From: an uncultured archaeon
GTDB lineage: Archaea; Thermoproteota; Nitrososphaeria; Nitrososphaerales; Gagatemarchaeaceae
Reading direction: 5' to 3'
Length of the DNA: 64,000 nt
Assembly (NCBI GenBank): GCA_963817525.1
Contig: CAWFOU010000007.1
Location: 864,001 to 928,000 of the forward strand
Shown here: one piece after another, positions 1-64,000 of the stretch
How positions within the stretch are numbered: the first letter of the stretch is position 1
Layout of the letters: every line of letters starts with the position of its first letter
The notes under the pieces: generated by a model
Database searches by the model: none
The model's input: only the letters and a program-made list of their open reading frames with translations
What the model was told of the DNA's origin: nothing
Made by a program: the position numbers and the translations under genes

Positions 1-92
1 TGATATTCAAGAACGGAAGACCTGTCGACGCCGTCATAGGGACCATGCAGGAGGCCCCGCTCGAGCAGCGCATCAGGAAGGCCGCCGGGTAG
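1..92 (+). CDS. Thioredoxin-like protein, C-terminal fragment (partial)
   Basis: Frame from nt 3 reads IFKNGRPVDAVIGTMQEAPLEQRIRKAAG*, typical of a thioredoxin C-terminus; the active site is outside the window. Confidence 0.6.
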   Translation, partial: IFKNGRPVDAVIGTMQEAPLEQRIRKAAG

Positions 93-103
93 CGCGCAAT
101 AAA

Positions 104-859
104 CTATCCAACGCGCGTCCCGTCCAGCAGGAAGATGTCGGCGTCTGCCACGTCGACCGAGCCCGAGGAGAGGATGGGCCCAAAGTCGAAGCCGCCCTTG
201 GCGTTGATCGCCTGCCCCCCCACGAGGTTGTTGAAGGGCGGCATCACGATGAGCTTGCCCTCGCCCCTCTTTTTCGCAGGGTGCCCTGCCTTCTTCAGAA
301 GGTCGGCGATGTCGTAGGAAGCGAAGAGCCAGACCGCTTCCTTGTTCCTCCCCCCGAACCTGTCCCTCATCTCGTAGCGGAAGTGAGAGTGCCCCATCAC
401 GATCGTCCTCGAGGAGATGACCTCCTCCGACGGCCACGAGTGGCCGTGCGCGATGCCCACCTTCTTGCGCTGGCCGATGACCGTGCCTTCCACGGGGTGG
501 AGCTTCACCCTGGACGGGAGGAGCGACCCCAGCAGCCCGTCGTGGTTCCCGGGCACCACCTCCACGGCCTGGAAGATGTCGAGGAGGGTGCCGAAGAACC
601 AGGGGATTATCCCCCAGTCGATGTCCTGGACCTTGCCTATCGAGTGCTTGACGTCCCCGACGACTATGACGCGGTTGAGATGGTTCTTCTCCGCCATCGA
701 GTTGATCCTGTCGAGCATCTTCTGCGAGTAGGGCGGGAGCCTGAACCCCTTGGAGGCCATCTCCTTCTCCAGCCCGAGGTGGAGGTCGGAGACCAGGAGG
801 GTGGCGACATCTCCCTCCTTGTGGATGAGCGCCGACTCGTCAGGGACGACCTTGAGCAA
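104..859 (-). CDS. Calcineurin-like metallophosphoesterase (Lhr-associated MPE type)
   Basis: DLH, GD, GNHD, HGH and GHSH metallophosphoesterase motifs; PPFN C-terminal motif. Confidence 0.85.
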   Translation of the reverse strand: MLKVVPDESALIHKEGDVATLLVSDLHLGLEKEMASKGFRLPPYSQKMLDRINSMAEKNHLNRVIVVGDVKHSIGKVQDIDWGIIPWFFGTLLDIFQAVEVVPGNHDGLLGSLLPSRVKLHPVEGTVIGQRKKVGIAHGHSWPSEEVISSRTIVMGHSHFRYEMRDRFGGRNKEAVWLFASYDIADLLKKAGHPAKKRGEGKLIVMPPFNNLVGGQAINAKGGFDFGPILSSGSVDVADADIFLLDGTRVG

Positions 860-903
860 CTCTCGGCCGACGTGCCCGCCGGGACTTTAATCCTTGCACG
901 GGC

Positions 904-1584
904 CTAGCCTATCAGCGGGAGAATCTCGTTCTTGACGTACCCCTTAAAGTCGGGGAGCTCGGTCCTGCTGAAGACCGTCACCACGCAGTTCCTCGTCACC
1001 CCGACCACGTACCCGTACTTCTGGGACTTTACGACGGCGTACCAGATCTTCCCGTGCGTCAGGTAGTCGTTGTAGAGGTTGGTCGCGCCGAGCCCCTCCC
1101 CGTATAGCGAGAGCTTGGAGATGTTGGGTATGTCGACGTCGTCGAAGAAGAGGATCTTCGATTCAACACCGTCTTCGTGGAACCTCTTCAGGGTCTCGGG
1201 CTGGATCCTCCCTTCCACTATCTGGCCGAGGCTCATGAAGAGGGCCTTGCTCATCTCGTTGGCGATATTGTTCGCCCTGCTCTTCTTGTCGAAGATGCTG
1301 AGGAAGAGTTTGTCCCCGAAGAGGTCGAACATGAAGGGCGCCTCGTAGGTCCTCACGATCGAGACCATCTTCCCGTGCTGCTTCACCTGGAAGACCGTGT
1401 CGAACGCGAAGGTCCCCTCGAGGGTCTCCTTGGATATGTCCAGGTCGGTGATCTCCGAGAGGAGGGTGAAGCTGTCTCCTTCGACCCTTACCTCCTGCTC
1501 GAGCTTGAAGTCCTTAAGCTTCGAGGCGACGAGCGGCAGGTTGCGCTCCTCCGCGACGACGAATACCTTAGCGGCGAGGACCAA
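904..1584 (-). CDS. Conserved hypothetical protein
   Basis: Host-like codon usage. Probable TTG start at 1584; the ORF-track extension to 1665 overlaps tnpB. Confidence 0.7.
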   Translation of the reverse strand: MVLAAKVFVVAEERNLPLVASKLKDFKLEQEVRVEGDSFTLLSEITDLDISKETLEGTFAFDTVFQVKQHGKMVSIVRTYEAPFMFDLFGDKLFLSIFDKKSRANNIANEMSKALFMSLGQIVEGRIQPETLKRFHEDGVESKILFFDDVDIPNISKLSLYGEGLGATNLYNDYLTHGKIWYAVVKSQKYGYVVGVTRNCVVTVFSRTELPDFKGYVKNEILPLIG

Positions 1585-1623
1585 GACGCAAGGAGCCTTT
1601 CGGGCATGTTCAAAAGGTAATCG

Positions 1624-1760
1624 GGTTCTACTGCATGTTCTTCGCATTTCGCAGTTTCGAGGCATCGACTCTGAGGATTACCGGCTCCTCTTCACACCCC
1701 GGATTCCCCCTCACTGCTTCACTTGCCTCGCCTTCCTTTGATGAATGGTCGAACCTCAAC
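1624..1760 (-). ncRNA. Putative TnpB omega-RNA (right-end RNA) overlapping the tnpB 3' end; boundaries approximate
   Basis: Low-information protein tail after RuvC-III. The DNA (minus strand GGCGAGGCAAGTGAAGCAGTGAGGGGGAATCC...CCGGTAATCCTCAGAGTCGATGCCTCGAA) resembles, from recall, 3' RNAs of archaeal tnpB loci; position as expected. Confidence 0.5.
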
Positions 1761-2872
1761 CATCCTCTGCTTGAGATATTGAGCACCGCGACCACATCTC
1801 GGTCTCTCCATCTCTTGCAGCGTTCGCACCACAATTGGCGATAGTGTTCCTCATCGCTTTGGATTGGCACTTGGAGTCTCTCCCCGCATCGTGGGCAATC
1901 CATTGTGGTCCCTCTCGTCTCGCCTTTCGTAAGGATGATGACGGGTACTCCCTCCCACGCCGCCTTGTACTCAATCTGTCGTCGTAGTTCGCGGAAAGGC
2001 CACGAGTTCATCTTTCCTCTGAACGATCTTCCCTGTCGATTCCCTCTTCTGTAAAGTTTGCGAATCCCCGAAATGTCCTCCAAGACGATTCCCAGTTTGC
2101 GAATCTTTGCCTCGCTGACGACACGCTTGGAGACTAGGTTTAGGAATTGCCTCGTCCTCTCGGCCCTCCTCTTCCCATATTTCGAGGCAATCTTTCGCCT
2201 GATTCTCACATCAGGGCGCTTTAGGGAACTGATGATACTCCGAGTGTTTTCTCCAAGGCCGACTACCTCGGCCATATCATAAAAAGTCACTATCTCGGCG
2301 TTGCCTGCTGCAAGGTTTCTAAGATTCCTGTCAATTCCCATTGTCCCGAGCGGTTCCTGCTCCGTTTCGGCAACATCCTTCGAGACGCATAGGGAGAGGG
2401 ATTTCTCCGTTAAGGTAAAGGAGCGGACTCGCAAGGCAGCATTCGACAGAAGGGCTTTCGTGTGGGAATTCAGCGGAATCGATTCAAACGTCTCGGCGCC
2501 GAGATGGATCACAAGACGGCCGTTATCGATCTTGAACCCGTAGCATGAGACGAGTAACGGCTTCGAGACGTGCGGTCTCTTAGTGCGGAATCCTCTGTTG
2601 ATTGACTTGCGTCTGGCAGAGAGAATACCCGCCGCCTTGGATATGGCACACAAAGCGTAGCCTGAGAAGCCTCCATAGCGTTCCCTGAGTCGTCCGTATG
2701 AGAGAAGCGACAATTTCTTCATCGACGGCGTTTGGCGGTTGCATCCATTGGCCTCGAATTCCAACCCCTCTCGAATGCAATCGTTGGTCATCTGTCGGAA
2801 GTCTTCCATGACCGACAAAATCCCTGTGTTTGGATGATATCGTTGCTTGATTGACTTCCTTACGAGTACCAT
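1628..2872 (-). CDS. tnpB: TnpB RNA-guided endonuclease (IS200/IS605 superfamily), no tnpA
   Basis: RuvC-I GIDRNLRN, RuvC-II VLEDI, zinc finger CPRC...CERC, RuvC-III RDVVAVLNI; lower GC than flanks. Confidence 0.9.
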   Translation of the reverse strand: MVLVRKSIKQRYHPNTGILSVMEDFRQMTNDCIREGLEFEANGCNRQTPSMKKLSLLSYGRLRERYGGFSGYALCAISKAAGILSARRKSINRGFRTKRPHVSKPLLVSCYGFKIDNGRLVIHLGAETFESIPLNSHTKALLSNAALRVRSFTLTEKSLSLCVSKDVAETEQEPLGTMGIDRNLRNLAAGNAEIVTFYDMAEVVGLGENTRSIISSLKRPDVRIRRKIASKYGKRRAERTRQFLNLVSKRVVSEAKIRKLGIVLEDISGIRKLYRRGNRQGRSFRGKMNSWPFRELRRQIEYKAAWEGVPVIILTKGETRGTTMDCPRCGERLQVPIQSDEEHYRQLWCERCKRWRDRDVVAVLNISSRGWLRFDHSSKEGEASEAVRGNPGCEEEPVILRVDASKLRNAKNMQ

Positions 2873-3054
2873 GAGGGAACACGCTGTTTTACTATTTAAT
2901 GACCAACGAGGGTTGAGTTGACACCAATATTCGCGGGACTTTCGTCGCCGAGGCGGTAACCGACCGCCCTGTTTCGGCCCTTCCTAGACCATATGCCTAA
3001 AATACCATCGAGGTTTTGGAAGTTTTGCACGATTTGTCCGGACCTTACGAAGAG

Positions 3055-5067
3055 ATGTCGACAGAGCAGGAAAAGACATTCTCCCCGCCCATCAAGGAGA
3101 TAATCCTAGAGAACTTCATGAGCTACGAGTATGCCAGGATCCCGCTCAACCAGGGTCTTAACCTCATAGTCGGTCCCAACGGCGCGGGCAAGTCCTCGGT
3201 CCTCCTCGCCATCTCGGTCGCCTTCGGCCAGGCCTACACCGAGCGCTCGAGGAAGCTCAGCGACCTCATCCGGAGGGGGAAGGATATAGCCCGAGTCTCC
3301 CTCATCTTCGACAACAGGGTGAGGGAAGGGAAGAGGCCCATCCCCTATTCAAAGGCGGACACCTTCATGCTGTCCCGCTACCTCCGCAAGGACGGCTCCT
3401 ACTGGTATGAGGCAGACTACAAGGAGATCGACAAGAGCGAGGTCGTCAGGCTCCTCCGCGAGTTCGGGATAAACCCCGACAACCTCCTCATCATCATGCA
3501 CCAGGGTATGATAGAGGAGCTGGGCGCCATCTCCCAAGAGCAGCGCTTGGCGATGGTCGAGGAGGCCGTGGGCTTCCGCGAGTACAGGGAGAGGATTCTC
3601 GGCGCCGAGGCCGACCTCAACAGCATGGTCAGCGAGGAGGGCTCGCTGGTCCAGTTGATCGACAACGCGAACCAGACGATCGAGTACTGGAAGCAGATCT
3701 ACGACCGATACCTCGAGAAGAAGAGGCTCCAGGAGCACAGGATCCTCCTCGAGCGGGAACTCCTCTGGGCGCAGGAGGGGAAGCTCTCCCGTTCGCTCGC
3801 GTCTATCGGGGAGAGGCTCGAGGCCAAGCGCGAGTCCCTGGCCGACCTGAGGGATCAGCAGAAGAAGGCCGGGACCGAGGCGGAGGCCCACCGCGCCGCC
3901 CTTGGCGAGAGGCAGGTCGAGGTCAGGAAGCTGTACGGGGCGCTCATCAGGGCCGAGAGGGAGCGCGCGGGGCTAGAGTCCGCCCGCGACGCGATGAAGG
4001 GGCTCAACGAGGAGCTGCAGACGCTCAGCAGAGACCTAGACGACCTCGTCAACAGCCCCGGCGCCCAGCTCGACCTCAACAGGTCGAAGAGGATCGAGGA
4101 GTTCATCGAGTTCGCCTCGAAAAAATCGAGCGCCGACTCGGAGGAGGCAGGGCGCAAGAAGACCGACCTGGACAGGGAGGTCGCCTCGCTCCAGTCAGAG
4201 GTGGGGGGCGTCGAGGACGCGATCAGAAAGCTCACCGAGGACTACATCTCGCAGCGCGTGAGGTTCGAGGTCCTCGAGTACAGGACCAAGGTCACAGAGT
4301 CGGAGATACGGGAGCTCGAGAGGTCCGAGAGGGAGGTGAGGGGCGAGCTGGACGCGATGAAGCCCGACATGGACAAGGCGGGCGAGAGGATACTCACCCA
4401 GAGGGCACCCTACGAGGTCTCCGAGGAGCTCAAGCTCGTCTCAGCCCAGCTGCAGAAGCTCCAGGACCTCCCCGACGACGCGGAGAAGATCTACAGGGAC
4501 TACACCGGGAACCTCGAGGGGCTAAAGGGCAAGCTCCAGGAGCTCCAGGACAACAAGAAGCTCATGCTCAAGGAGCTCGAGGAGAGGAAGAAGGCGTGGA
4601 AGAACGCGGTCCAAACCCTCATCGACGAGGTCGCGCCCATCTACCAGCAGGTGCTCTCGACGGTCGGCGCCACGGGCGCGATAAGGCTCGACGATGGCGG
4701 CAGCGTGGCTGAGGCCGGGCTGCAGCTCCTGGTGGGGTTCAAGGGCGCCGAGCCTTCCATCCTCGACCCCTACACGCAGAGCGGGGGCGAGAGGTCCGTC
4801 GCACTCGTAGCCTTCATGCTCTCGCTGCAGAGCAGGATAATCTCGCCGCTGCGGGCGATGGACGAATTCGACATCCACATGGACCCGCGCAACAGGGAGG
4901 CAATCTTCAAGATGATACTCGCCCAGGGCAAGAAGAACCCCAACTCGCAGCACATCGTGATCACTCCGTCGATAATCACGGTGGCGGACAGGAGCGCCCA
5001 CGTCATCACCGTCCAGTCGGTGCACGGCTCGTCTCAGGTGAAGGAGTATTCAAGCGCCGGAAGATAG
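3055..5067 (+). CDS. Short SMC-family ATPase (Smc5/6-like, ClsN/archaea-specific SMC-related type)
   Basis: ENFMSY, Walker A GPNGAGKSS, long coiled coil, signature QSGGERS, Walker B/D-loop MDEFDIHMD. Alternative TTG start at 3016. Confidence 0.88.
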   Translation: MSTEQEKTFSPPIKEIILENFMSYEYARIPLNQGLNLIVGPNGAGKSSVLLAISVAFGQAYTERSRKLSDLIRRGKDIARVSLIFDNRVREGKRPIPYSKADTFMLSRYLRKDGSYWYEADYKEIDKSEVVRLLREFGINPDNLLIIMHQGMIEELGAISQEQRLAMVEEAVGFREYRERILGAEADLNSMVSEEGSLVQLIDNANQTIEYWKQIYDRYLEKKRLQEHRILLERELLWAQEGKLSRSLASIGERLEAKRESLADLRDQQKKAGTEAEAHRAALGERQVEVRKLYGALIRAERERAGLESARDAMKGLNEELQTLSRDLDDLVNSPGAQLDLNRSKRIEEFIEFASKKSSADSEEAGRKKTDLDREVASLQSEVGGVEDAIRKLTEDYISQRVRFEVLEYRTKVTESEIRELERSEREVRGELDAMKPDMDKAGERILTQRAPYEVSEELKLVSAQLQKLQDLPDDAEKIYRDYTGNLEGLKGKLQELQDNKKLMLKELEERKKAWKNAVQTLIDEVAPIYQQVLSTVGATGAIRLDDGGSVAEAGLQLLVGFKGAEPSILDPYTQSGGERSVALVAFMLSLQSRIISPLRAMDEFDIHMDPRNREAIFKMILAQGKKNPNSQHIVITPSIITVADRSAHVITVQSVHGSSQVKEYSSAGR

Positions 5068-5095
5068 GGAGCGCGACAAGAAGCTCGAGGACATA

Positions 5096-5818
5096 TTGCG
5101 CCTCATAGAGTTGTGTCGCAACATTCAGTCATCGAGCGTCAACCCCTTCGAGGTCGACATCAGGGAGAAGCTCCTGGTCCTCAAGAAGCACCTCCCGGAC
5201 TGGGGCGTCATAGACGTGATGCTCAAGGACTCGGAGGCCATGCAGCAGCTGGTCGCCATAGTCAAGCTCCAAGATCAATGGATCAAGCACAGGGCATCGG
5301 CTCTCTACATCGACCCCCTCCTCCTCGAGCTCAAGATCCAGCTGATCACCAAGGATGAGCTCGCCGAGAGCTTTGCAAAGTGCTGGCACCCGATCGCGCA
5401 GCTCGACCAGCTGACCGCGAGGGGCCTCGAGAGGGCCTTCGTCTACTGGAGGGAGCTCGTCCCCTTCAGCGAGAGGTTCAAGGACCAGTTCGGGAACTAC
5501 GGGGAGGCGGCCGGGCTGATTGGGCTGGAGGAGCTCGAGTCGCTCAGCATCTTCACCAAGGAGGAGTTTGCCTCCCGTCTCAGCTCGATCACCAAGGAGC
5601 TGGTCGAGAAGACTGACGGCAAGGAGATTGACTATCGGGGCTTCATCCAGGGCAAGGATCCCGAGGAGACCGCCCTGCGCGGATACCTGATTGCCTTCGT
5701 GGTGACCGAGGGGAGGGCGACCCTCAGGATCGACCCGCTCACCGAGCAGATATTCATCTCGGTGATCCAAGGCAAGCCCGACGACGAGACCAAGTCGGTG
5801 GCGATAGTGGTACGATGA
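5096..5818 (+). CDS. Kleisin/ScpA-like protein
   Basis: Follows the SMC gene; N-terminal VNPFEVDI resembles the ScpA DPWxIDI motif; winged-helix-like C-terminus. May start at ATT 5048 after SD AGGTGAAGG. Confidence 0.6.
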   Translation: MRLIELCRNIQSSSVNPFEVDIREKLLVLKKHLPDWGVIDVMLKDSEAMQQLVAIVKLQDQWIKHRASALYIDPLLLELKIQLITKDELAESFAKCWHPIAQLDQLTARGLERAFVYWRELVPFSERFKDQFGNYGEAAGLIGLEELESLSIFTKEEFASRLSSITKELVEKTDGKEIDYRGFIQGKDPEETALRGYLIAFVVTEGRATLRIDPLTEQIFISVIQGKPDDETKSVAIVVR

Positions 5819-6417
5819 GCGACATCGCGACACCGCCTCCGGCAGAAAGCCCTCAGTCCGAGGCAGCAGCCGAGAGGGCCTCCCTCGACCGCAAGACGAG
5901 GAGGGCCTTCCAGGTCCTGATACTCCAGCGCGGCAGGAACCCCGGCGTGAAGGGGTGGGAGATGCGGCGATACCTAGGCAAGGACTACAAGAAGATCCTC
6001 GAGGTCCTCTCGGACGACCTAAAGGCCCTGGGCCTCGAGGTGCACCAGGTCCCCGGCCCGGAGGGCACTGACGATTCGACGCGCTTCCTCCTCAGGTTCA
6101 GGGACCCTCCCACCCTCACAGAGGCGGAGACGGCCGGGTTCAGGATTGACGACCTAGCCGTGCTTGCCGCGACCATCGCACTCGTGAACTCGAAGCAGGG
6201 AAGGATCTCAAGGAAGGAGTTGGAGAGCTTCCTCAAGGGCAAGTTCCCCCGCTGGAGGATAGACTACTCCGTGGACAGGTACATCAAGCGCGGGTACCTC
6301 GACCAGGACGACAAGGACCTCATCCGCATAGGCTGGAGGACGAGGGCGGAGATCGACGAGAGGTCGCTGATGACCCTCATCCTCGCCCAAGGGACGAAGA
6401 CCGACGTCAAGAAATGA
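5815..6417 (+). CDS. Tandem winged-helix (kite/ScpB/Nse-like) protein
   Basis: ATGA overlap with the upstream gene; two wHTH-like halves ending YIKRGYL...IRIGWRT; size matches kite subunits. Confidence 0.55.
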   Translation: MSDIATPPPAESPQSEAAAERASLDRKTRRAFQVLILQRGRNPGVKGWEMRRYLGKDYKKILEVLSDDLKALGLEVHQVPGPEGTDDSTRFLLRFRDPPTLTEAETAGFRIDDLAVLAATIALVNSKQGRISRKELESFLKGKFPRWRIDYSVDRYIKRGYLDQDDKDLIRIGWRTRAEIDERSLMTLILAQGTKTDVKK

Positions 6418-6426
6418 CTGGTCGCT

Positions 6427-6723
6427 CTACTTCTTGGATTGGAGTTCCTGAACCTTCGCTTCCAAAACGGCCACACGCTGGACCATGTCAAGCTTCTTGT
6501 CCGATTCATCCAATCTCCGATTCGTGCCATCGATTCTCTGGCTCAGCTTTTGATCCAGGTTCTCAATTTTCTGGCTGAGCTTCTGGTCCAAGCTTGTGAG
6601 TTCCGAATGGACGACCCTGAACTCGGCATCCATCTTGGCGTCCAAGGCCTTGATGTCTCCCTTTAGCTCGCTGATCTGTGGAAGAAGAATCCTCTCGAGC
6701 CAGCCCGGAATCTTCTCGGCCAT
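6427..6723 (-). CDS. Small coiled-coil protein
   Basis: Repeated LDQKLSQ (11-residue period); own TATA-like box near 6750-6758. Confidence 0.7.
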   Translation of the reverse strand: MAEKIPGWLERILLPQISELKGDIKALDAKMDAEFRVVHSELTSLDQKLSQKIENLDQKLSQRIDGTNRRLDESDKKLDMVQRVAVLEAKVQELQSKK

Positions 6724-6791
6724 CTGCGTCTACCGATTAGCTCGCCGTGATATTTAACCACCGATGCCAGCGCGAAGAGGAAGACGCAATT

Positions 6792-9716
6792 TCACTGGCT
6801 TACGAAGTACCTGCGCTTGAGGGCCTCCCTCTCGCCCTCTATCACGCAGTCGATTAGGTCCATGCCCGCCTCCTTCCTCTTCTTCAGGAGCGCCGAGACC
6901 TCGGACAGCCTGATCCCCCTCCCCGCGATCAGGTAGAGCGCGTCGTCCCCGAACTCGTTCTTGATTTGCGCCGACCTCTTAAGGTTCTCGAGGACCTTCT
7001 GCGCCTTGCCGTGCATCTGGAGCCTGCTCCTCGCCTTGAGGGTCGCCCCGAAGACCGCCTCGTACGACTCCGTCGTGTACCCTATCGTGTCCTTCCTTCC
7101 GCACCGGGGGCACCTCTCCGCCCCGCCGTCCCCGACCCGCCTCAGCTCGACGTACTCCAAGCAGTTCGTGCAGGCCGCCACGAGGAAGCTCTCCCTGATC
7201 CTCGCCTCCGTCGACTGGCGGATTATCGCCCTGAGCCTCTCTGGCGAGACTATCTCCCCCCTCCTGCTCACCTCCTCCAGCCCTATCCTCGCAATAGGGG
7301 ACGGCGCCCCCTCTGGCTCGAGGACCACTATCTCGATCTCGTTCCCCTGGATCTGCGAGACGATGGCCTCCGCGGCCGCCACGTCAAAGTCGTCGTGGAA
7401 TATCACGCTGAGCGCCTCGTCGTAGACGGGCGTCCCCCTGAGGGCCTCCATCAGCCCGGAGATAGAGACGCTCGCAAAGTCGGCCTCCTTGGCTATCGCG
7501 CCACACTTCTTCGCCACGTGGATCAGGCGGCGCTTGAATATCCCCGACCTCTCCACGGCGGCCCGGGCGAGCTCCTTCATGTCCTTCCCGGCGAGCTCCC
7601 GGATGACCGTCTCCACCAGCCTCGGCGACGTGTCAACCTCGAGGATTATCCTGTAGGGGTCCTGGTGGACCGCGACGGACTGCCCCATCCGCTCGGAGAT
7701 GATGTGCGCGACCACCCGGGCGAGGAGCCTGTTCACCTTGTGCCCGAAGGTCGCCTGGATCACGACGTACTTGTCCCACTTCTCTATCGTGACGAGCCTG
7801 TCTGAGGGGACCGCGAAGCCGAGCGAGGCCTGCTCCTTCACCTCGCTCAGCGAAAGCGTGATGGCCCCTACGTCCACCGGGTAGCGCTCGCGGAGGGACT
7901 CGATGACGGCCTGCTCCCCTCGCCCTCCCGCCCCGAGCGCCTCGGCGTACTCTCTCCTTATCGCCCCGACCTCGAGCGCGACGGGGAGCGGGACGGGTAT
8001 CTCGTCTCCCACCCAGCTGGGGACCGCGCCCGTCGGGTCCTCCTCGGGGGCGACGTAGACCTTGTTCCCGTAGATCTCCAGTATCTTCCAGCACCTCCCG
8101 GCCTCGACGAACTTCACACCTATCTCGCCGTACTCCGAGACGAACGCCTCGTCGAGGACCCCTATCGCCCTGTCCCCCTCGGCGACGACGATGTACTGCT
8201 TCTCGTCGGGTATCATGGAGAGGTTCTCGAAGTAGAACTCGAAGAGCGGCTTGAAGTCCTTCGCCCGCTTGACTATCCCGTCGTTCTCAGTGAAGAAGAG
8301 GAGGCGCGGGTACCTGTCGCGCATGTAAGTGAGGTAGCCCTTCAGCGTCTCGATGCTGAGCGTCGAGTAGGGGTACGTCCTCCTGAGGAGGGCGTAGATG
8401 TCCTCCAGCCTCCACGAGCTAGACTCGATCAGCAGGCCGGATATCTGGTGTATCGCAGCATCGGCCGCGTTGCGGAAGGGGAGGAGCGGCTCGAGCTCCC
8501 CCCGGAGAGACTTCCTGCACAGGACCATCGCCTCGAGCGTGTCATCCGAGTCCTGGGTGATTATCATCCCCTTTGAGATCAAGCCGATCGAGTGCCCAGC
8601 CCTCCCTATGCGCTGGATGAGCCTGGAGACCTGGCGCGGCGAGTTGTACTGGATGACGCAGTCGAGGAACCCGATGTCGATCCCCAGCTCGAGGCTGCTC
8701 GTGCAGATCACCCCTGAGAGCTTGCCCTCCCTGAGGCTCCTCTCGGTCGCCTCCCTGGTAGCCCTGGATAGGGAGCTGTGGTGTATCCCGATGGGGAGCC
8801 TCTCGTTCCAGACCCTGAACCTGTTGGCGAGGGCCTCCGCCTCGGACCTCGTGTTGGTGAATATCAGCGTCGACCTGTTCTGGTCGACCGTGTCCCGGAT
8901 CGTCCTGAGCCTGGCCGCCACCTCGGGGAAGGTGAAGATGCTCTCCGCGAGCGCGACGTCCTCGGCCTCGGGTTGGGGCCTGACCACGGAGAGCTGGAGC
9001 ATCTTCTCCACGGGGACCCTCACTATCTCACAGTCCCTCCCCTCCCCCACCAGGAACTTGCCTATGGTCTCCGGGGAGCCTATCGTGGCCGAGAGCCCGA
9101 CGAGCTGGAACTCCCTCCCCACCACGCGCCTGAGCCTCTCCAGGGCTATCGAGAGCTGGCTCCCCCTCTTGTCCTCGGCCAGCTCGTGGATCTCGTCGAC
9201 CACCACCCACCTGAGCTTCGTCAGCCCGTCCCTGATCCTCCTCCCGGTGAGGAGCGCCTGGAGGGTCTCCGGCGTGGTGATGAGTATGTCGGGCGGGACC
9301 ATGCTCTGACCTGCCCTCTCCCGGGCCCCTGTGTCGCCGTGCCTGACCCCGAGCCTGATGTCGAACCTCTTGCACCACCACTGCATCCTCTCGAGCATGT
9401 CCCTGTTGAGAGCCCTGAGCGGCGTGATGTAGAGGAGCTTGATCCCGCTCGTCCGCGCCAGGCCGTTCCTGATCATGTTGTCAAGGATGGGGAGGAAGGC
9501 CGCCTCCGTCTTGCCCGTCCCCGTCGGCGCCATGAGGAGCGCGTTGTGGCCCTCCGCGACGAGCGGGACGAGCCTCATCTGAGGGTCGGTGGGGGTGCTG
9601 AACCCCCTCTCCTCAAGGGCCTTCAGGAGCGGCGGGGAGAACAGCCTCTGGAAGACGTTGCCCTGGTCGCCACTGGGCGCCTTCTCTGTGAGACTAGCCT
9701 CAGGTGTGCCGGACAT
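6792..9716 (-). CDS. lhr: Lhr-like SF2 DEAD/H helicase
   Basis: PTGTGKT, DEIH, LSAT, TSSLELGID, QRIGRAGH; Lhr PSWxG motif; C-terminal zinc finger CTNC...CPRC. Confidence 0.92.
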   Translation of the reverse strand: MSGTPEASLTEKAPSGDQGNVFQRLFSPPLLKALEERGFSTPTDPQMRLVPLVAEGHNALLMAPTGTGKTEAAFLPILDNMIRNGLARTSGIKLLYITPLRALNRDMLERMQWWCKRFDIRLGVRHGDTGARERAGQSMVPPDILITTPETLQALLTGRRIRDGLTKLRWVVVDEIHELAEDKRGSQLSIALERLRRVVGREFQLVGLSATIGSPETIGKFLVGEGRDCEIVRVPVEKMLQLSVVRPQPEAEDVALAESIFTFPEVAARLRTIRDTVDQNRSTLIFTNTRSEAEALANRFRVWNERLPIGIHHSSLSRATREATERSLREGKLSGVICTSSLELGIDIGFLDCVIQYNSPRQVSRLIQRIGRAGHSIGLISKGMIITQDSDDTLEAMVLCRKSLRGELEPLLPFRNAADAAIHQISGLLIESSSWRLEDIYALLRRTYPYSTLSIETLKGYLTYMRDRYPRLLFFTENDGIVKRAKDFKPLFEFYFENLSMIPDEKQYIVVAEGDRAIGVLDEAFVSEYGEIGVKFVEAGRCWKILEIYGNKVYVAPEEDPTGAVPSWVGDEIPVPLPVALEVGAIRREYAEALGAGGRGEQAVIESLRERYPVDVGAITLSLSEVKEQASLGFAVPSDRLVTIEKWDKYVVIQATFGHKVNRLLARVVAHIISERMGQSVAVHQDPYRIILEVDTSPRLVETVIRELAGKDMKELARAAVERSGIFKRRLIHVAKKCGAIAKEADFASVSISGLMEALRGTPVYDEALSVIFHDDFDVAAAEAIVSQIQGNEIEIVVLEPEGAPSPIARIGLEEVSRRGEIVSPERLRAIIRQSTEARIRESFLVAACTNCLEYVELRRVGDGGAERCPRCGRKDTIGYTTESYEAVFGATLKARSRLQMHGKAQKVLENLKRSAQIKNEFGDDALYLIAGRGIRLSEVSALLKKRKEAGMDLIDCVIEGEREALKRRYFVSQ

Positions 9717-9766
9717 CTGCAGGTATCAACTGGCCTGTTTCCTTGGTTGCCTAACTACGTTTCGAG

Positions 9767-11464
9767 TCAGAAGGCCGCCTTCTCGCCGGGCACCATGCAG
9801 ACGGCGCCCTTGGACGAGGAGCCCACGAGCTCCGCGTACTTTGCGAAGACGCCGTGCTTGTACTTTATCGGGTGGGGCTTCCACGCCTTTCTCCGGGCGG
9901 CGAGCTCCTTGGGGGAGACCTCGACCTTGAGCGACCTCTTCGCCACGTCTATCGAGACGATGTCGCCGTTCTTCAGGAGCCCTATTGTCCCTCCCACCTG
10001 GGCCTCCGGGGCGACGTGCCCCACCATGAACCCATGCGTGGCGCCGGAGAACCTCCCGTCCGTCAGGAGCGCGACGGAGTCCTTCAGCCCCTGCCCCACC
10101 AGGGCGGCGGTGACCACGAGCATCTCGCGCATCCCTGGCCCGCCCTTGGGTCCCTCGTAGCGGACCACCACGACGTCGCCCGGCTTGATCTTCTTCTCGA
10201 TTATCGCCTGGCGCGCGTCCTCCTCCCTGTCGAAGACCTTCGCAGGCCCGCGGTGGAAGTTCCTCGTCGACCCCGCGGTCTTGAGCACCCCGCCCTCGGT
10301 GGCCAGGTTCCCCTTGAGGATGGCGAACCCGCCTGACTTCCTCACAGGGTTGGAGATGGGATGGATGACGTCCTGCCCCGTGGGGAGCTTCACGCCGCTC
10401 ATCCTCTCGGATATCGTCTCACCGGTGACCGTCCGGGCGTCGCCGTGCAGCAGGCCTGCGTCGAGGAGCTGCTTCATCACGAGCTTGACGCCGCCGACGC
10501 GGTCCACGTCAGACATCACGTACTTTCCGGCCGGACGGAGGTCCGCCAGCTCCGGGACTCCCGCCCCCAGCCTGTCAAAGTCGTCTAGAGTCAGCTTCAC
10601 GCCAGCCTCGTAGGCGATGGCGAGGAGGTGGAGGACGGCGTTGGTGCTCCCGCCCATCCCCGCGACGACCGAGATCGCGTTCTCGAACGCGTCCCTCGTC
10701 AGGACGTCGCGGGGGCGCGTGTTGCTCTCGAGCGCCTTCATCGCCGCCCATCCTGTCTCGTAAGCGACCTTCTTTCGCGTCTCGCTCGGGGCGACCGGCG
10801 CGGCGCTGTTCGGGACCGTCAGGCCTATCGCCTCCAGGGCGGAGGCCATCGTGTTGGCCGTGAACATCCCTCCGCAGGCCCCGTAGGTCGGGCAGGCGAC
10901 GCACTCGAGGTCCCTGAGCTGAGAGACGGTCATGGTCCCCCTTGAGACCTGCCCCATCGCCTCGAAGACGTCCTGGATCGTGACCTCCTTCCCGTTGAAC
11001 TCCCCGGGCGGGATGCTCCCGCCGTAGAGGTAGACACCGGGGAGGTTGACCCGCGCAAGAGCCATCGCGGAGGCGGGCTGCGTCTTGTCGCATCCCCCTA
11101 TGGTGACCAGGCCGTCGAACTGGTACCCTACGGCGCAGAGCTCTATGGAGTCCGCGATGACCTCCCGGCTGATGAGAGAGGCCTTCATCCCCTCGGTCCC
11201 CATCGCTATCGCGTCGTTGATCGCTATCGAGTTGAACTCCAGGGGCGTCCCTCCGGCGTCTCTCACGCCCTTCTTCACCTCGACCGCCAGCTCCCTGAGG
11301 TTGTAGTTGCAGGGCTGGGCCTCGATCCAGGTGTTCGCGATCCCGATTATCGGCTTGTCAAAGTCCTCGTCGGTCAGGCCGATGGCGCGCAGCATCGCCC
11401 TCTGGGGTGTCCTCTCGATGCCCGCGGTGAGCCTGGCGGGGTGTCCCTTCGCAACTTTTTGCAA
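9767..11464 (-). CDS. ilvD: Dihydroxy-acid dehydratase
   Basis: PCN, GCDKT, CGGMFTANTM, GGSTNAVLH, GPKGGPGMREM, TDGRFSG. Confidence 0.97.
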   Translation of the reverse strand: MQKVAKGHPARLTAGIERTPQRAMLRAIGLTDEDFDKPIIGIANTWIEAQPCNYNLRELAVEVKKGVRDAGGTPLEFNSIAINDAIAMGTEGMKASLISREVIADSIELCAVGYQFDGLVTIGGCDKTQPASAMALARVNLPGVYLYGGSIPPGEFNGKEVTIQDVFEAMGQVSRGTMTVSQLRDLECVACPTYGACGGMFTANTMASALEAIGLTVPNSAAPVAPSETRKKVAYETGWAAMKALESNTRPRDVLTRDAFENAISVVAGMGGSTNAVLHLLAIAYEAGVKLTLDDFDRLGAGVPELADLRPAGKYVMSDVDRVGGVKLVMKQLLDAGLLHGDARTVTGETISERMSGVKLPTGQDVIHPISNPVRKSGGFAILKGNLATEGGVLKTAGSTRNFHRGPAKVFDREEDARQAIIEKKIKPGDVVVVRYEGPKGGPGMREMLVVTAALVGQGLKDSVALLTDGRFSGATHGFMVGHVAPEAQVGGTIGLLKNGDIVSIDVAKRSLKVEVSPKELAARRKAWKPHPIKYKHGVFAKYAELVGSSSKGAVCMVPGEKAAF

Positions 11465-11492
11465 GAAAATCCGAACGCACGCGACTCCGGAG

Positions 11493-11600
11493 TTTTATAA
11501 GCGTAGCCGTGCGACAGCCGAAATGAGCGGGCCTCGCCCCATCTGAGACGGTCCGGGTCGCGCCGCCCCTCCTGCAGAGCGGCATCCCAAACTTATATCA
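11493..11600. promoter_or_regulatory. Divergent TATA promoters of ilvD and ilvC
   Basis: TTTTATAA at 11493-11500 and CTTATATC at 11592-11599, each about 30 nt from a start codon (near-leaderless). Confidence 0.6.
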
Positions 11601-11628
11601 TGTAGCGCAGACGGTTGGCGCGAAACAC

Positions 11629-12630
11629 ATGGCAAGGATGTGGCACGACGACGACGTCAGTTTGGGGCCGATAAAGGGCGAGACCATCGCGGTCATCGGC
11701 TACGGCATCCAGGGCGCTGCTCAGGCGAGCAACCTGCGCGACTCCGGGCTCAAGGTGGTCGTGGGGCTCCGCGAGGGAGGGAAGAGCTGGTCCAAGGCCC
11801 AGAGCGAGGGGCACAAGGTCATGACCGTGCCCGAGGCCGTGAAGATCGCCGACATCGTCCACGTCCTGATTCCCGACATGGAGCAGGCCCGCATCTACAA
11901 GCAGGAGATCAAGCCCAACTTCCGGAAGGGCGCCGCGCTCTCTTTCTCGCACGGCGCGGCCATCCACTGGAGGTGGATAGTCCCTCCAAAGCAGTCCGAT
12001 GTGATAATGGTCGCGCCCAAGTCTCCCGGGCAGAGGGTCAGGGAGCTCTACCTCGAGAACTTCGGGACCCCGTCGCTGGTGGCAGTGGAGCAGGACTACA
12101 CCAAGAGGGCATGGGAGAGGATCCTAGGCATGGCGAAGGGGATCGGCTCGACCCGCCCGGGCATCCTCCAGACCACCTTCAAGGAGGAGGTCGAGAGCGA
12201 CTGGTTCGGCGAGCAGGTGGACCTCTGCGGAGGGGTCGAGAGCATGGTCACCAAGGCGTTCGAGACCCTCGTCGAGGCCGGCTACCAGCCCGAGATCGCC
12301 TACTTCGAGACCCTCCACGAGCTGAAGCTCATCGTCGACCTCGTCCAGAAGTACGGGATATCAGGGATGTATCGCAGGGTCAGCGAGACGGCGCGCTACG
12401 GCGGTCTCACGCGAGGGCAGAGGGCAATCGGCCCGGACGTGAAGAAGGGGATGAAGAAGGACCTGAAGGAGATCCAGGACGGGACCTTTGCCAAGGAGTG
12501 GGTGAGCGTTTACAACAAGGAGGGCCAAAAGTCCTTCCAAAAGTACATGGACAAGCTCGAGGCCCATCAGATCGAGAAGGTCGGCAAGAAGCTCCGGAAG
12601 ATGATGTGGCCCAACGACATCGTGAACTAG
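11629..12630 (+). CDS. ilvC: Ketol-acid reductoisomerase
   Basis: IGYGIQG Rossmann motif, NLRDSG, APKSPG, DWFGEQ, HELKLIVDL, SETARYG. Confidence 0.97.
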   Translation: MARMWHDDDVSLGPIKGETIAVIGYGIQGAAQASNLRDSGLKVVVGLREGGKSWSKAQSEGHKVMTVPEAVKIADIVHVLIPDMEQARIYKQEIKPNFRKGAALSFSHGAAIHWRWIVPPKQSDVIMVAPKSPGQRVRELYLENFGTPSLVAVEQDYTKRAWERILGMAKGIGSTRPGILQTTFKEEVESDWFGEQVDLCGGVESMVTKAFETLVEAGYQPEIAYFETLHELKLIVDLVQKYGISGMYRRVSETARYGGLTRGQRAIGPDVKKGMKKDLKEIQDGTFAKEWVSVYNKEGQKSFQKYMDKLEAHQIEKVGKKLRKMMWPNDIVN

Positions 12631-12769
12631 GCTTCTAGGCCACAGAGCGAGGACGGCCAGGGAGTCTCCGCCCGACTGGCTCAGACGGGACGATTCTCCT
12701 TGATAGACGGATTGCACCCATGTGGGTTCAGAGCGTTAATAGTGCCTTTCAGAGTCTGAATCCAGAGGA

Positions 12770-13525
12770 GGGTCGACCGCCTCGAACAAGACTTCCGCCA
12801 TCGTTCTCCTCGGAGTTCTGATTTGGGTCTCAGGCGTGACACTGCCGCCTCGCGACGTCCGTGGCCAAGGCACAAGCTACACCCTGGGCAGCGGAAGCCA
12901 GGGCGCCTTGGAAGCGAGCACCCTCCAATGCGCGGACATCGGAGGGTCGTGGTCCAACGCGACGGTCACTTGCACGGTCAGCGGCACGGGGGCCGTCCCC
13001 CCGGGGGTTTCGTTGGAGATTGACCTCAAGGCAGGGCTGGTGATAGGGGAGGGCGCCACCTTCAACAACTCTGGCATCATCGAAGACAACGGCAGTATCA
13101 CAGTCTCCGGCACTCTGACGAACAACTTCGGCGCCATCATCACCGTATCCGGCACCCTTACGAACAACTCCGGCGGCAGCATTACCAACGACGGCGAGTT
13201 TACCAACGACTCGAGCGGCATAACAATCAACTCTGGCGCCCTCAGCAACACAGCCGGCGGCACGATTTCCAACTCCCGCGACTTCTACAACCTGGGCGCT
13301 ATCGCCAACTCCGGCGCCTTTGCGAGCAGTTGTCTCGTCCGGCTAGATGAGAGCGGGACGTTCACGAGCGTCCCGCCCGTGTCGTGCGGGAGTACTTCCG
13401 CATCCTCTCAATCGGCATCGGCCGGCCCCTCGTCGAACCACCTCGACCTTGATGCCGCACTGGTGGTCGTGGTAATCGTGGCGCTGGCCCTCGTGTTGCT
13501 GCGGGGCGGCATCAAGAAGAAGTGA
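12770..13525 (+). CDS. Secreted, membrane-anchored protein with G/N/T-rich beta-solenoid-like repeats
   Basis: Frame is open upstream of 12836 through a hydrophobic signal-like stretch (AIVLLGVLIWVSGV); repeats ITVSGTLTNN; C-terminal TM helix plus KKK. Start codon uncertain. Confidence 0.6.
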   Translation, partial: GSTASNKTSAIVLLGVLIWVSGVTLPPRDVRGQGTSYTLGSGSQGALEASTLQCADIGGSWSNATVTCTVSGTGAVPPGVSLEIDLKAGLVIGEGATFNNSGIIEDNGSITVSGTLTNNFGAIITVSGTLTNNSGGSITNDGEFTNDSSGITINSGALSNTAGGTISNSRDFYNLGAIANSGAFASSCLVRLDESGTFTSVPPVSCGSTSASSQSASAGPSSNHLDLDAALVVVVIVALALVLLRGGIKKK

Positions 13526-13630
13526 AGGGGCTCAGGCCTGCTTCGGCCCTTTGCGAGAGCTCTTTCACCGATAGCCTCGAAAAGGCAGAGCTTTATTACG
13601 CCAAGGCCCCTCTCCCCAAGGGAGACCCAT

Positions 13631-13861
13631 TTGATATCCGCCTGCATCTTGATTAGGACGGAGAGAGGAAGGATGGAGGAGCTCGCGAAGAAGCTCAGCC
13701 AGATACCCGAGATCAAGAGGGCGTTCCCCGTCCTCGGCCGATACGACATCGTAGCCGACGTCGAGGCCGCCAACGGCAAGCAGCTCGCGCGCGCCGTGAC
13801 CAAGACCATGAGGCTCGGCGGGATCGTGTTCACCGAGACGCTCCCGGAGGTCGAGGAGTGA
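13631..13861 (+). CDS. Stand-alone Lrp/AsnC ligand-binding (RAM) domain protein
   Basis: ACILI...GRYDIVA...TETL pattern, 76 aa, no HTH. Confidence 0.85.
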   Translation: MISACILIRTERGRMEELAKKLSQIPEIKRAFPVLGRYDIVADVEAANGKQLARAVTKTMRLGGIVFTETLPEVEE

Positions 13862-14089
13862 ATGGCGCTCAACGCCTGCATCCTGATCAAGACCACCCCG
13901 CTCGACGCGGAGGACGTCCTTCAGAAGACGAGGAAGATCAAGGGCGTAAGGAAGGCCTTCCTCGGCTATGGGCGATACGACATCATCGCGTTCGGCGAGG
14001 GCCCCGGCTATCCTGAGATACGCAAGATATCCGAGCTCATCAACGAGATAGGCGGGGTCCGCAGCACCGAGACCCTGGTCGAAGGCTGA
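13862..14089 (+). CDS. Stand-alone Lrp/AsnC ligand-binding (RAM) domain protein
   Basis: ACILI...GRYDIIA...GVRSTETL; paralog of the preceding gene. Confidence 0.85.
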   Translation: MALNACILIKTTPLDAEDVLQKTRKIKGVRKAFLGYGRYDIIAFGEGPGYPEIRKISELINEIGGVRSTETLVEG

Positions 14090-14095
14090 GCGGAC

Positions 14096-15314
14096 CTAGA
14101 CCAGCATCTCTGCGCGCAGGAGCTTCGGGTCCTGGATGACCGAGATTATCCTGTTGACGAACCTGGCGGCGTAGGCGCCGTCCAGGATCCTGTGGTCGAA
14201 GCTCAGCGATAGGAACATCACCTCTCTAGCCTCGATCTTTCCGTCCCTCACGACCGCCCTCTTCGATATCTTGTGCGTCCCTAGTATCGCCGACTCTGGG
14301 TAGTTGATTATCGGCGTCGCGAACAGAGCCCCCCACCGAGCCCTGGTTGGTGACCGTGAACGTCGACCCGTGGACGTCATCGAGGGTGAGCCCGCCTGAC
14401 CTCGCCTTGGCCGCGAGCTGCTGTATCTCGACGGCTATCTGGAAGACGTCCTTCTTGTCCGCGTCCTTCACGACCGGGACCACAAGCCCACCCTCGGTGT
14501 CTATCGCAATCCCGATGTTGAAGCTCCTCTTGAGCACTATCTCCCCGGCCTGGTCGTCTAGGGAGGCGTTGGTGTACGGGAACTCCTTCAGCGCGGGGAT
14601 CACGGCCTTGATTATCAGCGGGAGGAAGGTGAGCTTCACGCCACGATTCTCCCCCTCTGCCTTGAGGGCGTCTCTGAGCGCGACCAACTCGGTCATGTCT
14701 GCCTCGTCTACATGGGTAACCTGGGCCGTGGTGCGGATTGACTTGGACATGCGCTCGGCGACGATCTTCCGCAGGCCCCTGAGAGGAACCCTCTCCTGGT
14801 TCGCCGCCGCTGCAGGGGTAGTGGCCATTACTGTGCGCTGCGCTCCGCCAGAGGCCTTCCTCACGTCGTCCTCCGTTATCCTGCCCATCGAGCCGGGCCC
14901 ACGAACCCTCGCGATGTCGACCCCCAACTCCCGGGCGAGCCTCCGGGTCGCGGGTGTCGCCAACACCCCCTCAGCGGAGGCGGGGCCAGGCTGCTGCGTC
15001 TGGGCCTGCTGCGTGGGGGACGACGCGAGCCGAGAGGCGGTCTCTACTGGCCTGGGACTAGCCTGGTCCGCGCTCCCCGATTCTATTACCAAGATAACCT
15101 GCCCGACCTTCACGGTCTCGCCCTCTTTGGCCAGGATCCTAGTGACAGACCCTGTCCAGGGGGACGGAATCTGGACGTTGACCTTGTCGGTCATAACCTC
15201 GACGAGGGGTTGCTCCTCAATGACCTTGTCTCCCTCCTTGACGAGCCACTTCAGGATCTCTCCCTCGGCGATGCCTTCTCCTATGTCAGGTAAACGGAGA
15301 TCCATCCCAATCAA
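14096..15314 (-). CDS. 2-oxoacid dehydrogenase E2 dihydrolipoamide acyltransferase (indel near 14330)
   Basis: Lipoyl domain EVMTDKV, peripheral-subunit-binding ATPATRRLA, and catalytic SFDHRILDG in the second frame after a C/G homopolymer. Confidence 0.92.
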
Positions 15315-15357
15315 GGTGAGTGGGATGGGTGTTTAAAAGAAGTTCATGGCTATTGCC

Positions 15358-16022
15358 ATGTTGGCGAAGGACAGTCTCACCGAAAATGGACGGCTTTCCG
15401 CCGACTCAATTAGGACGAGAGGGTACTCGACCTGGGAACAGGTTGCCGGCTATTTCGATGGAGATGGTTCTCCGAAGGTTCATGTCATGTCTTCACTATG
15501 AACGTGGAGGTTTCCTGGTCTGACAAGGATGTGGAAATATTAGAACATCTCAATGCATTCTTGCGGACCTATGGTGTCTTTGGGGTATTGGGCAAGTTTA
15601 GGACTGGTGAGAGGCTCTATTACGAGTTAAGCGTCTCAGAAGGGCATAACGCCCTCAACGCGATGAAGATGATGCTGCCTCACCTCGATAAGAAGTGGTC
15701 CCAAGTCCGAGGTGCGGTAGATTACCTGGAGAATCGGATTACTGGAGACGTATTCATTCAAATCCTCAACGAGGCTGTTCGCACGAAGAAGAGGTCGTCG
15801 AACCTGGTCACTCGCAGCATGCCCTACACGAAGAGTCAGGGCAAGAGAATGCGCGGAGATAGACCACATCTGCGATTGTTGACAAGAAACCAAGTCGTTG
15901 TCATTAGGCACCAGAAAGAAACACTTGGCATGTCTTACAGGGAGTTGGGCGAGATTTATGGGGTACACCCCTCCACGATATTCCTTTCCCTCAGGAGATA
16001 CACTTGGACCGATATCGACTAG
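15358..16022 (+). CDS. Free-standing single-motif LAGLIDADG endonuclease-like protein with C-terminal HTH (indel near 15488)
   Basis: Frame from ATG 15358 gives TWEQVAGYFDGDGS; continues in ORF 15498-16022 (MLPHLDKK...; SYRELGEIYGVHPSTI HTH). TTTAAAA at 15332. Confidence 0.75.
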
Positions 16023-16996
16023 TAGCTTGCAGCCTTTCTAATAGCTCTGAGCACCCTTTCGGGGGACGGCAAGTAGGTGTTCTCGAGCGCGTAGGGGAAC
16101 GGCGCGTCGAACCCGCCGAGCCTCACTATCGGGGCCTGGAGCGAGTCGATGGCTCGCTCGGCTATCTGCGCCGCGACCTCCCCGCCGAAGCCGGATATCT
16201 TGGTGGCTTCGTGCGCCACGACCACCCTCCCCGTCTTCTTCACCGAGGCGAGGACGGTCTCGATATCGAAGGGCATCAGCGTCCTCATGTCGATGAGCTC
16301 CACTGAGACGTTCTCCTTGGCGGCAAGGTCTGCGGCCGCCCTGCAAGTGTGGACCATCGCCCCCCAGGTCACCAGGGTGACTCCCGTTCCCTCCCGCAAG
16401 ACCTTCGCCTTGCCGAAGGGTATCGCAAACTCCTCCTCTGTGGGCAGCTCCTCTTTCACCGTGCGGTAGACGCGCTTCGGCTCGAGGAACATGACCGGGT
16501 CGGAGCCCCGCATCGCCGTGCGGAGGAGCCCCATCGTGTCCGTGGGCGTCGAGGGGGTCGCGACATACAGACCGGGCGTGTGGGTGAAATAAGCCTCCGT
16601 GCTCTGAGAATGGTAGAGCCCACCCTTGATGCCCCCTCCGCTGGGTGCCCTGATCACCACATGGGCGACGCAATGGCCGCCGGACCTGTATCTCAGCTTC
16701 GCCAGCTCGCTTACTATCTGGTTGAATCCGGGATAGATGAAGTCGAGAAATTGGATCTCCACTACGGGCTCGAGCCCGTTGATTGCCATGCCGATCGCGG
16801 TCCCAATGATCCCGTCCTCCGCGATAGGCGTGTCGATGACCCTCTCGGGGCCGAACTCGTTGAGCAGGCCAGCGGTCGCCCTGAAGACCCCGCCGTCCTT
16901 GCCGATGTCCTCACCGAGGAGGACGACGTTGCCGTTCCTCCGCATCTCCGTTCTTAGGGTCTCGTTCACACTCTGGACGATGTTAGAGAGCGTCAA
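16019..16996 (-). CDS. 2-oxoacid dehydrogenase E1 beta subunit
   Basis: GEDIG, GGVFRAT, DTPIAEDGI, EIQFLDF, HSQSTE. Confidence 0.95.
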   Translation of the reverse strand: MTLSNIVQSVNETLRTEMRRNGNVVLLGEDIGKDGGVFRATAGLLNEFGPERVIDTPIAEDGIIGTAIGMAINGLEPVVEIQFLDFIYPGFNQIVSELAKLRYRSGGHCVAHVVIRAPSGGGIKGGLYHSQSTEAYFTHTPGLYVATPSTPTDTMGLLRTAMRGSDPVMFLEPKRVYRTVKEELPTEEEFAIPFGKAKVLREGTGVTLVTWGAMVHTCRAAADLAAKENVSVELIDMRTLMPFDIETVLASVKKTGRVVVAHEATKISGFGGEVAAQIAERAIDSLQAPIVRLGGFDAPFPYALENTYLPSPERVLRAIRKAASY

Positions 16997-18114
16997 AACA
17001 TTGCACCGGGGTCCTTCTGATATCCTTCTCCTTTGCTGTCACCACCGCCGCCCTCGTCCCTCATGAACTCGTCTGCCTCCTCGCGCAGGTGCCAGGGCAT
17101 CTCCGAGTAGACGTCGGTGAAGAGAGTCGAAGGCGCGGGCGGGGGGATTGCTTCCCTATCCTTGACCACCTGCGCAATCTCCGCGTCTATCTCCTTCATG
17201 TAATTCTCGTTGTCCTTCTCGTTGAGAATCCCCTTCTTGACAAGGTAGGCGGTGAACCTCGTGATGGGGTCTCTCTTCTTCCACATCTCGACCTCCTCCG
17301 AGCTCCTGTAGACGCTCGGGTCGTCCGACGTGGAGTGGCCGCCCATCCTGTAGGTGACCGCTTCGATAAAGGTCGGGCCCCCGCCTGCGCGGGCCTTGTC
17401 GACCGCAGACTTTGTCGCCTTGTAGACCGCCAAGATGTCATTCCCATCGATCTGGACGCCCTCGAACCCGTATGCTTCAGCCTTTATCGCGATGCTCTCG
17501 GATGCGGTCTGGCGCCTCACCGGGAGGGAGATGGCGTACTGGTTGTTCTCGCAGAAGAAGACGGTTGGCGTCTTCCAGAGCCCCGCGAAGTTCATGGCCG
17601 CGTGGAACTCGCCTTGCGAAGTCGCTCCTTCTCCTAAGGAGGCCAGCGTTACTGACTTTTCACCTCTAAACTTCGCAGCGTAACCGATTCCGACGGCGTG
17701 CAGCAGCTTCGAGCCTATCGGGCTCGACAAGGAGACTATCTTCCACTTGCTGAAGCCCCAGTGCATGGGCATCGACCTCCCGTGGGCCTCGTCGGCAGAG
17801 TTCCCCATTATCTGGTCGAAGAGCACGCTCAATGGGACGCCCTTCACGAGACAGGTCCCGGGGTCCCTGTAGCTCGGGAAAGCCCAGTCGATCGGGGAGA
17901 GCGTGTACGCCATCCCGATCTGGCATGCCTCCTGCCCGGTGGACTCCATGAAGAAGCCTATGCGGCCCTGCCTCTGCAGGGACATGCCCTTCTCGTTGAA
18001 CCTCCGCACGGTGAGCATGTACCTGTGCATCTTTAGCAGATCCTCGCGGCTGAGGTCTGGTTCTAACTTAGGATTGAAGTCGCCGTCCGCCCTGATTACC
18101 TGGAGCATTTCCAC
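16993..18114 (-). CDS. 2-oxoacid dehydrogenase E1 alpha subunit
   Basis: QRQGRIGF, GQEA, TPP motif GEGATSQGEF...ENNQYAIS, HSTSDDP. Confidence 0.95.
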   Translation of the reverse strand: MEMLQVIRADGDFNPKLEPDLSREDLLKMHRYMLTVRRFNEKGMSLQRQGRIGFFMESTGQEACQIGMAYTLSPIDWAFPSYRDPGTCLVKGVPLSVLFDQIMGNSADEAHGRSMPMHWGFSKWKIVSLSSPIGSKLLHAVGIGYAAKFRGEKSVTLASLGEGATSQGEFHAAMNFAGLWKTPTVFFCENNQYAISLPVRRQTASESIAIKAEAYGFEGVQIDGNDILAVYKATKSAVDKARAGGGPTFIEAVTYRMGGHSTSDDPSVYRSSEEVEMWKKRDPITRFTAYLVKKGILNEKDNENYMKEIDAEIAQVVKDREAIPPPAPSTLFTDVYSEMPWHLREEADEFMRDEGGGGDSKGEGYQKDPGAMF

Positions 18115-18190
18115 GCTTGGTCGAGCTCGGCTGTTTTGAGCGGTTTTTTTCCGCCAAATAAGACTTCCGAATTCCCAGTCGAGAGCTTCG

Positions 18191-19096
18191 TTAATCGTTG
18201 TGGTTGCGCTTCACGAGGGACTCTAGGAAGAGCTCCCCCGCCCTGTAGCTGGACCTCACCAGCGGCCCCGACGCGACGTACCTGAACCCGTACTCTTCCT
18301 CGCCGACGCGCTTGTAGTGGTCGAAGGTCTCCGGGGAGACGTACTCGAAGACGGGGAGGTGCCTCGCCGAGGGGCGCAGGTACTGCCCCACCGTCAGGAA
18401 GTCGACGCCGGCGTCCCGCAGGTGCATCATCGCGAGCCTCACCTCCTCCTCCTTCTCGCCCAGCCCTAGCATGATGGATGACTTTGTGAACATCGAGCGG
18501 TCGAGCTTCTTGATGCTCCTCAGGACCGAGAGGGACTGCCAGTAGCCGGCGCGCGGGTCCCTTACCCTGTCGCTCAGGAACAGGGTGGTCTCGATGTTGT
18601 GCGCGATGACGTCCGGCCTGGCCTGCACCACGGTGCTGATAGAGTCCACGTCGTTCTGGAAGTCGGGGATCAGCACTTCGACCATCATCTCGGGGTTCAT
18701 CTCCTTCGTGGCGCGTATCGTCTTGGCGAAGTGCCCGGCGCCTCCGTCGGGGAGGTCGTCCCTGTCCACCGACGTCAGCACCACATATGTCAGGCCCATC
18801 CTCGAGAGCGTGAGCGCCACGTTCTCCGGCTCGAGCGGGTCCGGCGGGTTCCCTGCGGGCTTCCCAGGGGTGACCATGCAGAACCTGCACGCCCTCGAGC
18901 AGACGTCGCCCATGAGCATCAGGGTCGCGGTGCCGCTCCCCCAGCACTCGGCGACGTTCGGGCAGTGGGCCTCCTCGCAGACGGTGTGGAGCCCGAGCTC
19001 CTTGAAGAGCCCCTTGAGCCTCTTGTAGTTCTCGCCCTCGTCCTCGACGGCTGTCGGGGGCAAGACGGTGAGCCACTCGGGCTTTGGTTCCATCAA
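18191..19096 (-). CDS. lipA: Lipoyl synthase
   Basis: CEEAHCPNVAEC, CSRACRFC, TSVDRDDL, HNIET, RSSY. Confidence 0.97.
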   Translation of the reverse strand: MMEPKPEWLTVLPPTAVEDEGENYKRLKGLFKELGLHTVCEEAHCPNVAECWGSGTATLMLMGDVCSRACRFCMVTPGKPAGNPPDPLEPENVALTLSRMGLTYVVLTSVDRDDLPDGGAGHFAKTIRATKEMNPEMMVEVLIPDFQNDVDSISTVVQARPDVIAHNIETTLFLSDRVRDPRAGYWQSLSVLRSIKKLDRSMFTKSSIMLGLGEKEEEVRLAMMHLRDAGVDFLTVGQYLRPSARHLPVFEYVSPETFDHYKRVGEEEYGFRYVASGPLVRSSYRAGELFLESLVKRNHND

Positions 19097-19130
19097 CGCG
19101 AAGCAGCTGACCCCTTCCCCGGCGGAGCTT

Positions 19131-19559
19131 TTAGCTTAAGGGGGCGGCCGTGAGCTTTATCGTGCCGGCATCGGGTTGGAGGCTCCCCATGCACGCGGAG
19201 CAACCCTCGGTGTTGAACCCGGGTTCGAGCTCCACGTGGAGCGCGCACAGCGTATGGTTGTATCTCACGTAGTCGCAGACTTCGGTCATGAGCCTGAGCG
19301 CCTCCCGGCGGTCCGGCTCGTCCGAGGCCAGGAGCTCGGCCACCCTGTCGGCGGCCTTTGCGATGTTCTGGTCGACCTCCAGGTTTAGCATCACTCCCCT
19401 CGCCTTGCGCGCGTAGTTGCTCACCGACGCCTGGGTCACCCCAAGGCGGGTGGCGACCTCCTGCTGCGTGAGGTCGTAGTCCTCGGTGAGGCGCTTCGAG
19501 ACCATCGCCCTGAAGGCCGGGAGCGCGGACTTCGACACTATCTCGTAGGGGTGGATCAA
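19131..19559 (-). CDS. XRE-type HTH transcriptional regulator with Cys/His-rich C-terminus
   Basis: LTQQEVATRLGVTQASVSNY; LCALH...CSAC. Directly upstream of lipA. Confidence 0.85.
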   Translation of the reverse strand: MIHPYEIVSKSALPAFRAMVSKRLTEDYDLTQQEVATRLGVTQASVSNYARKARGVMLNLEVDQNIAKAADRVAELLASDEPDRREALRLMTEVCDYVRYNHTLCALHVELEPGFNTEGCSACMGSLQPDAGTIKLTAAPLS

Positions 19560-19842
19560 CTGGCATTGATATTAGGCCGTTATATTTAAGTCTAAGCGCG
19601 GAGAGGGAAGGACGAACTTCGCAAGGCCAAAGACAGCGCGAAGGCCCTACGCGATGAGGCACTCCTCAACAAAGTCTTGGCCGCAGAGAAGAAGAATGTC
19701 GACGCTGACCATTCCCAAAAGGCAGTGCCGTGTCCTTTGGCTAATTCATGACAAAAGACCAAACAGATTCGTGCAGGACCGCGTTTGAGCAGTCTCCGCC
19801 TTGTCCAGGACGCCCGCTGGTAAGGACCGAACTTCTAGATAA

Positions 19843-19884
19843 AATCTCTAGAGGGTGCTCCGTCACTCAATCTCTAGTGGATGC
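19843..19884 (+). repeat. 16-bp direct repeat upstream of the pilus locus
   Basis: AATCTCTAGAGGGTGC (19843-19858) vs AATCTCTAGTGGATGC (19869-19884), 14/16 identical; TATA-like TTGTAATAT follows at 19891. Confidence 0.6.
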
Positions 19885-19954
19885 AGTGCTTTGTAATATC
19901 ACGCTCCCGTGGACGCATTGTCCAGTTACGAACATCGGTCAGTAGCAAGCTAAA

Positions 19955-20008
19955 CCCCTGATGAGTCCGTGAGATTCGGACGAAACGCCCACGTTTGTTG
20001 GCGTCGGG
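19955..20008 (+). ncRNA. Type I hammerhead ribozyme 1 (predicted cleavage after C20005)
   Basis: Stem I CCC/GGG; core CUGAUGA 19958-19964; stem II GUCCG/CGGAC with loop UGAGAUU; GAAA 19982-19985; stem III CGCC/GGCG; GUC triplet. Confidence 0.9.
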
Positions 20009-20093
20009 AAAAAATGGAAATGAACGGAAAAATTTTACACGGTTCAACGGGTTCTGCTTACCAGTATGATTTTGGTAAGGGTGGTGAAAGAGT

Positions 20094-20507
20094 ATAAGAA
20101 TCAACAATAAGAAGAAGGGGATATCGCCGCTCATTGCAACCCTCATTCTGATAGCAATTGCTATCGTTGGGGGCGGAGTGGTCTATACGCTGTTCACTAG
20201 CACAGCATCAGCAATATCAACTAACCTCCACGCAAGCGTCACGTCGGCAACTGCGTCACAATCCGCTGGGTTTACCCTGACGGTCAAGAATGACGGGACC
20301 ATCGCTTGGGCCGGAGCACCAACAATATCAGTGAACGGTGCAGTAGTAGCCACACCAGGCTGCGTTGGAGCAGGTGCATCTGGAGACAGCTACGCTTGTG
20401 CATGGGCTGGAACAATAGCTGCAGGAACAACCTATGGCATTACTGTGACTGTTGCTGGGACTAGCGGTGATTACGTTGCCTCCACATCTGTAGTAGGTAC
20501 ATCCTAG
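20094..20507 (+). CDS. Archaeal type IV pilin (probable major pilin)
   Basis: In-frame RINNKKKG|ISPLIATLILIAIAIVGGGVVY class III signal peptide upstream of the ORF-track start. SD GGTGGTGA 20080-20087; best start is ATA 20094 because an in-frame TGA lies at 20085. Confidence 0.88.
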   Translation: MRINNKKKGISPLIATLILIAIAIVGGGVVYTLFTSTASAISTNLHASVTSATASQSAGFTLTVKNDGTIAWAGAPTISVNGAVVATPGCVGAGASGDSYACAWAGTIAAGTTYGITVTVAGTSGDYVASTSVVGTS

Positions 20508-20509
20508 AA

Positions 20510-20564
20510 CCTCCTGATGAGCTGGTGGAATTCCAGCGAAATCCCGTTTTATTCGGGATAGAGG
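20510..20564 (+). ncRNA. Type I hammerhead ribozyme 2 (predicted cleavage after A20560)
   Basis: Stem I CCUC/GAGG; core CUGAUGA 20514-20520; stem II GCUGG/CCAGC with loop UGGAAUU; GAAA 20538-20541; stem III UCCCG/CGGGA; AUA triplet. Nearly fills the pilin1-pilin2 spacer. Confidence 0.9.
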
Positions 20565-20567
20565 AAA

Positions 20568-21017
20568 ATGAGGAAGATGAAACGGCGCGGAGTATCGGAA
20601 GTCATAGCCACGCTGATAATGGTAGCTGTGACCATTGCCGGCTTTGGCACATACTTTGCGGTAGCGGGCGCAAACCTTCGACTGGGTGCGTCAGTGCCGA
20701 TCGACGAGTTGCAAACACAAGCGATAGCTGTGAACGAGCAGGTACAACTAGCGTATTCGACCATAGGTGCTTCGTCTGTTTCACTCTATCTTTTCAGTTA
20801 CGGGACTTCCGCAGTCACTTTCAACACAATCGTATTCGTTTGGGGAACCAATAATGTCCGTTGTACGATGAGTCAGTCTTTGGCTCCAAACATCCTCACG
20901 GAGGTAACGATAGCAGGTGGAGCTGGATCTTGTTTTGCCACTTCGGGCTTGCCATCTTCGCCAATGACTATTACAGCAATAAGTTCTGACGGTACTCTTT
21001 TCACCTGGAGAGCGTAA
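20568..21017 (+). CDS. Archaeal type IV pilin (minor)
   Basis: MRKMKRRG|VSEVIATLIMVAVTIAG class III signal peptide. Confidence 0.88.
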   Translation: MRKMKRRGVSEVIATLIMVAVTIAGFGTYFAVAGANLRLGASVPIDELQTQAIAVNEQVQLAYSTIGASSVSLYLFSYGTSAVTFNTIVFVWGTNNVRCTMSQSLAPNILTEVTIAGGAGSCFATSGLPSSPMTITAISSDGTLFTWRA

Positions 21018-21020
21018 GAT

Positions 21021-24000
21021 TTGAAACTCGTCTCTAGAAATGGAAGGAATGGAAGGAAAGGTATCAGTACAGTCATAGGGACGATACTCTTTGTTGTCGT
21101 TGTTCTTTTCGTTCTTGGGCTCATCGTGTCTATCATGGCCGCGCAAGCCAACTATCAGCAAGCGGCGCTGGCGGCCTCTATCAGACAAGGACAGAGAAAC
21201 GGCGCACTTCTGCAACTAGGACCCTACAGCACAACTCCGAGTGCACAGAACGAAGGGTCGTTGAGCATAACAAACACTGGATCCACTGCGATTCAGTTTG
21301 TCCAAGTAATCTACGTCTATCACGAGACAGATAATACCGGTGTCACGGACGACGGCGTACTGAATCAGGTGGTCGCCACTTTCAACGCTGGTTCAGGAAG
21401 TTGTGTAACCGCACCCGCTTCCACGCTTGGGATTGGTGGACAGTGTGACTATACCGCGTCTGTGACTTTGCCAAATTCCGGTCCGTACGCCACTGCTGAC
21501 AACTGTGGAACTGGGACAGGATTGAACATGACCTGTCATGCTCAGAGACCCGCGATTGGGGTTGTCACCTTTCTAGGAAACGTCTACTGGTATAACTATA
21601 CAGCTTGGGCAGCCGGTCAAGCAACTGGAACTGGAACTTCCATAAGTTTCACTTCCACCACTTCGATCTCGAGTTCGAGCTCCACAACTTGCGAGGCTTA
21701 CTGCCTGTACACAGTAACGTTTACCGAGAGCGGGCTTCCGACAGGTTCACAGTGGGCGGTTACCTTTGATTCTATCACCGCCTACGCGCCGGCCCCGGAC
21801 GCAATAATATTCGTCAATGTTCCTACTGGTACCTACTTCTGGGTGGCCGGGTCTCCGGTAGCAGGACCTGCTGGTTACCAATACGTTGCATCACCAGGTT
21901 ATGGTAACATGGTGGTCTCTTCAACGGGTTCTAACAGTCAGAGCATCGTCTATTCACCACAGTATCTTTTGACGATGACTTCCAGTCCCTCAGCTGGAGG
22001 AACTGTAACGCCATCCACCGGATGGTTTAATCCGGGAACGGTCGTTGGTATATCTGAGACTCCGAACGCTGATTACATCTGGGGCGATTGGGTTGGAACC
22101 GGCAGCGGTCATTACAGTGGCACTGCAACTTCCACAACCGTACAAATGAATGCTCCTATCACAGAGACAGCCACATTCACGCCATTCACACGCTACACGA
22201 TCGCATTCTCAGAGGCAGGGCTTCCGTCCGGAACCACGTGGTCTATCACTGGTGTGAACAGCACAGTCACATCTGGACCCTCGCCTTCATCAACAACGAG
22301 TTCGATCAAGTTCATTGACATGGTGGCAGGAACGTACGTTTGGTCTGCTGCTTCTCCGATCGCTGGTGCAACCGGTGTTCAGTACGTCACGTCGGCTGGT
22401 GGGACAATAACTCTTCCAGACACTGGAACGCCAACTGGTTGCAGCAATTTCAATGCCGGAACAGAGACTTGTACAATCTCACAGATCACATACACAACCC
22501 AATACTTCTTGACGCTACAGGTTGCCTCTGGTCAATCGAGCTATGGAACAGTTCCTGCCGGCGGGTGGTATAACTCTGGGTCAACGCCCAGCGTAACTGC
22601 GACGCCATACCCTGGATACTCATTCGCCTCTTGGACTGGGTCTACGACTGCGCCCGGAGTGGCATACACAGGGACAAGTAACCCAACCCCAACTTACACA
22701 ACTCGTTCGCCCACCGGCATCCTGATGGACAACCCCGTAACAGAGACGGCGTCGTTTACAGTGAATCAGAGATACACCGTGGACTTTGTAGAGTCTGGTT
22801 TGCCATCTGGAACATGGGGTGTCTCGTATAACGGTACCCATACTTCCACGACAACCACAATCAGCCTCCTGAACAGCGTAACATGCAGCGGAGGCTGCTC
22901 GTGGTCGATTCCGACTGCCTATCTGGCTATCACTGTTGGTGGGGTAACCTATGTTGCTACTCCAAGCAGCGGAAGCATAGCTCTGCCAGCGACTGGGAAT
23001 TTGCCAGGAACAGGAACTGGTTGTTCATCAGTAAGTGGGACGACGTGCACGGTCAATATCACATACGAAAAGGCGTTCACGGTGATTTTTGCAGAGTCCG
23101 GGCTTCCGTCTAGTGCAAGTAAGGTATGCGGTGGTAATGGCAATGTGGAGTGTGAATGGAACGCTACGCTGGGTTCGATGGCGTCTTCCACGACTGCGTC
23201 TAATACAATCACTTTCTCTGATGTGGTTCCGGGTAGCTATGCTTGGGACATTGTTACACACCCCAACACTGGGACGACAGGTTGCAACTTTGATGTCTCT
23301 TGTAACATTGGAAACTTCACCGCTCAGACTTCGTCAGGAATGCAATACCAATACAACACCGAGGTTCTCAACGCTGGTGTCTACACGTATGATAACAACT
23401 CCGCTTCAAGTCCGCTCGTCATTCCCACATCTGGAACACCCGCGAACAATCCTGCACAAGGTCTTTCATGCACTGGCACAACTTGCACAATTAGTTTAGA
23501 CTTCGTTGCTCAATACGAGCTAAACGCCTGTGCCCTTCCAGCGGGTACTGGAGGTTTTGGTGGAGAGGGCGGTTCGTGTAACGATGCAGTGCCTCCTAAC
23601 AACCCCGGAGGTTATATTCAACTATCTGTCGTGAGCGGAAGCGGACCCCAGCCAACTGGGTATACTGTCACAAACAATTTGAACTCTGGTGTCTTCAATG
23701 GGGCGGTTGGTCTTTTCTTCAATGCCGGAACGGGATTGAAGCTAACAAGCATACCTCTTGCTGGCGATGTGTCCACAACTTGGACTTCCGACCCACAGGC
23801 AACGGGCGATGGCTGTTCAACACCAGACAGCGGTAGCTCGGGTTCGATAACCTTCACGATGGGAACAACCTGTATTTCTGAAGCAATGACATTCTCGGAA
23901 CCAACATTTTCGATCTCCTGTTCACCGGGGTCTGGTGGAAGTTGTTTGTCCGAGTCACATACTACAACCGTAGCAATCACACTCACCGGTTCAGGCTTCC

Positions 24001-24223
24001 CGGCTAGCACGACATACAGTTACTGTCTCAGTTCTAGCCCTACGAGTACCCTGTCGTGTGTGTTTGGCTCTGGAGACCAATTCACAACATCAAGTGGTGG
24101 TAGCATCCCAAGTGGCACGATTATGAGTGTAACTGGCGGTTCGGTTCCGAAGGGGACCTACTACCTAATCGTCTACTCGGAACGACAGTCGTTGCCGACG
24201 CACCGGTAACTTACTCAAGTTGA
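21021..24223 (+). CDS. Giant pilin-like adhesin with repeated beta-sandwich modules
   Basis: RKG|ISTVIGTILFVVV class III signal; four F(T/S/V/A)E(S/A)GLP repeats; GTVTP/GTVP...GW(F/Y) repeats; Cys pairs. Probable indel near 24180 with true stop at 24223. Confidence 0.8.
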
Positions 24224-24233
24224 GTGACTTAAG

Positions 24234-25954
24234 ATGACAACTGTAAAACCGACCGGAAACGGGAACGCAAGGACAACTCTCAAAGAGAGTAAGATACCGA
24301 AGGAAGTCTTGGAGAGATTCAGTCTTCTTTCGCTTCAAGGTGTGGTCACAGGGACCCAGAAGCTCATGAAATCCTACCCTGTCAAGGGCGCCCAAGTCTT
24401 GATCGTCGATGATAACGGACGAGGGTTGTACCTCATCAAGGAGCCAGACGTCACGGACGAAGACAAAGAACTCTACAGACAACTCATGGGCGGTCTCTAC
24501 TACTCGCTCAAACCAATCTCCGACCTGAAGAGTCCGCTGGCATACGTTGAGAGCTATCTCAACGACGCGGTCGTAGCACTCAAGCCAGACGCCACCCAGG
24601 AGACGAAGGACGCACTTCTCTACTACATCGGAAGAGACGTGGCTGGTTACGGGATCCTGGACGTTCCTATGACAGACTCAGAAGTTGAGGAAGTGGAGTG
24701 CAACGGCTACTCTACACCGCTCCACGTCGTGCATAGGGAGTTTTCGGAATACATGAGACTTGAGAGCAACATTCACTTTCAAACCGAGAAGATAGTCGCC
24801 GACATCGTGCAGAGGCTTGCGCAGAGGGCGGGTAAGTCTGTGACCATCGCGTATCCATTCACCGACTTCATTCTTCCGGAAGGCCACCGAGGGGCTGTGA
24901 CATACGGCAACGAAATCTCACTTCCGGGTTCCACTTTCGACATCAGGAAGTTCCCACTCGAACCATTGACGATCACGGCACTCCTGAAGTATGGGACGAT
25001 CTCGCCTCTGATGGCCGCCTACGAGTGGTTGATCGACGAGCACAGAGGGTTTACCCTTCTCATAGGAACGGTCGGTAGCGGAAAGACCACGATGCTCAAC
25101 GCGCTGCTGAGTACCCTTCATCCCAGTTCGAAGATCCTCACAGTGGAGGACACGCCCGAAATCAGGATCGCTCACGAGAACTGGATTCGATTCATAACCC
25201 GTTCGGCCTATACAATCGGTGCTAGAGAGGTCGGACTGTTCGACCTCGTAAAGACCTCACTGAGATACAGGCCTGACTATCTCGTCGTCGGAGAGGTCAG
25301 AGGCGAGGAGATCCAATCCCTCGTTCAAGCTGCGGCTGTCGGTCACGGTGCCAGCACCACGATACACGCAGAGAGTCCAGAAGCCGCGCTCGTCAGGATG
25401 CGCTCTCCGCCTCTCAGTGTCGGGGAGAGCTTCCTGATGCTCATCTGGAACATCCTTCAGATGGAGCGGGTGACCATGTCGAGCGACAAGCAAGTAAGGA
25501 GGGTCATGTCGATAACCGAGGTCGTTCCAAGTGGGACTTCATTCGAACTCAAGGAACTCTTCAACTGGGACGTTTCAACCGACACGTTCTATCCCGACGA
25601 CGCCAGGGAGGTCGCTTCGCGAAGTGAGAGACTCAAGATCGTTGCTTCGATGCGAGGCTGGAGCCAAGAGGAGCTTGTCGCAGAGCTGAACTCCAGGGTA
25701 AAGTTCCTACAGAGTCTTGTGGACAATAACCTGTTCACATACAAAGAAGTCACAGACGCTCTCTTCGCGTTCTGGAGCGGTCGGAGGGCAGTAGTACAGC
25801 CCGTGAAGGAAGCGGACGAGCTGGTGATAGTCGGCGAGGGCCCGGACGTCCCGGTCGGTATGGGAAGGGTCGATGAAATGGCAACTCCGAGCAGCATGAA
25901 CAGCCCGCACCAACTGCCGTGCTCCCAGAACCTACGCCGGAGGTCGCCAAGTAA
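24234..25954 (+). CDS. Type II/IV secretion (pilus assembly) ATPase
   Basis: GTVGSGKTT, VEDTPE, LRYRPDYLVVGEVRG, GH...TIHA. Probable indel near 25860-25890; the alternate frame ends TAA overlapping the next ATG (TAATG). Confidence 0.9.
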
Positions 25955-27817
25955 TGTCCAAGCGAGTGACGGAACCATTAGTGGTTCTCGCCGGAATAGC
26001 CCTCTTCGTCTTCGGTCTCGCACTGAGAAACGGGGTGTTTCCATCGCTGACGTCCGGAGTGTATGGAAATCTCTTCGGCGTCTCCGTCGTTTCGGTCGGC
26101 GTAGGCATAGTAACCGTCGGAATAGTAGACGCAGTAACTTTCCTAGCGTCTGGGAAATTTAGGCCGGAATCTCGCGGCTTCATGGAAAAGGTATCGCCAC
26201 CCAGCTCGATAGCAAGGCCTTTGCTCAATTCGATGTCCGGCGAAGTCTCCTCGAAAATGTCTGCGGCGGGGCTCGTAGTCAACCCACTCCTCTACGTCAC
26301 TCCGTACGTCACGTTCGCAATAATTTCGCTTACCATCACAATCCCGGTATCCTTGTTTCTCTTCCTGATGTTCCGGTTCCCACTTTTCCTCGTCATCAAC
26401 GTCTTGCCTGTGCTGATTCTCATCGCACCCACGGTCACGGTGAGCGATAGGCTTGGGAAGACAACCGCTGGTGTCGAGAGCGAGCTTCCGTACCTCGCTC
26501 TATTTGCGGCAGTGCTTCAATCCTCAGGAATTTCCCTCTATCATACGTTGGTGAAGATGAGAGAAACCGGTAAGTTCACCTGGATAGCTCTAGAGGCCGC
26601 ACTCATAGAAAAGGAGAACGTCTTCTTCGGCAAGACTGAGGCCCAAGCAATTCAGGAGCGAGCCAGGATTCATCCTAGTCAGAAATTCAAGCAATACCTT
26701 CAGGGCTACGCTTCGACCATAACGAGCGGTGGTGACGTGTCCAGATACCTCGAAGACAAGGTGAACCAGTTCTTGGGATGGAGCGAATTCAACTGGAAGA
26801 AGTATGCAAACGACAGCTCGGACATTGGCGAGGCCGTGATCTCGATCTTCTTCGTGCTGCCGATGATAATCCTCACAATGTCGTTCATCTATCCGAACGC
26901 TACCTTGAACATCGTTGAACTGATGGTCTTCCTCATCCTTCCGATGCTGAGCGGCGCGGCGTACTTCCTGATCGACAAGTCCCAACCTAAGAGTCACAAC
27001 ACCATCACCGTCAATCATTCGACTAGCCTTGGTGCTTTCTGTTGCGTCTGGGGTCTTTACAGCACTGCTCTTCCCAACGTTGTATTGGTTGGTCGTCGCC
27101 ACTTCCGTCGGCGTCTTCGCGTTCTTCGTCGGACGTTCTTCATTCACGCAGTTGCACGACATAAAGAAGATCGAGGAAGACTTGCCTCAGTTTCTCAGAG
27201 ACCTTACCGAGTACAAGAAGATAGGCTACGACATCACGAAGGCTATTCAGAAGCTTGCTGAAGAAGGCAACTATTCGAAGCAGTTTACTACCCTGATTCA
27301 GGACGTGAGCAAGCAGCTCAGCCTGGGACTGCGCATGAAGGAGGTCATAATCAAGACAAGGTCGTGGCTAACCGGCATGATGTTTGACCTGACCGCTGAC
27401 ATTGTCGAATCTGGAGGCGGAACACCGGAACTGCTCGAGATGGTCACAGACTTCACGCAGAGAATCGAGACGGTCAAGAAGGAGACGAAGTCGAACATGC
27501 GACTGTATGAGATTCTCTCAGTGGCAACACCCGTTGGTCTAACGGTGATGATCGTCCTGATTCAATTCATGCTCCAGCAGTTCGGCGGAATTGTCAGCTC
27601 AGGAGTTCATACGGGCTTCCTCAGCGAGTTCTCAAGTCCGTCATCTCAGTTCTTGGACTTGACAAAGCTTCTCATCATAGAGGCTTCGGTGGCGACTGCT
27701 TTCCTAGCGAGTAAGGCGATCGACTTCACCAACTACAGCACCTACCGGGTCTTCATGGTAGTCGTTCTCGTTGTGGCCGCGTTCGGTCTCGTGCAACTGG
27801 TGACACCAATATTCTAG
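25954..27817 (+). CDS. TadC/FlaJ-like pilus platform membrane protein (indel near 27030)
   Basis: Multiple TM helices with two GspF-like halves (ESELPY...SSG; EEDLPQFLRDLTE...ESGG) split over two frames. Confidence 0.85.
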
Positions 27818-27947
27818 CCCGAGCAGACGGAAGAGCATAGGTGAGAGCAGTTGAGCGACGACTCTCGTAAAGCGAGTGCACGCCAAGGGGGGAAAGGATA
27901 ACTAGTCACGCCAGGTTCATCGGCCAGGTAGAAGGTCTTAGCAGAGC

Positions 27948-29120
27948 ATGGCTTTGCAGTCTCCCGAGCAGTTCTCCCGCGAATATTTTGATTGGTCTGA
28001 GGAGGAGTTCGCGCAAAGGTTCGTAGCGAAGATCTCCGCGGGGCGGCTCAAGCAGAACGAGTCATACATCGACCTGAAGTTGGAGAAAAAGTCCTCCACG
28101 CAGAAGGTGAAGGCGGCCTACAAGGACGCGGTCAACCTCCCGAGCCTCGTGAAGCTGCTCCCCGGGCTCGCCTCCAACCCGACCCCTGCCGATTACGTCA
28201 AATCCGTCAACGGCTTCTTCAAGGACAACAAGGGCGGCGACCTTTTCCATTGGTGGAGGAAGATGAGGGCAGGGACCAAGACCCCGCTCTTCGGCTCGGC
28301 CGACATCATCAACGTCTGCAACCTAAAGTGCGTCCACTGCTACTGGTGGACCAACAGGCAGCCGACGGCAGGTGAGCTGACCCCCGAGCAGTGGAGGGTC
28401 GTCATCCGAAACTCCTTCAAGAAGATGAGGATAGCGAACGTCACGGTCGTCGGCGGCGAGCCGATGCTGAGGAAGGACGTCGTCCAGGTCTTCTCGGAGG
28501 AGATGAGGAACAGGATGAGCGTGGTCACGAACGGCACTCACCCGATGATACACATCAACGGGCTCTACTTCGTGTCCGTCGACGGGACGGAGGAGACCCA
28601 CAACCGCATCCGCGGCCCGAACACATACGCAAAGATGAAGACGAACATCAAGAACTTCGTCGAGACGGGAGGCCACGTCGACGCCAACATGACCTTGAAC
28701 ACACTGAACTACAAGACCGTGATAGACGTCCTTCGCGAGTGGGACGACATCGTGGGTAGGATAAGCATCCAGTTCCACACGCCCTTCATCGACAACGACC
28801 CGCTGTGGCTCCCCTTCGGAGAGGAGAGGGACAAGACCATCGACAGCATCATGGAGTACAGCAGCAAGGAGAACAGGCACTTCGTGGTGAACTCGAAGGA
28901 GCAGTTCGACCTCATGCGCGGCAACTGGGGGTCCATGTGCCCCAACTGGATGATTCTGCCACTGGACTATCGGGGCAACATCAAGACGCCGTGTTGCATG
29001 GGGAGCGCAAACGAAGCCGCGCTGCAGCCGCACTGCGACCAGTGCGGGCTCGCGCCCTACTCGGGCATCCTCGCAGGGCTCTTCCCGACAGAGCAAGCGC
29101 AAGTCCTGCGGAATAGTTGA
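27948..29120 (+). CDS. Radical SAM protein with Cys-rich (SPASM/twitch-like) C-terminus
   Basis: CNLKCVHC, GGEP, TNGT, SVDG; C-terminal CPNW...PCC...CDQC. Confidence 0.88.
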   Translation: MALQSPEQFSREYFDWSEEEFAQRFVAKISAGRLKQNESYIDLKLEKKSSTQKVKAAYKDAVNLPSLVKLLPGLASNPTPADYVKSVNGFFKDNKGGDLFHWWRKMRAGTKTPLFGSADIINVCNLKCVHCYWWTNRQPTAGELTPEQWRVVIRNSFKKMRIANVTVVGGEPMLRKDVVQVFSEEMRNRMSVVTNGTHPMIHINGLYFVSVDGTEETHNRIRGPNTYAKMKTNIKNFVETGGHVDANMTLNTLNYKTVIDVLREWDDIVGRISIQFHTPFIDNDPLWLPFGEERDKTIDSIMEYSSKENRHFVVNSKEQFDLMRGNWGSMCPNWMILPLDYRGNIKTPCCMGSANEAALQPHCDQCGLAPYSGILAGLFPTEQAQVLRNS

Positions 29121-29162
29121 GCGGCTGCAATCGCCGTAATTCCCAATGCCAAACAACCACCC

Positions 29163-29172
29163 TTAAATATAA
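29163..29172 (+). promoter_or_regulatory. TATA box of the ilvB-leu operon
   Basis: TTAAATATAA; the expected TSS at about 29193 coincides with the leader-peptide ATG. Confidence 0.7.
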
Positions 29173-29193
29173 GTGAGGGTCAGAAGGGGTTTA

Positions 29194-29277
29194 ATGCAAC
29201 GCATCAGCACGGTCGGTTCGAGTCCAGCATGCTTTTCGCTCGACAATATCACGGTTGCGTTGTTAGTTTTAGTCTAG
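29194..29277 (+). CDS. Putative ilv/leu leader peptide (27 aa)
   Basis: MQRISTVGSSPACFSLDNITVALLVLV*; ends ATC ACG GTT GCG TTG TTA GTT TTA GTC TAG; followed by a GCCTCGC/GCGAGGC hairpin (29279-29309). Confidence 0.7.
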   Translation: MQRISTVGSSPACFSLDNITVALLVLV

Positions 29278-29344
29278 AGCCTCGCTCCGGGGTTTCGCGC
29301 ATGCGAGGCATTGGTTACGGTTTCAATATTGGTGAATCCATAGA

Positions 29345-31069
29345 ATGACAGAAAAGATGTCGGGCGCACGTGCCACAGTGGAGGCTCTCGAGCGGGAGAA
29401 GGTAGAGTACATCTTCGGGATGCCGGGCGGCGCGAACCTCCCGCTCTACGACGCCCTATGGGATTCCAAGATCAAGCACGTCCTCGTCCGGCACGAGCAG
29501 CTGGCGGCCCACATGGCGGACGCCTATGGCAGGGTCTCGAGAAAGGCGGGGGTGTGCTCCGCCACTTCCGGGCCTGGCGCGACCAACCTGATAACGGGGA
29601 TAGCCACCGCCTACGCCGATTCCTCCCCGGTGGTGGCGATTACGGGCCAGGTACCGAAGGCGATGACGGGCAGGAACGCCTTCCAGGAGACCGACATCAT
29701 CGGCATCGCCACGCCCGTGACAAAGTACACGCTGCAGCCGCTCTCTGCGCAGGAGGTCCCGTTCGCGGTCAAGGAGGCGTTCTACCTCGCGACCACGGGC
29801 AGGCCTGGCCCCGTGCTCCTGGACCTCCCCAAGGACGTGCAGCAGGAGGAGGCGGAGATGACCTTCCCGGACAGCGTCACCGTGAGGGCTTACAGGCCGA
29901 GTGCGCCCGTCGACGCCCAGGACGTCGAGCGCGCGGCCGCCATGATACTAAAGGCCGAGAGGCCGATATTCTGGGGAGGCGGAGGGGTGAGGATCGCAGA
30001 CGCCGCGCAGCCGTTCGCGGCCCTCGCGGAGCTGCTGATGGCGCCGGTCATCACGACGCTCCAGGGGAAGGGAGACTTCCCGGAGGACCATCCTCTCTCG
30101 CTCGGCCCCATCGGGATGCACGGCCGAGCCGAGGCCAACAAGCTGGTCTCCGAGTGCGACCTGCTCGTCGCGGTCGGCGTCAGGTTCTCGGACAGGTCCA
30201 CGGGGAACTTCGGGGAGTTCGCCCCGGGCGCGAAGATAATCCACATCGACGCGGACCCCACCGAGTTCAACAAGAACAGGGCCGTCGACCTCTCGATACT
30301 GGGAGACGCCAACGTGGTCCTCGGGATGCTCTTCGACGCGGTCGCGAAGAAGATAGCAAAGAGCAAGGACCCGACCAACAACCCGTGGCTCAAGCGGGTC
30401 AACGCGGTCCGAGAGGAGATGAAGGGCATCCCCGCCTACAAGGACTCGTACGCGGACCTTTCGGGCCCGAAGATCGTCAAGAGGCTCCGCGACATCCTCC
30501 CGCCGGAGGCGATACTCACCACGGGGGTCGGAAGGCACCAGATGTGGTGCGAGATCCACTACAAGGTCCTCAGGCCGAGGACTTGGATAACCTCGACCGG
30601 GCTGGGGACGATGGGCTTCGGCCTTCCCGCGGCCGTGGGGGCCAGGTTCGCCAACCCGAACGTGCCGGTGGTGGACTTCGACGGCGACGGCAGCTTCGTC
30701 ATGACCGAGCAGGCCCTGGCGACAGCGGTCGAGGAGAGGCTCCCGATAATCTCGGTGATCCTCAACGACAGGAGCCTCGGGATGGTCGAGCAGTGGCAGA
30801 GGCTCATGTACAACAGGCGCTACATCGGCATCAAGTTCCCCAACACGCCCGACTTTGTGAAGCTCGCGGAGGCATACGGCGCACACGGAAAGACCGTGGG
30901 CTCGCTCGACGAGTTCGCAAAGGCGATGCGCGAGGGGCTGACAATCGAAGGGCCGACGGTCATCGAGGTGCCCGTCTCGCCTGAGGAGGACGTCTTCCCG
31001 TTCCTGCCCCCGGGCAAGGGGATCAAGGACACGGTCTACGGCTCCTCGAAGGAGATGGCCGTCTTTTGA
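29345..31069 (+). CDS. ilvB: Acetolactate synthase large subunit
   Basis: FGMPGGA, RHEQ, TSGPGATN, FQETD, GLGTMGFGLPAA, GDGSF; SD GGTGA at 29331. Confidence 0.97.
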   Translation: MTEKMSGARATVEALEREKVEYIFGMPGGANLPLYDALWDSKIKHVLVRHEQLAAHMADAYGRVSRKAGVCSATSGPGATNLITGIATAYADSSPVVAITGQVPKAMTGRNAFQETDIIGIATPVTKYTLQPLSAQEVPFAVKEAFYLATTGRPGPVLLDLPKDVQQEEAEMTFPDSVTVRAYRPSAPVDAQDVERAAAMILKAERPIFWGGGGVRIADAAQPFAALAELLMAPVITTLQGKGDFPEDHPLSLGPIGMHGRAEANKLVSECDLLVAVGVRFSDRSTGNFGEFAPGAKIIHIDADPTEFNKNRAVDLSILGDANVVLGMLFDAVAKKIAKSKDPTNNPWLKRVNAVREEMKGIPAYKDSYADLSGPKIVKRLRDILPPEAILTTGVGRHQMWCEIHYKVLRPRTWITSTGLGTMGFGLPAAVGARFANPNVPVVDFDGDGSFVMTEQALATAVEERLPIISVILNDRSLGMVEQWQRLMYNRRYIGIKFPNTPDFVKLAEAYGAHGKTVGSLDEFAKAMREGLTIEGPTVIEVPVSPEEDVFPFLPPGKGIKDTVYGSSKEMAVF

Positions 31070-31551
31070 CCAGGACGTCGAAGGTCCTCTCGACCCTCGT
31101 GGAGAACAAGCCCGGGACGCTCTTCAGGGTCATCCACCTGGTGAGGCTCATGCGCCTCAACATCGAGGGGCTCACCCTCGGAGTGACCAACGGCGGCGCA
31201 GACTGCAGGATGACGATGACGCTGAGCGGGGACGACGCCGCCGTGGAGCACGTGGCGAAGCAGCTCATGAAGGTCATAGACATCCTCGAGGCTCACACCT
31301 ACGGGCCGGAGGAGGTCACTGCGAGGGAGCTGGCCCTGGTGAAGATCAACACGGACAAGATCTCCGTGGCCGAGATACAGAGGAACACGGCCTGCCGGAT
31401 AGTCGACTCCTCCAAGCACTCCGTCGTGGCCGAGATAGTCGGCTCGGCGAAGCAGATCGACGAGTTCGTGGAGAGGCTCGGAGAGTCCAACGTCCTCGAC
31501 ATCGCCAGGACCGGTGTCGCGGCGCTCCCGAAGGAGACGACGTCGCGATGA
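31066..31551 (+). CDS. ilvN: Acetolactate synthase regulatory subunit
   Basis: ACT domain VENKPGTL...NIE; RELALVK; ARTG. Confidence 0.9.
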   Translation: MTRTSKVLSTLVENKPGTLFRVIHLVRLMRLNIEGLTLGVTNGGADCRMTMTLSGDDAAVEHVAKQLMKVIDILEAHTYGPEEVTARELALVKINTDKISVAEIQRNTACRIVDSSKHSVVAEIVGSAKQIDEFVERLGESNVLDIARTGVAALPKETTSR

Positions 31552-33107
31552 CCGAGAGGATAATCCGCGTCCTCGACACCACGCTCCGGGACGGGGAGCA
31601 GACGCCCGGGGTATCGCTCACTCCTGACGAGAAGCTGGAGATAGCGGTGGCGCTGGACAGGCTAGGGGTCGATGTCATCGAGGCGGGCTTCCCGATCACC
31701 TCCAAGGGCGAGCAGGAAGGGGTCAGAAGGATCGCGAGGGCGGGCCTCAAAGCCGAGATATCGGGGCTCGCGAGGGCGGACAAGGTCGACATCGACACGG
31801 CGGTCAACTGCGGCGTGAAGGGAGTCCACGTCTTCCTAGGCTCGTCGGACATCCACCTCCAGCACAAGCTCCACATGACGAGGGAGCAGATGGTGAAGCA
31901 GTCGGCCGACATGGTGAGGTACGCGAAGAGCTTCGGGGTCAAAGTCGAGTTCTCGGCCGAGGACGCGACGCGGACCGAGATCCCGTTCTTCAAGGAGGTC
32001 GTCAAGGCCGTCACCGAAGCTGGGATAGACCGCTTCGACATCCCGGACACCGTGGGGATCGCGACGCCCCAGAAGATGGCGGAGTACGTGCAGGCGGCGC
32101 GCTCGGTCTCCGACGTGATGATCAGCGTCCACTGCCACAACGACTATGGGCTGGCGGTGGCGAACAGCCTGGCAGGCGTGGTCGCGGGAGCCGACCAGGC
32201 CCACCTCACCATCAACGGCATCGGCGAGAGGTCGGGGAACACCTCGCTCGAGGAGTTCGTGATGGGGTGCTTCAACCTCTACGCGCTGAGGACGAACGTC
32301 AACTACTCGCTGCTCTACGAGACCTCACGCCTCGTCTCGAGGCTGACGGGCGTCATCATACAGCCCAACAAGGCGATAATCGGGGACAACGCCTTCGGGC
32401 ACGAGTCGGGGATCCACACCGCCGGGATCCTCAGCAACCCCTCGACCTACGAGCCGTTCGACCCCTCGATGGTGGGGAGGACGAGGTGGCTCCAGGCGGG
32501 CAAGCACGCGGGTAGGCACGGCATCTCCTACCAGCTCCGCGGGATGGGGCTGAAGCCGAAGGAGGACAGCCTCAGGCTGATAGTCGAGAGGGTCAAGGAG
32601 ATGGGCGACGAGGGCCGCACGATAACCGACAGCGACCTCTACCAGCTCGCCATCCAGATCATGGGCGGAGGCAAGGCGGAGTCCGCCGACATCGTCGAGC
32701 TTGAGGGGCTTGAGGTGGTCACAGGGATAAAGCGCCTCCCGAGCGCGACGGTCAAGCTCCTGGTCAGGGGGCAGCTCCACGAGGCGACGGACGTCGGCTC
32801 GGGGCCTGTGGACGCTGCGGTCAACGCCATCCAGAAGATCTTCAGCACCATCGACGTCATCAAGCTCAAGGAGTACAGGCTAGAGGCGCTCACGGGCGAC
32901 TCCCAGGCCGTGGCCGACGTCTCGGTAAAGGTGGAGGACAGCGCGGGCCTCGCGGCCTCCGGAAGGGGGATGAAGAGGGACATCGTCGTCGCGAGCGTGG
33001 AGGCCATAGTGAGCGGGATCAACGCGCTCATGGCGAAGAAGCTCCAGTCCCAACCCTCGACCACCCTGGCTCCCCACGGAGAGCCTTCGGCGATGGAAGG
33101 GGTCTAG
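31548..33107 (+). CDS. leuA: 2-isopropylmalate synthase (citramalate synthase not excluded)
   Basis: [30 protein letters not shown], regulatory GPVDA. Confidence 0.9.
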
Positions 33108-33109
33108 GC

Positions 33110-34438
33110 ATGACCGGCGCGACGATAACGGAGAAGATAGTCTCCCGTGCGATGGGGAGGAAGGCGAAGGCGGGCGACGTGATAGAGGCCCTCCCGATAG
33201 ACAAGCTCTACTTCAACGAGGTCATCGGGCCCCCGGCCATCCTCAACTTCGAGAAGGACTTCGAGGACGTCTATACAGAGTCTGGGAAGAAGATGCAGGT
33301 CTTCAACCCCTCGCGCATAGCGTTCATGCCGGACCACACGGTCCCCTCGTGCTCCATCAAGGTCAGCCAGGGCATACGCCTGATGGCGGACTTTGCAAAG
33401 GACCAGGGAATCGCCATGTACAAGGAGGGGGACGGCATCGAACACACCATCGCCTCCGAGGAGGCCTTCGTCCTCCCGGGGGAGATAGCGGTGGCCACGG
33501 ACTCGCACACGTGCACCCAGGGGGCGCTCGGCGCGCTCGCGTTCGGCATAGGGACGACCGAGGGCGAGAACCTCCTCGCGACCGGCGAGCTCTACTCCTT
33601 CACGGTCCCGGAGACCATCAAGTTCAAGGTGAGCGGCAAGTTCCAGAGGGGGGTCTACGCCAAGGACCTCGTCCTCCACGTACTAGGGATGATGGGGGAG
33701 GGCGGGGCCTCCAAGCGGGTCGCGGAGTACACCGGCCCGACCATCGATTCCCTCGACATGGAGGGAAGGTTCACCATCTGCAACCTCTCGGTCGAGATGA
33801 GCTCGCGGACCGCGATAATCAACCCGGACGCCAAGACGCTCGCCTACGTCAACGAGGCGCTCTCCCGGAGGAAGATGACGATGACCGACGAGATGCAAGG
33901 GATGATAGCGAGGAGCGACCCCGACGCCACCTACTCGAGGACGGTCGAGGTCGACGCCTCCGTCATCGAGCCCACCGTCTCGCTCCCCCACTCTCCGGCG
34001 AACGCAAAGCCCGTGAGCCAGGTGAGCGACCCCATCAGCTCGGTCTTCCTCGGCTCGTGCGCCAACGCCCGCGAGGCCGACCTGATAATCGCGGCCAAGA
34101 TACTGAAGGGAAGGAAGGTTAGCCCGGACACCAACCTCCTGGTCATCCCGGCAAGCAGGCGGGTCTACAACTGGGCGATGGACAACGGCCTCCTCAAGAT
34201 ATTCGCCGACGCCGGCGCCAACATCGAGTCCTCCAACTGCGGCCCCTGCTTCGGGAAGCACATGGGGATACTCGGACCCGGCGACAGGTGCCTGAGCACG
34301 AGCAACCGCAACTACAAGGGCAGGATGGGCTCCCCGGAGGCGTTCATCTACCTCGGCTCCCCCGCCTTGGCCGCCGCCACGGCGATCGAGGGGAGGATAG
34401 CCGACCCCAGGAAGTACCTCCCCGCCGGAGAGAACTAG
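33110..34438 (+). CDS. leuC: 3-isopropylmalate dehydratase large subunit
   Basis: DSHT, GSCAN, CGPCFG, STSNRNYKGRMG. Confidence 0.93.
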   Translation: MTGATITEKIVSRAMGRKAKAGDVIEALPIDKLYFNEVIGPPAILNFEKDFEDVYTESGKKMQVFNPSRIAFMPDHTVPSCSIKVSQGIRLMADFAKDQGIAMYKEGDGIEHTIASEEAFVLPGEIAVATDSHTCTQGALGALAFGIGTTEGENLLATGELYSFTVPETIKFKVSGKFQRGVYAKDLVLHVLGMMGEGGASKRVAEYTGPTIDSLDMEGRFTICNLSVEMSSRTAIINPDAKTLAYVNEALSRRKMTMTDEMQGMIARSDPDATYSRTVEVDASVIEPTVSLPHSPANAKPVSQVSDPISSVFLGSCANAREADLIIAAKILKGRKVSPDTNLLVIPASRRVYNWAMDNGLLKIFADAGANIESSNCGPCFGKHMGILGPGDRCLSTSNRNYKGRMGSPEAFIYLGSPALAAATAIEGRIADPRKYLPAGEN

Positions 34439-34439
34439 C

Positions 34440-34976
34440 ATGCAGATCCGGGGAAAAGTCGCAAAGAAGTTCGGGGAAGACATCAACACCGACTACATCA
34501 TCCCCGCCTACCTCCTGCAGGAGAGCTGGGACAAGCAGTTCTTCGCTGACCACGCCTTCGAGGGCTACGACCCCACGTTCGGCCCGGCGTGCAGGGCGAA
34601 CAAGCACAGCATCGTGGTCGCCGCCAACAACTTCGGCTGCGGCAGCTCGAGGGAGCAGGCGGTCTACTCGATAAAGTACAACAACGTGGTCGCGGTGGTC
34701 GCCCAGAGCTTCCCCGACATATTCTTCCGCAACTGCCTGAACAACGGGCTGCTCCCCATCCAGGTGAGCGACACGAGCAAGATCTTCCTCGGGGACGAGC
34801 TCGAGGTGGACCTCCAGTCACGCAGGCTTACGGACATCACTACCGCGCTCCACTACCCGATACTAGCCACCGACGAGGCGATAGAGGCCATGAAGAGGGG
34901 CGGGTCACTCGGCTTCGTCAGGGATAGGCTCCGGCAGAAGCTAAAAGCACAGCCGATGAAGGCCTCGTCCCAGTAG
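34440..34976 (+). CDS. leuD: 3-isopropylmalate dehydratase small subunit
   Basis: INTDYIIP, NFGCGSSRE, IFFRN. Confidence 0.93.
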   Translation: MQIRGKVAKKFGEDINTDYIIPAYLLQESWDKQFFADHAFEGYDPTFGPACRANKHSIVVAANNFGCGSSREQAVYSIKYNNVVAVVAQSFPDIFFRNCLNNGLLPIQVSDTSKIFLGDELEVDLQSRRLTDITTALHYPILATDEAIEAMKRGGSLGFVRDRLRQKLKAQPMKASSQ

Positions 34977-34980
34977 ACGC

Positions 34981-36016
<1,036 letters not shown>

Positions 36017-36100
36017 CGTCTCAAAAGGCGTAATACTCTCATGGCGATCATTGGGCTGTCAGAGGTATTTAGGGTTCTGTTCCGTTGATTAGGTGGCCGC

Positions 36101-37284
36101 TCATGCTGTTCCACTCTGGGTGGTGAGCGCCTTGGTGAGCAGGGCGAGCCACTTCTGCTCTCCCTGAACCCCGATTCCCGCCGCGTCTGCGGGGGTCTGG
36201 CCTTCTAAGGCCTCATGGGGCTTTACGAAGTTGTAGTGAATCCTTTGGCCTTCCGCGAGGGTTGTCTTCATGGACTTCCATCCCCTCTGAACCTTGATTG
36301 CTCCCGAAGTGTGCCGTTCATCCTCTCCACTCGGTTGTTGTTGGCGTGAGGCTTGCCGACTCCCATCCTCGCCACTAACTCAGGCTTCGCGGTCTCCCCT
36401 TCCCAATAGCTCAAGGCCTGTGGGTAGGCGCTCAGGCCGTCTGCGAATATCTTCTCAGGCTCGCTCCCGTTGGCGTTCCTTCGGGCCTCGTTGAAGACGG
36501 CGACCGCGCCGTTCACGTTCCTGTGCTGGGAGAGGCGAGACGCGAGCAGGAACCGCGTCTTCCTGTCCATCACGTTCCAGAGGTAGGCCATGCCCTTCAT
36601 CGTCTTCCGCTCCATCCCGCCCTTGGCTGTCTCTCCGCCCCTCATCTTCACGAAGACCTCATCCGCCTGCCATGTCTCGGAAAGCTGTGGAGTGAGGCTG
36701 TTCACATACTCGGAAATCTTCGGCACGAAGGTTTCAATCCACCGATAGATTGAGGTCGCGCCCATCTCCGTCCCGAATTGGCTGTTCACCGTGCGGGCAA
36801 TCTTGCGAAGGCTCATGCCTGAAAAGTAGAGGTCGAGGGTGAGGCTCACCACTTCGGGTGTGTATCTCGACCCCCTGATTAGGGCCTGCTCTCTGAACCT
36901 GTGGCCGCAATCGTTGCACTTGAAGGCCTGCTTGCCGTGCGAGCTACCGAACCTTATCACTCGGATTGAGCCGCACTTGCCGCATTGGATTGCGTCGTCA
37001 GAGAAGACCTTCGGCTTTGGAGCCTGCTTGATTTCGACCCTCGCGGCAATCCAGAGTTTGACCGCGAGCGCATGCTTGCAGGCCTCTATCTGGTCTGCTC
37101 GGTTCTCAAAGTCTGGGCATGAGCAGACCCACGATGTTCCGAGTAGTCTGACTTCGTAGGTTCGCCCTTCATTGCTTTGGGATGGGACGCTGAAAGACCC
37201 GTCTGCGTTCTCCGCTATTCTGTTCTCCTCACAGATTGCGAGCGCCTTCATCTTCCGAGATTCCACCGCGTTTGTTGGGGACAT
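36101..37284 (-). CDS. DDE transposase (IS6-like) with N-terminal SWIM and zinc-ribbon domains (indel near 36300)
   Basis: CSCPDF...CKH, CGKC...CNDC, WQADE, FADG, NNRVERMN; second frame YNFVKPH...GQTPA to TGA 36101. Confidence 0.88.
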
Positions 37285-37286
37285 GT

Positions 37287-37354
37287 TAGGCGCCTACCTA
37301 TTAGGCGCCTACTATTATAAACCTTTAGGCGCCTAATGCTTATATGGGCGCCTA
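37287..37354. promoter_or_regulatory. Four palindromic operators around the divergent transposase/AbrB promoters
   Basis: TAGGCGCCTA at 37287, 37302 and 37326; TGGGCGCCTA at 37345; TTATAAA at 37315 and TTATAT at 37340. Confidence 0.8.
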
Positions 37355-37368
37355 ACGAACCTGAGCGC

Positions 37369-37551
37369 ATGCGGTTGCAGAAGCACGGCTCAAGGACGGT
37401 GAAGGGGAAAGAATATTTCAAGTGGACTGTCGTCATTCCACCCGAAGAAGTCGAGGGATTGGGCTGGAAGGAAGGCGAGGAATTGGAACCGAAACGGGAA
37501 GGCAAGAGCCTCGTCATCCGAGAGAAGAGCGGCAAGTCAGTCAAGCCTTAG
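37369..37551 (+). CDS. AbrB/MazE/SpoVT-fold DNA-binding protein
   Basis: KWTVVIPPEEVEGLGWKEGEELE...LVIR swapped-hairpin pattern; likely ATG at 37369. Confidence 0.8.
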   Translation: MRLQKHGSRTVKGKEYFKWTVVIPPEEVEGLGWKEGEELEPKREGKSLVIREKSGKSVKP

Positions 37552-38328
37552 ACTCTTCACAATGTCGAGAAGGTCGAACTGGTCCAACATGTATTTGGCC
37601 ATCGGAGAGGACATCTCGTTGATTGCATTCTGAACGAACTCGCTCAGATGGGAATGGTCGGGTGATTGAAAGACGGGATTCTGCGCCCAGATTCCCTCGA
37701 CGTTCTTAGCGGTGATTACTTGGATGTCTCTGCCGCGAGTCCAAGGGTCGATGACAGAGGCTTCATCGAGCAACAGCCAGATTAGTTGTCTAATCGTATG
37801 GCTGGAAAACCGAGCCCAGCTTTGGTCTATCCCTGCTCTGAACATGAACTTCTCTAATGCTTTGAGATAGACAGTCGCGACATCGCCGCCACTCCCTATG
37901 GCCGCCCTCATTGGCGCAAGTTCCATCTCGATGAGGTGGTCGGGCGGCTGGAATTGAAAGAGTTGGTGATGGGACATTCCTGCCACTTCGGCTCCGGTCG
38001 CGAGGATTCCCTGTGGTAGCATGTCCCCAGAAAGGTTCAGGCATTGGCTCTTGAGTTTCTTCTTTAGATAATCATTGTAGGAATCCAGAGCGTCGGATAG
38101 GTTCTCCTCGTAACCCTTTGTGGGATTGTCAAGTAATGCGCGTTTGATTCGCCGATACAGAGAGGCCTCGTAGAACGGCACGCCAGCGAACCCAAACATC
38201 TCAATCCGCCCCGTTGCTGAACTGAATAGCTTGAGCTTAGGGACGAACTCTCTTGCCGTGCCCGTCCTTTGCAAATCGGAACCGATAACCAGACCGTCGC
38301 TCGCCTGCATCGCGATGACTGTCGTCAT
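37537..38328 (-). CDS. Proteasome-beta/HslV-like Ntn hydrolase (element passenger)
   Basis: M-TTVIAMQASDGLVIGSD: Thr1, Asp17, Lys in FVPKL, AAIGSGG. Frame is open 37 codons further upstream, to 38439. Confidence 0.72.
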   Translation of the reverse strand: MTTVIAMQASDGLVIGSDLQRTGTAREFVPKLKLFSSATGRIEMFGFAGVPFYEASLYRRIKRALLDNPTKGYEENLSDALDSYNDYLKKKLKSQCLNLSGDMLPQGILATGAEVAGMSHHQLFQFQPPDHLIEMELAPMRAAIGSGGDVATVYLKALEKFMFRAGIDQSWARFSSHTIRQLIWLLLDEASVIDPWTRGRDIQVITAKNVEGIWAQNPVFQSPDHSHLSEFVQNAINEMSSPMAKYMLDQFDLLDIVKSLRLD

Positions 38329-38563
38329 CGCCCTTTCCGCCTCTCTTAGGCTCCTAAAAGGATTGGGATTGGGAAATGGGTTCGCGAGTCTCCATTCAGG
38401 GCCGAAGATTTCGGGCTTAACAAAGCCCCAGCCCGCCACCCCCCTTTGAACGGGGCTTTCCCTACGGAATCAACGGTAACAGAACGTATTTAGGCGCCGA
38501 TAAGTAAATAGCCAAGTAAAGGTAATACATTATTCTTCGGAGCGAGCGGGAGAGACAATAGCG

Positions 38564-39511
38564 TTGCAGCCCACCAAGAAGATCTGGTTCGACGGGGCAT
38601 TCGTCCCCTGGGAGGACGCCAAGGTGCACGTCCTCACTCACGCGTTACACTACGGCTACGCCATATTCGAAGGGATCAGGGCGAACTCGACCCCCAAGGG
38701 CCCGGCGATATTCCGCCTCCGGGAGCACATCAAGCGCCTGATGAACGGCACGAAGGTGTACAGGATGATGCTCCCGTTCACCGAGGAACAGCTCGTCCAG
38801 GGCTGCCTCGACCTCGTCAAAGTAAACGGCCTCAACGATTGCTACATCCGCCCGATCGTATACAGCTCCTACGGGGAGATGGGCGTCAACCCGATGAAGA
38901 ACAAGATCTCGGGCGCCATCGCCGCGTGGGAGTGGGGCTCATACCTCGGCGACGAGGGGATGGAGAAGGGCATCCGCGCCACCATCTCGAGCTGGTCGAG
39001 GATAGACCCTAGGACGCTCCCGCCGCACGCAAAGTGCTCCGCGAACTATGCGAACTCGATACTCGCCAAGATGGACGCGCTCTCCGCCGGCTTCGACGAG
39101 GCGATATTGCTGACCACCGGCGGGCTGGTGGGTGAGGGCACTGGGGAGAACATCTTCCGAATCAGGGACGGAGTCCTGACCACGCCCACAAAGTCCGCCG
39201 GCGTCCTAGAAGGCATCACGAGGGACTCGGTCATCCAGATAGCCAAGGACAACGGCATCCCGTTCAAGGAGGAGGACTTCCTCCGCGAGGACATATTCGC
39301 CGCTGACGAGCTATTCCTGTGCGGGACGGCCGCGAACGTCACCCCGATCAGGGAGGTGGATAACAGGGTGATAGGCAACGGCAAGTACCCTGTGACGAAG
39401 AAGATCCAGCAGACATACCTCGACGCGATACACGGGAAGATATCCAAGTACGAGCCCTGGCTCTCATACGCGAGCACCCCCACGATCTACAACACCGCCG
39501 AAAAGACCTAG
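38564..39511 (+). CDS. ilvE: Branched-chain amino acid aminotransferase
   Basis: HALHYG..IFEG, YIRP, AKCSANY, EGTGEN, LEGITR, GTAA. Confidence 0.96.
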   Translation: MQPTKKIWFDGAFVPWEDAKVHVLTHALHYGYAIFEGIRANSTPKGPAIFRLREHIKRLMNGTKVYRMMLPFTEEQLVQGCLDLVKVNGLNDCYIRPIVYSSYGEMGVNPMKNKISGAIAAWEWGSYLGDEGMEKGIRATISSWSRIDPRTLPPHAKCSANYANSILAKMDALSAGFDEAILLTTGGLVGEGTGENIFRIRDGVLTTPTKSAGVLEGITRDSVIQIAKDNGIPFKEEDFLREDIFAADELFLCGTAANVTPIREVDNRVIGNGKYPVTKKIQQTYLDAIHGKISKYEPWLSYASTPTIYNTAEKT

Positions 39512-39576
39512 AAGCCGCGCCTATGGGCGGTCAAATAGGCCAACATAGTTTATAGCCGAGAGCTGATGGAAGGATC

Positions 39577-39888
39577 GTGGTAGGCGTGGTGAAGGACTTG
39601 GCATCCGAGCCCATCTCCAAGGGCGTCGAGAAAATTGCCTCAAGAAAGAACCTGACCTCCCAGGGCCTGACCGTACTTCTCTTCCACGAGCAGAGCAAGA
39701 GCATGTCGAAGATGGAAAAGGGAATAGAGAGATTGGAGAAGGGAATAGAGAAATTGGAGAAGGGCGTGGACGGAATAGTCGGCGAGCTGGGGGAGTTGAG
39801 GCGTGAAGTCGTTCCACTCTTGAGTCAGGCAAGAGACATCGCAGACATCCGGGCAAGAGTGGAACGGATAGAGGCCAAGGTTAGCTAG
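39577..39888 (+). CDS. Small coiled-coil protein with 21-bp heptad repeats
   Basis: MEKGIER-LEKGIEK-LEKGVDG; TTTATAG upstream at about 39550. Confidence 0.65.
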   Translation: MVGVVKDLASEPISKGVEKIASRKNLTSQGLTVLLFHEQSKSMSKMEKGIERLEKGIEKLEKGVDGIVGELGELRREVVPLLSQARDIADIRARVERIEAKVS

Positions 39889-40029
39889 AACCTAGCTTCC
39901 CCGTTCGTCGTCCCCTCCCGTCCTTCCTCCGTTACCTGTTATGATGCCAGATGAACGGGTCGGAAACGGTTGGCCTGATGTTCTCAGGCAAGGTTTAAGC
40001 GATTCAATTTCTGCGCCGCAAACGGTAAC

Positions 40030-41433
40030 TTGACGCGGGACGCCGATGTAGTAGTAATTGGCGGCGGGCCAGGAGGCTACGTGTGCGCAATCAGGAGCGC
40101 CCAATTGGGTTTGAAGACGATTCTCATCGAAAGGGAACAGTTAGGTGGCATTTGTATTTCGAGCGGTTGCATCCCCTCCAAGGCGCTCATCTCCATGACC
40201 AAACTATACGAGAAGGCGAAAGAGGGGGCAGCTTTCGGGATTATCGCGGACGGAATCAGAGTTGATTTGCCCGCTCTCCAGAAATGGAAAGCCGGGGTCG
40301 TCGCGACCCTTGAGGCCGGGGTCGCCACCCTATGTCGCGGGAACAAGGTGCAGGTCATCGAGGGGAGTGCAGAGGTCATTGACGCAAAGAAGGTCAAAGT
40401 GATGACGAGCTCGGGGACAGAAGAAATCACCACGAAGAACCTCGTCATAGCCACTGGCTCGAAGGCGATATCGCTTCAGGGGGCCGAGTTCGACGGGAGG
40501 TTAATCCTCAGTTCGACCGAGGCTTTGGCTCTTGAGAAGCTGCCCGAGAGCATGTTGGTGATTGGTGGCGGCTACATAGGGCTCGAACTAGCGACGGTCT
40601 ACCGGAAGCTCGGCAGCAAGGTCACGATAGTGGAGCTCACCGACCAGTTGCTCCCTGGCACGGAGCCAGACCTGGTCAGGCTCCCACAGAGGAACCTGGA
40701 GAAGCGGGGCGCGAAGATACTGCTAAAGTCGAAGGTCGTCTCGCTCGAAAAGAGGCCAGGAGGGGTCAAGGCCCAAGTCTCCACCCCCACCGGGGAGGTC
40801 GTCGTGGAGGCGAGCGTCGTCCTCGTGAGCGTTGGTAGGGCGCCGCTGACCGCCGAGATGAACCTCGTCGGCATCGGGGTGAATACCGACGCCAAGGGCT
40901 ACATCGTCACCGACGAGCGGATGAAGACCAGCGCGGAGGGTGTCTACGCCATCGGGGACGTCCGCGGGCAGCCGCTCCTCGCCCACAAGGCGATGAAGGA
41001 GGGGGCCGTGGCTGCGGAGGTGATGGCTGGCCTGCCCAGCGCCGCCGACTGGAAGACCGTCCCCTGGGCGATCTTCACCGACCCGGAGATCGCCGGAGTC
41101 GGGCTCACGGAGAAGGCCGCCGTGGAAGCCGGGCTCGAGGTGAAGAGGAGCAGGTTCTCCTTCGGCGCCCTGGGGCGGGCGCTCGCCTCCGCGGAGGCTG
41201 AGGGCTACGTCAGGATCGTCTCAGACGCGAAGACCGGCCTGGTGCTCGGGGTGCAGATAGTAGGGCCCGACGCCTCCAACCTCATCAGCGAGGCGGCCCT
41301 GGCCATAGAGATGGGCGCCACGGTCGACGACATCGCGCTCACCATCCACCCCCACCCCACCCTCCCCGAGGCCATCATGGAGGCAGCGGAGGTGGCGGCC
41401 GGAAGGCCAATCCACCAGATGAAGGGGCTGTAG
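40030..41433 (+). CDS. lpdA: Dihydrolipoamide dehydrogenase (E3)
   Basis: GGGPGG, GGICISSGCIPSK, GGGYIGLE, HPHPTLPE. Confidence 0.96.
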   Translation: MTRDADVVVIGGGPGGYVCAIRSAQLGLKTILIEREQLGGICISSGCIPSKALISMTKLYEKAKEGAAFGIIADGIRVDLPALQKWKAGVVATLEAGVATLCRGNKVQVIEGSAEVIDAKKVKVMTSSGTEEITTKNLVIATGSKAISLQGAEFDGRLILSSTEALALEKLPESMLVIGGGYIGLELATVYRKLGSKVTIVELTDQLLPGTEPDLVRLPQRNLEKRGAKILLKSKVVSLEKRPGGVKAQVSTPTGEVVVEASVVLVSVGRAPLTAEMNLVGIGVNTDAKGYIVTDERMKTSAEGVYAIGDVRGQPLLAHKAMKEGAVAAEVMAGLPSAADWKTVPWAIFTDPEIAGVGLTEKAAVEAGLEVKRSRFSFGALGRALASAEAEGYVRIVSDAKTGLVLGVQIVGPDASNLISEAALAIEMGATVDDIALTIHPHPTLPEAIMEAAEVAAGRPIHQMKGL

Positions 41434-42093
41434 ATGCCCATGCTCCTCTCGCTCCTCGACCGCGGAAGGGAGCCTTACCAGGCCACCTGGGAGCTCCAGA
41501 AGGATCTGGTTAGGCGCAGGACCGAGGGCGAGACCGACGTGGACGCCCTGATCCTTGTCGAGCACGACCACGTCATCACGCTCGGGAGGAAGACCACCCC
41601 TGAGAACTTCAAGCCCCAGGACATCCCCGTCTTCCAGGTCGAGAGGGGCGGAGACGCCACCTACCACGGCCCGGGGCAGCTCGTGGGCTACCCCATAGTC
41701 AGGCTAGCCACGCCCAACGTCCAGCGATTCGTCCGCGACCTCGAGGAGGTCCTGATCCAGGCGACGCATGCGTTCGACGTCGAGTCCGTCAGGGTCGAGG
41801 GCCACCCGGGGGTCTGGGTGGCAGGCCGGAAGGTCGCCTCCATCGGCGTCGCGGTGACCAACTGGGTCACATTCCACGGCTTCGCCCTCAACGTCAACAC
41901 AGACCTCTCCTACTTCGGCCTTATCAAGCCCTGCGGCCTGGACCCCGAGAAGATAACGTCGATGCAGCGTGTGCTCGGAAGAGAGGTGCCCTTCGAGGAC
42001 GTCAAGAACGAGGTCGTCTCGAAGTTCGCGCAGGTGTTCGGCTACGAGGTCCAAAGCCCCGCGAGTCCAAAGCTGTCTCCACGTCAAGCCTGA
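41434..42093 (+). CDS. lipB: Lipoyl(octanoyl) transferase
   Basis: EH..VITLG, RGGDATYHGPGQLVGY, KVASIG, HGFALN, PCG. Confidence 0.93.
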   Translation: MPMLLSLLDRGREPYQATWELQKDLVRRRTEGETDVDALILVEHDHVITLGRKTTPENFKPQDIPVFQVERGGDATYHGPGQLVGYPIVRLATPNVQRFVRDLEEVLIQATHAFDVESVRVEGHPGVWVAGRKVASIGVAVTNWVTFHGFALNVNTDLSYFGLIKPCGLDPEKITSMQRVLGREVPFEDVKNEVVSKFAQVFGYEVQSPASPKLSPRQA

Positions 42094-42131
42094 GGAAAGA
42101 TTAAGAAGCCGAGCCAGAGGCGGAAATTTTC

Positions 42132-43706
42132 GTGCCCAAGACTCCGAAGATCACCTACGTGACGCTCTTCGCAGACGAGAGCATCCACCCGAAGTACGAG
42201 GCCGCCCTGAAGAAGTTCACCTCGACGCAGCTCGGGAAGCACCACAAGATGCACATCGGCGCCAAGGAGGTGGCTTCCGAGGCGGGCGAGTTCGAGCACA
42301 GGAGCCCGATCGACACCTCGATAGTCGTGAGCTACTTCCCGATCGGCCAGAGGGAGCACGCGAAGCAGGCCGTGGACGCCGCGAAGGCCGCGTTCCCGGG
42401 CTGGAGCGCCACCCCGTGGCGTGAGAGGGTGCGGGTCCTCAAGCGGGCCGCCGAGCTCATCGACGAGCGCAAGTTCGAGATAGCCGCAGCGATCACCTAC
42501 GAGGTCGGGAAGAACCGCCTCGAGTCGCTCGCGGAGGCCTGGGAGGCGGTGGACGCCATCAGGCTCTACGCGAAGGTGATGGAGGATAACAAGGGATACG
42601 CCAAGGAGACGGAGGGCGTGGCCGGGGAGCACGGCAAGATAATCGCAAAGCCCCTGGGCGTGTGGCCTGTCATCTCCCCGTTCAACTTCCCCTTCATGCT
42701 GGCCAACGGGATGGCCACGGGCGCGCTCCTGACGGGCAACACGGTCATCCTGAAGCCCACCAGCGAGGCGCCCCTCACCGGCCTCATGCTCTACAAGGCC
42801 TATCGGGACGCGGGCGTCCCCGCGGGCGCCGTGAACCTGGTCACAGGCCCCGGCGCGAACTTCTCGGCCGAGTTCACCGAGAACCGCGACGTCGCGGGCA
42901 TCACGTTCACAGGCTCGAGGTCCGTGGGGATGAGCCTCTACCACGAGTTCCTCACCAACCAGCCCTACGCCAAACCCGTCCTTATGGAGCTGGGGAGCAA
43001 GAACCCCGCCATAATCACGGCCAAGGCCGACCTCAAGAAGGCGGTCGAGGGGGTCGTCCGGGCCGCCTACGGCTACAGCGGGCAAAAGTGCAGCGCCAAC
43101 TCCAGGGTGTACGTCCAGAGCGGGGTGATGGGCGAGTTCCTGGAGATGCTGAAGATGAGGCTCGCCGCCGTCGAGGTCCAGGACCCGAGGGAGAAGAGCG
43201 CGTTCATGGGCCCGATCATCAATCCGGCGGCGGTGGAGACGTTCACAAGTGCGGTCAAGGAGGCGCGGGAGGACGGAGGGGAGGTAGCCTTCGGCGGCAA
43301 AGTCCTCACCAAGGGGGCCTTCCGGAAGGGATACTACGTCCAGCCCACTGTGGTGACCGGCCTCCCGATAGGCCACCCGCTCTTCAAGAAGGAGCTCTTC
43401 GTCCCCCTCCTTGTCGTCGCCGAGTTCAAGACCCTCGAGGAGGCCATAAGGGAGGCCAACGACACCGACTACGGCCTGACCGCCGGCATCTTCAGCGAGG
43501 ACAAGAAGGAGGTGGCGAAGTTCATGGACGAGATCCAGTTCGGGGTCGTCTACGCGAACAGGAGCGGCGGGGCGACCACAGGAGCCTGGCCGGGGCCCCA
43601 ATCGTTCGTTGGGTGGAAGGCGAGCGGCTCGACGGGCAAGGGAATCGGCGGGCCTAGCTACCTCCTGACCTTCCTGAGAGAGCAGTCCCAGACCATCGTC
43701 TCTTAG
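42132..43706 (+). CDS. Aldehyde dehydrogenase, probably 1-pyrroline-5-carboxylate dehydrogenase
   Basis: SPFNFP, FTGS, ELGSKN, GQKCSA, YGLTAG, TTGAWPG. Confidence 0.88.
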   Translation: MPKTPKITYVTLFADESIHPKYEAALKKFTSTQLGKHHKMHIGAKEVASEAGEFEHRSPIDTSIVVSYFPIGQREHAKQAVDAAKAAFPGWSATPWRERVRVLKRAAELIDERKFEIAAAITYEVGKNRLESLAEAWEAVDAIRLYAKVMEDNKGYAKETEGVAGEHGKIIAKPLGVWPVISPFNFPFMLANGMATGALLTGNTVILKPTSEAPLTGLMLYKAYRDAGVPAGAVNLVTGPGANFSAEFTENRDVAGITFTGSRSVGMSLYHEFLTNQPYAKPVLMELGSKNPAIITAKADLKKAVEGVVRAAYGYSGQKCSANSRVYVQSGVMGEFLEMLKMRLAAVEVQDPREKSAFMGPIINPAAVETFTSAVKEAREDGGEVAFGGKVLTKGAFRKGYYVQPTVVTGLPIGHPLFKKELFVPLLVVAEFKTLEEAIREANDTDYGLTAGIFSEDKKEVAKFMDEIQFGVVYANRSGGATTGAWPGPQSFVGWKASGSTGKGIGGPSYLLTFLREQSQTIVS

Positions 43707-44119
43707 GACGAGGCGTCCTGGCGCCTGGAATACGCGGAGTAGACCAGCGCAGCCATGAGCAGGCCAATCAGGAGCGGAGAGACCGTCCCTACAAGGCTCG
43801 CAGCGCCCTCCCCGGGGATGACCGCCAGGAGCGAGTCCGGCCTCGAACTCCTCGAACCGTTGGCATTCGCGATGGTGATTGGCCCTAGCGCTGGGGAAGA
43901 CGAGCTAGACACGTTCGGCCCGCCGCGACCGATAGCGGGGGCACTCCCAACGCCGGCCTGTCCGTTGGCAAGTTGCACGGAAGTGGTCGTCTCCGTTGCT
44001 TCCACGTGGGAACTGGGGCCGATTGCGGGGTTTGCCTGGGGGAAGGCGGCGACCAGGCCGACCAGCAGCAGGGCTATCGCTAGCCCTCCCACCGCCCCGG
44101 CGAAGAAGCCCGCCTTCAT
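43703..44119 (-). CDS. Two-TM hypothetical membrane protein
   Basis: Hydrophobic N- and C-terminal helices around a low-complexity linker. Confidence 0.6.
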   Translation of the reverse strand: MKAGFFAGAVGGLAIALLLVGLVAAFPQANPAIGPSSHVEATETTTSVQLANGQAGVGSAPAIGRGGPNVSSSSSPALGPITIANANGSRSSRPDSLLAVIPGEGAASLVGTVSPLLIGLLMAALVYSAYSRRQDASS

Positions 44120-44170
44120 CTCGCTGCCATCTCCATGTCAAGCGCACCCGGGGTTACTTAATTCCAACAT

Positions 44171-44659
44171 CTAGAACGGCTTCCTCCTCCACAGCCTCGC
44201 GGCCTCGAACCAGAACGCCGCGGCCGCGCCCACCGTCCCGACCAGAGCATACAGGTCCAGGAAGCTATAGTCCTCCACCACGTAGGCGGCCGCTATCGTC
44301 GTGAAGAAGACGGCGTAGAACCCGAGCCTGGGGAGGCTGAACTTCCCCACGTTCACGAATGCCTGGAGTATCCCTGGGTCCACCTTCTTCGTGAGGATGT
44401 AGTTCCCCATCCCGTCCTGCTCGATTATCCCGAGCCGCGAGAGCTTCTCTATGTGGTGGTAGGCGACGCTGGGGCTCGAGAACCCGAGCTCCCGCTGGAC
44501 CTCCCTGACCCCTACTGGCTTGCCCTGCTTCAGGACGTAGAGGTAGACCTTGAGAGTCTTGCCGCGCAGCTCGTACTCGATCCTCGCCTTCTGGTCCTCT
44601 CCCGAGGGCGCTGGGGCTGCCATGGCCTTGGACCTGCGCGTCACCTGCAGATAAGACAT
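44171..44659 (-). CDS. Membrane-anchored winged-HTH transcriptional regulator
   Basis: GVREVQRELGFSSPSVAYHHIEKL; two C-terminal TM helices. Confidence 0.85.
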   Translation of the reverse strand: MSYLQVTRRSKAMAAPAPSGEDQKARIEYELRGKTLKVYLYVLKQGKPVGVREVQRELGFSSPSVAYHHIEKLSRLGIIEQDGMGNYILTKKVDPGILQAFVNVGKFSLPRLGFYAVFFTTIAAAYVVEDYSFLDLYALVGTVGAAAAFWFEAARLWRRKPF

Positions 44660-44696
44660 ATACCTCTTATGGAGGGCTCAGGGAAGGCGCCGCCGG

Positions 44697-45542
44697 TTGA
44701 CCCTCGCGGGGAAGAGGATTTGCGTGGCGGTCCCTGACACGGTCCTCGAGGAGCACGACTCGACCCGGGAGAAGACCGCGAAGCTCGGGCAGATTGCGAG
44801 GTACTGCGCCATATTCGGGGTTGACAAGGTCAGGGTGTTCAACGATCCCCGCGGGAGGGGCGAGTCGGCCTTCATCCGGAAGGTCCTCGAGTACCTGGAG
44901 ACGCCCCAGTACCTCCGCAAGCGCCTCTTCCCCATCAGCGAGGACCTGAAGTACGCGGGCCTCCTCCCGCCCCTCCGCATCCCATCGCATAAGCCGAAGG
45001 TCCCCCTCGCGGGCCTCCGGCCGGGGGAGCTCAGGGAGGGGGTGGTGCTCGGCGACGGCCTCACCGTCGACGCCGGGCTAGACTTCCCCGTCACCCTCAG
45101 GAACAAGCAGGCGCCGCAGAGGCGGCTCACCGTGAAGATAACCTCCGTCTCCCCCTCCGGGGTGGCCGGGGTGCCCGCCGACCCGCGTGAGGTCAAGGCG
45201 TACTGGGGCTACTCCGTCGAGGTCTCCGGGGCCACCGCGATGCTCGCCGACCCCGCGTTCACGCTCAAGGTGGCCACGTCCCGCCTCGGCGACCCCGTCG
45301 GGCGCGTGGCGAGGGGCCTGCGCATCGACCTCCATGGCTCAGGGGGACTGATGCTCATCTTCGGCTCGCCTTCAAGGGGCCTCTTCGACACGATAGGCAA
45401 GGACCTGCGCAGCAGGGTGGGCTACGTGGTAAACCTGTTCCCGGAGCGGAACGTGGTCACCGCGCGCTCCGAGGAGGCCATACTCTCTGCCCTCTACCTT
45501 GTCGCGCTCCTCGCCGCCCCAGAACTCCCACCCTTCGTCTGA
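44697..45542 (+). CDS. SPOUT RNA methyltransferase (DUF171 type)
   Basis: KLGQIARYCAIFGVD, YLETPQYLRK, GLLPPL, YWGY, FGSP, RSEEA. Confidence 0.9.
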   Translation: MTLAGKRICVAVPDTVLEEHDSTREKTAKLGQIARYCAIFGVDKVRVFNDPRGRGESAFIRKVLEYLETPQYLRKRLFPISEDLKYAGLLPPLRIPSHKPKVPLAGLRPGELREGVVLGDGLTVDAGLDFPVTLRNKQAPQRRLTVKITSVSPSGVAGVPADPREVKAYWGYSVEVSGATAMLADPAFTLKVATSRLGDPVGRVARGLRIDLHGSGGLMLIFGSPSRGLFDTIGKDLRSRVGYVVNLFPERNVVTARSEEAILSALYLVALLAAPELPPFV

Positions 45543-45709
45543 AGTCGAAGAAGCTCGGAACCCTCCCGAAAATTGCGTAAAAGCAGCGTTTTTGACGCGG
45601 TTTGGGCAATGTTTTTATCATGTTGAAGCTACTCGTTCTGTTTTACAGGTATCCGGTGGTTTAGATTTCCAGTCTGACGCAAAGAAAGACGGTCGAACTC
45701 AAGAGCTAC

Positions 45710-48001
45710 ATGCCCCTGCCTACTTCGAGGTCCAGGGAGTTCTGGACCAAGTGGAAGATCCTCCACATCAGGCAGCTCGCGGAGACCGGGCGAGCCACCA
45801 GCGAGCTCTGGCTCCCGGAGGCCGAGAGGACTGGCAGGGCGCTCGACCAGATCTACCTCAAGCGCACGGACGCGCCGAGGCAGGGGGTCACGGCCGACAC
45901 CTCCATCCGCTTCGCGGCGGGCTCTCCCCTTAGGCTCTCCTCGCCGATGTACCTGGGCGACATGTCCTTCGGCGCGCTCTCGGGCGTCCCGAACGCCGCC
46001 ATCGCAAAGGCCGCAGACCTCACGGGGATAATGGCGGGCACGGGCGAAGGGGGCCTCCTGAAGGAGGTCGCCGAGTGCAGCAGGATAACCGTCCAGTGGG
46101 CGTCGGCCAGGTTCGGCGTCGACGCAAGCACGCTCACAAAAGGCCAGGCGGTCGTGATCAAGATAGGCCAGGGGGCCAAGCCGGGGATCGGCGGCCACCT
46201 CCCGGGCGTCAAGGTCACCACGCCCATCTCGGAGACGAGGCGCATCCCCTTGGGCACGGACGCCATCTCCCCAGCGCCCCACCACGACATCTACTCGATA
46301 GAGGACCTTGGGCAGCGGATCCTGGGCCTGAAGGAGGCCACCAAGAAGCCTGTCTTCGTGAAGGTCGGCGCCACGAACTACATCCCCTACATCGCGTCGG
46401 GGGTGGCGAGGATGGGCGCCGCTGGGATAATCATCGACGGAGCGGGCGCGGGGACGGGAGCGGCCCCCTCGGTGGTCAAGAACAACGTCGGGGTCCCCAT
46501 CGAGCTGGCCATAGCGTCCGTGGACTCTATCCTGAGGCGCGAGGGGCTCAGGGACAACTTCACAGTCATCGCCGCGGGGAGGGTGAGCACCCCGGAGGAC
46601 TCGGCGAAGCTCATCGCCCTCGGCGCGGACGTCACCAGCGTGGGCACGGGAGCCTTGCTCGCGATAGGGTGCCTCATGGTGCACAAGTGCCACCTGGGCT
46701 TCTGCCCCGCCATACTCACCAACAAGATCTCCGACAGCCCGGTCAGGACGCTGTCCTTCGACCAGTCGGTGACCTGGCTCGCCAACATGGTGAGGGGCTG
46801 GACCGAGGAGCTGAAGCTGATAATGGAGGCGATGGGCGTGTCGAACCTCGAGGAGCTGAGGTCTCGGCGCGACCTCCTCTTCCACAACGGAACCCTCAAC
46901 TCCGAGACCCTCAAGATACTGGGCGTCGAGACCAACCTGCACACCTCCGCGCCTTCGCCCGCTCCTTCCAGGGCGCCTCCGAGGGGCGCGGACCTCTGGG
47001 ACCCCACCAGGTCCACCGCGCTATGGGAGCTCTCCGGGACGACGGGCAAGTCCCCCGGCGAGGCCCAGATATCGAGCATGGGCTCCATCGGGCCGCCCTT
47101 CGTCGATGCACCCTCCAGGCTGGCGGACTGGGTGGTGACCGACGGGGCGCAGGTCACGCGGCCTAGCATCGACCCCTACCGCGAGGAGATCGAGATCGTC
47201 AACTACCTCGCCCAGGGGAGGATAAGGCTCGCCGCGCCGTTCTTCTTCACACACCTCCCCGAGAGGGTGCCGGACAGCATCCGGACCATCTTCGCGAGGA
47301 CGGCCTCCGCGATGGGGCTCCTCTACGACGACTCCACGGGCAGGCTCAACGGGGGCAGATACCCAGGGCGGGTGATAGCCCCGGCCAACGGGCACGACTC
47401 GGGCTCGATGATCACCTTCGTCGACCTGAAGGAGCAAGCCTCCGGGGTCTCCGTCCCGAGGGAAGGCAACGGGAAGCAGGGTTCCGTCTACCTGAGGATC
47501 CCGTCCTCGACGGCTGCGCTCGAGTGGGTGCGCTCGAACCTCCAGGGCCTCGAGGCCTACCGGGGCTTCCTCGTCGACGAGGACGACGAGGAGAGCGACC
47601 TCCAGCTTGAGCTCTCCGTCTCCAAGCTCGACCGCGACCTCATCGAGAAGGACGTGAGGTGGAAGTTCGACATCCTCGCCGAGGGCAACATGGTGAGGGG
47701 CTCGGAGGACATCGTGAAGCTAGTGGCCATGGGGGCGGACTGCGTGGGGTTCGGCAAGGCCGCGCTCGTCGCGGTCGGGTTCGAGGACGACCAGGAGGTC
47801 GTCATCGACATGCAGAAGCTCACCGACCACCTTGAGAACCTCGTCGTCGCGTTCGTCAAAGACATCAAGCTGCTCGCGGGCGCCGCCGGCATGAGCAGCG
47901 TGGCCTCCTCGCTCGTGGGCAACAGGGAGATACTCAGGACGGTGGGGCTCGACCCGGCCATACGAAAGGAGCTGGGCATCAAGCCCGCGGGAGCGGCGTG
48001 A
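45710..48001 (+). CDS. Glutamate synthase FMN-binding subunit (GltB2) with a second, degenerate FMN domain
   Basis: MSFGALS, TGEGG, QWASARFG, KIGQGAKPGIGGHLPG, SPAPHHDIYSIEDL, C...C..GFCP; second QVTRPSIDPYRE block. Confidence 0.9.
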   Translation: MPLPTSRSREFWTKWKILHIRQLAETGRATSELWLPEAERTGRALDQIYLKRTDAPRQGVTADTSIRFAAGSPLRLSSPMYLGDMSFGALSGVPNAAIAKAADLTGIMAGTGEGGLLKEVAECSRITVQWASARFGVDASTLTKGQAVVIKIGQGAKPGIGGHLPGVKVTTPISETRRIPLGTDAISPAPHHDIYSIEDLGQRILGLKEATKKPVFVKVGATNYIPYIASGVARMGAAGIIIDGAGAGTGAAPSVVKNNVGVPIELAIASVDSILRREGLRDNFTVIAAGRVSTPEDSAKLIALGADVTSVGTGALLAIGCLMVHKCHLGFCPAILTNKISDSPVRTLSFDQSVTWLANMVRGWTEELKLIMEAMGVSNLEELRSRRDLLFHNGTLNSETLKILGVETNLHTSAPSPAPSRAPPRGADLWDPTRSTALWELSGTTGKSPGEAQISSMGSIGPPFVDAPSRLADWVVTDGAQVTRPSIDPYREEIEIVNYLAQGRIRLAAPFFFTHLPERVPDSIRTIFARTASAMGLLYDDSTGRLNGGRYPGRVIAPANGHDSGSMITFVDLKEQASGVSVPREGNGKQGSVYLRIPSSTAALEWVRSNLQGLEAYRGFLVDEDDEESDLQLELSVSKLDRDLIEKDVRWKFDILAEGNMVRGSEDIVKLVAMGADCVGFGKAALVAVGFEDDQEVVIDMQKLTDHLENLVVAFVKDIKLLAGAAGMSSVASSLVGNREILRTVGLDPAIRKELGIKPAGAA

Positions 48002-50208
48002 GAAGCGACATGGCCGAGTACCCTACCTACGACACCACCTACGGCCAGCCCATCTACAAGGACGGCTGCGGTATCTTCGGCGTGATCAGGAAGGACCGCG
48101 CCCCCAAGGTCTCCAACCTCGACGCCCTCACGGGCATCGCGTGCATAAAGTACAGGGGGAGCGACCTCGGGGCGGGCTTCGCGCTCTTCGACCCCTCTCT
48201 CAGCAGCGGAGGGCAGACCCACAAGATAAAGGCCTTCGTCAGGAACCAGACCATCGCCGACAACCTCCAGGACCAGCTCGCGGCTTCGGTCAACTCCCCG
48301 AGGGACGTGAGCCTCCTGATTCCTGACGGGGTCACCGGGAGGGAGCGCTTCGGGATCTGGGAGGGGAGCCTCAGCACGTCCGACAACCCGACGCTGGAGA
48401 GGACCATCGACAGCATAAACGGGGAGCTCCTCTCCGACGGCAAGATAGACGGGCGCATCTTCTCCTACGGCAGGTACCTCGATGTCTTCAAGGAGGTTGG
48501 GTTCCCGCTGGAGGTCGCGAAGGAATACCACCTGGACGCTGACACGAAGAAGGCCGACGTCTGGATAGCCCACACGAGGCAGCCGACCAACTCTCCGGGT
48601 CGCTACCCGATATGGTCGCACCCCTTCGCCTCGATGGACACGGCCATCGCGCACAATGGGGACATCAGCTCCTACGGGGCCAACCTCGAGCAGCTCAACT
48701 CTTGGGGCCTGCGCAGCCACGTGGGGACGGACAGCGAGGTCATCGCGCGCCTCCTCGACCACCTCGTGCGCGTGGAGGGGCTCTCGCTCTTCGAGGCCGC
48801 CACGCTGCTCACCAACCCCTTTGAGAGGCAGTTCTCTCCGGAGGTCCGCAAGCTGCTAATAAGATACAGGGGTGCGCGCCTCGACGGGCCCTTCGCAGTG
48901 GTCGCCGGCTTCTGCGACGGGAACGACACCTACCTCTTGGCGCTCACCGACAGGTCCAAGTTCCGCCCCCTCCTCGTCGGGGAGGACGGAGGGAGGTTCT
49001 ACGTCGCGAGCGAGGAGAACCAGATCAGGAACCTCTCCAAGGACGCGGTCGTCTGGGCCCCCGAGCCTGGCTCCTTCTTCCTCGCCTCGGTCAAGAAGGG
49101 GATAATCGAACCGGGCACCAAGAGGAAGATCTACTCGTTCCAGACGGGAGGGAGCGTCAGCGGAGTGGCCTCGGCCTTCGGCAGCTACTCGCGCCCGCAG
49201 CGAGAGTCCGTCGCCTCCCGCTCCGCCGACTCGGTCGCGGTCCTCGACTCCTCCGGCGTGGGCTTTAGCGAGATCAACGAGTTCCTCCGCAAGGCCTACC
49301 GCGCAGGGAGCGAAAGCGTGAGGATAGACAACGTGAGCGGGCAGAGGTATCTCGGCATCGGGTTCTCCACGAAGCAGGAGGACGGGACCAGACGGAAGTT
49401 CAAGGTAGAGCTCAACGGCTACCCCGGGAACTGCCTCGCCAACCTCAACGACGGCGTCACCTACGAGGTCCACGGGAACGTCTCCGACGACCTCGCTGAC
49501 ACCATGCACGGGGGCTCGGTGATAATCCACGGGAGCGCCAGGGACGTCGCGGGCCAGACCCTCCAGGGCGGGCGCATCTTCGTCAGGGGGTCGGTCGGGA
49601 ACAGGGCCGCGATCCAGATGCGCGAGTACAAGCAGGCGAGGCCGTTCTTCGTCGTGGGCGAGACCGCGGACGACTACCTCGGCGAGTACATGGCGGGCGG
49701 GGTGCTCGCTGTCCTCAACCTCTTGGGTTCCGACAGGCCCGTGGGCAAGTTCGCCGCGACCGGCCTCGTCGGCGGGACGCTCTACATCAGGGGAGAGGTC
49801 GACCCCACCCAGCTCGGGCTCCCCCCGAGCTCCGAGGACGTCCTAGCGTACCTCCGGACGTGCGTGTTGGACGGCACCCTCTCGAAGGACGCCTTCGAGG
49901 CGGTCTCGAAGCTCCGATACCCGAGCGACCATGACATGGCCCCGCTGCTCCCCGCGCCGCTCCTCGCGAGGGTCCGCTTCCTCTTCTTCACCAGCAAGTA
50001 CACGAAGCCTCTCGTAAGGGAGTACAGGAACCTGAACCCGGCCGACCTCGAGGTGCTCGCGGGCGTGCTAGAGTCGTTCTTCCAGACCTTCGGCCTCCCA
50101 CGCTCCATGCTCGACTCCGTCCTGGCCTCGAAGTTCACCATCCTGAAGGCGGGAGACCAGAAGGTCGCGACCCCCATCCCTCCGCAGGAAATCCCCGTGG
50201 AAGAGTAG
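47998..50208 (+). CDS. Glutamate synthase glutamine amidotransferase (GltB1) fused to GXGXG domain (GltB3)
   Basis: DG|CGIFG, AHTRQPTNS, HPF, HNG, TDSE, DGPF; GQRYLG, DYLGEYMAGG. Confidence 0.9.
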   Translation: MRSDMAEYPTYDTTYGQPIYKDGCGIFGVIRKDRAPKVSNLDALTGIACIKYRGSDLGAGFALFDPSLSSGGQTHKIKAFVRNQTIADNLQDQLAASVNSPRDVSLLIPDGVTGRERFGIWEGSLSTSDNPTLERTIDSINGELLSDGKIDGRIFSYGRYLDVFKEVGFPLEVAKEYHLDADTKKADVWIAHTRQPTNSPGRYPIWSHPFASMDTAIAHNGDISSYGANLEQLNSWGLRSHVGTDSEVIARLLDHLVRVEGLSLFEAATLLTNPFERQFSPEVRKLLIRYRGARLDGPFAVVAGFCDGNDTYLLALTDRSKFRPLLVGEDGGRFYVASEENQIRNLSKDAVVWAPEPGSFFLASVKKGIIEPGTKRKIYSFQTGGSVSGVASAFGSYSRPQRESVASRSADSVAVLDSSGVGFSEINEFLRKAYRAGSESVRIDNVSGQRYLGIGFSTKQEDGTRRKFKVELNGYPGNCLANLNDGVTYEVHGNVSDDLADTMHGGSVIIHGSARDVAGQTLQGGRIFVRGSVGNRAAIQMREYKQARPFFVVGETADDYLGEYMAGGVLAVLNLLGSDRPVGKFAATGLVGGTLYIRGEVDPTQLGLPPSSEDVLAYLRTCVLDGTLSKDAFEAVSKLRYPSDHDMAPLLPAPLLARVRFLFFTSKYTKPLVREYRNLNPADLEVLAGVLESFFQTFGLPRSMLDSVLASKFTILKAGDQKVATPIPPQEIPVEE

Positions 50209-50245
50209 GACACTGTCCTCGAAAGAGTAGTTGGAGGTAATCGAC

Positions 50246-51226
50246 ATGCCGAGCAAGACCGAAGACCTCTGGTGGCTGTTCACCCGCCAGACAATCAGGG
50301 TCACCCCGCGGCAGAGCGTCCTCTCCGCCTCGACGATCATGCACAGGAGGAACTTCAGGCACCTCCCTGTGGTCGACGAGAAGGGCAGGATCATGGGCAT
50401 GATCTCCGCCCAGGACATCATAGACTCGCTGAACTTCGCCTTCTCCAGGGAAGAGGTGACGACGAGGGAGGTGATCGACTCGCTAGAGATCCCGGTGGAG
50501 CGCATCATGGTCTACAACAGCATCTGCGTGGAGCCGGGGGACGGCCTCTCGGAGATCACCAAGAAGATGACCTTCCACAACCTCGGCGGCATGCCCGTGG
50601 TCGACGAGCAGGGCGTCGTGAGGGGGATCATAACGCTCAGGGACCTGGTCGGGCTGATGGGGACCAGCTCCGACGAGATAGGCGTCCCCGTCTCGGAGAT
50701 AATGAACACGAACATCGTGACCATCTCCCCGGACGCCTACCTCTCCACCGCCGTCCGCCTGATGTCCGAGAACAGGGTCAGGCGCCTCCCGGTCCTCCCT
50801 GCCCAAGGGGAGGGGGACGGCGTCCCGAAGGGCATCCTCTCCAACAAGGACGCCCTGAGCCACGTCTCCAAGTTCGCCCCCAGGGGGCCGCCCGACGCGG
50901 GAGGAGGCCAGACCTGGAGCGTCCCCACGAAGTTCGACGTCCCGATCTCCGAATTCATGACCAGGGACGTCATCACCGTGGGCAAGGACGACGACATCAG
51001 GGTCGCGGCCTCCAAGATGATGATCTTCGGGATAGGCGGGCTGGTCGTGGACGACTTCGCCCCCGGACGGGTCGCCCTGGTGACGGAGAGGGACCTCATC
51101 AGGACTCTCTCGAGGAAGAAGGGCAACTCCGTCCTGATGACGGCGCTCCAGTTCGAGCTGGAGGTCGAGAAGGCCAAGGCGCGCTCCTCGGCGGGGCACG
51201 GCGCTGGCCAACGCTCCCACGCCTGA
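50246..51226 (+). CDS. CBS-domain protein (4 CBS repeats)
   Basis: RHLPVVD, GMPVVD, RRLPV, GLVV...TERD; SD GGAGGT before ATG 50246. Confidence 0.9.
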   Translation: MPSKTEDLWWLFTRQTIRVTPRQSVLSASTIMHRRNFRHLPVVDEKGRIMGMISAQDIIDSLNFAFSREEVTTREVIDSLEIPVERIMVYNSICVEPGDGLSEITKKMTFHNLGGMPVVDEQGVVRGIITLRDLVGLMGTSSDEIGVPVSEIMNTNIVTISPDAYLSTAVRLMSENRVRRLPVLPAQGEGDGVPKGILSNKDALSHVSKFAPRGPPDAGGGQTWSVPTKFDVPISEFMTRDVITVGKDDDIRVAASKMMIFGIGGLVVDDFAPGRVALVTERDLIRTLSRKKGNSVLMTALQFELEVEKAKARSSAGHGAGQRSHA

Positions 51227-51293
51227 CGTCCCGCAGCGACGCGAAAGTTTAAAGACTTAAGAAAAATCCGGGTTCCTTCCCAAGTGAGCTTGG

Positions 51294-52299
51294 ATGGGTC
51301 ATAGGAAACATAGTGCACCACGCAGAGGAAGCCTCGCATACATCCCCAGGGGGAGGGTCGGCGACTTCTTCCCGACCGTGCACAACTGGCCGAAGATCAA
51401 GAGCGCGTCGCCCATCCTTCTCGGTCTTCCGGCTGTCAAGGTAAGCACGATTCACACGATCACACTGGACGACAGGGAGAAGACGCCCAACTTCGGCAAG
51501 CCGCGCTTCAACCCGACCAGCGTCCTCGCAGTGCCGGACACCGCGGTGGTGGGCTTCCGGCTCTACAAGAGGGAGAACGGCGCGGAGAGCGCCGTCGGAG
51601 AGGTCTACGCGAAGAGCCTCCCGAAGGGCGTCGAGAAGAAGTCGAGCGTCGACCCGGAGAAGTTCATCGAGGCTTGGAAACCCAAGCTCTCGGGCCTGAC
51701 TCGCATCTCCGCTATCCTGGCGATGACCCCCAGGGACGCGGGAATTTCGCAGAAGGTGCCGATAGTATTCGAGGTGGGCATCGGAGGCGGGCGACCTCGC
51801 GGCGCAGTTCGACTACGCCGGGAAGGTCCTGGGCAAGGCGGTCAAGTTCTCGGAGGTCTTCAAGGCTGGCGGCTACGTCGACGTGATAGGCGTGACAAAG
51901 GGCCACGGCTACGAGGGCCCCGTGACCAGGATGGGGATCAAGAGGAAGCAGCACAAGTCGAGGAAGAGCGTGAGGGCGGTGGGAGTCATAGGCCCCTGGC
52001 ACCCGGCGGCGGTCATGTACACCGTCGCGAGGGCGGGGCAGCACGGCTTCCACCAGAGGACGGAGACGGGCAAGAGGATACTCAGCATCTCCAACGCCAA
52101 GGACGCGCCCATCACCCCGAAGGGCGGCTTCGAGCACTTTGGCGAGCTCAACACCGACTACGCGCTGGTCCGTGGGAGCGTCCCAGGGACCAACAGGCGC
52201 GTCGTGGTGGTGAGGCACCCGACCAGGCCGCACCCCAAGGCCAAGACGGCGCCCGTCCAGGTCTTAGAGATAAGCACCAAGCTAGGAGCGAGGAAGTAG
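51294..52299 (+). CDS. rpl3: 50S ribosomal protein L3 (indel near 51790)
   Basis: HSAPRRGSL; second frame TKGHGYEGPVTR, RAGQHGFHQRTE, GSVPG. Confidence 0.95.
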
Positions 52300-52303
52300 C
52301 GCC

Positions 52304-53120
52304 TTGGCGAGCTCGGCGAAGGTCCTTGACATGAGCGGCAAGCCCGGGGCAAGAGGTAGACCTCCCCGCCGCGTTCTCCACGCCGCTCAGGCCGGACCTG
52401 GTCCAGAGGGCCTGGTGGATACTCCACTCGCACGGCCTGCAGCCATACGGCCGCGACCCGATGGCGGGCGAGAGGACCACCGCCGAGACGGGCAACCCCC
52501 CCACAGGAAGGGGCATCTCAAGGATCCCCAGGGTCAAGGGCGCAGGCAGCCAGAGGTCGGGCCAGGCAGGAGGGGTGGCCAGCACCGTGAAGGGAAGGCT
52601 CCCACACCCGCCGAGGTCCGAGAAGGTGATCTACAGGAAGATCAACGTCAAGGAGAGGAAGCTCGCGCTGAACACGGCAATCGCTTTCACGGGGGACGCC
52701 GCCGCCGTCGCGTGGAGGGGCCACAAGACGGGCAAGCTAAAGTTCCCAGTGGTCGTCTCAGACGACCTCGAGGCGCTCGAGAAGACCGCCGCGCTCGAGG
52801 GCTTCCTAGAGGACATCGGGCTCGCGGAGGAGATGAAGCGGATCTACGGCGGGGTGAAGAGGCGCTCGGGAACGGCGAGGATGCGCGGGAGGACGACAAG
52901 GAAGAAGGTCGGGCCTCTCATAGTGGTCAGCAACGACAGGGGGGTGGGCAAGGCCGTCGCGTCGATCCCCGGGGTGGAGGTCGTCTCCGTGGACAGCCTC
53001 AGCGTGCTCCCGCTTGCGCCCGGAGGGGTCGCTGGGAGGCTCACCCTGTGGACGTCGTCAGCGATCGAGGTATTGGGGACAAGGTCGGCCAAAAAGGAGG
53101 GAATGAAGGTTGAGGCTTGA
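52304..53120 (+). CDS. rpl4: 50S ribosomal protein L4 (indel in GGGG near 52347)
   Basis: Corrected frame LPAAFSTPLRPDLV, QPYGRDPMAG, GRGISRIPR, LAPGG..GRLTLWT. Confidence 0.95.
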
Positions 53121-53376
53121 AGACGCGCAGAAGATAATCTTCCGGCCGTACATCACCGAGAGGACCTTCGACCAGATAGCCCGCGAGAACAAGCTCTGCT
53201 TCATGGTGGACAACAAGGCGTCGAAGACCCAGATCGCCAACGCGGTCGAGGCGCTCTACGAGGTCAAGGTGAGGGCGGTCAACACGATGAGGGCGATAAA
53301 CGGCAAGAAGGCCTACGTCAGGCTAGTCCCTGAGGATTCCGCGACCGACCTCGCGACCAAGCTGGGCCTGGTGTAA
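53110..53376 (+). CDS. rpl23: 50S ribosomal protein L23
   Basis: PYITE, NKLCFMV, VNT, KKAYVRL. Confidence 0.95.
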   Translation: MRLEDAQKIIFRPYITERTFDQIARENKLCFMVDNKASKTQIANAVEALYEVKVRAVNTMRAINGKKAYVRLVPEDSATDLATKLGLV

Positions 53377-53381
53377 TAGCG

Positions 53382-54143
53382 ATGGGCAAGAGAATCCTCC
53401 AGAGAAGGCGGGGCAAGGGCGGGATCCAATGGAGGGTCTCCCCCAGGGGCAAGATAGCTCCGGTCCGCTACCCTCTGATGAGCCCGGACGCCGCCGGACA
53501 CGAGGGGAAGCTCACCGTAAAGGCCCTCCTCGACGAGAAGGGAAGGAGCGCGCCCCTGGCACAGCTCCAATACGGCGAGCACGGGGCGATATCCTACGTC
53601 CCAGCCATCAACGGCATAGCGGTCGGGGACGAGGTCCAGCACGGCCCAGACGCCGCGGTGTCGAACGGGAACATCCTCCCTCTGAAGAACATCCCTGAGG
53701 GGACGCGTGTCTCCAACATCGAGCTCCGCGCGGGGGACGGCGGCAAGCTAGTCAGGGCGGCGGGCGGCTCGGCGGTCCTCTTCTCAAAGGGGGAGGGAAA
53801 GGTCATCGTCAGGCTCCCGAGCGGGAAGAGCATACTGGTGAACGAGCACTGCAGGGCGACCGTCGGCGAGATAGCCGGGGCCGGCATGCAAGAGAAGCCC
53901 TTCATGCGCGCAGGGCCTAGATATCACAAGATGATGGCCGACGGGCGCCCCTACCCCAGGATGAGAGGCATCGCTATGGCGGTGGTCTACCACCCGTTCG
54001 GAGGAGGCAGGCACCAGCACCCCGGCAAGTCGACCAGCACCTCTAGGAACGCGCCTCCAGGGAGGAAGGTGGGCCTGATAGCGCCAAGGAAGACCGGCAG
54101 GAAGAGGCTGGCCAGGACGAGCGTCGAGGTTAAGGAGAGGTAG
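53382..54143 (+). CDS. rpl2: 50S ribosomal protein L2
   Basis: MGKRILQRRRG, DGGKLVRAAG, HPFGGG, PPGRKVG. Confidence 0.96.
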   Translation: MGKRILQRRRGKGGIQWRVSPRGKIAPVRYPLMSPDAAGHEGKLTVKALLDEKGRSAPLAQLQYGEHGAISYVPAINGIAVGDEVQHGPDAAVSNGNILPLKNIPEGTRVSNIELRAGDGGKLVRAAGGSAVLFSKGEGKVIVRLPSGKSILVNEHCRATVGEIAGAGMQEKPFMRAGPRYHKMMADGRPYPRMRGIAMAVVYHPFGGGRHQHPGKSTSTSRNAPPGRKVGLIAPRKTGRKRLARTSVEVKER

Positions 54144-54158
54144 GAAGGAGACAGGGCC

Positions 54159-54554
54159 ATGCCGAAAGAGTTCCGCTACAGGGGTTACACCGTCGAGCAG
54201 CTCAACGGGATGAGCACCGAGGCCATCCTCCAACTCCTCCCCTCGAGGGCGAGGCGCTCTCTCAACAGGGGCATCTCCGACGACAAGAGGAAGCTACTCG
54301 AGGACGTCCGCTCGCAGAAAGACGGAAGCCTCGACGGCCAGATCAAGACCCACGCGAGGGACATGATAGTCCTCCCGGTGATGGTCGGGGCCACCATCGG
54401 GGTCTATACGGGGAAGGAGTTCCTTTCCATCCAGGTCAAGCCTGAGATGATAGGGCACTACCTCGGCGAGTACGCGATTACCAACAAGAAGGTGGTCCAC
54501 GGCACCCCCGGAATCGGCGCGAGCCGCTCGAGCCTCTACGTCCCTCTCAAGTAG
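54159..54554 (+). CDS. rps19: 30S ribosomal protein S19
   Basis: FRYRG, KTHARDM, MIGHYLGE, GASRSS. Confidence 0.96.
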   Translation: MPKEFRYRGYTVEQLNGMSTEAILQLLPSRARRSLNRGISDDKRKLLEDVRSQKDGSLDGQIKTHARDMIVLPVMVGATIGVYTGKEFLSIQVKPEMIGHYLGEYAITNKKVVHGTPGIGASRSSLYVPLK

Positions 54555-54574
54555 CGCGCGGGGAAGACCCGACA

Positions 54575-55339
54575 TTGTCTCTGGCAAAGGGGGATCGTTC
54601 TCTCCAGGAGGAGCTGGACTGGGCCATCGCCAGGCTGGCGAAGGCGGGATTTCCCATCCACTCGAATGTCCGTCTCCTGGTCGACCCGAAGCTCGACATC
54701 ATGGGATACGCGAGCGAGGAGGAGGGGATCCAGCACATCGTCGTCGCGGACTGGGCGCTCCAGTCAGAGATGCTCGGCGGCCTGCTCTTCCACGAGCTCG
54801 CCCACATCTACCACAGCGAGAGGCGGTCCCCATCGCACAAGTTCAAGCTCACCAACGCCATAATCACGGAGCTGAGCCAGAGGGAGGGCCTCAACGAGCG
54901 CGAGACCGGGTACCTAGTGGAGGGGTTCAACCACCTCCAGAACATCATGGTGGACGACATCGTCTTCGCGGCGATGGAGGAGTCGGAGAGGAGGCAGGCA
55001 CAGAGGTTCTTCTCGGGTTGGCTGACAGAGACTCCGTCCGGGTATGCCCTCGTCGACTCGGCGGCGCTCGCCCGCAACGCCTTCGCGATCGCTTCGCTCA
55101 AGAGGCACCACCTCCTCGAAGAGGAGGAGCCGGACGCCAAGGAGATGGCGGAGAGGGCGAGGATGCTCGTGAGGCAGCTCGGGAAGAGCGCGCAGGCCAA
55201 GTACGACGCCATCGAGGAGTTCCTCGTGAAGGCCTCGCCTTCGTGGGACGAGGAGACCTTCCACAACAAGCTCGTCGAATTCCTCGACATGCTCGTAGCC
55301 CTCCTCAGAGAGAAGGACCAGATGGAAGACCTGCGGTAG
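54575..55339 (+). CDS. HEXXH-motif hypothetical protein (possibly DUF5781-like zincin)
   Basis: LFHELAHIY...SH, N...DD. Confidence 0.7.
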   Translation: MSLAKGDRSLQEELDWAIARLAKAGFPIHSNVRLLVDPKLDIMGYASEEEGIQHIVVADWALQSEMLGGLLFHELAHIYHSERRSPSHKFKLTNAIITELSQREGLNERETGYLVEGFNHLQNIMVDDIVFAAMEESERRQAQRFFSGWLTETPSGYALVDSAALARNAFAIASLKRHHLLEEEEPDAKEMAERARMLVRQLGKSAQAKYDAIEEFLVKASPSWDEETFHNKLVEFLDMLVALLREKDQMEDLR

Positions 55340-55462
55340 CCGCGCACCCGACTAATTGTCGAGGTCGGGGCAGGAGGCTGAACGACCGCACAGGCTACCG
55401 ACCATCGTTCTAAGGGCCTTTGCTAAGCCTCTGAGAGCGGGGGTCACGCTCGCGGTGGAGGA

Positions 55463-56674
55463 TTATTTCCTTAAGATGTTTGGGACGCCTTCCTGCAAGA
55501 CCTCGTAGTCCCTGCTTCTTTCTTCCCTATCGAGCAGGATGTACTCCGCGTGCGCCCAACCCAGCGGACAGGCCCAGCAGACGTAGCCTGGCGCCCTTAT
55601 CTTGTGGGCGTTCTTCTCTATCTTCCGCACCCCGTTCATCGTCCGGTCCCCAAACTTGAGCTCGTTCGCCTTCCATTCCTTGTACCCGCCGGAAGGGGCT
55701 ACCTTTTCCGGTATGAAGAGGTCCTCGGTCAGGATCGAGTCCAGAAAGTCCAAGCACGCGGCCTCACCCTCGCGAATTCCGAGACCTCTGTAAGAACGCG
55801 CCGCCCACAACGTGAAGAACGGCCACGCTGCCGAAGTTCCTCCCGAGTACCAGTGCCAATCGTCGACTATCTCAAAGTCCCTGAACCTCGAGAACCCGCC
55901 TATGCCCTTGTTCCAGAGAGCACCCCGAAGGCGTTCGAGCGTCGTCGCGAGCGCCGCATCATCACGGTAGATCCCGAAATAATAGGGAGCGAGTTGCGCC
56001 ATGTCGGGTGCCTTCACCTTCTCGCCAGACCTCCGCATGGCCTTGATGAATGTCCCTTGCTCCCTGTCGTAGAGCTTCTCGACCACCCTCGCCAGCAATC
56101 GTCTTGAAGAGCTCGCCCAGGCATCTTCCAAGTCGACATGGCCGAGAGCCCCCGCTATCCTCGACGCGTCGAGCAGCCCCTTCACCGCAGCAGAGTTGGC
56201 CCAAATCTCGAAGCCTTCCTCGAGCTTCCTGTTCTCGTGGATGGAATTGACGGTGAAGACCAGATCCGCTTCGGCGTCTATCGAGCGCCTGGTGAAGGAG
56301 GCGCACTCCTGGACCAATCCCCACATCCCTTCAAGGAACGAGCGGTCGCCCGATTTTCTGTAGGTGTCGTAGATTCCGCTCAGCACTAGGGGAGTGACGT
56401 CCAACTCATGCTCGTTGGAAACGTACGGCATCCCCCCGTTGTAGCGCTGATAGAACTCCCCGCGCGGCCTTCTGACCCTGTTTAGGAACCTGTAGAATTT
56501 CTTGGAGGGCTCGTACTCGCCGAGGGCGTTCATGGCGGTCGTCATCATCACGGCGTCCCTTGGATAGACGTAGGGATAGACGTCGTCCCTGGGCGTTGCT
56601 AAAATGCCTCCGTCTTCCTCCTGGAGGGCCTTTATCACGGCGAGGCTCCTCTCGAGCAGCGCTCGGTTGTGCAA
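55463..56674 (-). CDS. Glycoside hydrolase family 15-like (glucoamylase/trehalase fold)
   Basis: YVYPRD, SIHE, WPFFTLW, PE...PLGWAHA. Confidence 0.8.
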   Translation of the reverse strand: MHNRALLERSLAVIKALQEEDGGILATPRDDVYPYVYPRDAVMMTTAMNALGEYEPSKKFYRFLNRVRRPRGEFYQRYNGGMPYVSNEHELDVTPLVLSGIYDTYRKSGDRSFLEGMWGLVQECASFTRRSIDAEADLVFTVNSIHENRKLEEGFEIWANSAAVKGLLDASRIAGALGHVDLEDAWASSSRRLLARVVEKLYDREQGTFIKAMRRSGEKVKAPDMAQLAPYYFGIYRDDAALATTLERLRGALWNKGIGGFSRFRDFEIVDDWHWYSGGTSAAWPFFTLWAARSYRGLGIREGEAACLDFLDSILTEDLFIPEKVAPSGGYKEWKANELKFGDRTMNGVRKIEKNAHKIRAPGYVCWACPLGWAHAEYILLDREERSRDYEVLQEGVPNILRK

Positions 56675-56800
56675 TGCTCAAAGTACGCCCAACCTCGCTT
56701 ATAATTGGTGTGAAGGAATGGTTCACATTGGTCGGGGCGGACGAGGGCGGCTATAGAGGTCGAGAGGATGACCGGGCGTTGAGGCTAGTTCCCACCGTAA

Positions 56801-57919
56801 CTACGATGGGGTTGGTAGTGTTCGAGTCGTTTCCCCAGAATGCGGAAGCGGCGTCGCGCTTGTCGTCGAGGTGATTGTCGACGCGTAATACACGGCGTGG
56901 GTGTCACCTTCGCTCGTGTCGCCGGCCACGCAGTAGATTGTGGTCCCCGGGTTGACGCACGACGTCTCAGCGACGCTGACCGGATAGCTCGTACCGCTCG
57001 TCCATGCCCCGATGCCGCTCGACGATAGGGTGGAGTAGTAGACGCCGTCCGTGGCGCTGCCGCCCCCGACGCAGTAGACCTCCTCCCCAGCGGTCAAGCA
57101 CGATTGGCCGAAGGTCGCCGTAGGGTAGTCTGCCCCTGAAGCCCAGGGGCCGACTCCCGACGATGAGATTGGCGCGAAGTATGTGGAGTTGATGGGTCGC
57201 GGTCCTAACGCCGTAAAGCCCGCGATGCAGTAGAGGAAGCCACCAGAGGCCACGCACGACTCCGCGTCGACCGTCTGGGGATAGGCCGTCGTCCTCGACC
57301 AGGCGCCCACGCCTGTTGCCGAGACGGGCGCGTAATAGACTGCGTCAGTCTGCAAGGTCCCGACCGTCTCTTCACCGCCGACGCAATAGATGTAGCCACC
57401 AGAAGCCGCGCAGGAGAGGGCTATGGAGCTTATCGGATAACTGGTGGTGGGGTTCCAAGCGCCCGCCACGCCGCCCGACGCCGAGAGTGAAGCGTAGTAA
57501 ACAGCAGGCGTTGGCCTGGGCCCCAGAGTGCCGTTGATCCCGGACACGCAGTAGAGGTAGCCACCAAAGGCGGCGCATGATTGGCCGCTGATGTCGGTCG
57601 GATAGCTCGCGGTTGCCGACCAAGCGCCGACGCCAGAGGATGTCAGGGGAGCATAATAGACCGCGTCGGTGCCGTCGCCTAGGCAGTAGACGTAGCCACT
57701 CGACGTTACGCACGAGAGGCCCTCGGTGCCTGTCGGATAGCTCGTGGTGGATGTCCACGAGTCGTTCGCCGCGCTCACGTTCGCGGCTGCGAGGCCTGCC
57801 CACAGGGCGAGCGAGACCAAAAGCGCCAGCATGATGACCACAGACCCGTGCCGAGTCCTCGGATTGCTCCGACCATGGTCGTCCCCATCCATTAATCGAA
57901 TGGTAAGCGGAGCCTCCAT
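56801..57919 (-). CDS. Secreted Kelch-like beta-propeller protein with paired cysteines
   Basis: Signal-like TM, then about 6 repeats W..TTSYP......SC....GY.YC.GG...VYYA..SSSGVG. Confidence 0.8.
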   Translation of the reverse strand: MEAPLTIRLMDGDDHGRSNPRTRHGSVVIMLALLVSLALWAGLAAANVSAANDSWTSTTSYPTGTEGLSCVTSSGYVYCLGDGTDAVYYAPLTSSGVGAWSATASYPTDISGQSCAAFGGYLYCVSGINGTLGPRPTPAVYYASLSASGGVAGAWNPTTSYPISSIALSCAASGGYIYCVGGEETVGTLQTDAVYYAPVSATGVGAWSRTTAYPQTVDAESCVASGGFLYCIAGFTALGPRPINSTYFAPISSSGVGPWASGADYPTATFGQSCLTAGEEVYCVGGGSATDGVYYSTLSSSGIGAWTSGTSYPVSVAETSCVNPGTTIYCVAGDTSEGDTHAVYYASTITSTTSATPLPHSGETTRTLPTPS

Positions 57920-58229
57920 AGAGGTGAGGAATGTATTCTCTAGAAGAAACCTGCTGGTCTAATCTGCCTCGACCGCGCACGTGTCCCCTCCCCACGGGGA
58001 GAGGTCGCCCGAAGAGATGACCGTGCCCCCACTGCGCGACGGTCGCGACACTCATGTTGGCCATCCACAGGTTGAGCTTCACGGTCGTATACACGCTCCT
58101 GAGGACAGGATACTGCGGAAAAATCCGCTGAATCGCTGATTTTCGCGAAATCAGGTTTCTGGATTCAGACCCATATTTCGAAGCTGAATTTCCGACCTGC
58201 TTAATACACGTGTATGAACATTTCTCTCA

Positions 58230-60311
58230 TTGAATCTTCCAGAAGATTCTCCGAGAAGAAAGCTCTACGTCTACGTCATCTCGCTTTCTCTTCTGGCCTT
58301 TTCTTTTGCCTCCTTGTCGATCGTGCGCCCAACGTACGCCGCCACAATAGACTCGGGGGTGGTAATCCCGCTCTACAACTCCCCTGATTCTACCTGGACC
58401 ACGGTGGCCTCGACGGCCACGGCCAATCCGGGCGTCCCCATCATCGTCATCATGAACCCGAACAGCGGGCCTGGCTCCTCGGAAAGTTCGAGCTTCCTGT
58501 CGGGCGTACAGAGCCTGCAAGCGGCCCACGTTACCGTCCTGGGTTACGTCGCGACGGACTACGGTGACGACTCACTGAGTAGCGTCGAGTCTCAGATCAG
58601 CCAGTACAAAACGTGGTACAACGTCAACGGAATATTCTTCGATGAGATGTCAAACGTCGCTAGCGACGAGTCCTATTACTCCTCGCTCAACAGCTACGTA
58701 AAGTCGGACGGCATGACCTTCACTATGGGCAACCCCGGGACCTCCGTCCCGTCCGGATACAACGGCATCTTCAACAGCCTCAACATCTATGAGGACTCGG
58801 GGTATCCAACGCTCGCCGAGATCACGAACACAGGTTACCCGGCGTCGGACTTCTCCTTGATGGCGTACGGCGTCTCATACAGCGCTTCATTCGTGACAAG
58901 CGCCGCGAGCCTCGTAGGCTACATGTACATCGACAATCTCAGTGGAAGCAACCCGTACTCGACGTTGAGCTCCCTCTTCGCGGAGACCGTAGCAACCCTC
59001 GCAGGATTGGACGGGTCGACTTCAAGCACTACCAGCTCTTCGACGACCACGTCTTCGACCACCACCTCGACCGCAACCTCCGTCGGGAGCAGCATCGCGA
59101 TGACCGGCACGCAGTCCGCGTCGGGGACGGTCTCGTCGTCGCCCTACCAGATCACGCTTTCTAACTTCAACGTGGGAACAGGGAGCGACCGCTTGCTCGT
59201 AGTTGGTGTGAGCGCCAACGACGAAAGCGCGGCGTCGGTCACCTTTGGGGGAACGGCCTTGACGAGGGCCGGGGGGTCGTTCTCCAACAACGACGCCGAG
59301 TTCTGGTACCTCGTAGACCCGACGGGTACCGGAAGCATCGTTGTGACGATGGCTGGTTCCACGTCCGTCGTGGTCGGCGCATACGCCCTCTCGGGGGTGA
59401 CCCAAACGGACTCGATTCCCACAGTCGTCACAAACCACAACACGGCAGCCAGCAGCCCCACCGTATCGATAACGACGCTGTACCCGGGCAGCTGGGTTCT
59501 GGGCCTTTCGTCCATCTGGGGCGGTTCGACGCTGAGTTCCCCCTCGTGCACGTCGCAGTGGGATGTCGACGTCTCCGATGCAATCACAGGCGCGTCGAGC
59601 TCGCATGCCACGTCGTCGCCCGGCGCAGTGACCTGCAGCTGGACCGCGAGCCCCACGGACCTGTGGGACGCCGTAGCGATTGAGATACAGGCAGCGACCA
59701 CCACCACCACGACCACCACGACCACGACCACCTCGACCTCCTCTGACCCGCCTTCGACCTCCACGACGAACACGACCGACCACCACGACCAGCAGCTCCT
59801 CAACTTTGAGTTCAACGAGCACCTCGACCTCCAAGACCTCATCCTCGCACCTCGACCTCCAAGACCTCATCCTCGACCTCATCCTCGACCTCGGCCTCCG
59901 TGGATCCGCCTCCGCCTTCGCCTCCGATAACGACCGACCACCACGACCAGCAGCTCCTCAACTTCGAGTTCAACGAGTACCTCAACAACCAAGACCACGA
60001 CCTCCACCTCCTCCACCTCCTCGAGCACAACCGGAACCTCGGCGCTGAAGGTCACTAGCGAGACCACCGCGGGCGCCATCATTACCGGGTTCTACACGGT
60101 CCTCTACAGCCAGTCCGGAGCCGTCTTGGCCACTGGTTACACGCCCGTCACTCAGACCCTGACCGACAGCCAGACCTACACGGTGCTAGCTGACAGCTAC
60201 GGCTCCTGTCAGTTTTCCTATTGGCTAAACAACGGGAGCACAGACCCCCTGAGCATAGATGTAACGAGCAACACGAACCTGGTCGCAGTCTACAACTGTG
60301 CGATCACGTAA
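58230..60311 (+). CDS. Secreted spherulin-4 (GH135-like) protein with Ser/Thr linkers and extra domains (indels at 59770-59940)
   Basis: IPLY, IMNPNSGPG, LGYV.T.Y, GIFFDE, NPGT, YED. C-terminal domain continues to TAA 60311 in another frame. Confidence 0.8.
59749..59983 (+). repeat. Imperfect tandem duplications in the Ser/Thr linker
   Basis: ACGACCGACCACCACGACCAGCAGCTCCTCAACTT(T/C)GAGTTCAACGAG twice; CCTCGACCTCCAAGACCTCATCCTCG twice. Confidence 0.75.
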
Positions 60312-60577
60312 CCGCCACAACGCTTCCGTCGGGGAGTGCGCCCCATTCGAGCTTCCGCGCGAACCGGGGCCTTCCTGATCTCCTCGACTCAAAAGTGGTT
60401 CGGGATTAGTTGACCAGCAGGGGTCAAATCCTTGTCACGACCGAGGTGAAGGACAGAGAGGCCGTCGTCACGGTCCAGGACACTCGCCCGAACCCGTCGC
60501 CCGCTTCAATTCCACCATGGTTTTGATTTTGAATAGTTTTTATTCGCGGAGAGGGCTGATGCCCTGCGAAGCTTCCC

Positions 60578-60904
60578 ATGATCTATGAATGGAGAGTCTA
60601 TGAAATAATCCCGGGAAAGAGGAAGCTCCTCAACGAGCGTTTCGCAAAATACACGGTGCAGCTCTTCGAGAAGCACGGCATGTCAGTCGTGGGGTTCTGG
60701 GAGAGCGTGATAGGCGGGCGGACGAACACGCTCTATTACATGCTGGCATTCGAGAACCTTGGACATCGGGAAGAGGCCTGGAAGAGCTTCAGCTCTGACC
60801 CTGAATGGCAACGAACCGTGACGGATTCAGAGAAGGACGGACCTATCGTGGCGAGCATCACAAACATGATCCTGAAGCCTACGGAATACTCGCCTATGCA
60901 GTAA
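60578..60904 (+). CDS. NIPSNAP family protein
   Basis: IYEWRVY...PG, HG..VGFW, REEAWKSF..DPEW, LKPTEYSP. Confidence 0.9.
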   Translation: MIYEWRVYEIIPGKRKLLNERFAKYTVQLFEKHGMSVVGFWESVIGGRTNTLYYMLAFENLGHREEAWKSFSSDPEWQRTVTDSEKDGPIVASITNMILKPTEYSPMQ

Positions 60905-60995
60905 TCTGGCTCGAGGCTTCAAGTTCCCTAGGTTCGGGTCGGTGCGCGCGCCCCGACTTCAACCGCTTTATCCAAGCCCGGGTGACCTAACGGCC

Positions 60996-62093
60996 ATGCC
61001 CCAGCACGGCAGGCTCAGGCGCATCTTCGAGAACGCGGGCGACGAGCCCGACGTCGTCGCCATTGTCAACGGGGTCCACCCCGACCCGAACTTCTTCTAC
61101 GTCTCGGGCTACAGGAGCGGGCTCTTCGAGGAGAACATGCTATTCCTCTTCCGGGACGCGCGCGTCGAGGTCCTGACCAACCGCCTGGAGGAGTCGGCCG
61201 CGAGGCAGAGGAAGGACTACGTCATCCACGTGGAGAAGGGAGGCGGGCGCGCCGAGCGCAAGGGGATCGTCTCCTCGATCCTGAAGGGTTGCGAGCGCGT
61301 CGGCGTGAACTTCGAGGGCGTCTCCCACAAGGACTACCAGGGGCTCGAGGCCGTCTTCGGCAGAAGGAAGCTCCTAGACGTCTCCGACGCGCTGAAAAAG
61401 TCGAGGATGATAAAGGACCCCGACGAGCTCGAGGCCATGTCCGTGGCCGCCCGTCTCATCTCGGAGGTCGTCGACGGCGTCCCCGCCCAGCTGAAGGAGG
61501 GCATGACCGAGAGGGCGCTAAAGGCCCAGATAGACTTCGGGATGGTCGAGATGGGCGCGGACTCCCCCTCCTTCGAGAGCTTAGTCGCGTTCGGGGAGAA
61601 CTCCGCCCTGCCGCACTACTCGGCCGGGGAGAGGCGCCTCCGCAGGGGGGACAACGTTCTCGTCGACGTGGGCGCGAGATACCACCTCTACTGCTCTGAC
61701 ATCACGAGGACGTTCTTCTTCGGGCGCGCCGCGCCGAGGCAGAGGGAGGCATACACGAAGGTGCTCGAGGCCCAGTCCGAGGCCACCGCGGCCATCCGCG
61801 CGGGCGTCGCGGGCCGGGCAGTCCATCAGGTCGCCGCGAAGGTCATAGACCGGAGCGAGTTCAAAGGCAGGTTCACGCACGGCCTCGGCCACTCGCTTGG
61901 CCTCGAGGTCCACGACGGCGCGGGCCTAAGCCTCCGCAGCGAATTGCAGCTCAGGCCCAACATGGCGATGACCGTCGAGCCCGGGATATACCTGCCCGGC
62001 GAGGGCGGGGTGCGCGTAGAGGACGACGTCGTGGTAACCAAGACTTCGTGCGAGCCCCTGACCACGGCCTCGAGGGAGCTCCTGGAGGTATAA
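60996..62093 (+). CDS. pepQ: Xaa-Pro peptidase (M24B)
   Basis: PH, DVG, SDITRT, HGLGH.LGLEVHD, TVEPGIY, GVRVED. Confidence 0.92.
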   Translation: MPQHGRLRRIFENAGDEPDVVAIVNGVHPDPNFFYVSGYRSGLFEENMLFLFRDARVEVLTNRLEESAARQRKDYVIHVEKGGGRAERKGIVSSILKGCERVGVNFEGVSHKDYQGLEAVFGRRKLLDVSDALKKSRMIKDPDELEAMSVAARLISEVVDGVPAQLKEGMTERALKAQIDFGMVEMGADSPSFESLVAFGENSALPHYSAGERRLRRGDNVLVDVGARYHLYCSDITRTFFFGRAAPRQREAYTKVLEAQSEATAAIRAGVAGRAVHQVAAKVIDRSEFKGRFTHGLGHSLGLEVHDGAGLSLRSELQLRPNMAMTVEPGIYLPGEGGVRVEDDVVVTKTSCEPLTTASRELLEV

Positions 62094-62179
62094 AAAATCA
62101 CGAAAACTCGCACAGGTTTCCGGCTTATTGTACTTGATTTTCATAGAGCTTAAATGGGCAACAAAATAATCGCGCTGTC

Positions 62180-62950
62180 TTGAAGCATCCCAGGTCGCTC
62201 GGGATCTCCTCGCCCGACGGACGAGAGATCTACGAGCTCTACATCTCGGTCCAGTCCAAACCCTCGGTCCTCGCGCGCATAGCCTCGATCTTGGGAGAGA
62301 ATAACGTCGACATCCTCGGCGGGAACATCCAGAGCTCCGACGACAAGCGGACCGGGTACGACGTCTTCTACCTCGAGATGGCCGACGCCACCATCACCCC
62401 GCAGGAGCTCGTCGAGAGCCTGAAGAGGCTGGACTTTGTCCAGGACGCGCAGATCGAGCCCAGGTCGAAGGTGAGGTTCGAGACCATGATGTTCCCGCTC
62501 ACGCGCTCCGGCCACACCCGGGTCTTCGTCCTCTCGAGCAACGGCTGGTTCGCCCTGGTCAACTCGATACTCACCACCTTCGGGACCGCGGGCGGCGTGA
62601 TCCTCCACAACCAGGGCGTCTCCGTGGGCGCAGAGATAGTCGAGAGCATCAAGGCGCTCTTCCGCACCCCAGCGGGGAGCGACCTCGAGATGGAGAACTT
62701 GAAGGCGTACTTCGCCGCCGTTGGCCTCGGGACCCTCCAGATTGCCGGCGACAGGAAGGGGATCAAGGCGAAGATCGAGCAGCCGGTGACCTCCGGCCAG
62801 AAGATCCCCGTGGTCGACCAGTTCCTCGTGGGGGTCGTCCGGGGGGCCGTGAACAAGATCTACTCGGAGGACTACGTGGTGAAGAACCTCACCTTCAGGG
62901 ACGAGACGATAGCCTTCGACCTGGTAAAGGATCTCGGCGCGAAGGGCTGA
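62180..62950 (+). CDS. ACT domain plus V4R-like protein
   Basis: SKPSVLARIASILGENNVDIL ACT motif; GGVILHNQG...GLG V4R-like part. Confidence 0.7.
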   Translation: MKHPRSLGISSPDGREIYELYISVQSKPSVLARIASILGENNVDILGGNIQSSDDKRTGYDVFYLEMADATITPQELVESLKRLDFVQDAQIEPRSKVRFETMMFPLTRSGHTRVFVLSSNGWFALVNSILTTFGTAGGVILHNQGVSVGAEIVESIKALFRTPAGSDLEMENLKAYFAAVGLGTLQIAGDRKGIKAKIEQPVTSGQKIPVVDQFLVGVVRGAVNKIYSEDYVVKNLTFRDETIAFDLVKDLGAKG

Positions 62951-63006
62951 GCGCCCGCTGCTCAGGGGCTAATCTTATCCGTCGGGCGGCTCTCGCGCCC
63001 CCGCCG

Positions 63007-63231
63007 ATGACGACCTGCCGGCTCTGCAAGAGGGACTGCGTTCCCTCCTCGACCCTCTGCAAGTATCATCTCGCGGCCAAACGGAACGTCGAGTCGGAGT
63101 ACAAAAGTTGGAGCCAGGCTTATGGCGCCATAACGTGGCGGGACTATCTGCAAAGGCTGCAGCAGAGTGCCGAAACGGGGCAATGGGCCAAGGAAGTGGC
63201 GGAGATGCTGTCGAGCGACTCGGCACGCTAA
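63007..63231 (+). CDS. Small Cys/His (zinc-binding) hypothetical protein
   Basis: CRLC...LCKYH; W..AYG..W..YL...ETGQW. Confidence 0.7.
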   Translation: MTTCRLCKRDCVPSSTLCKYHLAAKRNVESEYKSWSQAYGAITWRDYLQRLQQSAETGQWAKEVAEMLSSDSAR

Positions 63232-63274
63232 TGCGTCCAGCAGCCTTGCTCTCTATTTACGCCATTCAGGCCTG

Positions 63275-63640
63275 TCATCCCTCCATGAGGTACTTGAACA
63301 AGAAGCCGGCACCTGCGAGCATCGCTATTAGCACTCCGATGAAAATCGGGACGAACAGCGAGATGCGCAGCGCAGCAGCAATCCCGGAAATCACGAGGAA
63401 AACGGCGAAGACCCCGAATATCGGGAGCCGGGCGCTCTTGAACTCGCCGTCGGCGTGGAGGTAGGCGAGAGACACCCTTCCTTTCGGCCGAGTCATCTCT
63501 TCGTCGTGTCCGGCGTGAAGGTGCGAACCTGCCTCCGGCTCTACCTCTTCGTGCATGTGCAGGTGGTTTGAGAGCGCCTGGGCGTCGTCAAAGACGGCCC
63601 CGCACCTGGAGCACCTATATCCGCTGACTTGCTCGCTCAT
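63275..63640 (-). CDS. C2H2 zinc-finger membrane protein
   Basis: YRCSRCGAVF...LSNHLHMH; two TM helices. Confidence 0.75.
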   Translation of the reverse strand: MSEQVSGYRCSRCGAVFDDAQALSNHLHMHEEVEPEAGSHLHAGHDEEMTRPKGRVSLAYLHADGEFKSARLPIFGVFAVFLVISGIAAALRISLFVPIFIGVLIAMLAGAGFLFKYLMEG

Positions 63641-63843
63641 GGGCCTTCAGGACTCTGTTTCCCGTCGACTCTTATTGGGTGGCCGCACATGGTTATGTAG
63701 TTCGGCCATCTCCTGGGACAATCAGGCAGACTAGGAAGGCGTCCTAGCCTCGCAAAACGTCGGGGCAACGTCCTCCACGTCCATGGCTTCTCGCCCTCTC
63801 TCTCTCGACGTGGGACTTGAGGGCTGCCCCGGACCTTCCTTCG

Positions 63844-64000
63844 TCAGGCGTCCCAGAGGTCTGTGAAGCGGTCGGTCGCAATGTCGAGCAGGTTCCTCTC
63901 GAAGGCGGCGAGGAGCTCGAGGGTCTGCTCCCTCCCCTGGATCCCGTAGGCGGCGTGCCCGTCCACGGCGACGTGGCGCCTCACCAGCCCGGCCTTGCTC
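63844..64000 (-). CDS. Partial gene, probable winged-HTH regulator C-terminus
   Basis: ...KAGLVRRH...LDIATDRFTDLWDA*. Confidence 0.5.
   Translation of the reverse strand, partial: SKAGLVRRHVAVDGHAAYGIQGREQTLELLAAFERNLLDIATDRFTDLWDA

Follow-up and report, generated by a model that had tools for sequence, protein, structure and literature searches.

A pilus operon on the chromosome of a soil archaeon carries two type I hammerhead ribozymes, HH1 and HH2, on its coding strand: HH1 lies in the 5′ region of the operon, and HH2 occupies the spacer between its two pilin genes, pilin1 and pilin2, and is conserved in diverged relatives of the locus. On balance, we favour the reading that the two ribozymes split the polycistronic, Ups-like pilus transcript so that pilin1 has an mRNA of its own and the genes downstream have one with a short leader. 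That the RNA is cut in vivo, which ends result and how expression is affected are predictions from the arrangement of the locus, which lies in the window, i.e. the whole 64,000-nt stretch of DNA that was analysed.

Sequence, fold and statistical support of HH1 and HH2

Type I hammerheads were recognized by the core C3 U4 G5 A6 N7 G8 A9, followed by G12 A13 A14, an A15.1-U16.1 pair and H17 (not G), together with three helices. In both copies CUGAUGA, GAAA and UH occur in the correct order. HH1 has the cleavage triplet GUC, stem I CCC/GGG, stem II GUCCG/CGGAC closed by the loop UGAGAUU, and stem III CGCC/GGCG; HH2 has the triplet AUA, stem I CCUC/GAGG, stem II GCUGG/CCAGC with the loop UGGAAUU, and stem III UCCCG/CGGGA. 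The helices measure 3 (HH1) or 4 bp (HH2) in stem I, 5 bp in stem II, and 4-5 bp plus the A-U pair in stem III; loops cap helices II and III, and helix I is open. Between the two copies, 3 of the 5 pairs of stem II and 2 of the 4 pairs of stem III differ in a compensatory manner. The first-pass annotation of this DNA had already placed two type I hammerheads on the coding strand at these positions (Table 1) and remarked that their stems differ yet stay paired; the core, the stems and a covariance model score of about 61 bits for each copy (see below) uphold both statements. As judged by their sequences, HH1 and HH2 are confirmed as complete, genuine type I hammerheads.

The hammerhead is the minimum-free-energy structure of HH2, and HH1 comes close to it. 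In folding energy, HH1 is unremarkable (z = -0.74; 42 of 200 shuffles equally stable), and HH2 stands out modestly (z = -2.13; 4 of 200 shuffles). No tertiary contact was identified in either copy, a complement to loop II, sought by eye in the flanks, not being consistent. The loop II motif UGRRAUU is common to many members of the subfamily to which the two copies belong.

A covariance model, R2, was built from 53 homologues, all of them from other genomes. Because its seeds were picked with a pattern derived from the window copies (core and loop II), the independent evidence that it provides lies in stems III and I and in the cleavage site. In the 64-kb window, R2 scores HH1 at 60.9 bits (E = 1.6e-15) and HH2 at 60.7 bits (E = 1.8e-15), and in the whole 2.82-Mb genome every other match is at or below 16 bits. 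A strict descriptor (core plus three stems) finds three type I matches on the two strands of the genome, two of which are HH1 and HH2. In an alignment of 50 distinct sequences from other genomes (A2), 96.7% of the cells are paired, vs. 67.7% in shuffles and 28-40% in slid controls, and both sides vary in 12 of the 13 pairs; this alignment was fitted to the model, and with that dependence the hammerhead helices appear to be backed by covariation among the homologues.

A search with the Rfam 15 hammerhead models, which the first-pass annotation had proposed, came out negative in that neither copy reaches a gathering score or a usable E-value: below threshold, Hammerhead_1 (RF00163) gives 18.7 bits vs. 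a gathering score of 34, and Hammerhead_3 (RF00008) gives a partial match of 21.1 bits vs. 48.5. This result would suit a reading of the two motifs as chance look-alikes without ribozyme function, and so would a loose, stem-less core pattern (3 matches vs. 2.17 expected; 3 reached in 28 of 100 shuffles), which was dropped as evidence since its frequency is no better than chance. However, each copy scores about 61 bits with an independent family model and they are the sole two such matches in 2.8 Mb, and Rfam 15 likewise misses 20 of the 20 related archaeal loci examined, so that its failure looks like a gap in the models. The look-alike reading, to which we give next to no credence, is refuted in practice by the A2 covariation and the R2 scores. 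A further model built from HH1 and HH2 themselves (R1) gave 14-21-bit matches in the genus, none of which has a hammerhead core on inspection.

The pilus operon and its relatives

Like the Ups pili operon of Sulfolobus, the operon (Table 1) encodes two small pilins with class III signal peptides, an assembly ATPase (T2SSE) and a polytopic membrane protein (T2SSF); the Ups names used here (UpsA and UpsB for the pilins, UpsE for the ATPase and UpsF for the membrane protein) come from NCBIfam models. Unlike in Sulfolobus, the UpsA and UpsB matches are weak and far under their equivalog cut-offs (32.8 vs. 130 over the full length of pilin1; 21.2 vs. 70 for pilin2), the gene order is different, and a 1062-aa pilin-like protein is present, whose Pilin_N match (20.6 bits) is under its cut-off. 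To our knowledge, no ribozymes have been described in ups operons. TIGR02537 recognizes pilin1 at 32.5 bits (cut-off 20), and Pfam gives no match for either pilin.

Pilin1 has no canonical start: no ATG, GTG or TTG precedes its hydrophobic segment, and there is an in-frame TGA at 20085. The AUA at 20094 is likely its start codon; two of its bases are shared with the UAA stop of a 27-codon upstream ORF, for which no homologue was found. Since a canonical start codon is lacking, the status of a 'major', highly expressed subunit, which the first-pass annotation had given to pilin1, sits badly with it.

The genes that flank the operon are housekeeping ones (2-oxoacid dehydrogenase, lipoyl synthase and ilvB/leuA/leuC-like genes); neither an integrase nor a repeat lies close by, and the window contains no tRNA. 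The segment that carries HH1 is single-copy, and a 65-aa ORF ending 9 nt upstream of HH1 matches no PHROG and has no homologue among 150 genomes of the order. If there were a promoter between HH1 and pilin1, HH1 would lie outside the pilin message.

Table 1. Features of the pilus operon and its 5′ region, in window coordinates (L298, orthologous metagenome locus).
Feature	Position	Strand	Remarks
Divergent HTH regulator gene	19131..19559	-	Pfam HTH families
TATA-like box TTATATTTAA	19580-19590		Between HTH gene and operon; found by eye; kept in L298
HH1	19955..20008	+	Type I hammerhead, operon 5′ region; predicted cut after C20005
Predicted excised RNA	20006..20560	+	555 nt; deduced from both cut sites and established hammerhead chemistry
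Upstream ORF, 27 codons	20014..20097	+	AUG 8 nt past HH1 cut
Shine-Dalgarno-like (SD) GGUGGUGA	20080..20087	+	6 nt upstream of AUA 20094
Pilin1, UpsA-like archaeal type IV pilin	20094..20507	+	Class III signal peptide, ...KKKG/ISPLIATL...
HH2	20510..20564	+	Type I hammerhead filling pilin1-pilin2 spacer; predicted cut after A20560
Pilin2, UpsB-like archaeal type IV pilin	20568..21017	+	TIGR02537 26.5 bits vs. cut-off 20
1062-aa protein, pilin-like N-terminus, Ig/InlB-B-like repeats	21021..24209	+	Pfam Flg_new_2 2e-09
Pilus assembly ATPase (T2SSE family)	24234..26162	+	Pfam T2SSE 1.1e-31, 110 bits
Two overlapping ORFs, T2SSF (TadC/UpsF-like) membrane-protein domains	25954..27817	+	Pfam T2SSF 20 (weak), 37.7 bits

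The orthologous metagenome locus L298 contains HH2 (60.3 bits with R2) and no HH1 in an R2 search with filters off; the HH1 segment is absent from it, as is the 5′ part of the 27-codon upstream ORF. Its pilin1 (74% aa identity) has the same AUA and likewise lacks an ATG, GTG or TTG start, its pilin2 shows 92% aa identity, and the GGUGA core of the SD is kept together with its spacing. HH2 is identical to that of L298 at 51 of 55 positions, which is not above the identity of the neighbouring pilin2 gene, so the case for conservation of HH2 beyond background lies in where the changes fall and not in how few they are. DNA contigs from four sequencing runs (X1, X3, X5 and X6) were also compared. 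Runs X1 and X3 yielded contigs that cover HH1 and match the window exactly; HH2 occurs in contigs from runs X5 and X6, with 4 changes, all of them in loop II or in the terminal pair of stem III. The X6 contig has upstream sequence of the L298 type, and 11 of its 14 differences from pilin1 are at third codon positions. Because L298 keeps HH2 without HH1, the two-ribozyme bracket is lineage-specific and not a conserved design.

A DNA search with an 801-nt region against 40 relatives returned only two short matches at chance level. Searches with pilin2 and the ATPase found only distant paralogues in the genus (22-41% identity; no ATPase of 22 genomes in the genus exceeds 38-41%), so that the genus offers no orthologous operon for comparison. 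A metagenome scan with the ATPase found no relative.

Placement and distribution of the ribozyme subfamily

As the first-pass annotation had it, HH2 nearly fills the pilin1-pilin2 spacer: it begins 2 nt past the TAG stop of pilin1, ends 3 nt before the AUG of pilin2 and has its predicted cut 7 nt before the same AUG. The 3′ strand of its stem I, GAGG (20561-20564), is 3 nt upstream of the pilin2 AUG (20568), and a second GAGG-AUG pair, outside the ribozyme, is found just downstream at 20570-20579. Stem I measures 3-6 bp in the subfamily. A single narrow pattern retrieves at least 120 loci from viral contigs. Among 148 hammerhead copies in 120 loci, 85 (57%) begin no more than 15 nt past a stop codon, and for 73 a start codon follows within 40 nt, vs. 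6.3% and 9.7%, respectively, of 4800 random windows. The archaeal loci have the same stop-ribozyme-start layout, with 4-30 nt from cut to start. At L056, L224, L227, L233, L249 and L250 the 3′ strand of stem I is purine-rich and the start lies 4-14 nt past the cut; L086, L219 and L221-223 have a separate GGAGGUGA downstream of stem I. The stop-ribozyme-start arrangement is typical of the subfamily.

Of 150 other genomes in the order, 15 carry a copy, as do 3 of 96 genomes of the family; none of the 22 other genomes of the genus does, and a set of 150 genomes of the phylum gave no copy beyond the order. Most archaeal relatives have a single hammerhead per genome. Archaeal copies often precede genes with hydrophobic N-termini (about 9-10 of 13-14 contexts in our own grouping, against a baseline of 18-20% of the 2022 long ORFs in the source genome), and some are proviral, e.g. 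immediately upstream of a tail tube gene (PF18906). Small secreted proteins encoded next to hammerheads on contigs labelled Bathyarchaeota belong to no family in Pfam or NCBIfam. For viral copies no 'structural gene' rule emerges: among 10 ORFs downstream of viral hammerheads, PHROGs gave no match for 7, families of unknown function for 2 and a DNA methyltransferase for 1. The first-pass annotation had proposed a search for ribozyme pairs around pilin and other surface-protein genes in related genomes; among all collected loci, a class III signal-peptide motif near a hammerhead is found only at this locus and at L298 (with HH2 alone), and the hammerhead-pilin pairing is therefore not a recurrent one. 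Members of the subfamily may already be among the hammerheads of Perreault et al. 2011, all of which are aligned in the supplement to that paper.

Proposed processing of the pilus transcript, its alternatives and known systems

Hammerhead cleavage leaves 5′-OH and 2′,3′-cyclic phosphate ends. In the reading that we favour, HH1 and HH2 would be active members of the prokaryotic and viral short-stem-I subfamily, transcribed within the pilus operon. HH2, the conserved element, would fold once transcribed and cut between pilin1 and pilin2; as its stem I has only 4 bp, the products would separate at once and cleavage would be effectively irreversible. The pilin1 message would finish with the compact, folded body of the ribozyme, made up of stems II and III, and a terminal 2′,3′-cyclic phosphate, and the downstream message, encoding pilin2, the large pilin-like protein, the ATPase and the membrane protein, would open with a 5′-OH 7 nt upstream of the AUG and with GAGG at its extreme 5′ end. 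HH1 would be a lineage-specific addition that trims a long 5′ leader, leaving a 5′-OH 8 nt before an AUG. As an outcome, the stability and translation of pilin1 would be uncoupled from the remaining operon; segmental stability made by RNases in bacterial pilus operons follows the same logic. The short stem I (3-4 bp), an HH1 fold no stabler than shuffles and Rfam scores under threshold are counterpoints to processing. So are the absence of the ribozymes from the other genomes of the genus, their rarity in the family and the lack of a close relative of the pilus cassette in the genus, in view of which the pair may be a recent, possibly neutral acquisition.

Double cleavage would free a 555-nt RNA with the pilin1 CDS and its SD, as the first-pass annotation calculated in agreement with the predicted cuts, and this RNA might be joined into a translatable, exonuclease-resistant circle that uses the internal SD, either by RtcB or by hammerhead cleavage run in reverse, in which the body of HH2 pairs with the new 5′ GGG. 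We regard this as quite unlikely, although a complete CDS with an internal SD is delimited by two same-strand ribozymes, the predicted ends would be substrates of RtcB by established chemistry, and hammerhead-delimited circles exist in retrozymes (PMC4918200, PMC7229834). The rtcB gene, which the first-pass annotation had wished to see confirmed, is present in the source genome (479.7 bits), but this is uninformative since RtcB occurs in nearly all archaea; the cross-compatibility of the HH1 and HH2 stem I strands (3 pairs) is not specific evidence either, because it follows from the family consensus. L298 and the X6 contig, which share one type of upstream sequence, have HH2 without HH1; the pilin there does without a ribozyme-made 5′-OH, and its RNA would still begin with a primary 5′ end, which is no substrate for RtcB. 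Folding of the excised RNA gave no significant end-to-end pairing, and a long-range pairing between the leader and HH2 was rejected, being matched by 75 of 1000 shuffles and by 343 of 752 natural windows. Furthermore, a stem I of 3-4 bp disfavours ribozyme-mediated ligation and favours product release, a single hammerhead per genome is the rule in the archaeal relatives, and Perreault et al. 2011, in the passages of PMC3088659 concerned with gene-flanking hammerheads, looked for circular or spliced products of the clustered bacterial copies and detected none. That twin hammerheads and RtcB give pilin1 a coding mRNA that is naturally circular, or at least protected at both ends, is in our view very improbable; if true, an exposed pilus subunit would gain a long-lived message, and pilin1 would be the first cellular structural gene with a natural circular mRNA made by ribozymes.

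It is possible, if unlikely, that the hammerheads came with horizontally transferred or virus-derived DNA and cleave, or once cleaved, with no adaptive role in the pilus. The abundance of the subfamily in viral contigs, the proviral copies among the archaeal ones, the sporadic spread within the order, a pilus cassette unique within the genus and the absence from L298 of the segment with HH1 are all consistent with such an origin. However, neither core is damaged, and three diverged relatives retain HH2, altered only at unconstrained positions; it fits exactly between a stop and a start codon with an SD in its stem I. Moreover, the segment with HH1 exists as a single copy, and the housekeeping genes on either side are accompanied by no integrase, tRNA or repeat. 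HH2 might also, though this is very unlikely, serve mainly as a translational switch, in which stem I masks the pilin2 SD (GAGG) until cleavage, and pilin2 and the downstream genes are translated only from the processed short-leader RNA. The position of GAGG within stem I and the like arrangement at L056 and the loci named with it point in this direction, but the second GAGG-AUG pair is outside the ribozyme, the separate GGAGGUGA of L086, L219 and L221-223 follows stem I, and a 4-bp helix is a weak barrier to ribosomes.

Splitting of the transcript by HH1 and HH2 has parallels in known systems. The passages of PMC3088659 on gene-flanking hammerheads describe prophage copies that flank single genes in Clostridium scindens, Azorhizobium caulinodans and Agrobacterium tumefaciens (ardA), and clustered copies of this kind cleave in vitro and in E. 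coli. As in these prophage clusters, several same-strand hammerheads with canonical cores bracket one gene or a short block, the HH1 and HH2 cuts being 555 nt apart, and mRNA processing was proposed there and circular or spliced products considered, as for pilin1. Unlike the prophage clusters, as far as those passages describe them, the present pair is in an archaeal chromosomal pilus operon between housekeeping genes, without integrase or tRNA; its cargo is a recognisable pilin, whereas theirs is a small unknown ORF; and its bracket keeps one of the two ribozymes in an orthologous locus. According to the same source, HHphage, a hammerhead of the haloarchaeal viruses HF1 and HF2, is placed 13 nt upstream of a start codon, and mapping put the 5′ end of the transcript no more than 3 nt from the cut. 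The distance in this archaeal system is similarly short at the pilin1 locus (7-8 nt), whereas the ends there are predicted ones, and the HF1/HF2 hammerhead is viral, single and a salt-dependent variant with an insertion near C3.

In the accounts of retrozymes and viroid-like RNAs given in PMC4918200 and PMC7229834, a same-strand hammerhead pair likewise delimits an RNA of about 600 nt with ligatable ends. Those RNAs are described as non-coding, whereas the pilin1 RNA encodes a protein and its circle is hypothetical; the ends of a retrozyme monomer rebuild the ribozyme because the hammerheads are copies within direct repeats. Unlike such repeat copies, HH1 and HH2 share little beyond the core, their stems II and III and their loops being different. 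For a circular RNA delimited by hammerheads, both ribozymes would be expected to persist in related loci; L298 has HH2 only. Ribozyme-processed transcripts have also been engineered, namely with insulator ribozymes and as twister-flanked 'Tornado' circles. Hammerheads are described as synthetic tools for making leaderless mRNAs. As in engineered constructs, a ribozyme near a start codon or after a CDS would set exact RNA ends independently of promoter and terminator; unlike them, the pilin1 locus is natural and its cleavage is predicted from sequence.

In a review (PMC6155905), the function of prokaryotic hammerheads is still called an open question, and the gene-flanking clusters known from the sources cited above surround small ORFs of unknown function in prophages. 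The first-pass annotation knew of no ribozyme-bracketed chromosomal structural gene in archaea. Our literature search found no ribozyme bracket described in an archaeal chromosomal structural-gene operon, and this narrower claim may stand, whereas the bracketing of prokaryotic genes as such is already known (PMC3088659); an archaeal cellular operon and a cargo gene of known function would be the new elements here. Because the role of the flanked gene is clear and the operon obviously needs unequal expression, a simple test could give a functional answer. The short-stem-I subfamily, none of which is found by Rfam 15 (0 of 20 archaeal loci and 0 of the 2 copies here), is carried by roughly a tenth of the genomes in a single archaeal order and is very regularly placed between a stop codon and the following start. 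At the archaeal loci the cut is often 4-14 nt upstream of genes for secreted or membrane proteins, which suggests that the ribozymes may create short-leader, leaderless-like messages inside operons.

The two hammerheads and their subfamily

The first-pass annotation described two complete type I hammerhead ribozymes on the + strand, on either side of the first pilin gene of an archaeal pilus operon, and both (HH1 and HH2) are read directly from the sequence (see the table below). From 5' to 3', HH1 consists of stem I CCC, CUGAUGA, stem II GUCCG/CGGAC (loop UGAGAUU), GAAA, stem III CGCC/GGCG, UC and GGG, and HH2 of CCUC, CUGAUGA, GCUGG/CCAGC (loop UGGAAUU), GAAA, UCCCG/CGGGA, UA and GAGG. Their stems are indeed unlike yet paired, with changes on both sides that keep pairing at 3/5 pairs of stem II and 2/4 of stem III, and the distance of 555 nt between the cut sites follows from the predicted cut positions.

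Features of the pilin-hammerhead region (TIGR02537, archaellin/type IV pilin N-terminal domain)
Feature	Position	Strand	Placement	Description
HH1	19955-20008	+		Type I hammerhead, complete; predicted cut after C20005
pilin1	20094-20507		between HH1 and HH2	TIGR02537, 32.5 bits (cut-off 20); full-length UpsA likeness weak
HH2	20510-20564	+		Type I hammerhead, complete; predicted cut after A20560
pilin2	20568-21017		3' of HH2	TIGR02537, 26.5 bits; UpsB likeness weak

Simple tests are weak here, whereas structure-aware tests are decisive. The core-only pattern matches the window 3 times against 2.17 expected, and the folding energy is ordinary for HH1 (z -0.74) and modest for HH2 (z -2.13). The Rfam search proposed in the first-pass annotation came back empty: at gathering score, Rfam 15 detects neither element in the window, and the best sub-threshold matches are to Hammerhead_3 (21.1 bits, partial) and Hammerhead_1 (18.7 bits). 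This is a gap in the models and not counter-evidence, because at gathering thresholds Rfam also misses these type I hammerheads in 20 of 20 related archaeal loci (L056-L233). Standard annotation would leave the subfamily with short stem I unmarked, in the window as in these 20 loci.

In contrast, a strict descriptor in which the core and each of the three stems must be present finds only 3 sites on both strands of the 2.82-Mb genome, two of them being the HH1/HH2 pair. The family pattern (core, 5-bp stem II and loop UGRRAUU) matches 49 loci in one-genome-per-species contigs, where by our own arithmetic roughly four are expected by chance, and at least 120 viral contigs. A covariance model, R2, was seeded with 53 full-length matches from the 49 genome loci, none of them from the window's genome. 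In the alignment of these 53, which is fitted to the model, 96.7% of cells are paired, compared with 28-40% in slid-partner controls, and compensatory change is found in 12/13 pairs. Against R2, HH1 reaches 60.9 bits and HH2 reaches 60.7 bits (E about 1e-15), and no match in the rest of the genome is above 16 bits. Together, the descriptor, covariation and R2 results establish HH1 and HH2 as genuine members of a hammerhead subfamily that is widespread and has a short stem I.

Conservation, genomic setting and distribution

When metagenomes were scanned for a pattern specific to HH2, 71 loci were retrieved, one of which (L298) is orthologous: its pilin1 and pilin2 proteins are 74% and 92% identical to those of the window and are followed by the beginning of the large protein. 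HH2 of L298 scores 60.3 bits, and no second hammerhead is found on the 2.5-kb contig with all filters off. The divergent HTH gene lies ~150 nt from pilin1 in L298 vs ~535 nt in the window, where the extra DNA, single-copy in the genome, contains HH1. A 20-kb contig from sequencing run X6, ~92% identical, spans 20063-21100 and has upstream sequence of the L298 type, while HH2 in run X5 is present with ten additional bases after the stop codon. All HH2 differences listed for X6 and X5 (the list being taken as complete to 20726) or present in L298 map to loop II (20528, 20529, 20532) or to the stem III pair that closes the loop (20546). Of the 14 differences listed in pilin1 of the X6 contig, 11 fall at third codon positions, so the pilin1 frame is under purifying selection. 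From the comparison with L298, X5 and X6, HH2 emerges as the conserved element and HH1 as a lineage-specific addition.

Following pilin2 are genes for a T2SSE ATPase and, before it, for a 1062-aa protein whose N-terminus is pilin-like, and then two T2SSF-domain ORFs. The cassette is flanked on one side by genes of a 2-oxoacid dehydrogenase complex and lipoyl synthase, and on the other by a radical SAM protein gene and ilvB-, leuA- and leuC-like genes; no tRNA genes were found within the window. The locus is chromosomal and not an obvious provirus. Neither the ATPases of 22 further genomes of the genus nor four paralogues in the window's genome exceed 38-41% identity to the cassette ATPase; the cassette is an accessory pilus system, probably acquired. 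In the 24234-27817 region, the ATPase ORF overlaps the following ORF by ~200 nt, with a tail rich in Arg and Ser that seems to be out of frame, and the T2SSF membrane protein is split over overlapping ORFs (25954-27261 and 27029-27817); these odd frames may be frameshifts or assembly errors.

R2 copies occur in none of the 22 other genomes of the genus, in 3/96 of the family and in 15/150 of the order (10/64 genera, the window genome's own included), and across the phylum in only 1/150 sampled genomes, that one belonging to the same order. In two genomes of this order (G123, G169), the genes flanking the hammerhead are the same as in Nitrosotalea-titled contigs (L086-L088), and Bathyarchaeota-titled contigs also bear the ribozyme. 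On three of the latter (L091, L071, L085), genes for secreted ~160-aa paralogues (MKIE...), without a Pfam or NCBIfam match, have a hammerhead at most 1 nt 3' of each copy examined; in L091 (5558-6386, - strand), two such genes stand in tandem, each with a hammerhead directly 3'. In the stem III loops of these hammerheads, 5-7 consecutive T may act as an archaeal termination signal within the ribozyme itself.

The subfamily also has members inside tRNA gene arrays of Propionicimonas-titled and metagenome contigs (L052, 4806-6035; L068, L090, L093, L278, L283). In L052, tRNA-Ser (end at 5390) is followed by a hammerhead that starts at 5404, and another hammerhead, ending at 6035, precedes tRNA-Lys (start at 6047), an arrangement which suggests that ribozymes process the transcripts of tRNA clusters. 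A hammerhead-like element 5' of a DsbD_TM-type secreted protein gene (L249, 1500-1557, genome G312) has CCGAAGA for CUGAUGA, i.e. C and not U at core position 4, and the orthologous position in L224 reads CUGAAGA. The L249 element is a variant of the core or else a copy that has decayed.

Placement between stop and start codons

The most regular feature of the family is its placement. In 120 viral loci, the descriptor finds 148 hammerhead copies (24 loci have more than one), 85 of which start within 15 nt 3' of the stop of an ORF with 50 or more codons; for 73, the next ORF of that size starts within 40 nt of the cut. Among 4800 random windows from the same loci, 6.3% are stop-adjacent and 9.7% start-adjacent. 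HH2, which begins 2 nt after TAG and has its predicted cut 7 nt from AUG, fits the viral layout exactly. Archaeal cut-to-start distances are often shorter still (L250, 4 nt; L227, 6 nt; L224 and L249, 14 nt; first AUG after HH1, 8 nt), and at several archaeal loci stem I has a purine-rich 3' strand that also serves as the Shine-Dalgarno sequence.

The downstream proteins have a hydrophobic N-terminal stretch in ~9-10 of 13-14 contexts by our own post hoc grouping, compared with 18-20% of 2022 long ORFs in the window's genome; the exceptions include a proviral tail tube gene (PF18906). Three probably proviral loci of one genus (L221, L222 and L223; genomes G036, G052 and G073) have a hammerhead that starts 0-2 nt after the stop codon of a 140-147-aa ORF, with the start codon of a phage tail tube gene (PF18906, 3.5e-25) about 25-28 nt beyond the cut. 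Among all loci examined, a class III signal-peptide pilin stands beside a hammerhead only in the window and L298.

No ATG, GTG or TTG start for pilin1 exists between an in-frame TGA (20085) and the hydrophobic segment, and a canonical start is also lacking in L298, at 74% aa identity. AUA 20094 lies 6 nt 3' of a strong Shine-Dalgarno sequence, GGUGGUGA, and L298 has the same arrangement (about 985-1025, - strand). This AUA shares two bases with the UAA stop codon of a 27-codon ORF (ATG 20014) that begins 8 nt after the predicted HH1 cut. A 14-codon ORF overlapping the pilin1 start (ATG 20066, stop 20108-20110) and a TATA-like box (19580-19590) are common to the window and L298.

Proposed processing of the pilus operon transcript

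The most economical reading of these sequence features is self-cleavage of the operon transcript. The HH2 cut would part the pilin1 message, with the folded body of the ribozyme and a 2',3'-cyclic phosphate at its 3' end, from a downstream message whose 5'-OH end would lie directly at the ribosome-binding site. Stem I is very short, as is usual in the family, and should let the products separate at once, which suits processing and speaks against re-ligation by the ribozyme. HH1, where present, would trim the leader likewise, and both cuts together would release a 555-nt RNA. The proposal of Perreault et al. (PMC3088659) for prophage hammerhead clusters agrees with processing, as does their haloarchaeal virus hammerhead with a mapped transcript 5' end beside the cut.

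The first-pass annotation had gone further, in that RtcB could join the ends of the 555-nt RNA into a circular pilin mRNA. Although rtcB was found in the genome, as it had anticipated, and the predicted ends are RtcB substrates, we consider such a circle improbable: HH1 is absent in relatives, most related genomes have a single ribozyme, and no significant pairing brings the ends of the RNA together. Moreover, Perreault et al. (PMC3088659) report a search for circular products that yielded none. The rtcB match itself (G000:C1:1102130-1104943, - strand; L234, L235) is in two parts, profile positions 1-50 and, ~1.4 kb away in the same 996-aa open frame, positions 49-426, the pattern expected of an intein-containing rtcB.

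Both archaeal hammerheads and hammerheads that flank genes were published as early as 2011 (PMC3088659, PMC6155905), and the 2017 review describes hammerhead-flanked ORFs as small and of function not known, leaving the biological role open (PMC6155905). Keyword searches of the literature returned no paper on a hammerhead in an archaeal pilus operon or other cellular structural-gene operon, in agreement with the first-pass annotation, to which no ribozyme-bracketed structural gene in an archaeal chromosome was known. As a test case whose outcome could be interpreted, the pilus locus is moderately interesting.

Follow-up and report, generated by a model that had tools for sequence, protein, structure and literature searches.

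The window analysed here, a stretch of 64,000 nucleotides of DNA from an uncultured soil archaeon of the order Nitrososphaerales, encodes a branched-chain amino acid (BCAA) operon at 29345-35976. All features described below lie on its forward strand. Pfam domains identify the genes as ilvB (29345-31069), ilvN (31066-31551), leuA (31548-33107), leuC (33110-34438), leuD (34440-34976) and leuB (34981-35976), and the ORFs abut or overlap. The ATG of ilvB is at 29345 and its Shine-Dalgarno (SD) sequence, GGTGA, is at 29331-35.

Upstream of ilvB, a TATA box, TTAAATATAA (29163-29172), can be read 31 nt 5' of the ATG of a small ORF, uORF1 (29194-29277), which comprises 27 codons and a TAG stop at 29275-77 (MQRISTVGSSPACFSLDNITVALLVLV). 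The predicted peptide ends in VALLVLV. Codon usage marks out the run GTT GCG TTG TTA GTT TTA GTC (29254-29274), which extends up to the stop, as the putative control codons. The geometry of the TATA box suggests that the transcript starts at the uORF1 ATG or a few nucleotides from it, and thus that the mRNA is leaderless or nearly so. uORF1 is an unannotated small ORF. The TATA box, the uORF, the complementary segments and the ilvB SD were all found where an earlier note on this DNA had placed them.

RNA data came from one metatranscriptome run (X1), available as contigs that carry neither transcript ends nor expression levels. A contig from a relative that is 90-95% alike covers 29215-29427, which is compatible with co-transcription of the leader and ilvB. 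No contig of this run is listed for 29154-29214, which proves nothing.

A uORF with an Ile/Leu/Val-rich end precedes ilvB in 16 of the 17 loci retrieved from the genus; the sequence of locus L011 breaks off at the end of its contig and does not allow a verdict. Outside the family, we compared 85 ilvB loci from 17 other families of Nitrososphaerales. A uORF with at least six Ile, Leu or Val among its last 10 residues was present at 58 of them, against 5.2 in shuffles, an approximately 11-fold excess across the order. With the stricter cut-off of seven of 10 residues, 44 of the 85 loci qualify, compared with 1.2 expected. The presence of uORF1 in front of ilvB is not due to chance, and this comparison of upstream regions, a check proposed in the earlier note, shows that the uORF and its Ile/Leu/Val enrichment are conserved. 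In other families of Thermoproteota, outside Nitrososphaerales, an Ile/Leu/Val-ended uORF was found before ilvB at 3 of 40 loci. A pattern scan of metagenomes returned mostly chance matches; among the 80 loci listed, six have the full hairpin, and these are five leaders (one identical to that of L002) and one unrelated sequence.

The promoter geometry is also conserved. Of 81 related leaders, 69 have a TATA-like 8-mer 22-40 nt 5' of an in-frame start, compared with 32 of 205 control anchors, and the modal offset is 31 nt. This agrees with the claim that the box sits at a distance typical of leaderless or near-leaderless transcripts. Between families, the leader peptides have unrelated N-terminal halves, and in their tails I, L and V replace one another. 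Reading of the peptide lists by eye indicates tails of 6-10 residues made up of I, L and V, in which F, M and W are infrequent. Hydrophobic runs this short, behind unrelated N-terminal halves, do not amount to the conserved membrane-spanning sequence of a functional small membrane protein.

Several codons in the uORF1 tail are rare in this genome (G000), as the earlier note had remarked for the window. Based on 1054 predicted genes, TTA accounts for 0.6% and TTG for 5.1% of Leu codons, and GTT for 3.2% of Val codons. Inspection of the sequences by eye indicates that nearly all leaders of the genus have TTA among their final four sense codons; two leaders (L039 and L041) have CTT at the end instead. 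Only 4 of 1818 small intergenic ATG-initiated ORFs of the genome have at least seven Ile, Leu or Val in their last nine residues. Other small ORFs with Ile/Leu/Val-rich windows in the genome resemble membrane peptides. One Leu-rich uORF, at C1:212.6 kb, was taken for a chance occurrence because its codons are common ones and it lacks a TATA box. We saw no convincing His, Thr, Phe or Trp leader in this genome, and none before trpE. An Rfam cmscan of positions 27000-31000, with E-values up to 10, returned four weak matches, none of which falls in the leader or belongs to a leader family.

Folding of the leader with RNAalifold, using eight close relatives, predicts a 5' helix, P1, in which AUGCAAC (29194-29200, including the start codon) pairs with GUUGCGU (29254-29260) over the first control codons. 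All seven pairs are kept in all eight relatives, with one pair alternating between U-G and U-A. The earlier note had instead paired CAACGCA (29197-203) with its reverse complement TGCGTTG (29256-62). A 5' helix over the control codons is indeed conserved, but that register was off by 3 nt: 80% of cells pair in it, and its central pair is broken in four of eight sequences. Within the genus, the P1 motif CAACGC is kept in two different reading frames. Across families, a P1-type duplex occurs at p<=0.05 in 28 of 67 leaders, with compensatory pairs in family f7 and a 15-bp version over the Ile/Leu/Val codons in family f4. Inside P1 is a smaller hairpin, P1b (29218-29243), formed by UCGAGU (29218-23) and GCUCGA (29238-43); its arms are invariant in the eight close relatives and its loop is variable.

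The second hairpin, P2 (29279-29309), starts 2 nt past the uORF1 stop and consists of GCCUCGC, a 17-nt loop and GCGAGGC (in the DNA, GCCTCGC at 29279-85 and GCGAGGC at 29303-09). An extension into the last codons of uORF1 is possible. The hairpin after the stop had been pointed out before, and its conservation is clear: the arms are invariant in close relatives and, in the order as a whole, 47 of 81 leaders have a hairpin at this position that is at least as stable as -12 kcal/mol, compared with 9.7 in shuffles. In 63 of the 81 leaders, the first base of P2 falls in the interval from 9 nt before to 5 nt after the last base of the stop; covarying pairs occur in families f4 and f11. Both P1 and P2 recur across leaders whose sequences differ. 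The only conserved block of the otherwise variable P2 loop is G-R-G-G-T, present in all eight close relatives and found in added relatives too. In the window, the block reads as an SD-like GGGGU (29289-29293), 7 nt 5' of an ATG at 29301.

That ATG, at the junction of the P2 loop and the P2 3' arm, opens a second small ORF, uORF2 (29301-29348), which has 15 codons and a TGA that overlaps the ilvB ATG (ATGA). The evidence for uORF2 comes from one subclade. Among 13 distinct close relatives, 12 keep it open, and its frame contains no internal stops, compared with six variable out-of-frame stops. By a crude frame count within this one subclade, its openness corresponds to a p of about 0.09. A permissive search for such an ORF in all families was not discriminating, as 56 of 63 loci have one. 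We therefore treat uORF2 as a weak candidate for a coupling ORF. Downstream of its start is P4 (29319-29339), a weak hairpin of six pairs that includes part of the ilvB SD; two of the six pairs have changed on both sides among the eight close relatives. A further pairing proposed earlier, between CAATAT (29244-49) and its reverse complement ATATTG (29326-31) beside the ilvB SD, is not conserved, with 67% of cells paired and the middle pair broken in six of seven sequences.

The earlier note had envisaged either termination or occlusion of the ilvB SD as the output. As a general mechanism, SD occlusion finds no support. When a ribosome was masked on the control codons in partition-function folding, predicted accessibility of the ilvB SD rose at 7 and fell at 5 of 36 loci, and the mean shifted from 0.35 to 0.39; for the leader of the window itself, the change was from 0.41 to 0.42-0.48. 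The control run did not pair with the ilvB initiation region more than a shuffled run did (0.148 vs 0.202). Some other lineages have a predicted direct pairing between control codons and the ilvB SD; the window's clade does not (pairing probability 0.03). In family f11, CCUCC within the uORF tail pairs with the ilvB AGGAGG, and this helix is retained in six of six leaders. A translational output is favoured by this f11 helix, by the open uORF2, by the covarying pairs of P4 and by the lack of a U-tract after P2 in the clade.

What the sequences show is the layout of the leader, how widely it recurs and the rarity of its tail codons. Taken together, the leader is very probably a ribosome-read sensor of Ile, Leu and Val. 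We infer that uORF1 and uORF2 are translated, that ribosomes stall on the control codons, and each step of the output. uORF1 would serve as a cis-acting leader peptide, and a ribosome would load on the 5' end of the RNA while the leader is being transcribed, because the transcript appears to start at or near the uORF1 ATG. The last seven codons are described as Val/Leu codons, five of them rare, and the run reaches the stop. If charged tRNA for Leu, Val or Ile runs short, the ribosome would dwell on these codons, and its footprint would hold P1 open and unzip the base of P2. With a good supply, it would terminate and leave, and P1 and P2 would close.

How the position of this ribosome reaches ilvB is a more tentative matter, and we give a translational route in the window's clade, through P2, uORF2 and coupling to ilvB, somewhat less than an even chance. 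P2 would cage both the uORF2 start codon, in its 3' arm, and the SD-like GRGGU of its loop. Translation of uORF2 would run through P4, over the ilvB SD, and end on the ilvB ATG. Opening of P2 would thus activate ilvB, since uORF2 crosses P4 and stops on the ilvB ATG: with P2 open, uORF2 would be switched on and, by coupling, so would ilvB.

Alternatively, the same sensor may act on transcription, with P2 and U-rich bases stopping or pausing RNA polymerase unless a stalled ribosome occludes the hairpin, and with no antiterminator helix involved. We consider this possible, although less likely than the translational route. Coupling of transcription and translation in archaea is established, as is termination at oligo-U; hairpin-dependent termination by archaeal RNA polymerase is not known to be. 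P2 adjoins the stop codon in 63 of 81 leaders, as would be required for direct occlusion. The P2 of family f4 has A's on its flanks and a run of four or five U's behind it, as in GGGUUUUUGG, and U-runs also follow P2 in families f11, f16 and f17. However, P2 in the window is followed by AUUGGUUACGG, with no U-tract (the earlier note had observed that no long one follows), and a scan for bacterial-type terminators does not flag it. Across the order, at least four U's in the 8 nt after P2 were found in 16 of 63 leaders, and the median is 2-3. Terminator features at gene ends of this genome were uninformative as a guide (a T5 run follows 5% of convergent ends, with crude gene calls). In masked folds of 11 leaders, P2 persists except where the ribosome itself covers it, and the leaders have no alternative (antiterminator) helix in common. 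Moreover, a ribosome at the stop codon would cover the 5' arm of P2, and the fed state would thus need fast release. One feature of the clade does suit a decision made during transcription. P1 pairs with the 5'-terminal AUG, so reloading of uORF1 should be limited and only the pioneer ribosome would read the leader; a single co-transcriptional decision fits this better than steady-state translational sensing.

The sensor could also alter the fate of the mRNA, with stalled or queued ribosomes, or P1 and P2 themselves, affecting 5'-to-3' decay, endonucleolytic cleavage or termination by FttA/aCPSF1. The two hairpins and the pairing of the 5' end could be barriers or entry sites, and neither the SD-occlusion nor the U-tract tests gave a general answer. 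Against this, we found no feature in the leader that is specific to such a route and, for factor-dependent termination, a stall is expected to leave more naked RNA, which would regulate in the wrong direction. We judge this route improbable.

A little less probable again is that no amino acid is sensed, and that the element is a functional hydrophobic peptide, or an RNA element for protein binding or processing whose reading frame is incidental. Ile/Leu/Val-rich ends are hydrophobic, codon runs of this kind are necessarily U-rich, and the genome's other small ORFs of similar composition look like membrane peptides. The leader tails, however, are short and poor in F, M and W, unlike those membrane-like ORFs; the N-terminal halves are unrelated between families, and the association with ilvB extends over 17 families. 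A purely RNA-based function needs neither a start at TATA distance nor a stop right after the run, but both recur. A chance ORF with no function is scarcely credible: the fold energy of the whole leader is ordinary (z = 0.75; 158 of 200 shuffles fold as well), but the counts of loci (58 vs 5.2 and 44 vs 1.2 expected) and of P2 hairpins (47 of 81 vs 9.7) are not.

If a stalled ribosome does act by unzipping the hairpin next to the stop, Archaea would gain their first example of ribosome-mediated attenuation. A paper from 2014 on an archaeal transcriptome states that attenuators and riboswitches still lacked direct experimental support in this domain (PMC4247193), and our full-text literature search found no case of archaeal leader-peptide attenuation. 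The candidate is conserved and statistically solid, it occurs in an order that includes cultured ammonia oxidisers, and it makes testable whether archaeal ribosomes and RNA polymerase serve cis-regulatory sensing. The element also marks a class of unannotated small ORFs and offers a way into the regulation of BCAA synthesis in archaea of soil and sea that are abundant worldwide.

Leader-peptide attenuation is textbook gene control in bacteria. Enterobacterial BCAA attenuators include the leader peptides of ivbL-ilvBN, ilvL-ilvGMEDA and leuL-leuABCD. Shared with these are a short leader ORF before a BCAA operon, with an Ile/Leu/Val run that includes rare codons, and, as proposed here, a choice of hairpin set by ribosome position. 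Unlike them, the archaeal leader has a TATA-box promoter and a probably leaderless or near-leaderless mRNA, and its control codons come at the end of the ORF, within the 3' arm of the first helix rather than in region 1. Of the features that define a trp/leu/ilv-type attenuator, the leader ORF rich in end-product codons is present; in place of a GC hairpin with a U-tract, the window has the hairpin alone, and the masked folds of 11 leaders show no mutually exclusive 2:3 antiterminator. In the clade there is no U-tract, and there is no Rfam match.

In the translational attenuation of cat-86/cmlA and ermC, a ribosome stalled near the end of the leader ORF melts a neighbouring hairpin in which the following ORF has its initiation region. 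The proposed action of P2 and uORF2 shares this melting of an adjacent hairpin by a stall. The stall in those systems depends on a drug and on the peptide, whereas here it would follow from aminoacyl-tRNA supply, and the initiation region that is freed would be that of a coupling mini-ORF rather than of the regulated gene itself.

Leaderless short ORFs also occur in mycobacteria, where a polycysteine ORF opens a biosynthetic operon as its first cistron and carries a run of product codons (Canestrari et al., bioRxiv 10.1101/834739). The archaeal leader likewise places a short ORF first, with a cognate codon run and a predicted leaderless start, and the f11 helix between control tail and ilvB SD is just of the type described there (10.1101/834739). 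The mycobacterial system is bacterial and concerns Cys rather than Ile, Leu or Val, and in the window's leader the control codons are separated from the ilvB SD by a hairpin and possibly by a second mini-ORF. The ilvBNC operon of Corynebacterium glutamicum is reported to have a leader before ilvB with several hairpins, a three-hairpin transcription attenuator (PMC11857589); the title of Morbach et al. (2000), as cited in PMC13158618, indicates that its ilvB leader peptide is formed without a ribosome-binding site. A leader peptide before ilvB and hairpins are shared with the archaeal locus, and the difference is that the C. glutamicum device is a bacterial transcription attenuator.

The layout is thus unlike the bacterial ones, in that the control codons adjoin the stop and the hairpin and a U-tract is not obligatory. 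We see an even chance that Nitrososphaerales, ammonia oxidisers included, use a leader of their own design, with a leaderless mRNA and rare control codons closing the ORF, in which a stall physically unzips the stop-adjacent hairpin instead of selecting a terminator or an antiterminator, with the uORF2 relay operating in the window's clade.

In the window, a TATA box (TTAAATATAA, 29163-29172) precedes uORF1, a small leader frame of 27 codons (MQRISTVGSSPACFSLDNITVALLVLV; ATG at 29194, TAG at 29275-29277). Next come P2, the hairpin at the stop codon (GCCTCGC/GCGAGGC, 29279-29309), the ilvB SD (GGTGA, 29331-29335) and the ilvB ATG at 29345, all on the forward strand. The genes ilvB, ilvN, leuA, leuC, leuD and leuB, assigned with Pfam, abut or overlap from 29345 to 35976, and the upstream neighbour, encoding a radical-SAM protein (27948-29120), is on the same strand. 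An earlier note had proposed an attenuator-like Ile/Leu/Val leader peptide here from the sequence alone, and the features it listed were all recovered at their positions. Right after the last gene of the operon is a gene for an IS240-type DDE transposase (36268-37284, reverse strand; Pfam DDE_Tnp_IS240, E = 3.6e-11).

The genome (2.82 Mb, 60.7% GC) strongly favours GC-ending codons. The uORF1 tail reads GTT GCG TTG TTA GTT TTA GTC, and usage in 1054 predicted genes bears out the claim that TTA (0.6% of Leu), TTG (5.1% of Leu) and GTT (3.2% of Val) are rare. At least seven Ile, Leu or Val among the last nine residues were found in 4 of 1818 small ATG-initiated ORFs from the upstream intergenic regions of this genome; the remaining small ORFs with Ile/Leu/Val-rich windows are membrane-peptide-like and rich in F, A and G. 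As a whole, the leader folds with an unremarkable minimum free energy (z = 0.75) and has no Rfam family match.

We did not identify a Trp leader before trpE, or other cognate-codon leaders, in this genome. Between a TATA-like box and trpE (C1:125440-125800) is an ORF of ~80 codons whose product would be small and hydrophobic, and a Trp-codon leader is absent. A Leu-rich ORF of 20-22 codons (..HRLLLKLQVLLL; C1:212620-212690), 83 nt before a gene that by eye resembles a 3-hydroxyisobutyrate-type dehydrogenase, was rejected as a leader; it is probably a chance occurrence because its codons are common and it lacks a TATA box.

The leader was found at 16 of the 17 ilvB loci examined in the genus, and the contig of the remaining one (L011) ends 86 nt upstream. 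IlvB is 80% identical to that of 'Candidatus Gagatemarchaeum stordalenia'. One genus subclade, which includes the window, has the 27-codon uORF (MQRIS...VALLVLV) and the other has uORFs of 21-22 codons, as MQSGNATTPEVLAKVALIVLL. At one locus of the window's clade (L007, genome G014) the tail is degenerate (VASTALV) and the start codon of uORF2, a second mini-ORF, is absent; still retained are P2, P1 (the helix between the 5' part of the uORF and the control codons) and the terminal TTA GTC stop. Leader control may have been lost or relaxed there.

The order Nitrososphaerales, to which the window's GC-rich archaeon from soil or peat belongs, also contains ammonia-oxidising archaea. An ilvB match (E<=1e-150) was present in 86 of the 111 genomes sampled, and the upstream DNA was then compared. 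The comparison beyond the genus covers 85 loci from 17 family codes, made up of 83 of 84 non-genus matches plus those of G026 and G040; a match cut by a contig end (G054) and a second identical copy in G111 were excluded. We counted as leaders uORFs of 12-50 codons that end within 130 nt of ilvB and have at least six Ile, Leu or Val in the last ten residues. Such uORFs occur at 58 of the 85 loci, compared with 5.2 expected from dinucleotide-shuffled versions of these regions, and with a threshold of at least seven at 44, against 1.2 expected. Conservation of an Ile/Leu/Val-rich uORF upstream of ilvB in relatives, which the earlier note had proposed as a check, therefore holds in both genus and order, and conservation of the leader far above chance level is confirmed.

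At the threshold of six, the uORF is present at 6/8 loci in family f4, 2/2 in f6, 5/6 in f7, 8/8 in f11, 13/15 in f12, 3/3 in f13, 2/2 in f19 and 1/1 in each of f3, f5, f8, f16 and f17. It is found at 6/9 loci in f14 (only 2/9 with at least seven), where a genus with tiny genomes has no convincing leader upstream of ilvB, and at 0/1 in each of f2 and f10, with tail counts of five. Representation is weak in f9 (2/10) and f15 (6/15). In place of the leader, f9 has a conserved Met-rich uORF (MLYH..C.MMMMV..GLGLN...; L026, L096, L100, L132, L133), which ends near the ilvB SD in L026; a clear post-stop hairpin was not seen. One f15 genus (g17; L029, L112, L117, L121, L148) has uORFs of 24-25 codons, 30-35 nt before ilvB, whose final two or three codons are Leu (..RRFLL, ..KTKLLL, ..KDFLLL); they may be a Leu-only variant. 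In a sister genus within the window's own family (g20), none of 12 genomes (85-100% complete) has an ilvB match to this query at E<=1e-150; this genus may depend on external branched-chain amino acids as an auxotroph.

As a negative control, we examined 40 of 47 ilvB matches from other families of the phylum (four of f28, two of f24 and one of f33 were dropped before comparison). Three of the 40 reach the threshold of six, against 1.2 expected, and two of these, both in f37, have a leader and hairpin: at L168 and L171 a uORF (..APSLVIVVILK) is followed by a 10-bp hairpin (GCGCCUUAAG/CUUAAGGCGC) before ilvB. A leader is also present upstream of ilvB in a Marsarchaeota record (L052). It is absent at all four Thermoproteales ilvB loci inspected. 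Three Thermoproteales records (L059, L060, L086) share a conserved stretch ~110-150 nt upstream of ilvB that potentially encodes MSLLCPVQVTEGRI and is not Ile/Leu/Val-rich. Among bacterial ilvB loci matched by the same query (L084, L085 and L061, L077) are Ile-rich leader ORFs with hairpin and T-run terminators (Vicinamibacterales, Acidimicrobiia) and leaders that look T-box-like by eye (Dehalococcoidia).

Several features argue that the uORF is translated and is more than a U-rich RNA. The peptide N-termini are unrelated across families, I, L and V exchange freely within the tails, and the Ile/Leu/Val run reaches the stop codon within 0-1 codons. In 69 of 81 leaders, but at only 32 of 205 control anchors, an in-frame start is preceded at a distance of 22 to 40 nt by a TATA-like 8-mer; the modal offset is 31 nt, as in the window, and such spacing implies a 5' UTR length of ~0-9 nt. 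The CAACGC motif of P1 is retained in both genus subclades in different reading frames, and thus a constraint at the RNA level is superimposed on the coding one.

Helix P1 joins the uORF's 5' portion to the control codons, either where their run begins or along its full length. In the window's clade AUGCAAC (29194-29200) pairs with GUUGCGU (29254-29260), and all seven pairs are kept in 8/8 relatives. The pairing of these two regions had been anticipated, in a register 3 nt further on that is conserved in just 80% of cells. In f4, P1 is a 15-bp helix with the Leu/Val codon run as its 3' arm; f7 has compensatory changes at two pairs, and the Marsarchaeota locus has 11 + 6 bp. Compared with shuffles, the duplex reaches p<=0.05 in 28 and p<=0.01 in 15 of 67 leaders of testable length (mean z -1.63).

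The post-stop hairpin of the earlier note is likewise present and has equivalents across the order. The start of P2 falls in a range from 9 nt before the stop-codon end to 5 nt past it, and the hairpin has a stability of -8 kcal/mol or better in 63/81 leaders and -12 kcal/mol or better in 47/81 (9.7 in shuffles; medians -12.5 and -6.4). Its sequence varies by family (GCCUCGC/GCGAGGC, CCUGCAG/CUGCAGG, GGGCUCA/UGAGCCC, CCCAGCG/CGCUGGG, GCCCACA/UGUGGGU), covarying pairs occur within f4 and f11, and the 3' arm is the G-richer in 18/20 lineage groups. Conservation of the proposed CAATAT/ATATTG pairing was not found. The long-range pairings of that note were thus partly wrong; its central idea, a leader peptide sensing branched-chain amino acids, is well supported by the sequence comparisons.

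We consider it very probable that the leader serves as some form of Ile/Leu/Val sensor read by the ribosome. The layout is invariant: rare control codons reach the stop, where a stable hairpin begins, and therefore a ribosome on the last codons must open the base of P2. A ribosome with its A site on the last few codons would hold that base open, one on any control codon would hold P1 open, and termination and departure would let both close. Time spent at the end of uORF1 would thus be converted into time with P2 open. In the window's clade P1 pairs the 5'-terminal AUG, which would close uORF1 after the first ribosome; this fits a co-transcriptional decision and speaks against a steady-state translational sensor in that clade.

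A translational output has slightly less than an even chance of being correct. In direct SD occlusion, UGUCCUCC in the f11 uORF tail would pair with the ilvB AGGAGG (kept 6/6), and like pairing is predicted in several other lineages; however, its probability is 0.03 in the window's clade, and overall the control run shows no more pairing with the initiation region than its shuffled version (0.148 vs 0.202). Folding with ribosome-masked segments gives no consistent support to the SD occlusion suggested by the earlier note, as predicted SD accessibility shifts in both directions (7 up, 5 down of 36).

Alternatively, the window's clade may use a relay through uORF2 (29289-29348 with its SD-like element), for which the evidence is thin. 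The loop of P2 contains the SD-like GGGGU, and the 15-codon frame runs from ATG 29301, at the junction of loop and 3' arm, to a TGA overlapping the ilvB ATG. Across the clade G-R-G-G-U is kept in an otherwise variable loop, and the start codon (GTG in one relative) lies 7-8 nt beyond it, where the 3' arm begins. Among 13 distinct close relatives (nine from genomes, four new from a metagenome scan) the frame is open in 12, of which 10 end on the ilvB start (ATGA); the other two, L004 and L216, have a 1-nt deletion and terminate at a TAG that leaves 1 nt to the ilvB ATG. Internal stops number none in frame against six variable ones out of frame (p ~0.09, a crude count). The frame also runs through P4 (GGUUUCAAUAUUGGUGAAUCC, 29319-29339), a weak hairpin pairing part of the ilvB SD, with two covarying pairs among eight relatives. 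A permissive search for similar ORFs in all families, however, does not discriminate. Such a relay would resemble cat/erm-type translational attenuation, followed by translational coupling.

Intrinsic termination or pausing at P2 is a doubtful output. A textbook hairpin followed by U4-5 occurs in f4, but at least four U's in the 8 nt after P2 are found in only 16/63 leaders across the order; the window has no U-tract there, as had been remarked, and a terminator scan gives no flag. Some other output is improbable, a peptide or RNA element that does not sense amino acids is quite improbable, and chance is scarcely credible.

One public metatranscriptome run contains related sequence as contigs 90-95% alike, one of which spans 29215-29427 (the 3' part of the uORF, P2 and the ilvB start). 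This is compatible with co-transcription of leader and ilvB, the basis being assembled contigs that carry no transcript ends or levels and could include DNA carry-over. A search of the full-text literature, which leaves subscription journals mostly uncovered and may miss a report there, returned no description of an archaeal leader-peptide attenuator. According to a passage in a Thermococcus transcriptome study, attenuators and riboswitches in Archaea were, as of 2014, without direct experimental support (PMC4247193), and the accessible text of the uORF4u paper mentions archaea in only one general sentence (PMC10219788).

The f11 helix is of the type outlined in a report on mycobacterial polycysteine ORFs, in which the control-codon run occludes the SD directly (10.1101/834739). 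Although the window's leader does not qualify as the classical terminator/antiterminator type, its proposed working principle resembles that of a bacterial leader-peptide attenuator.
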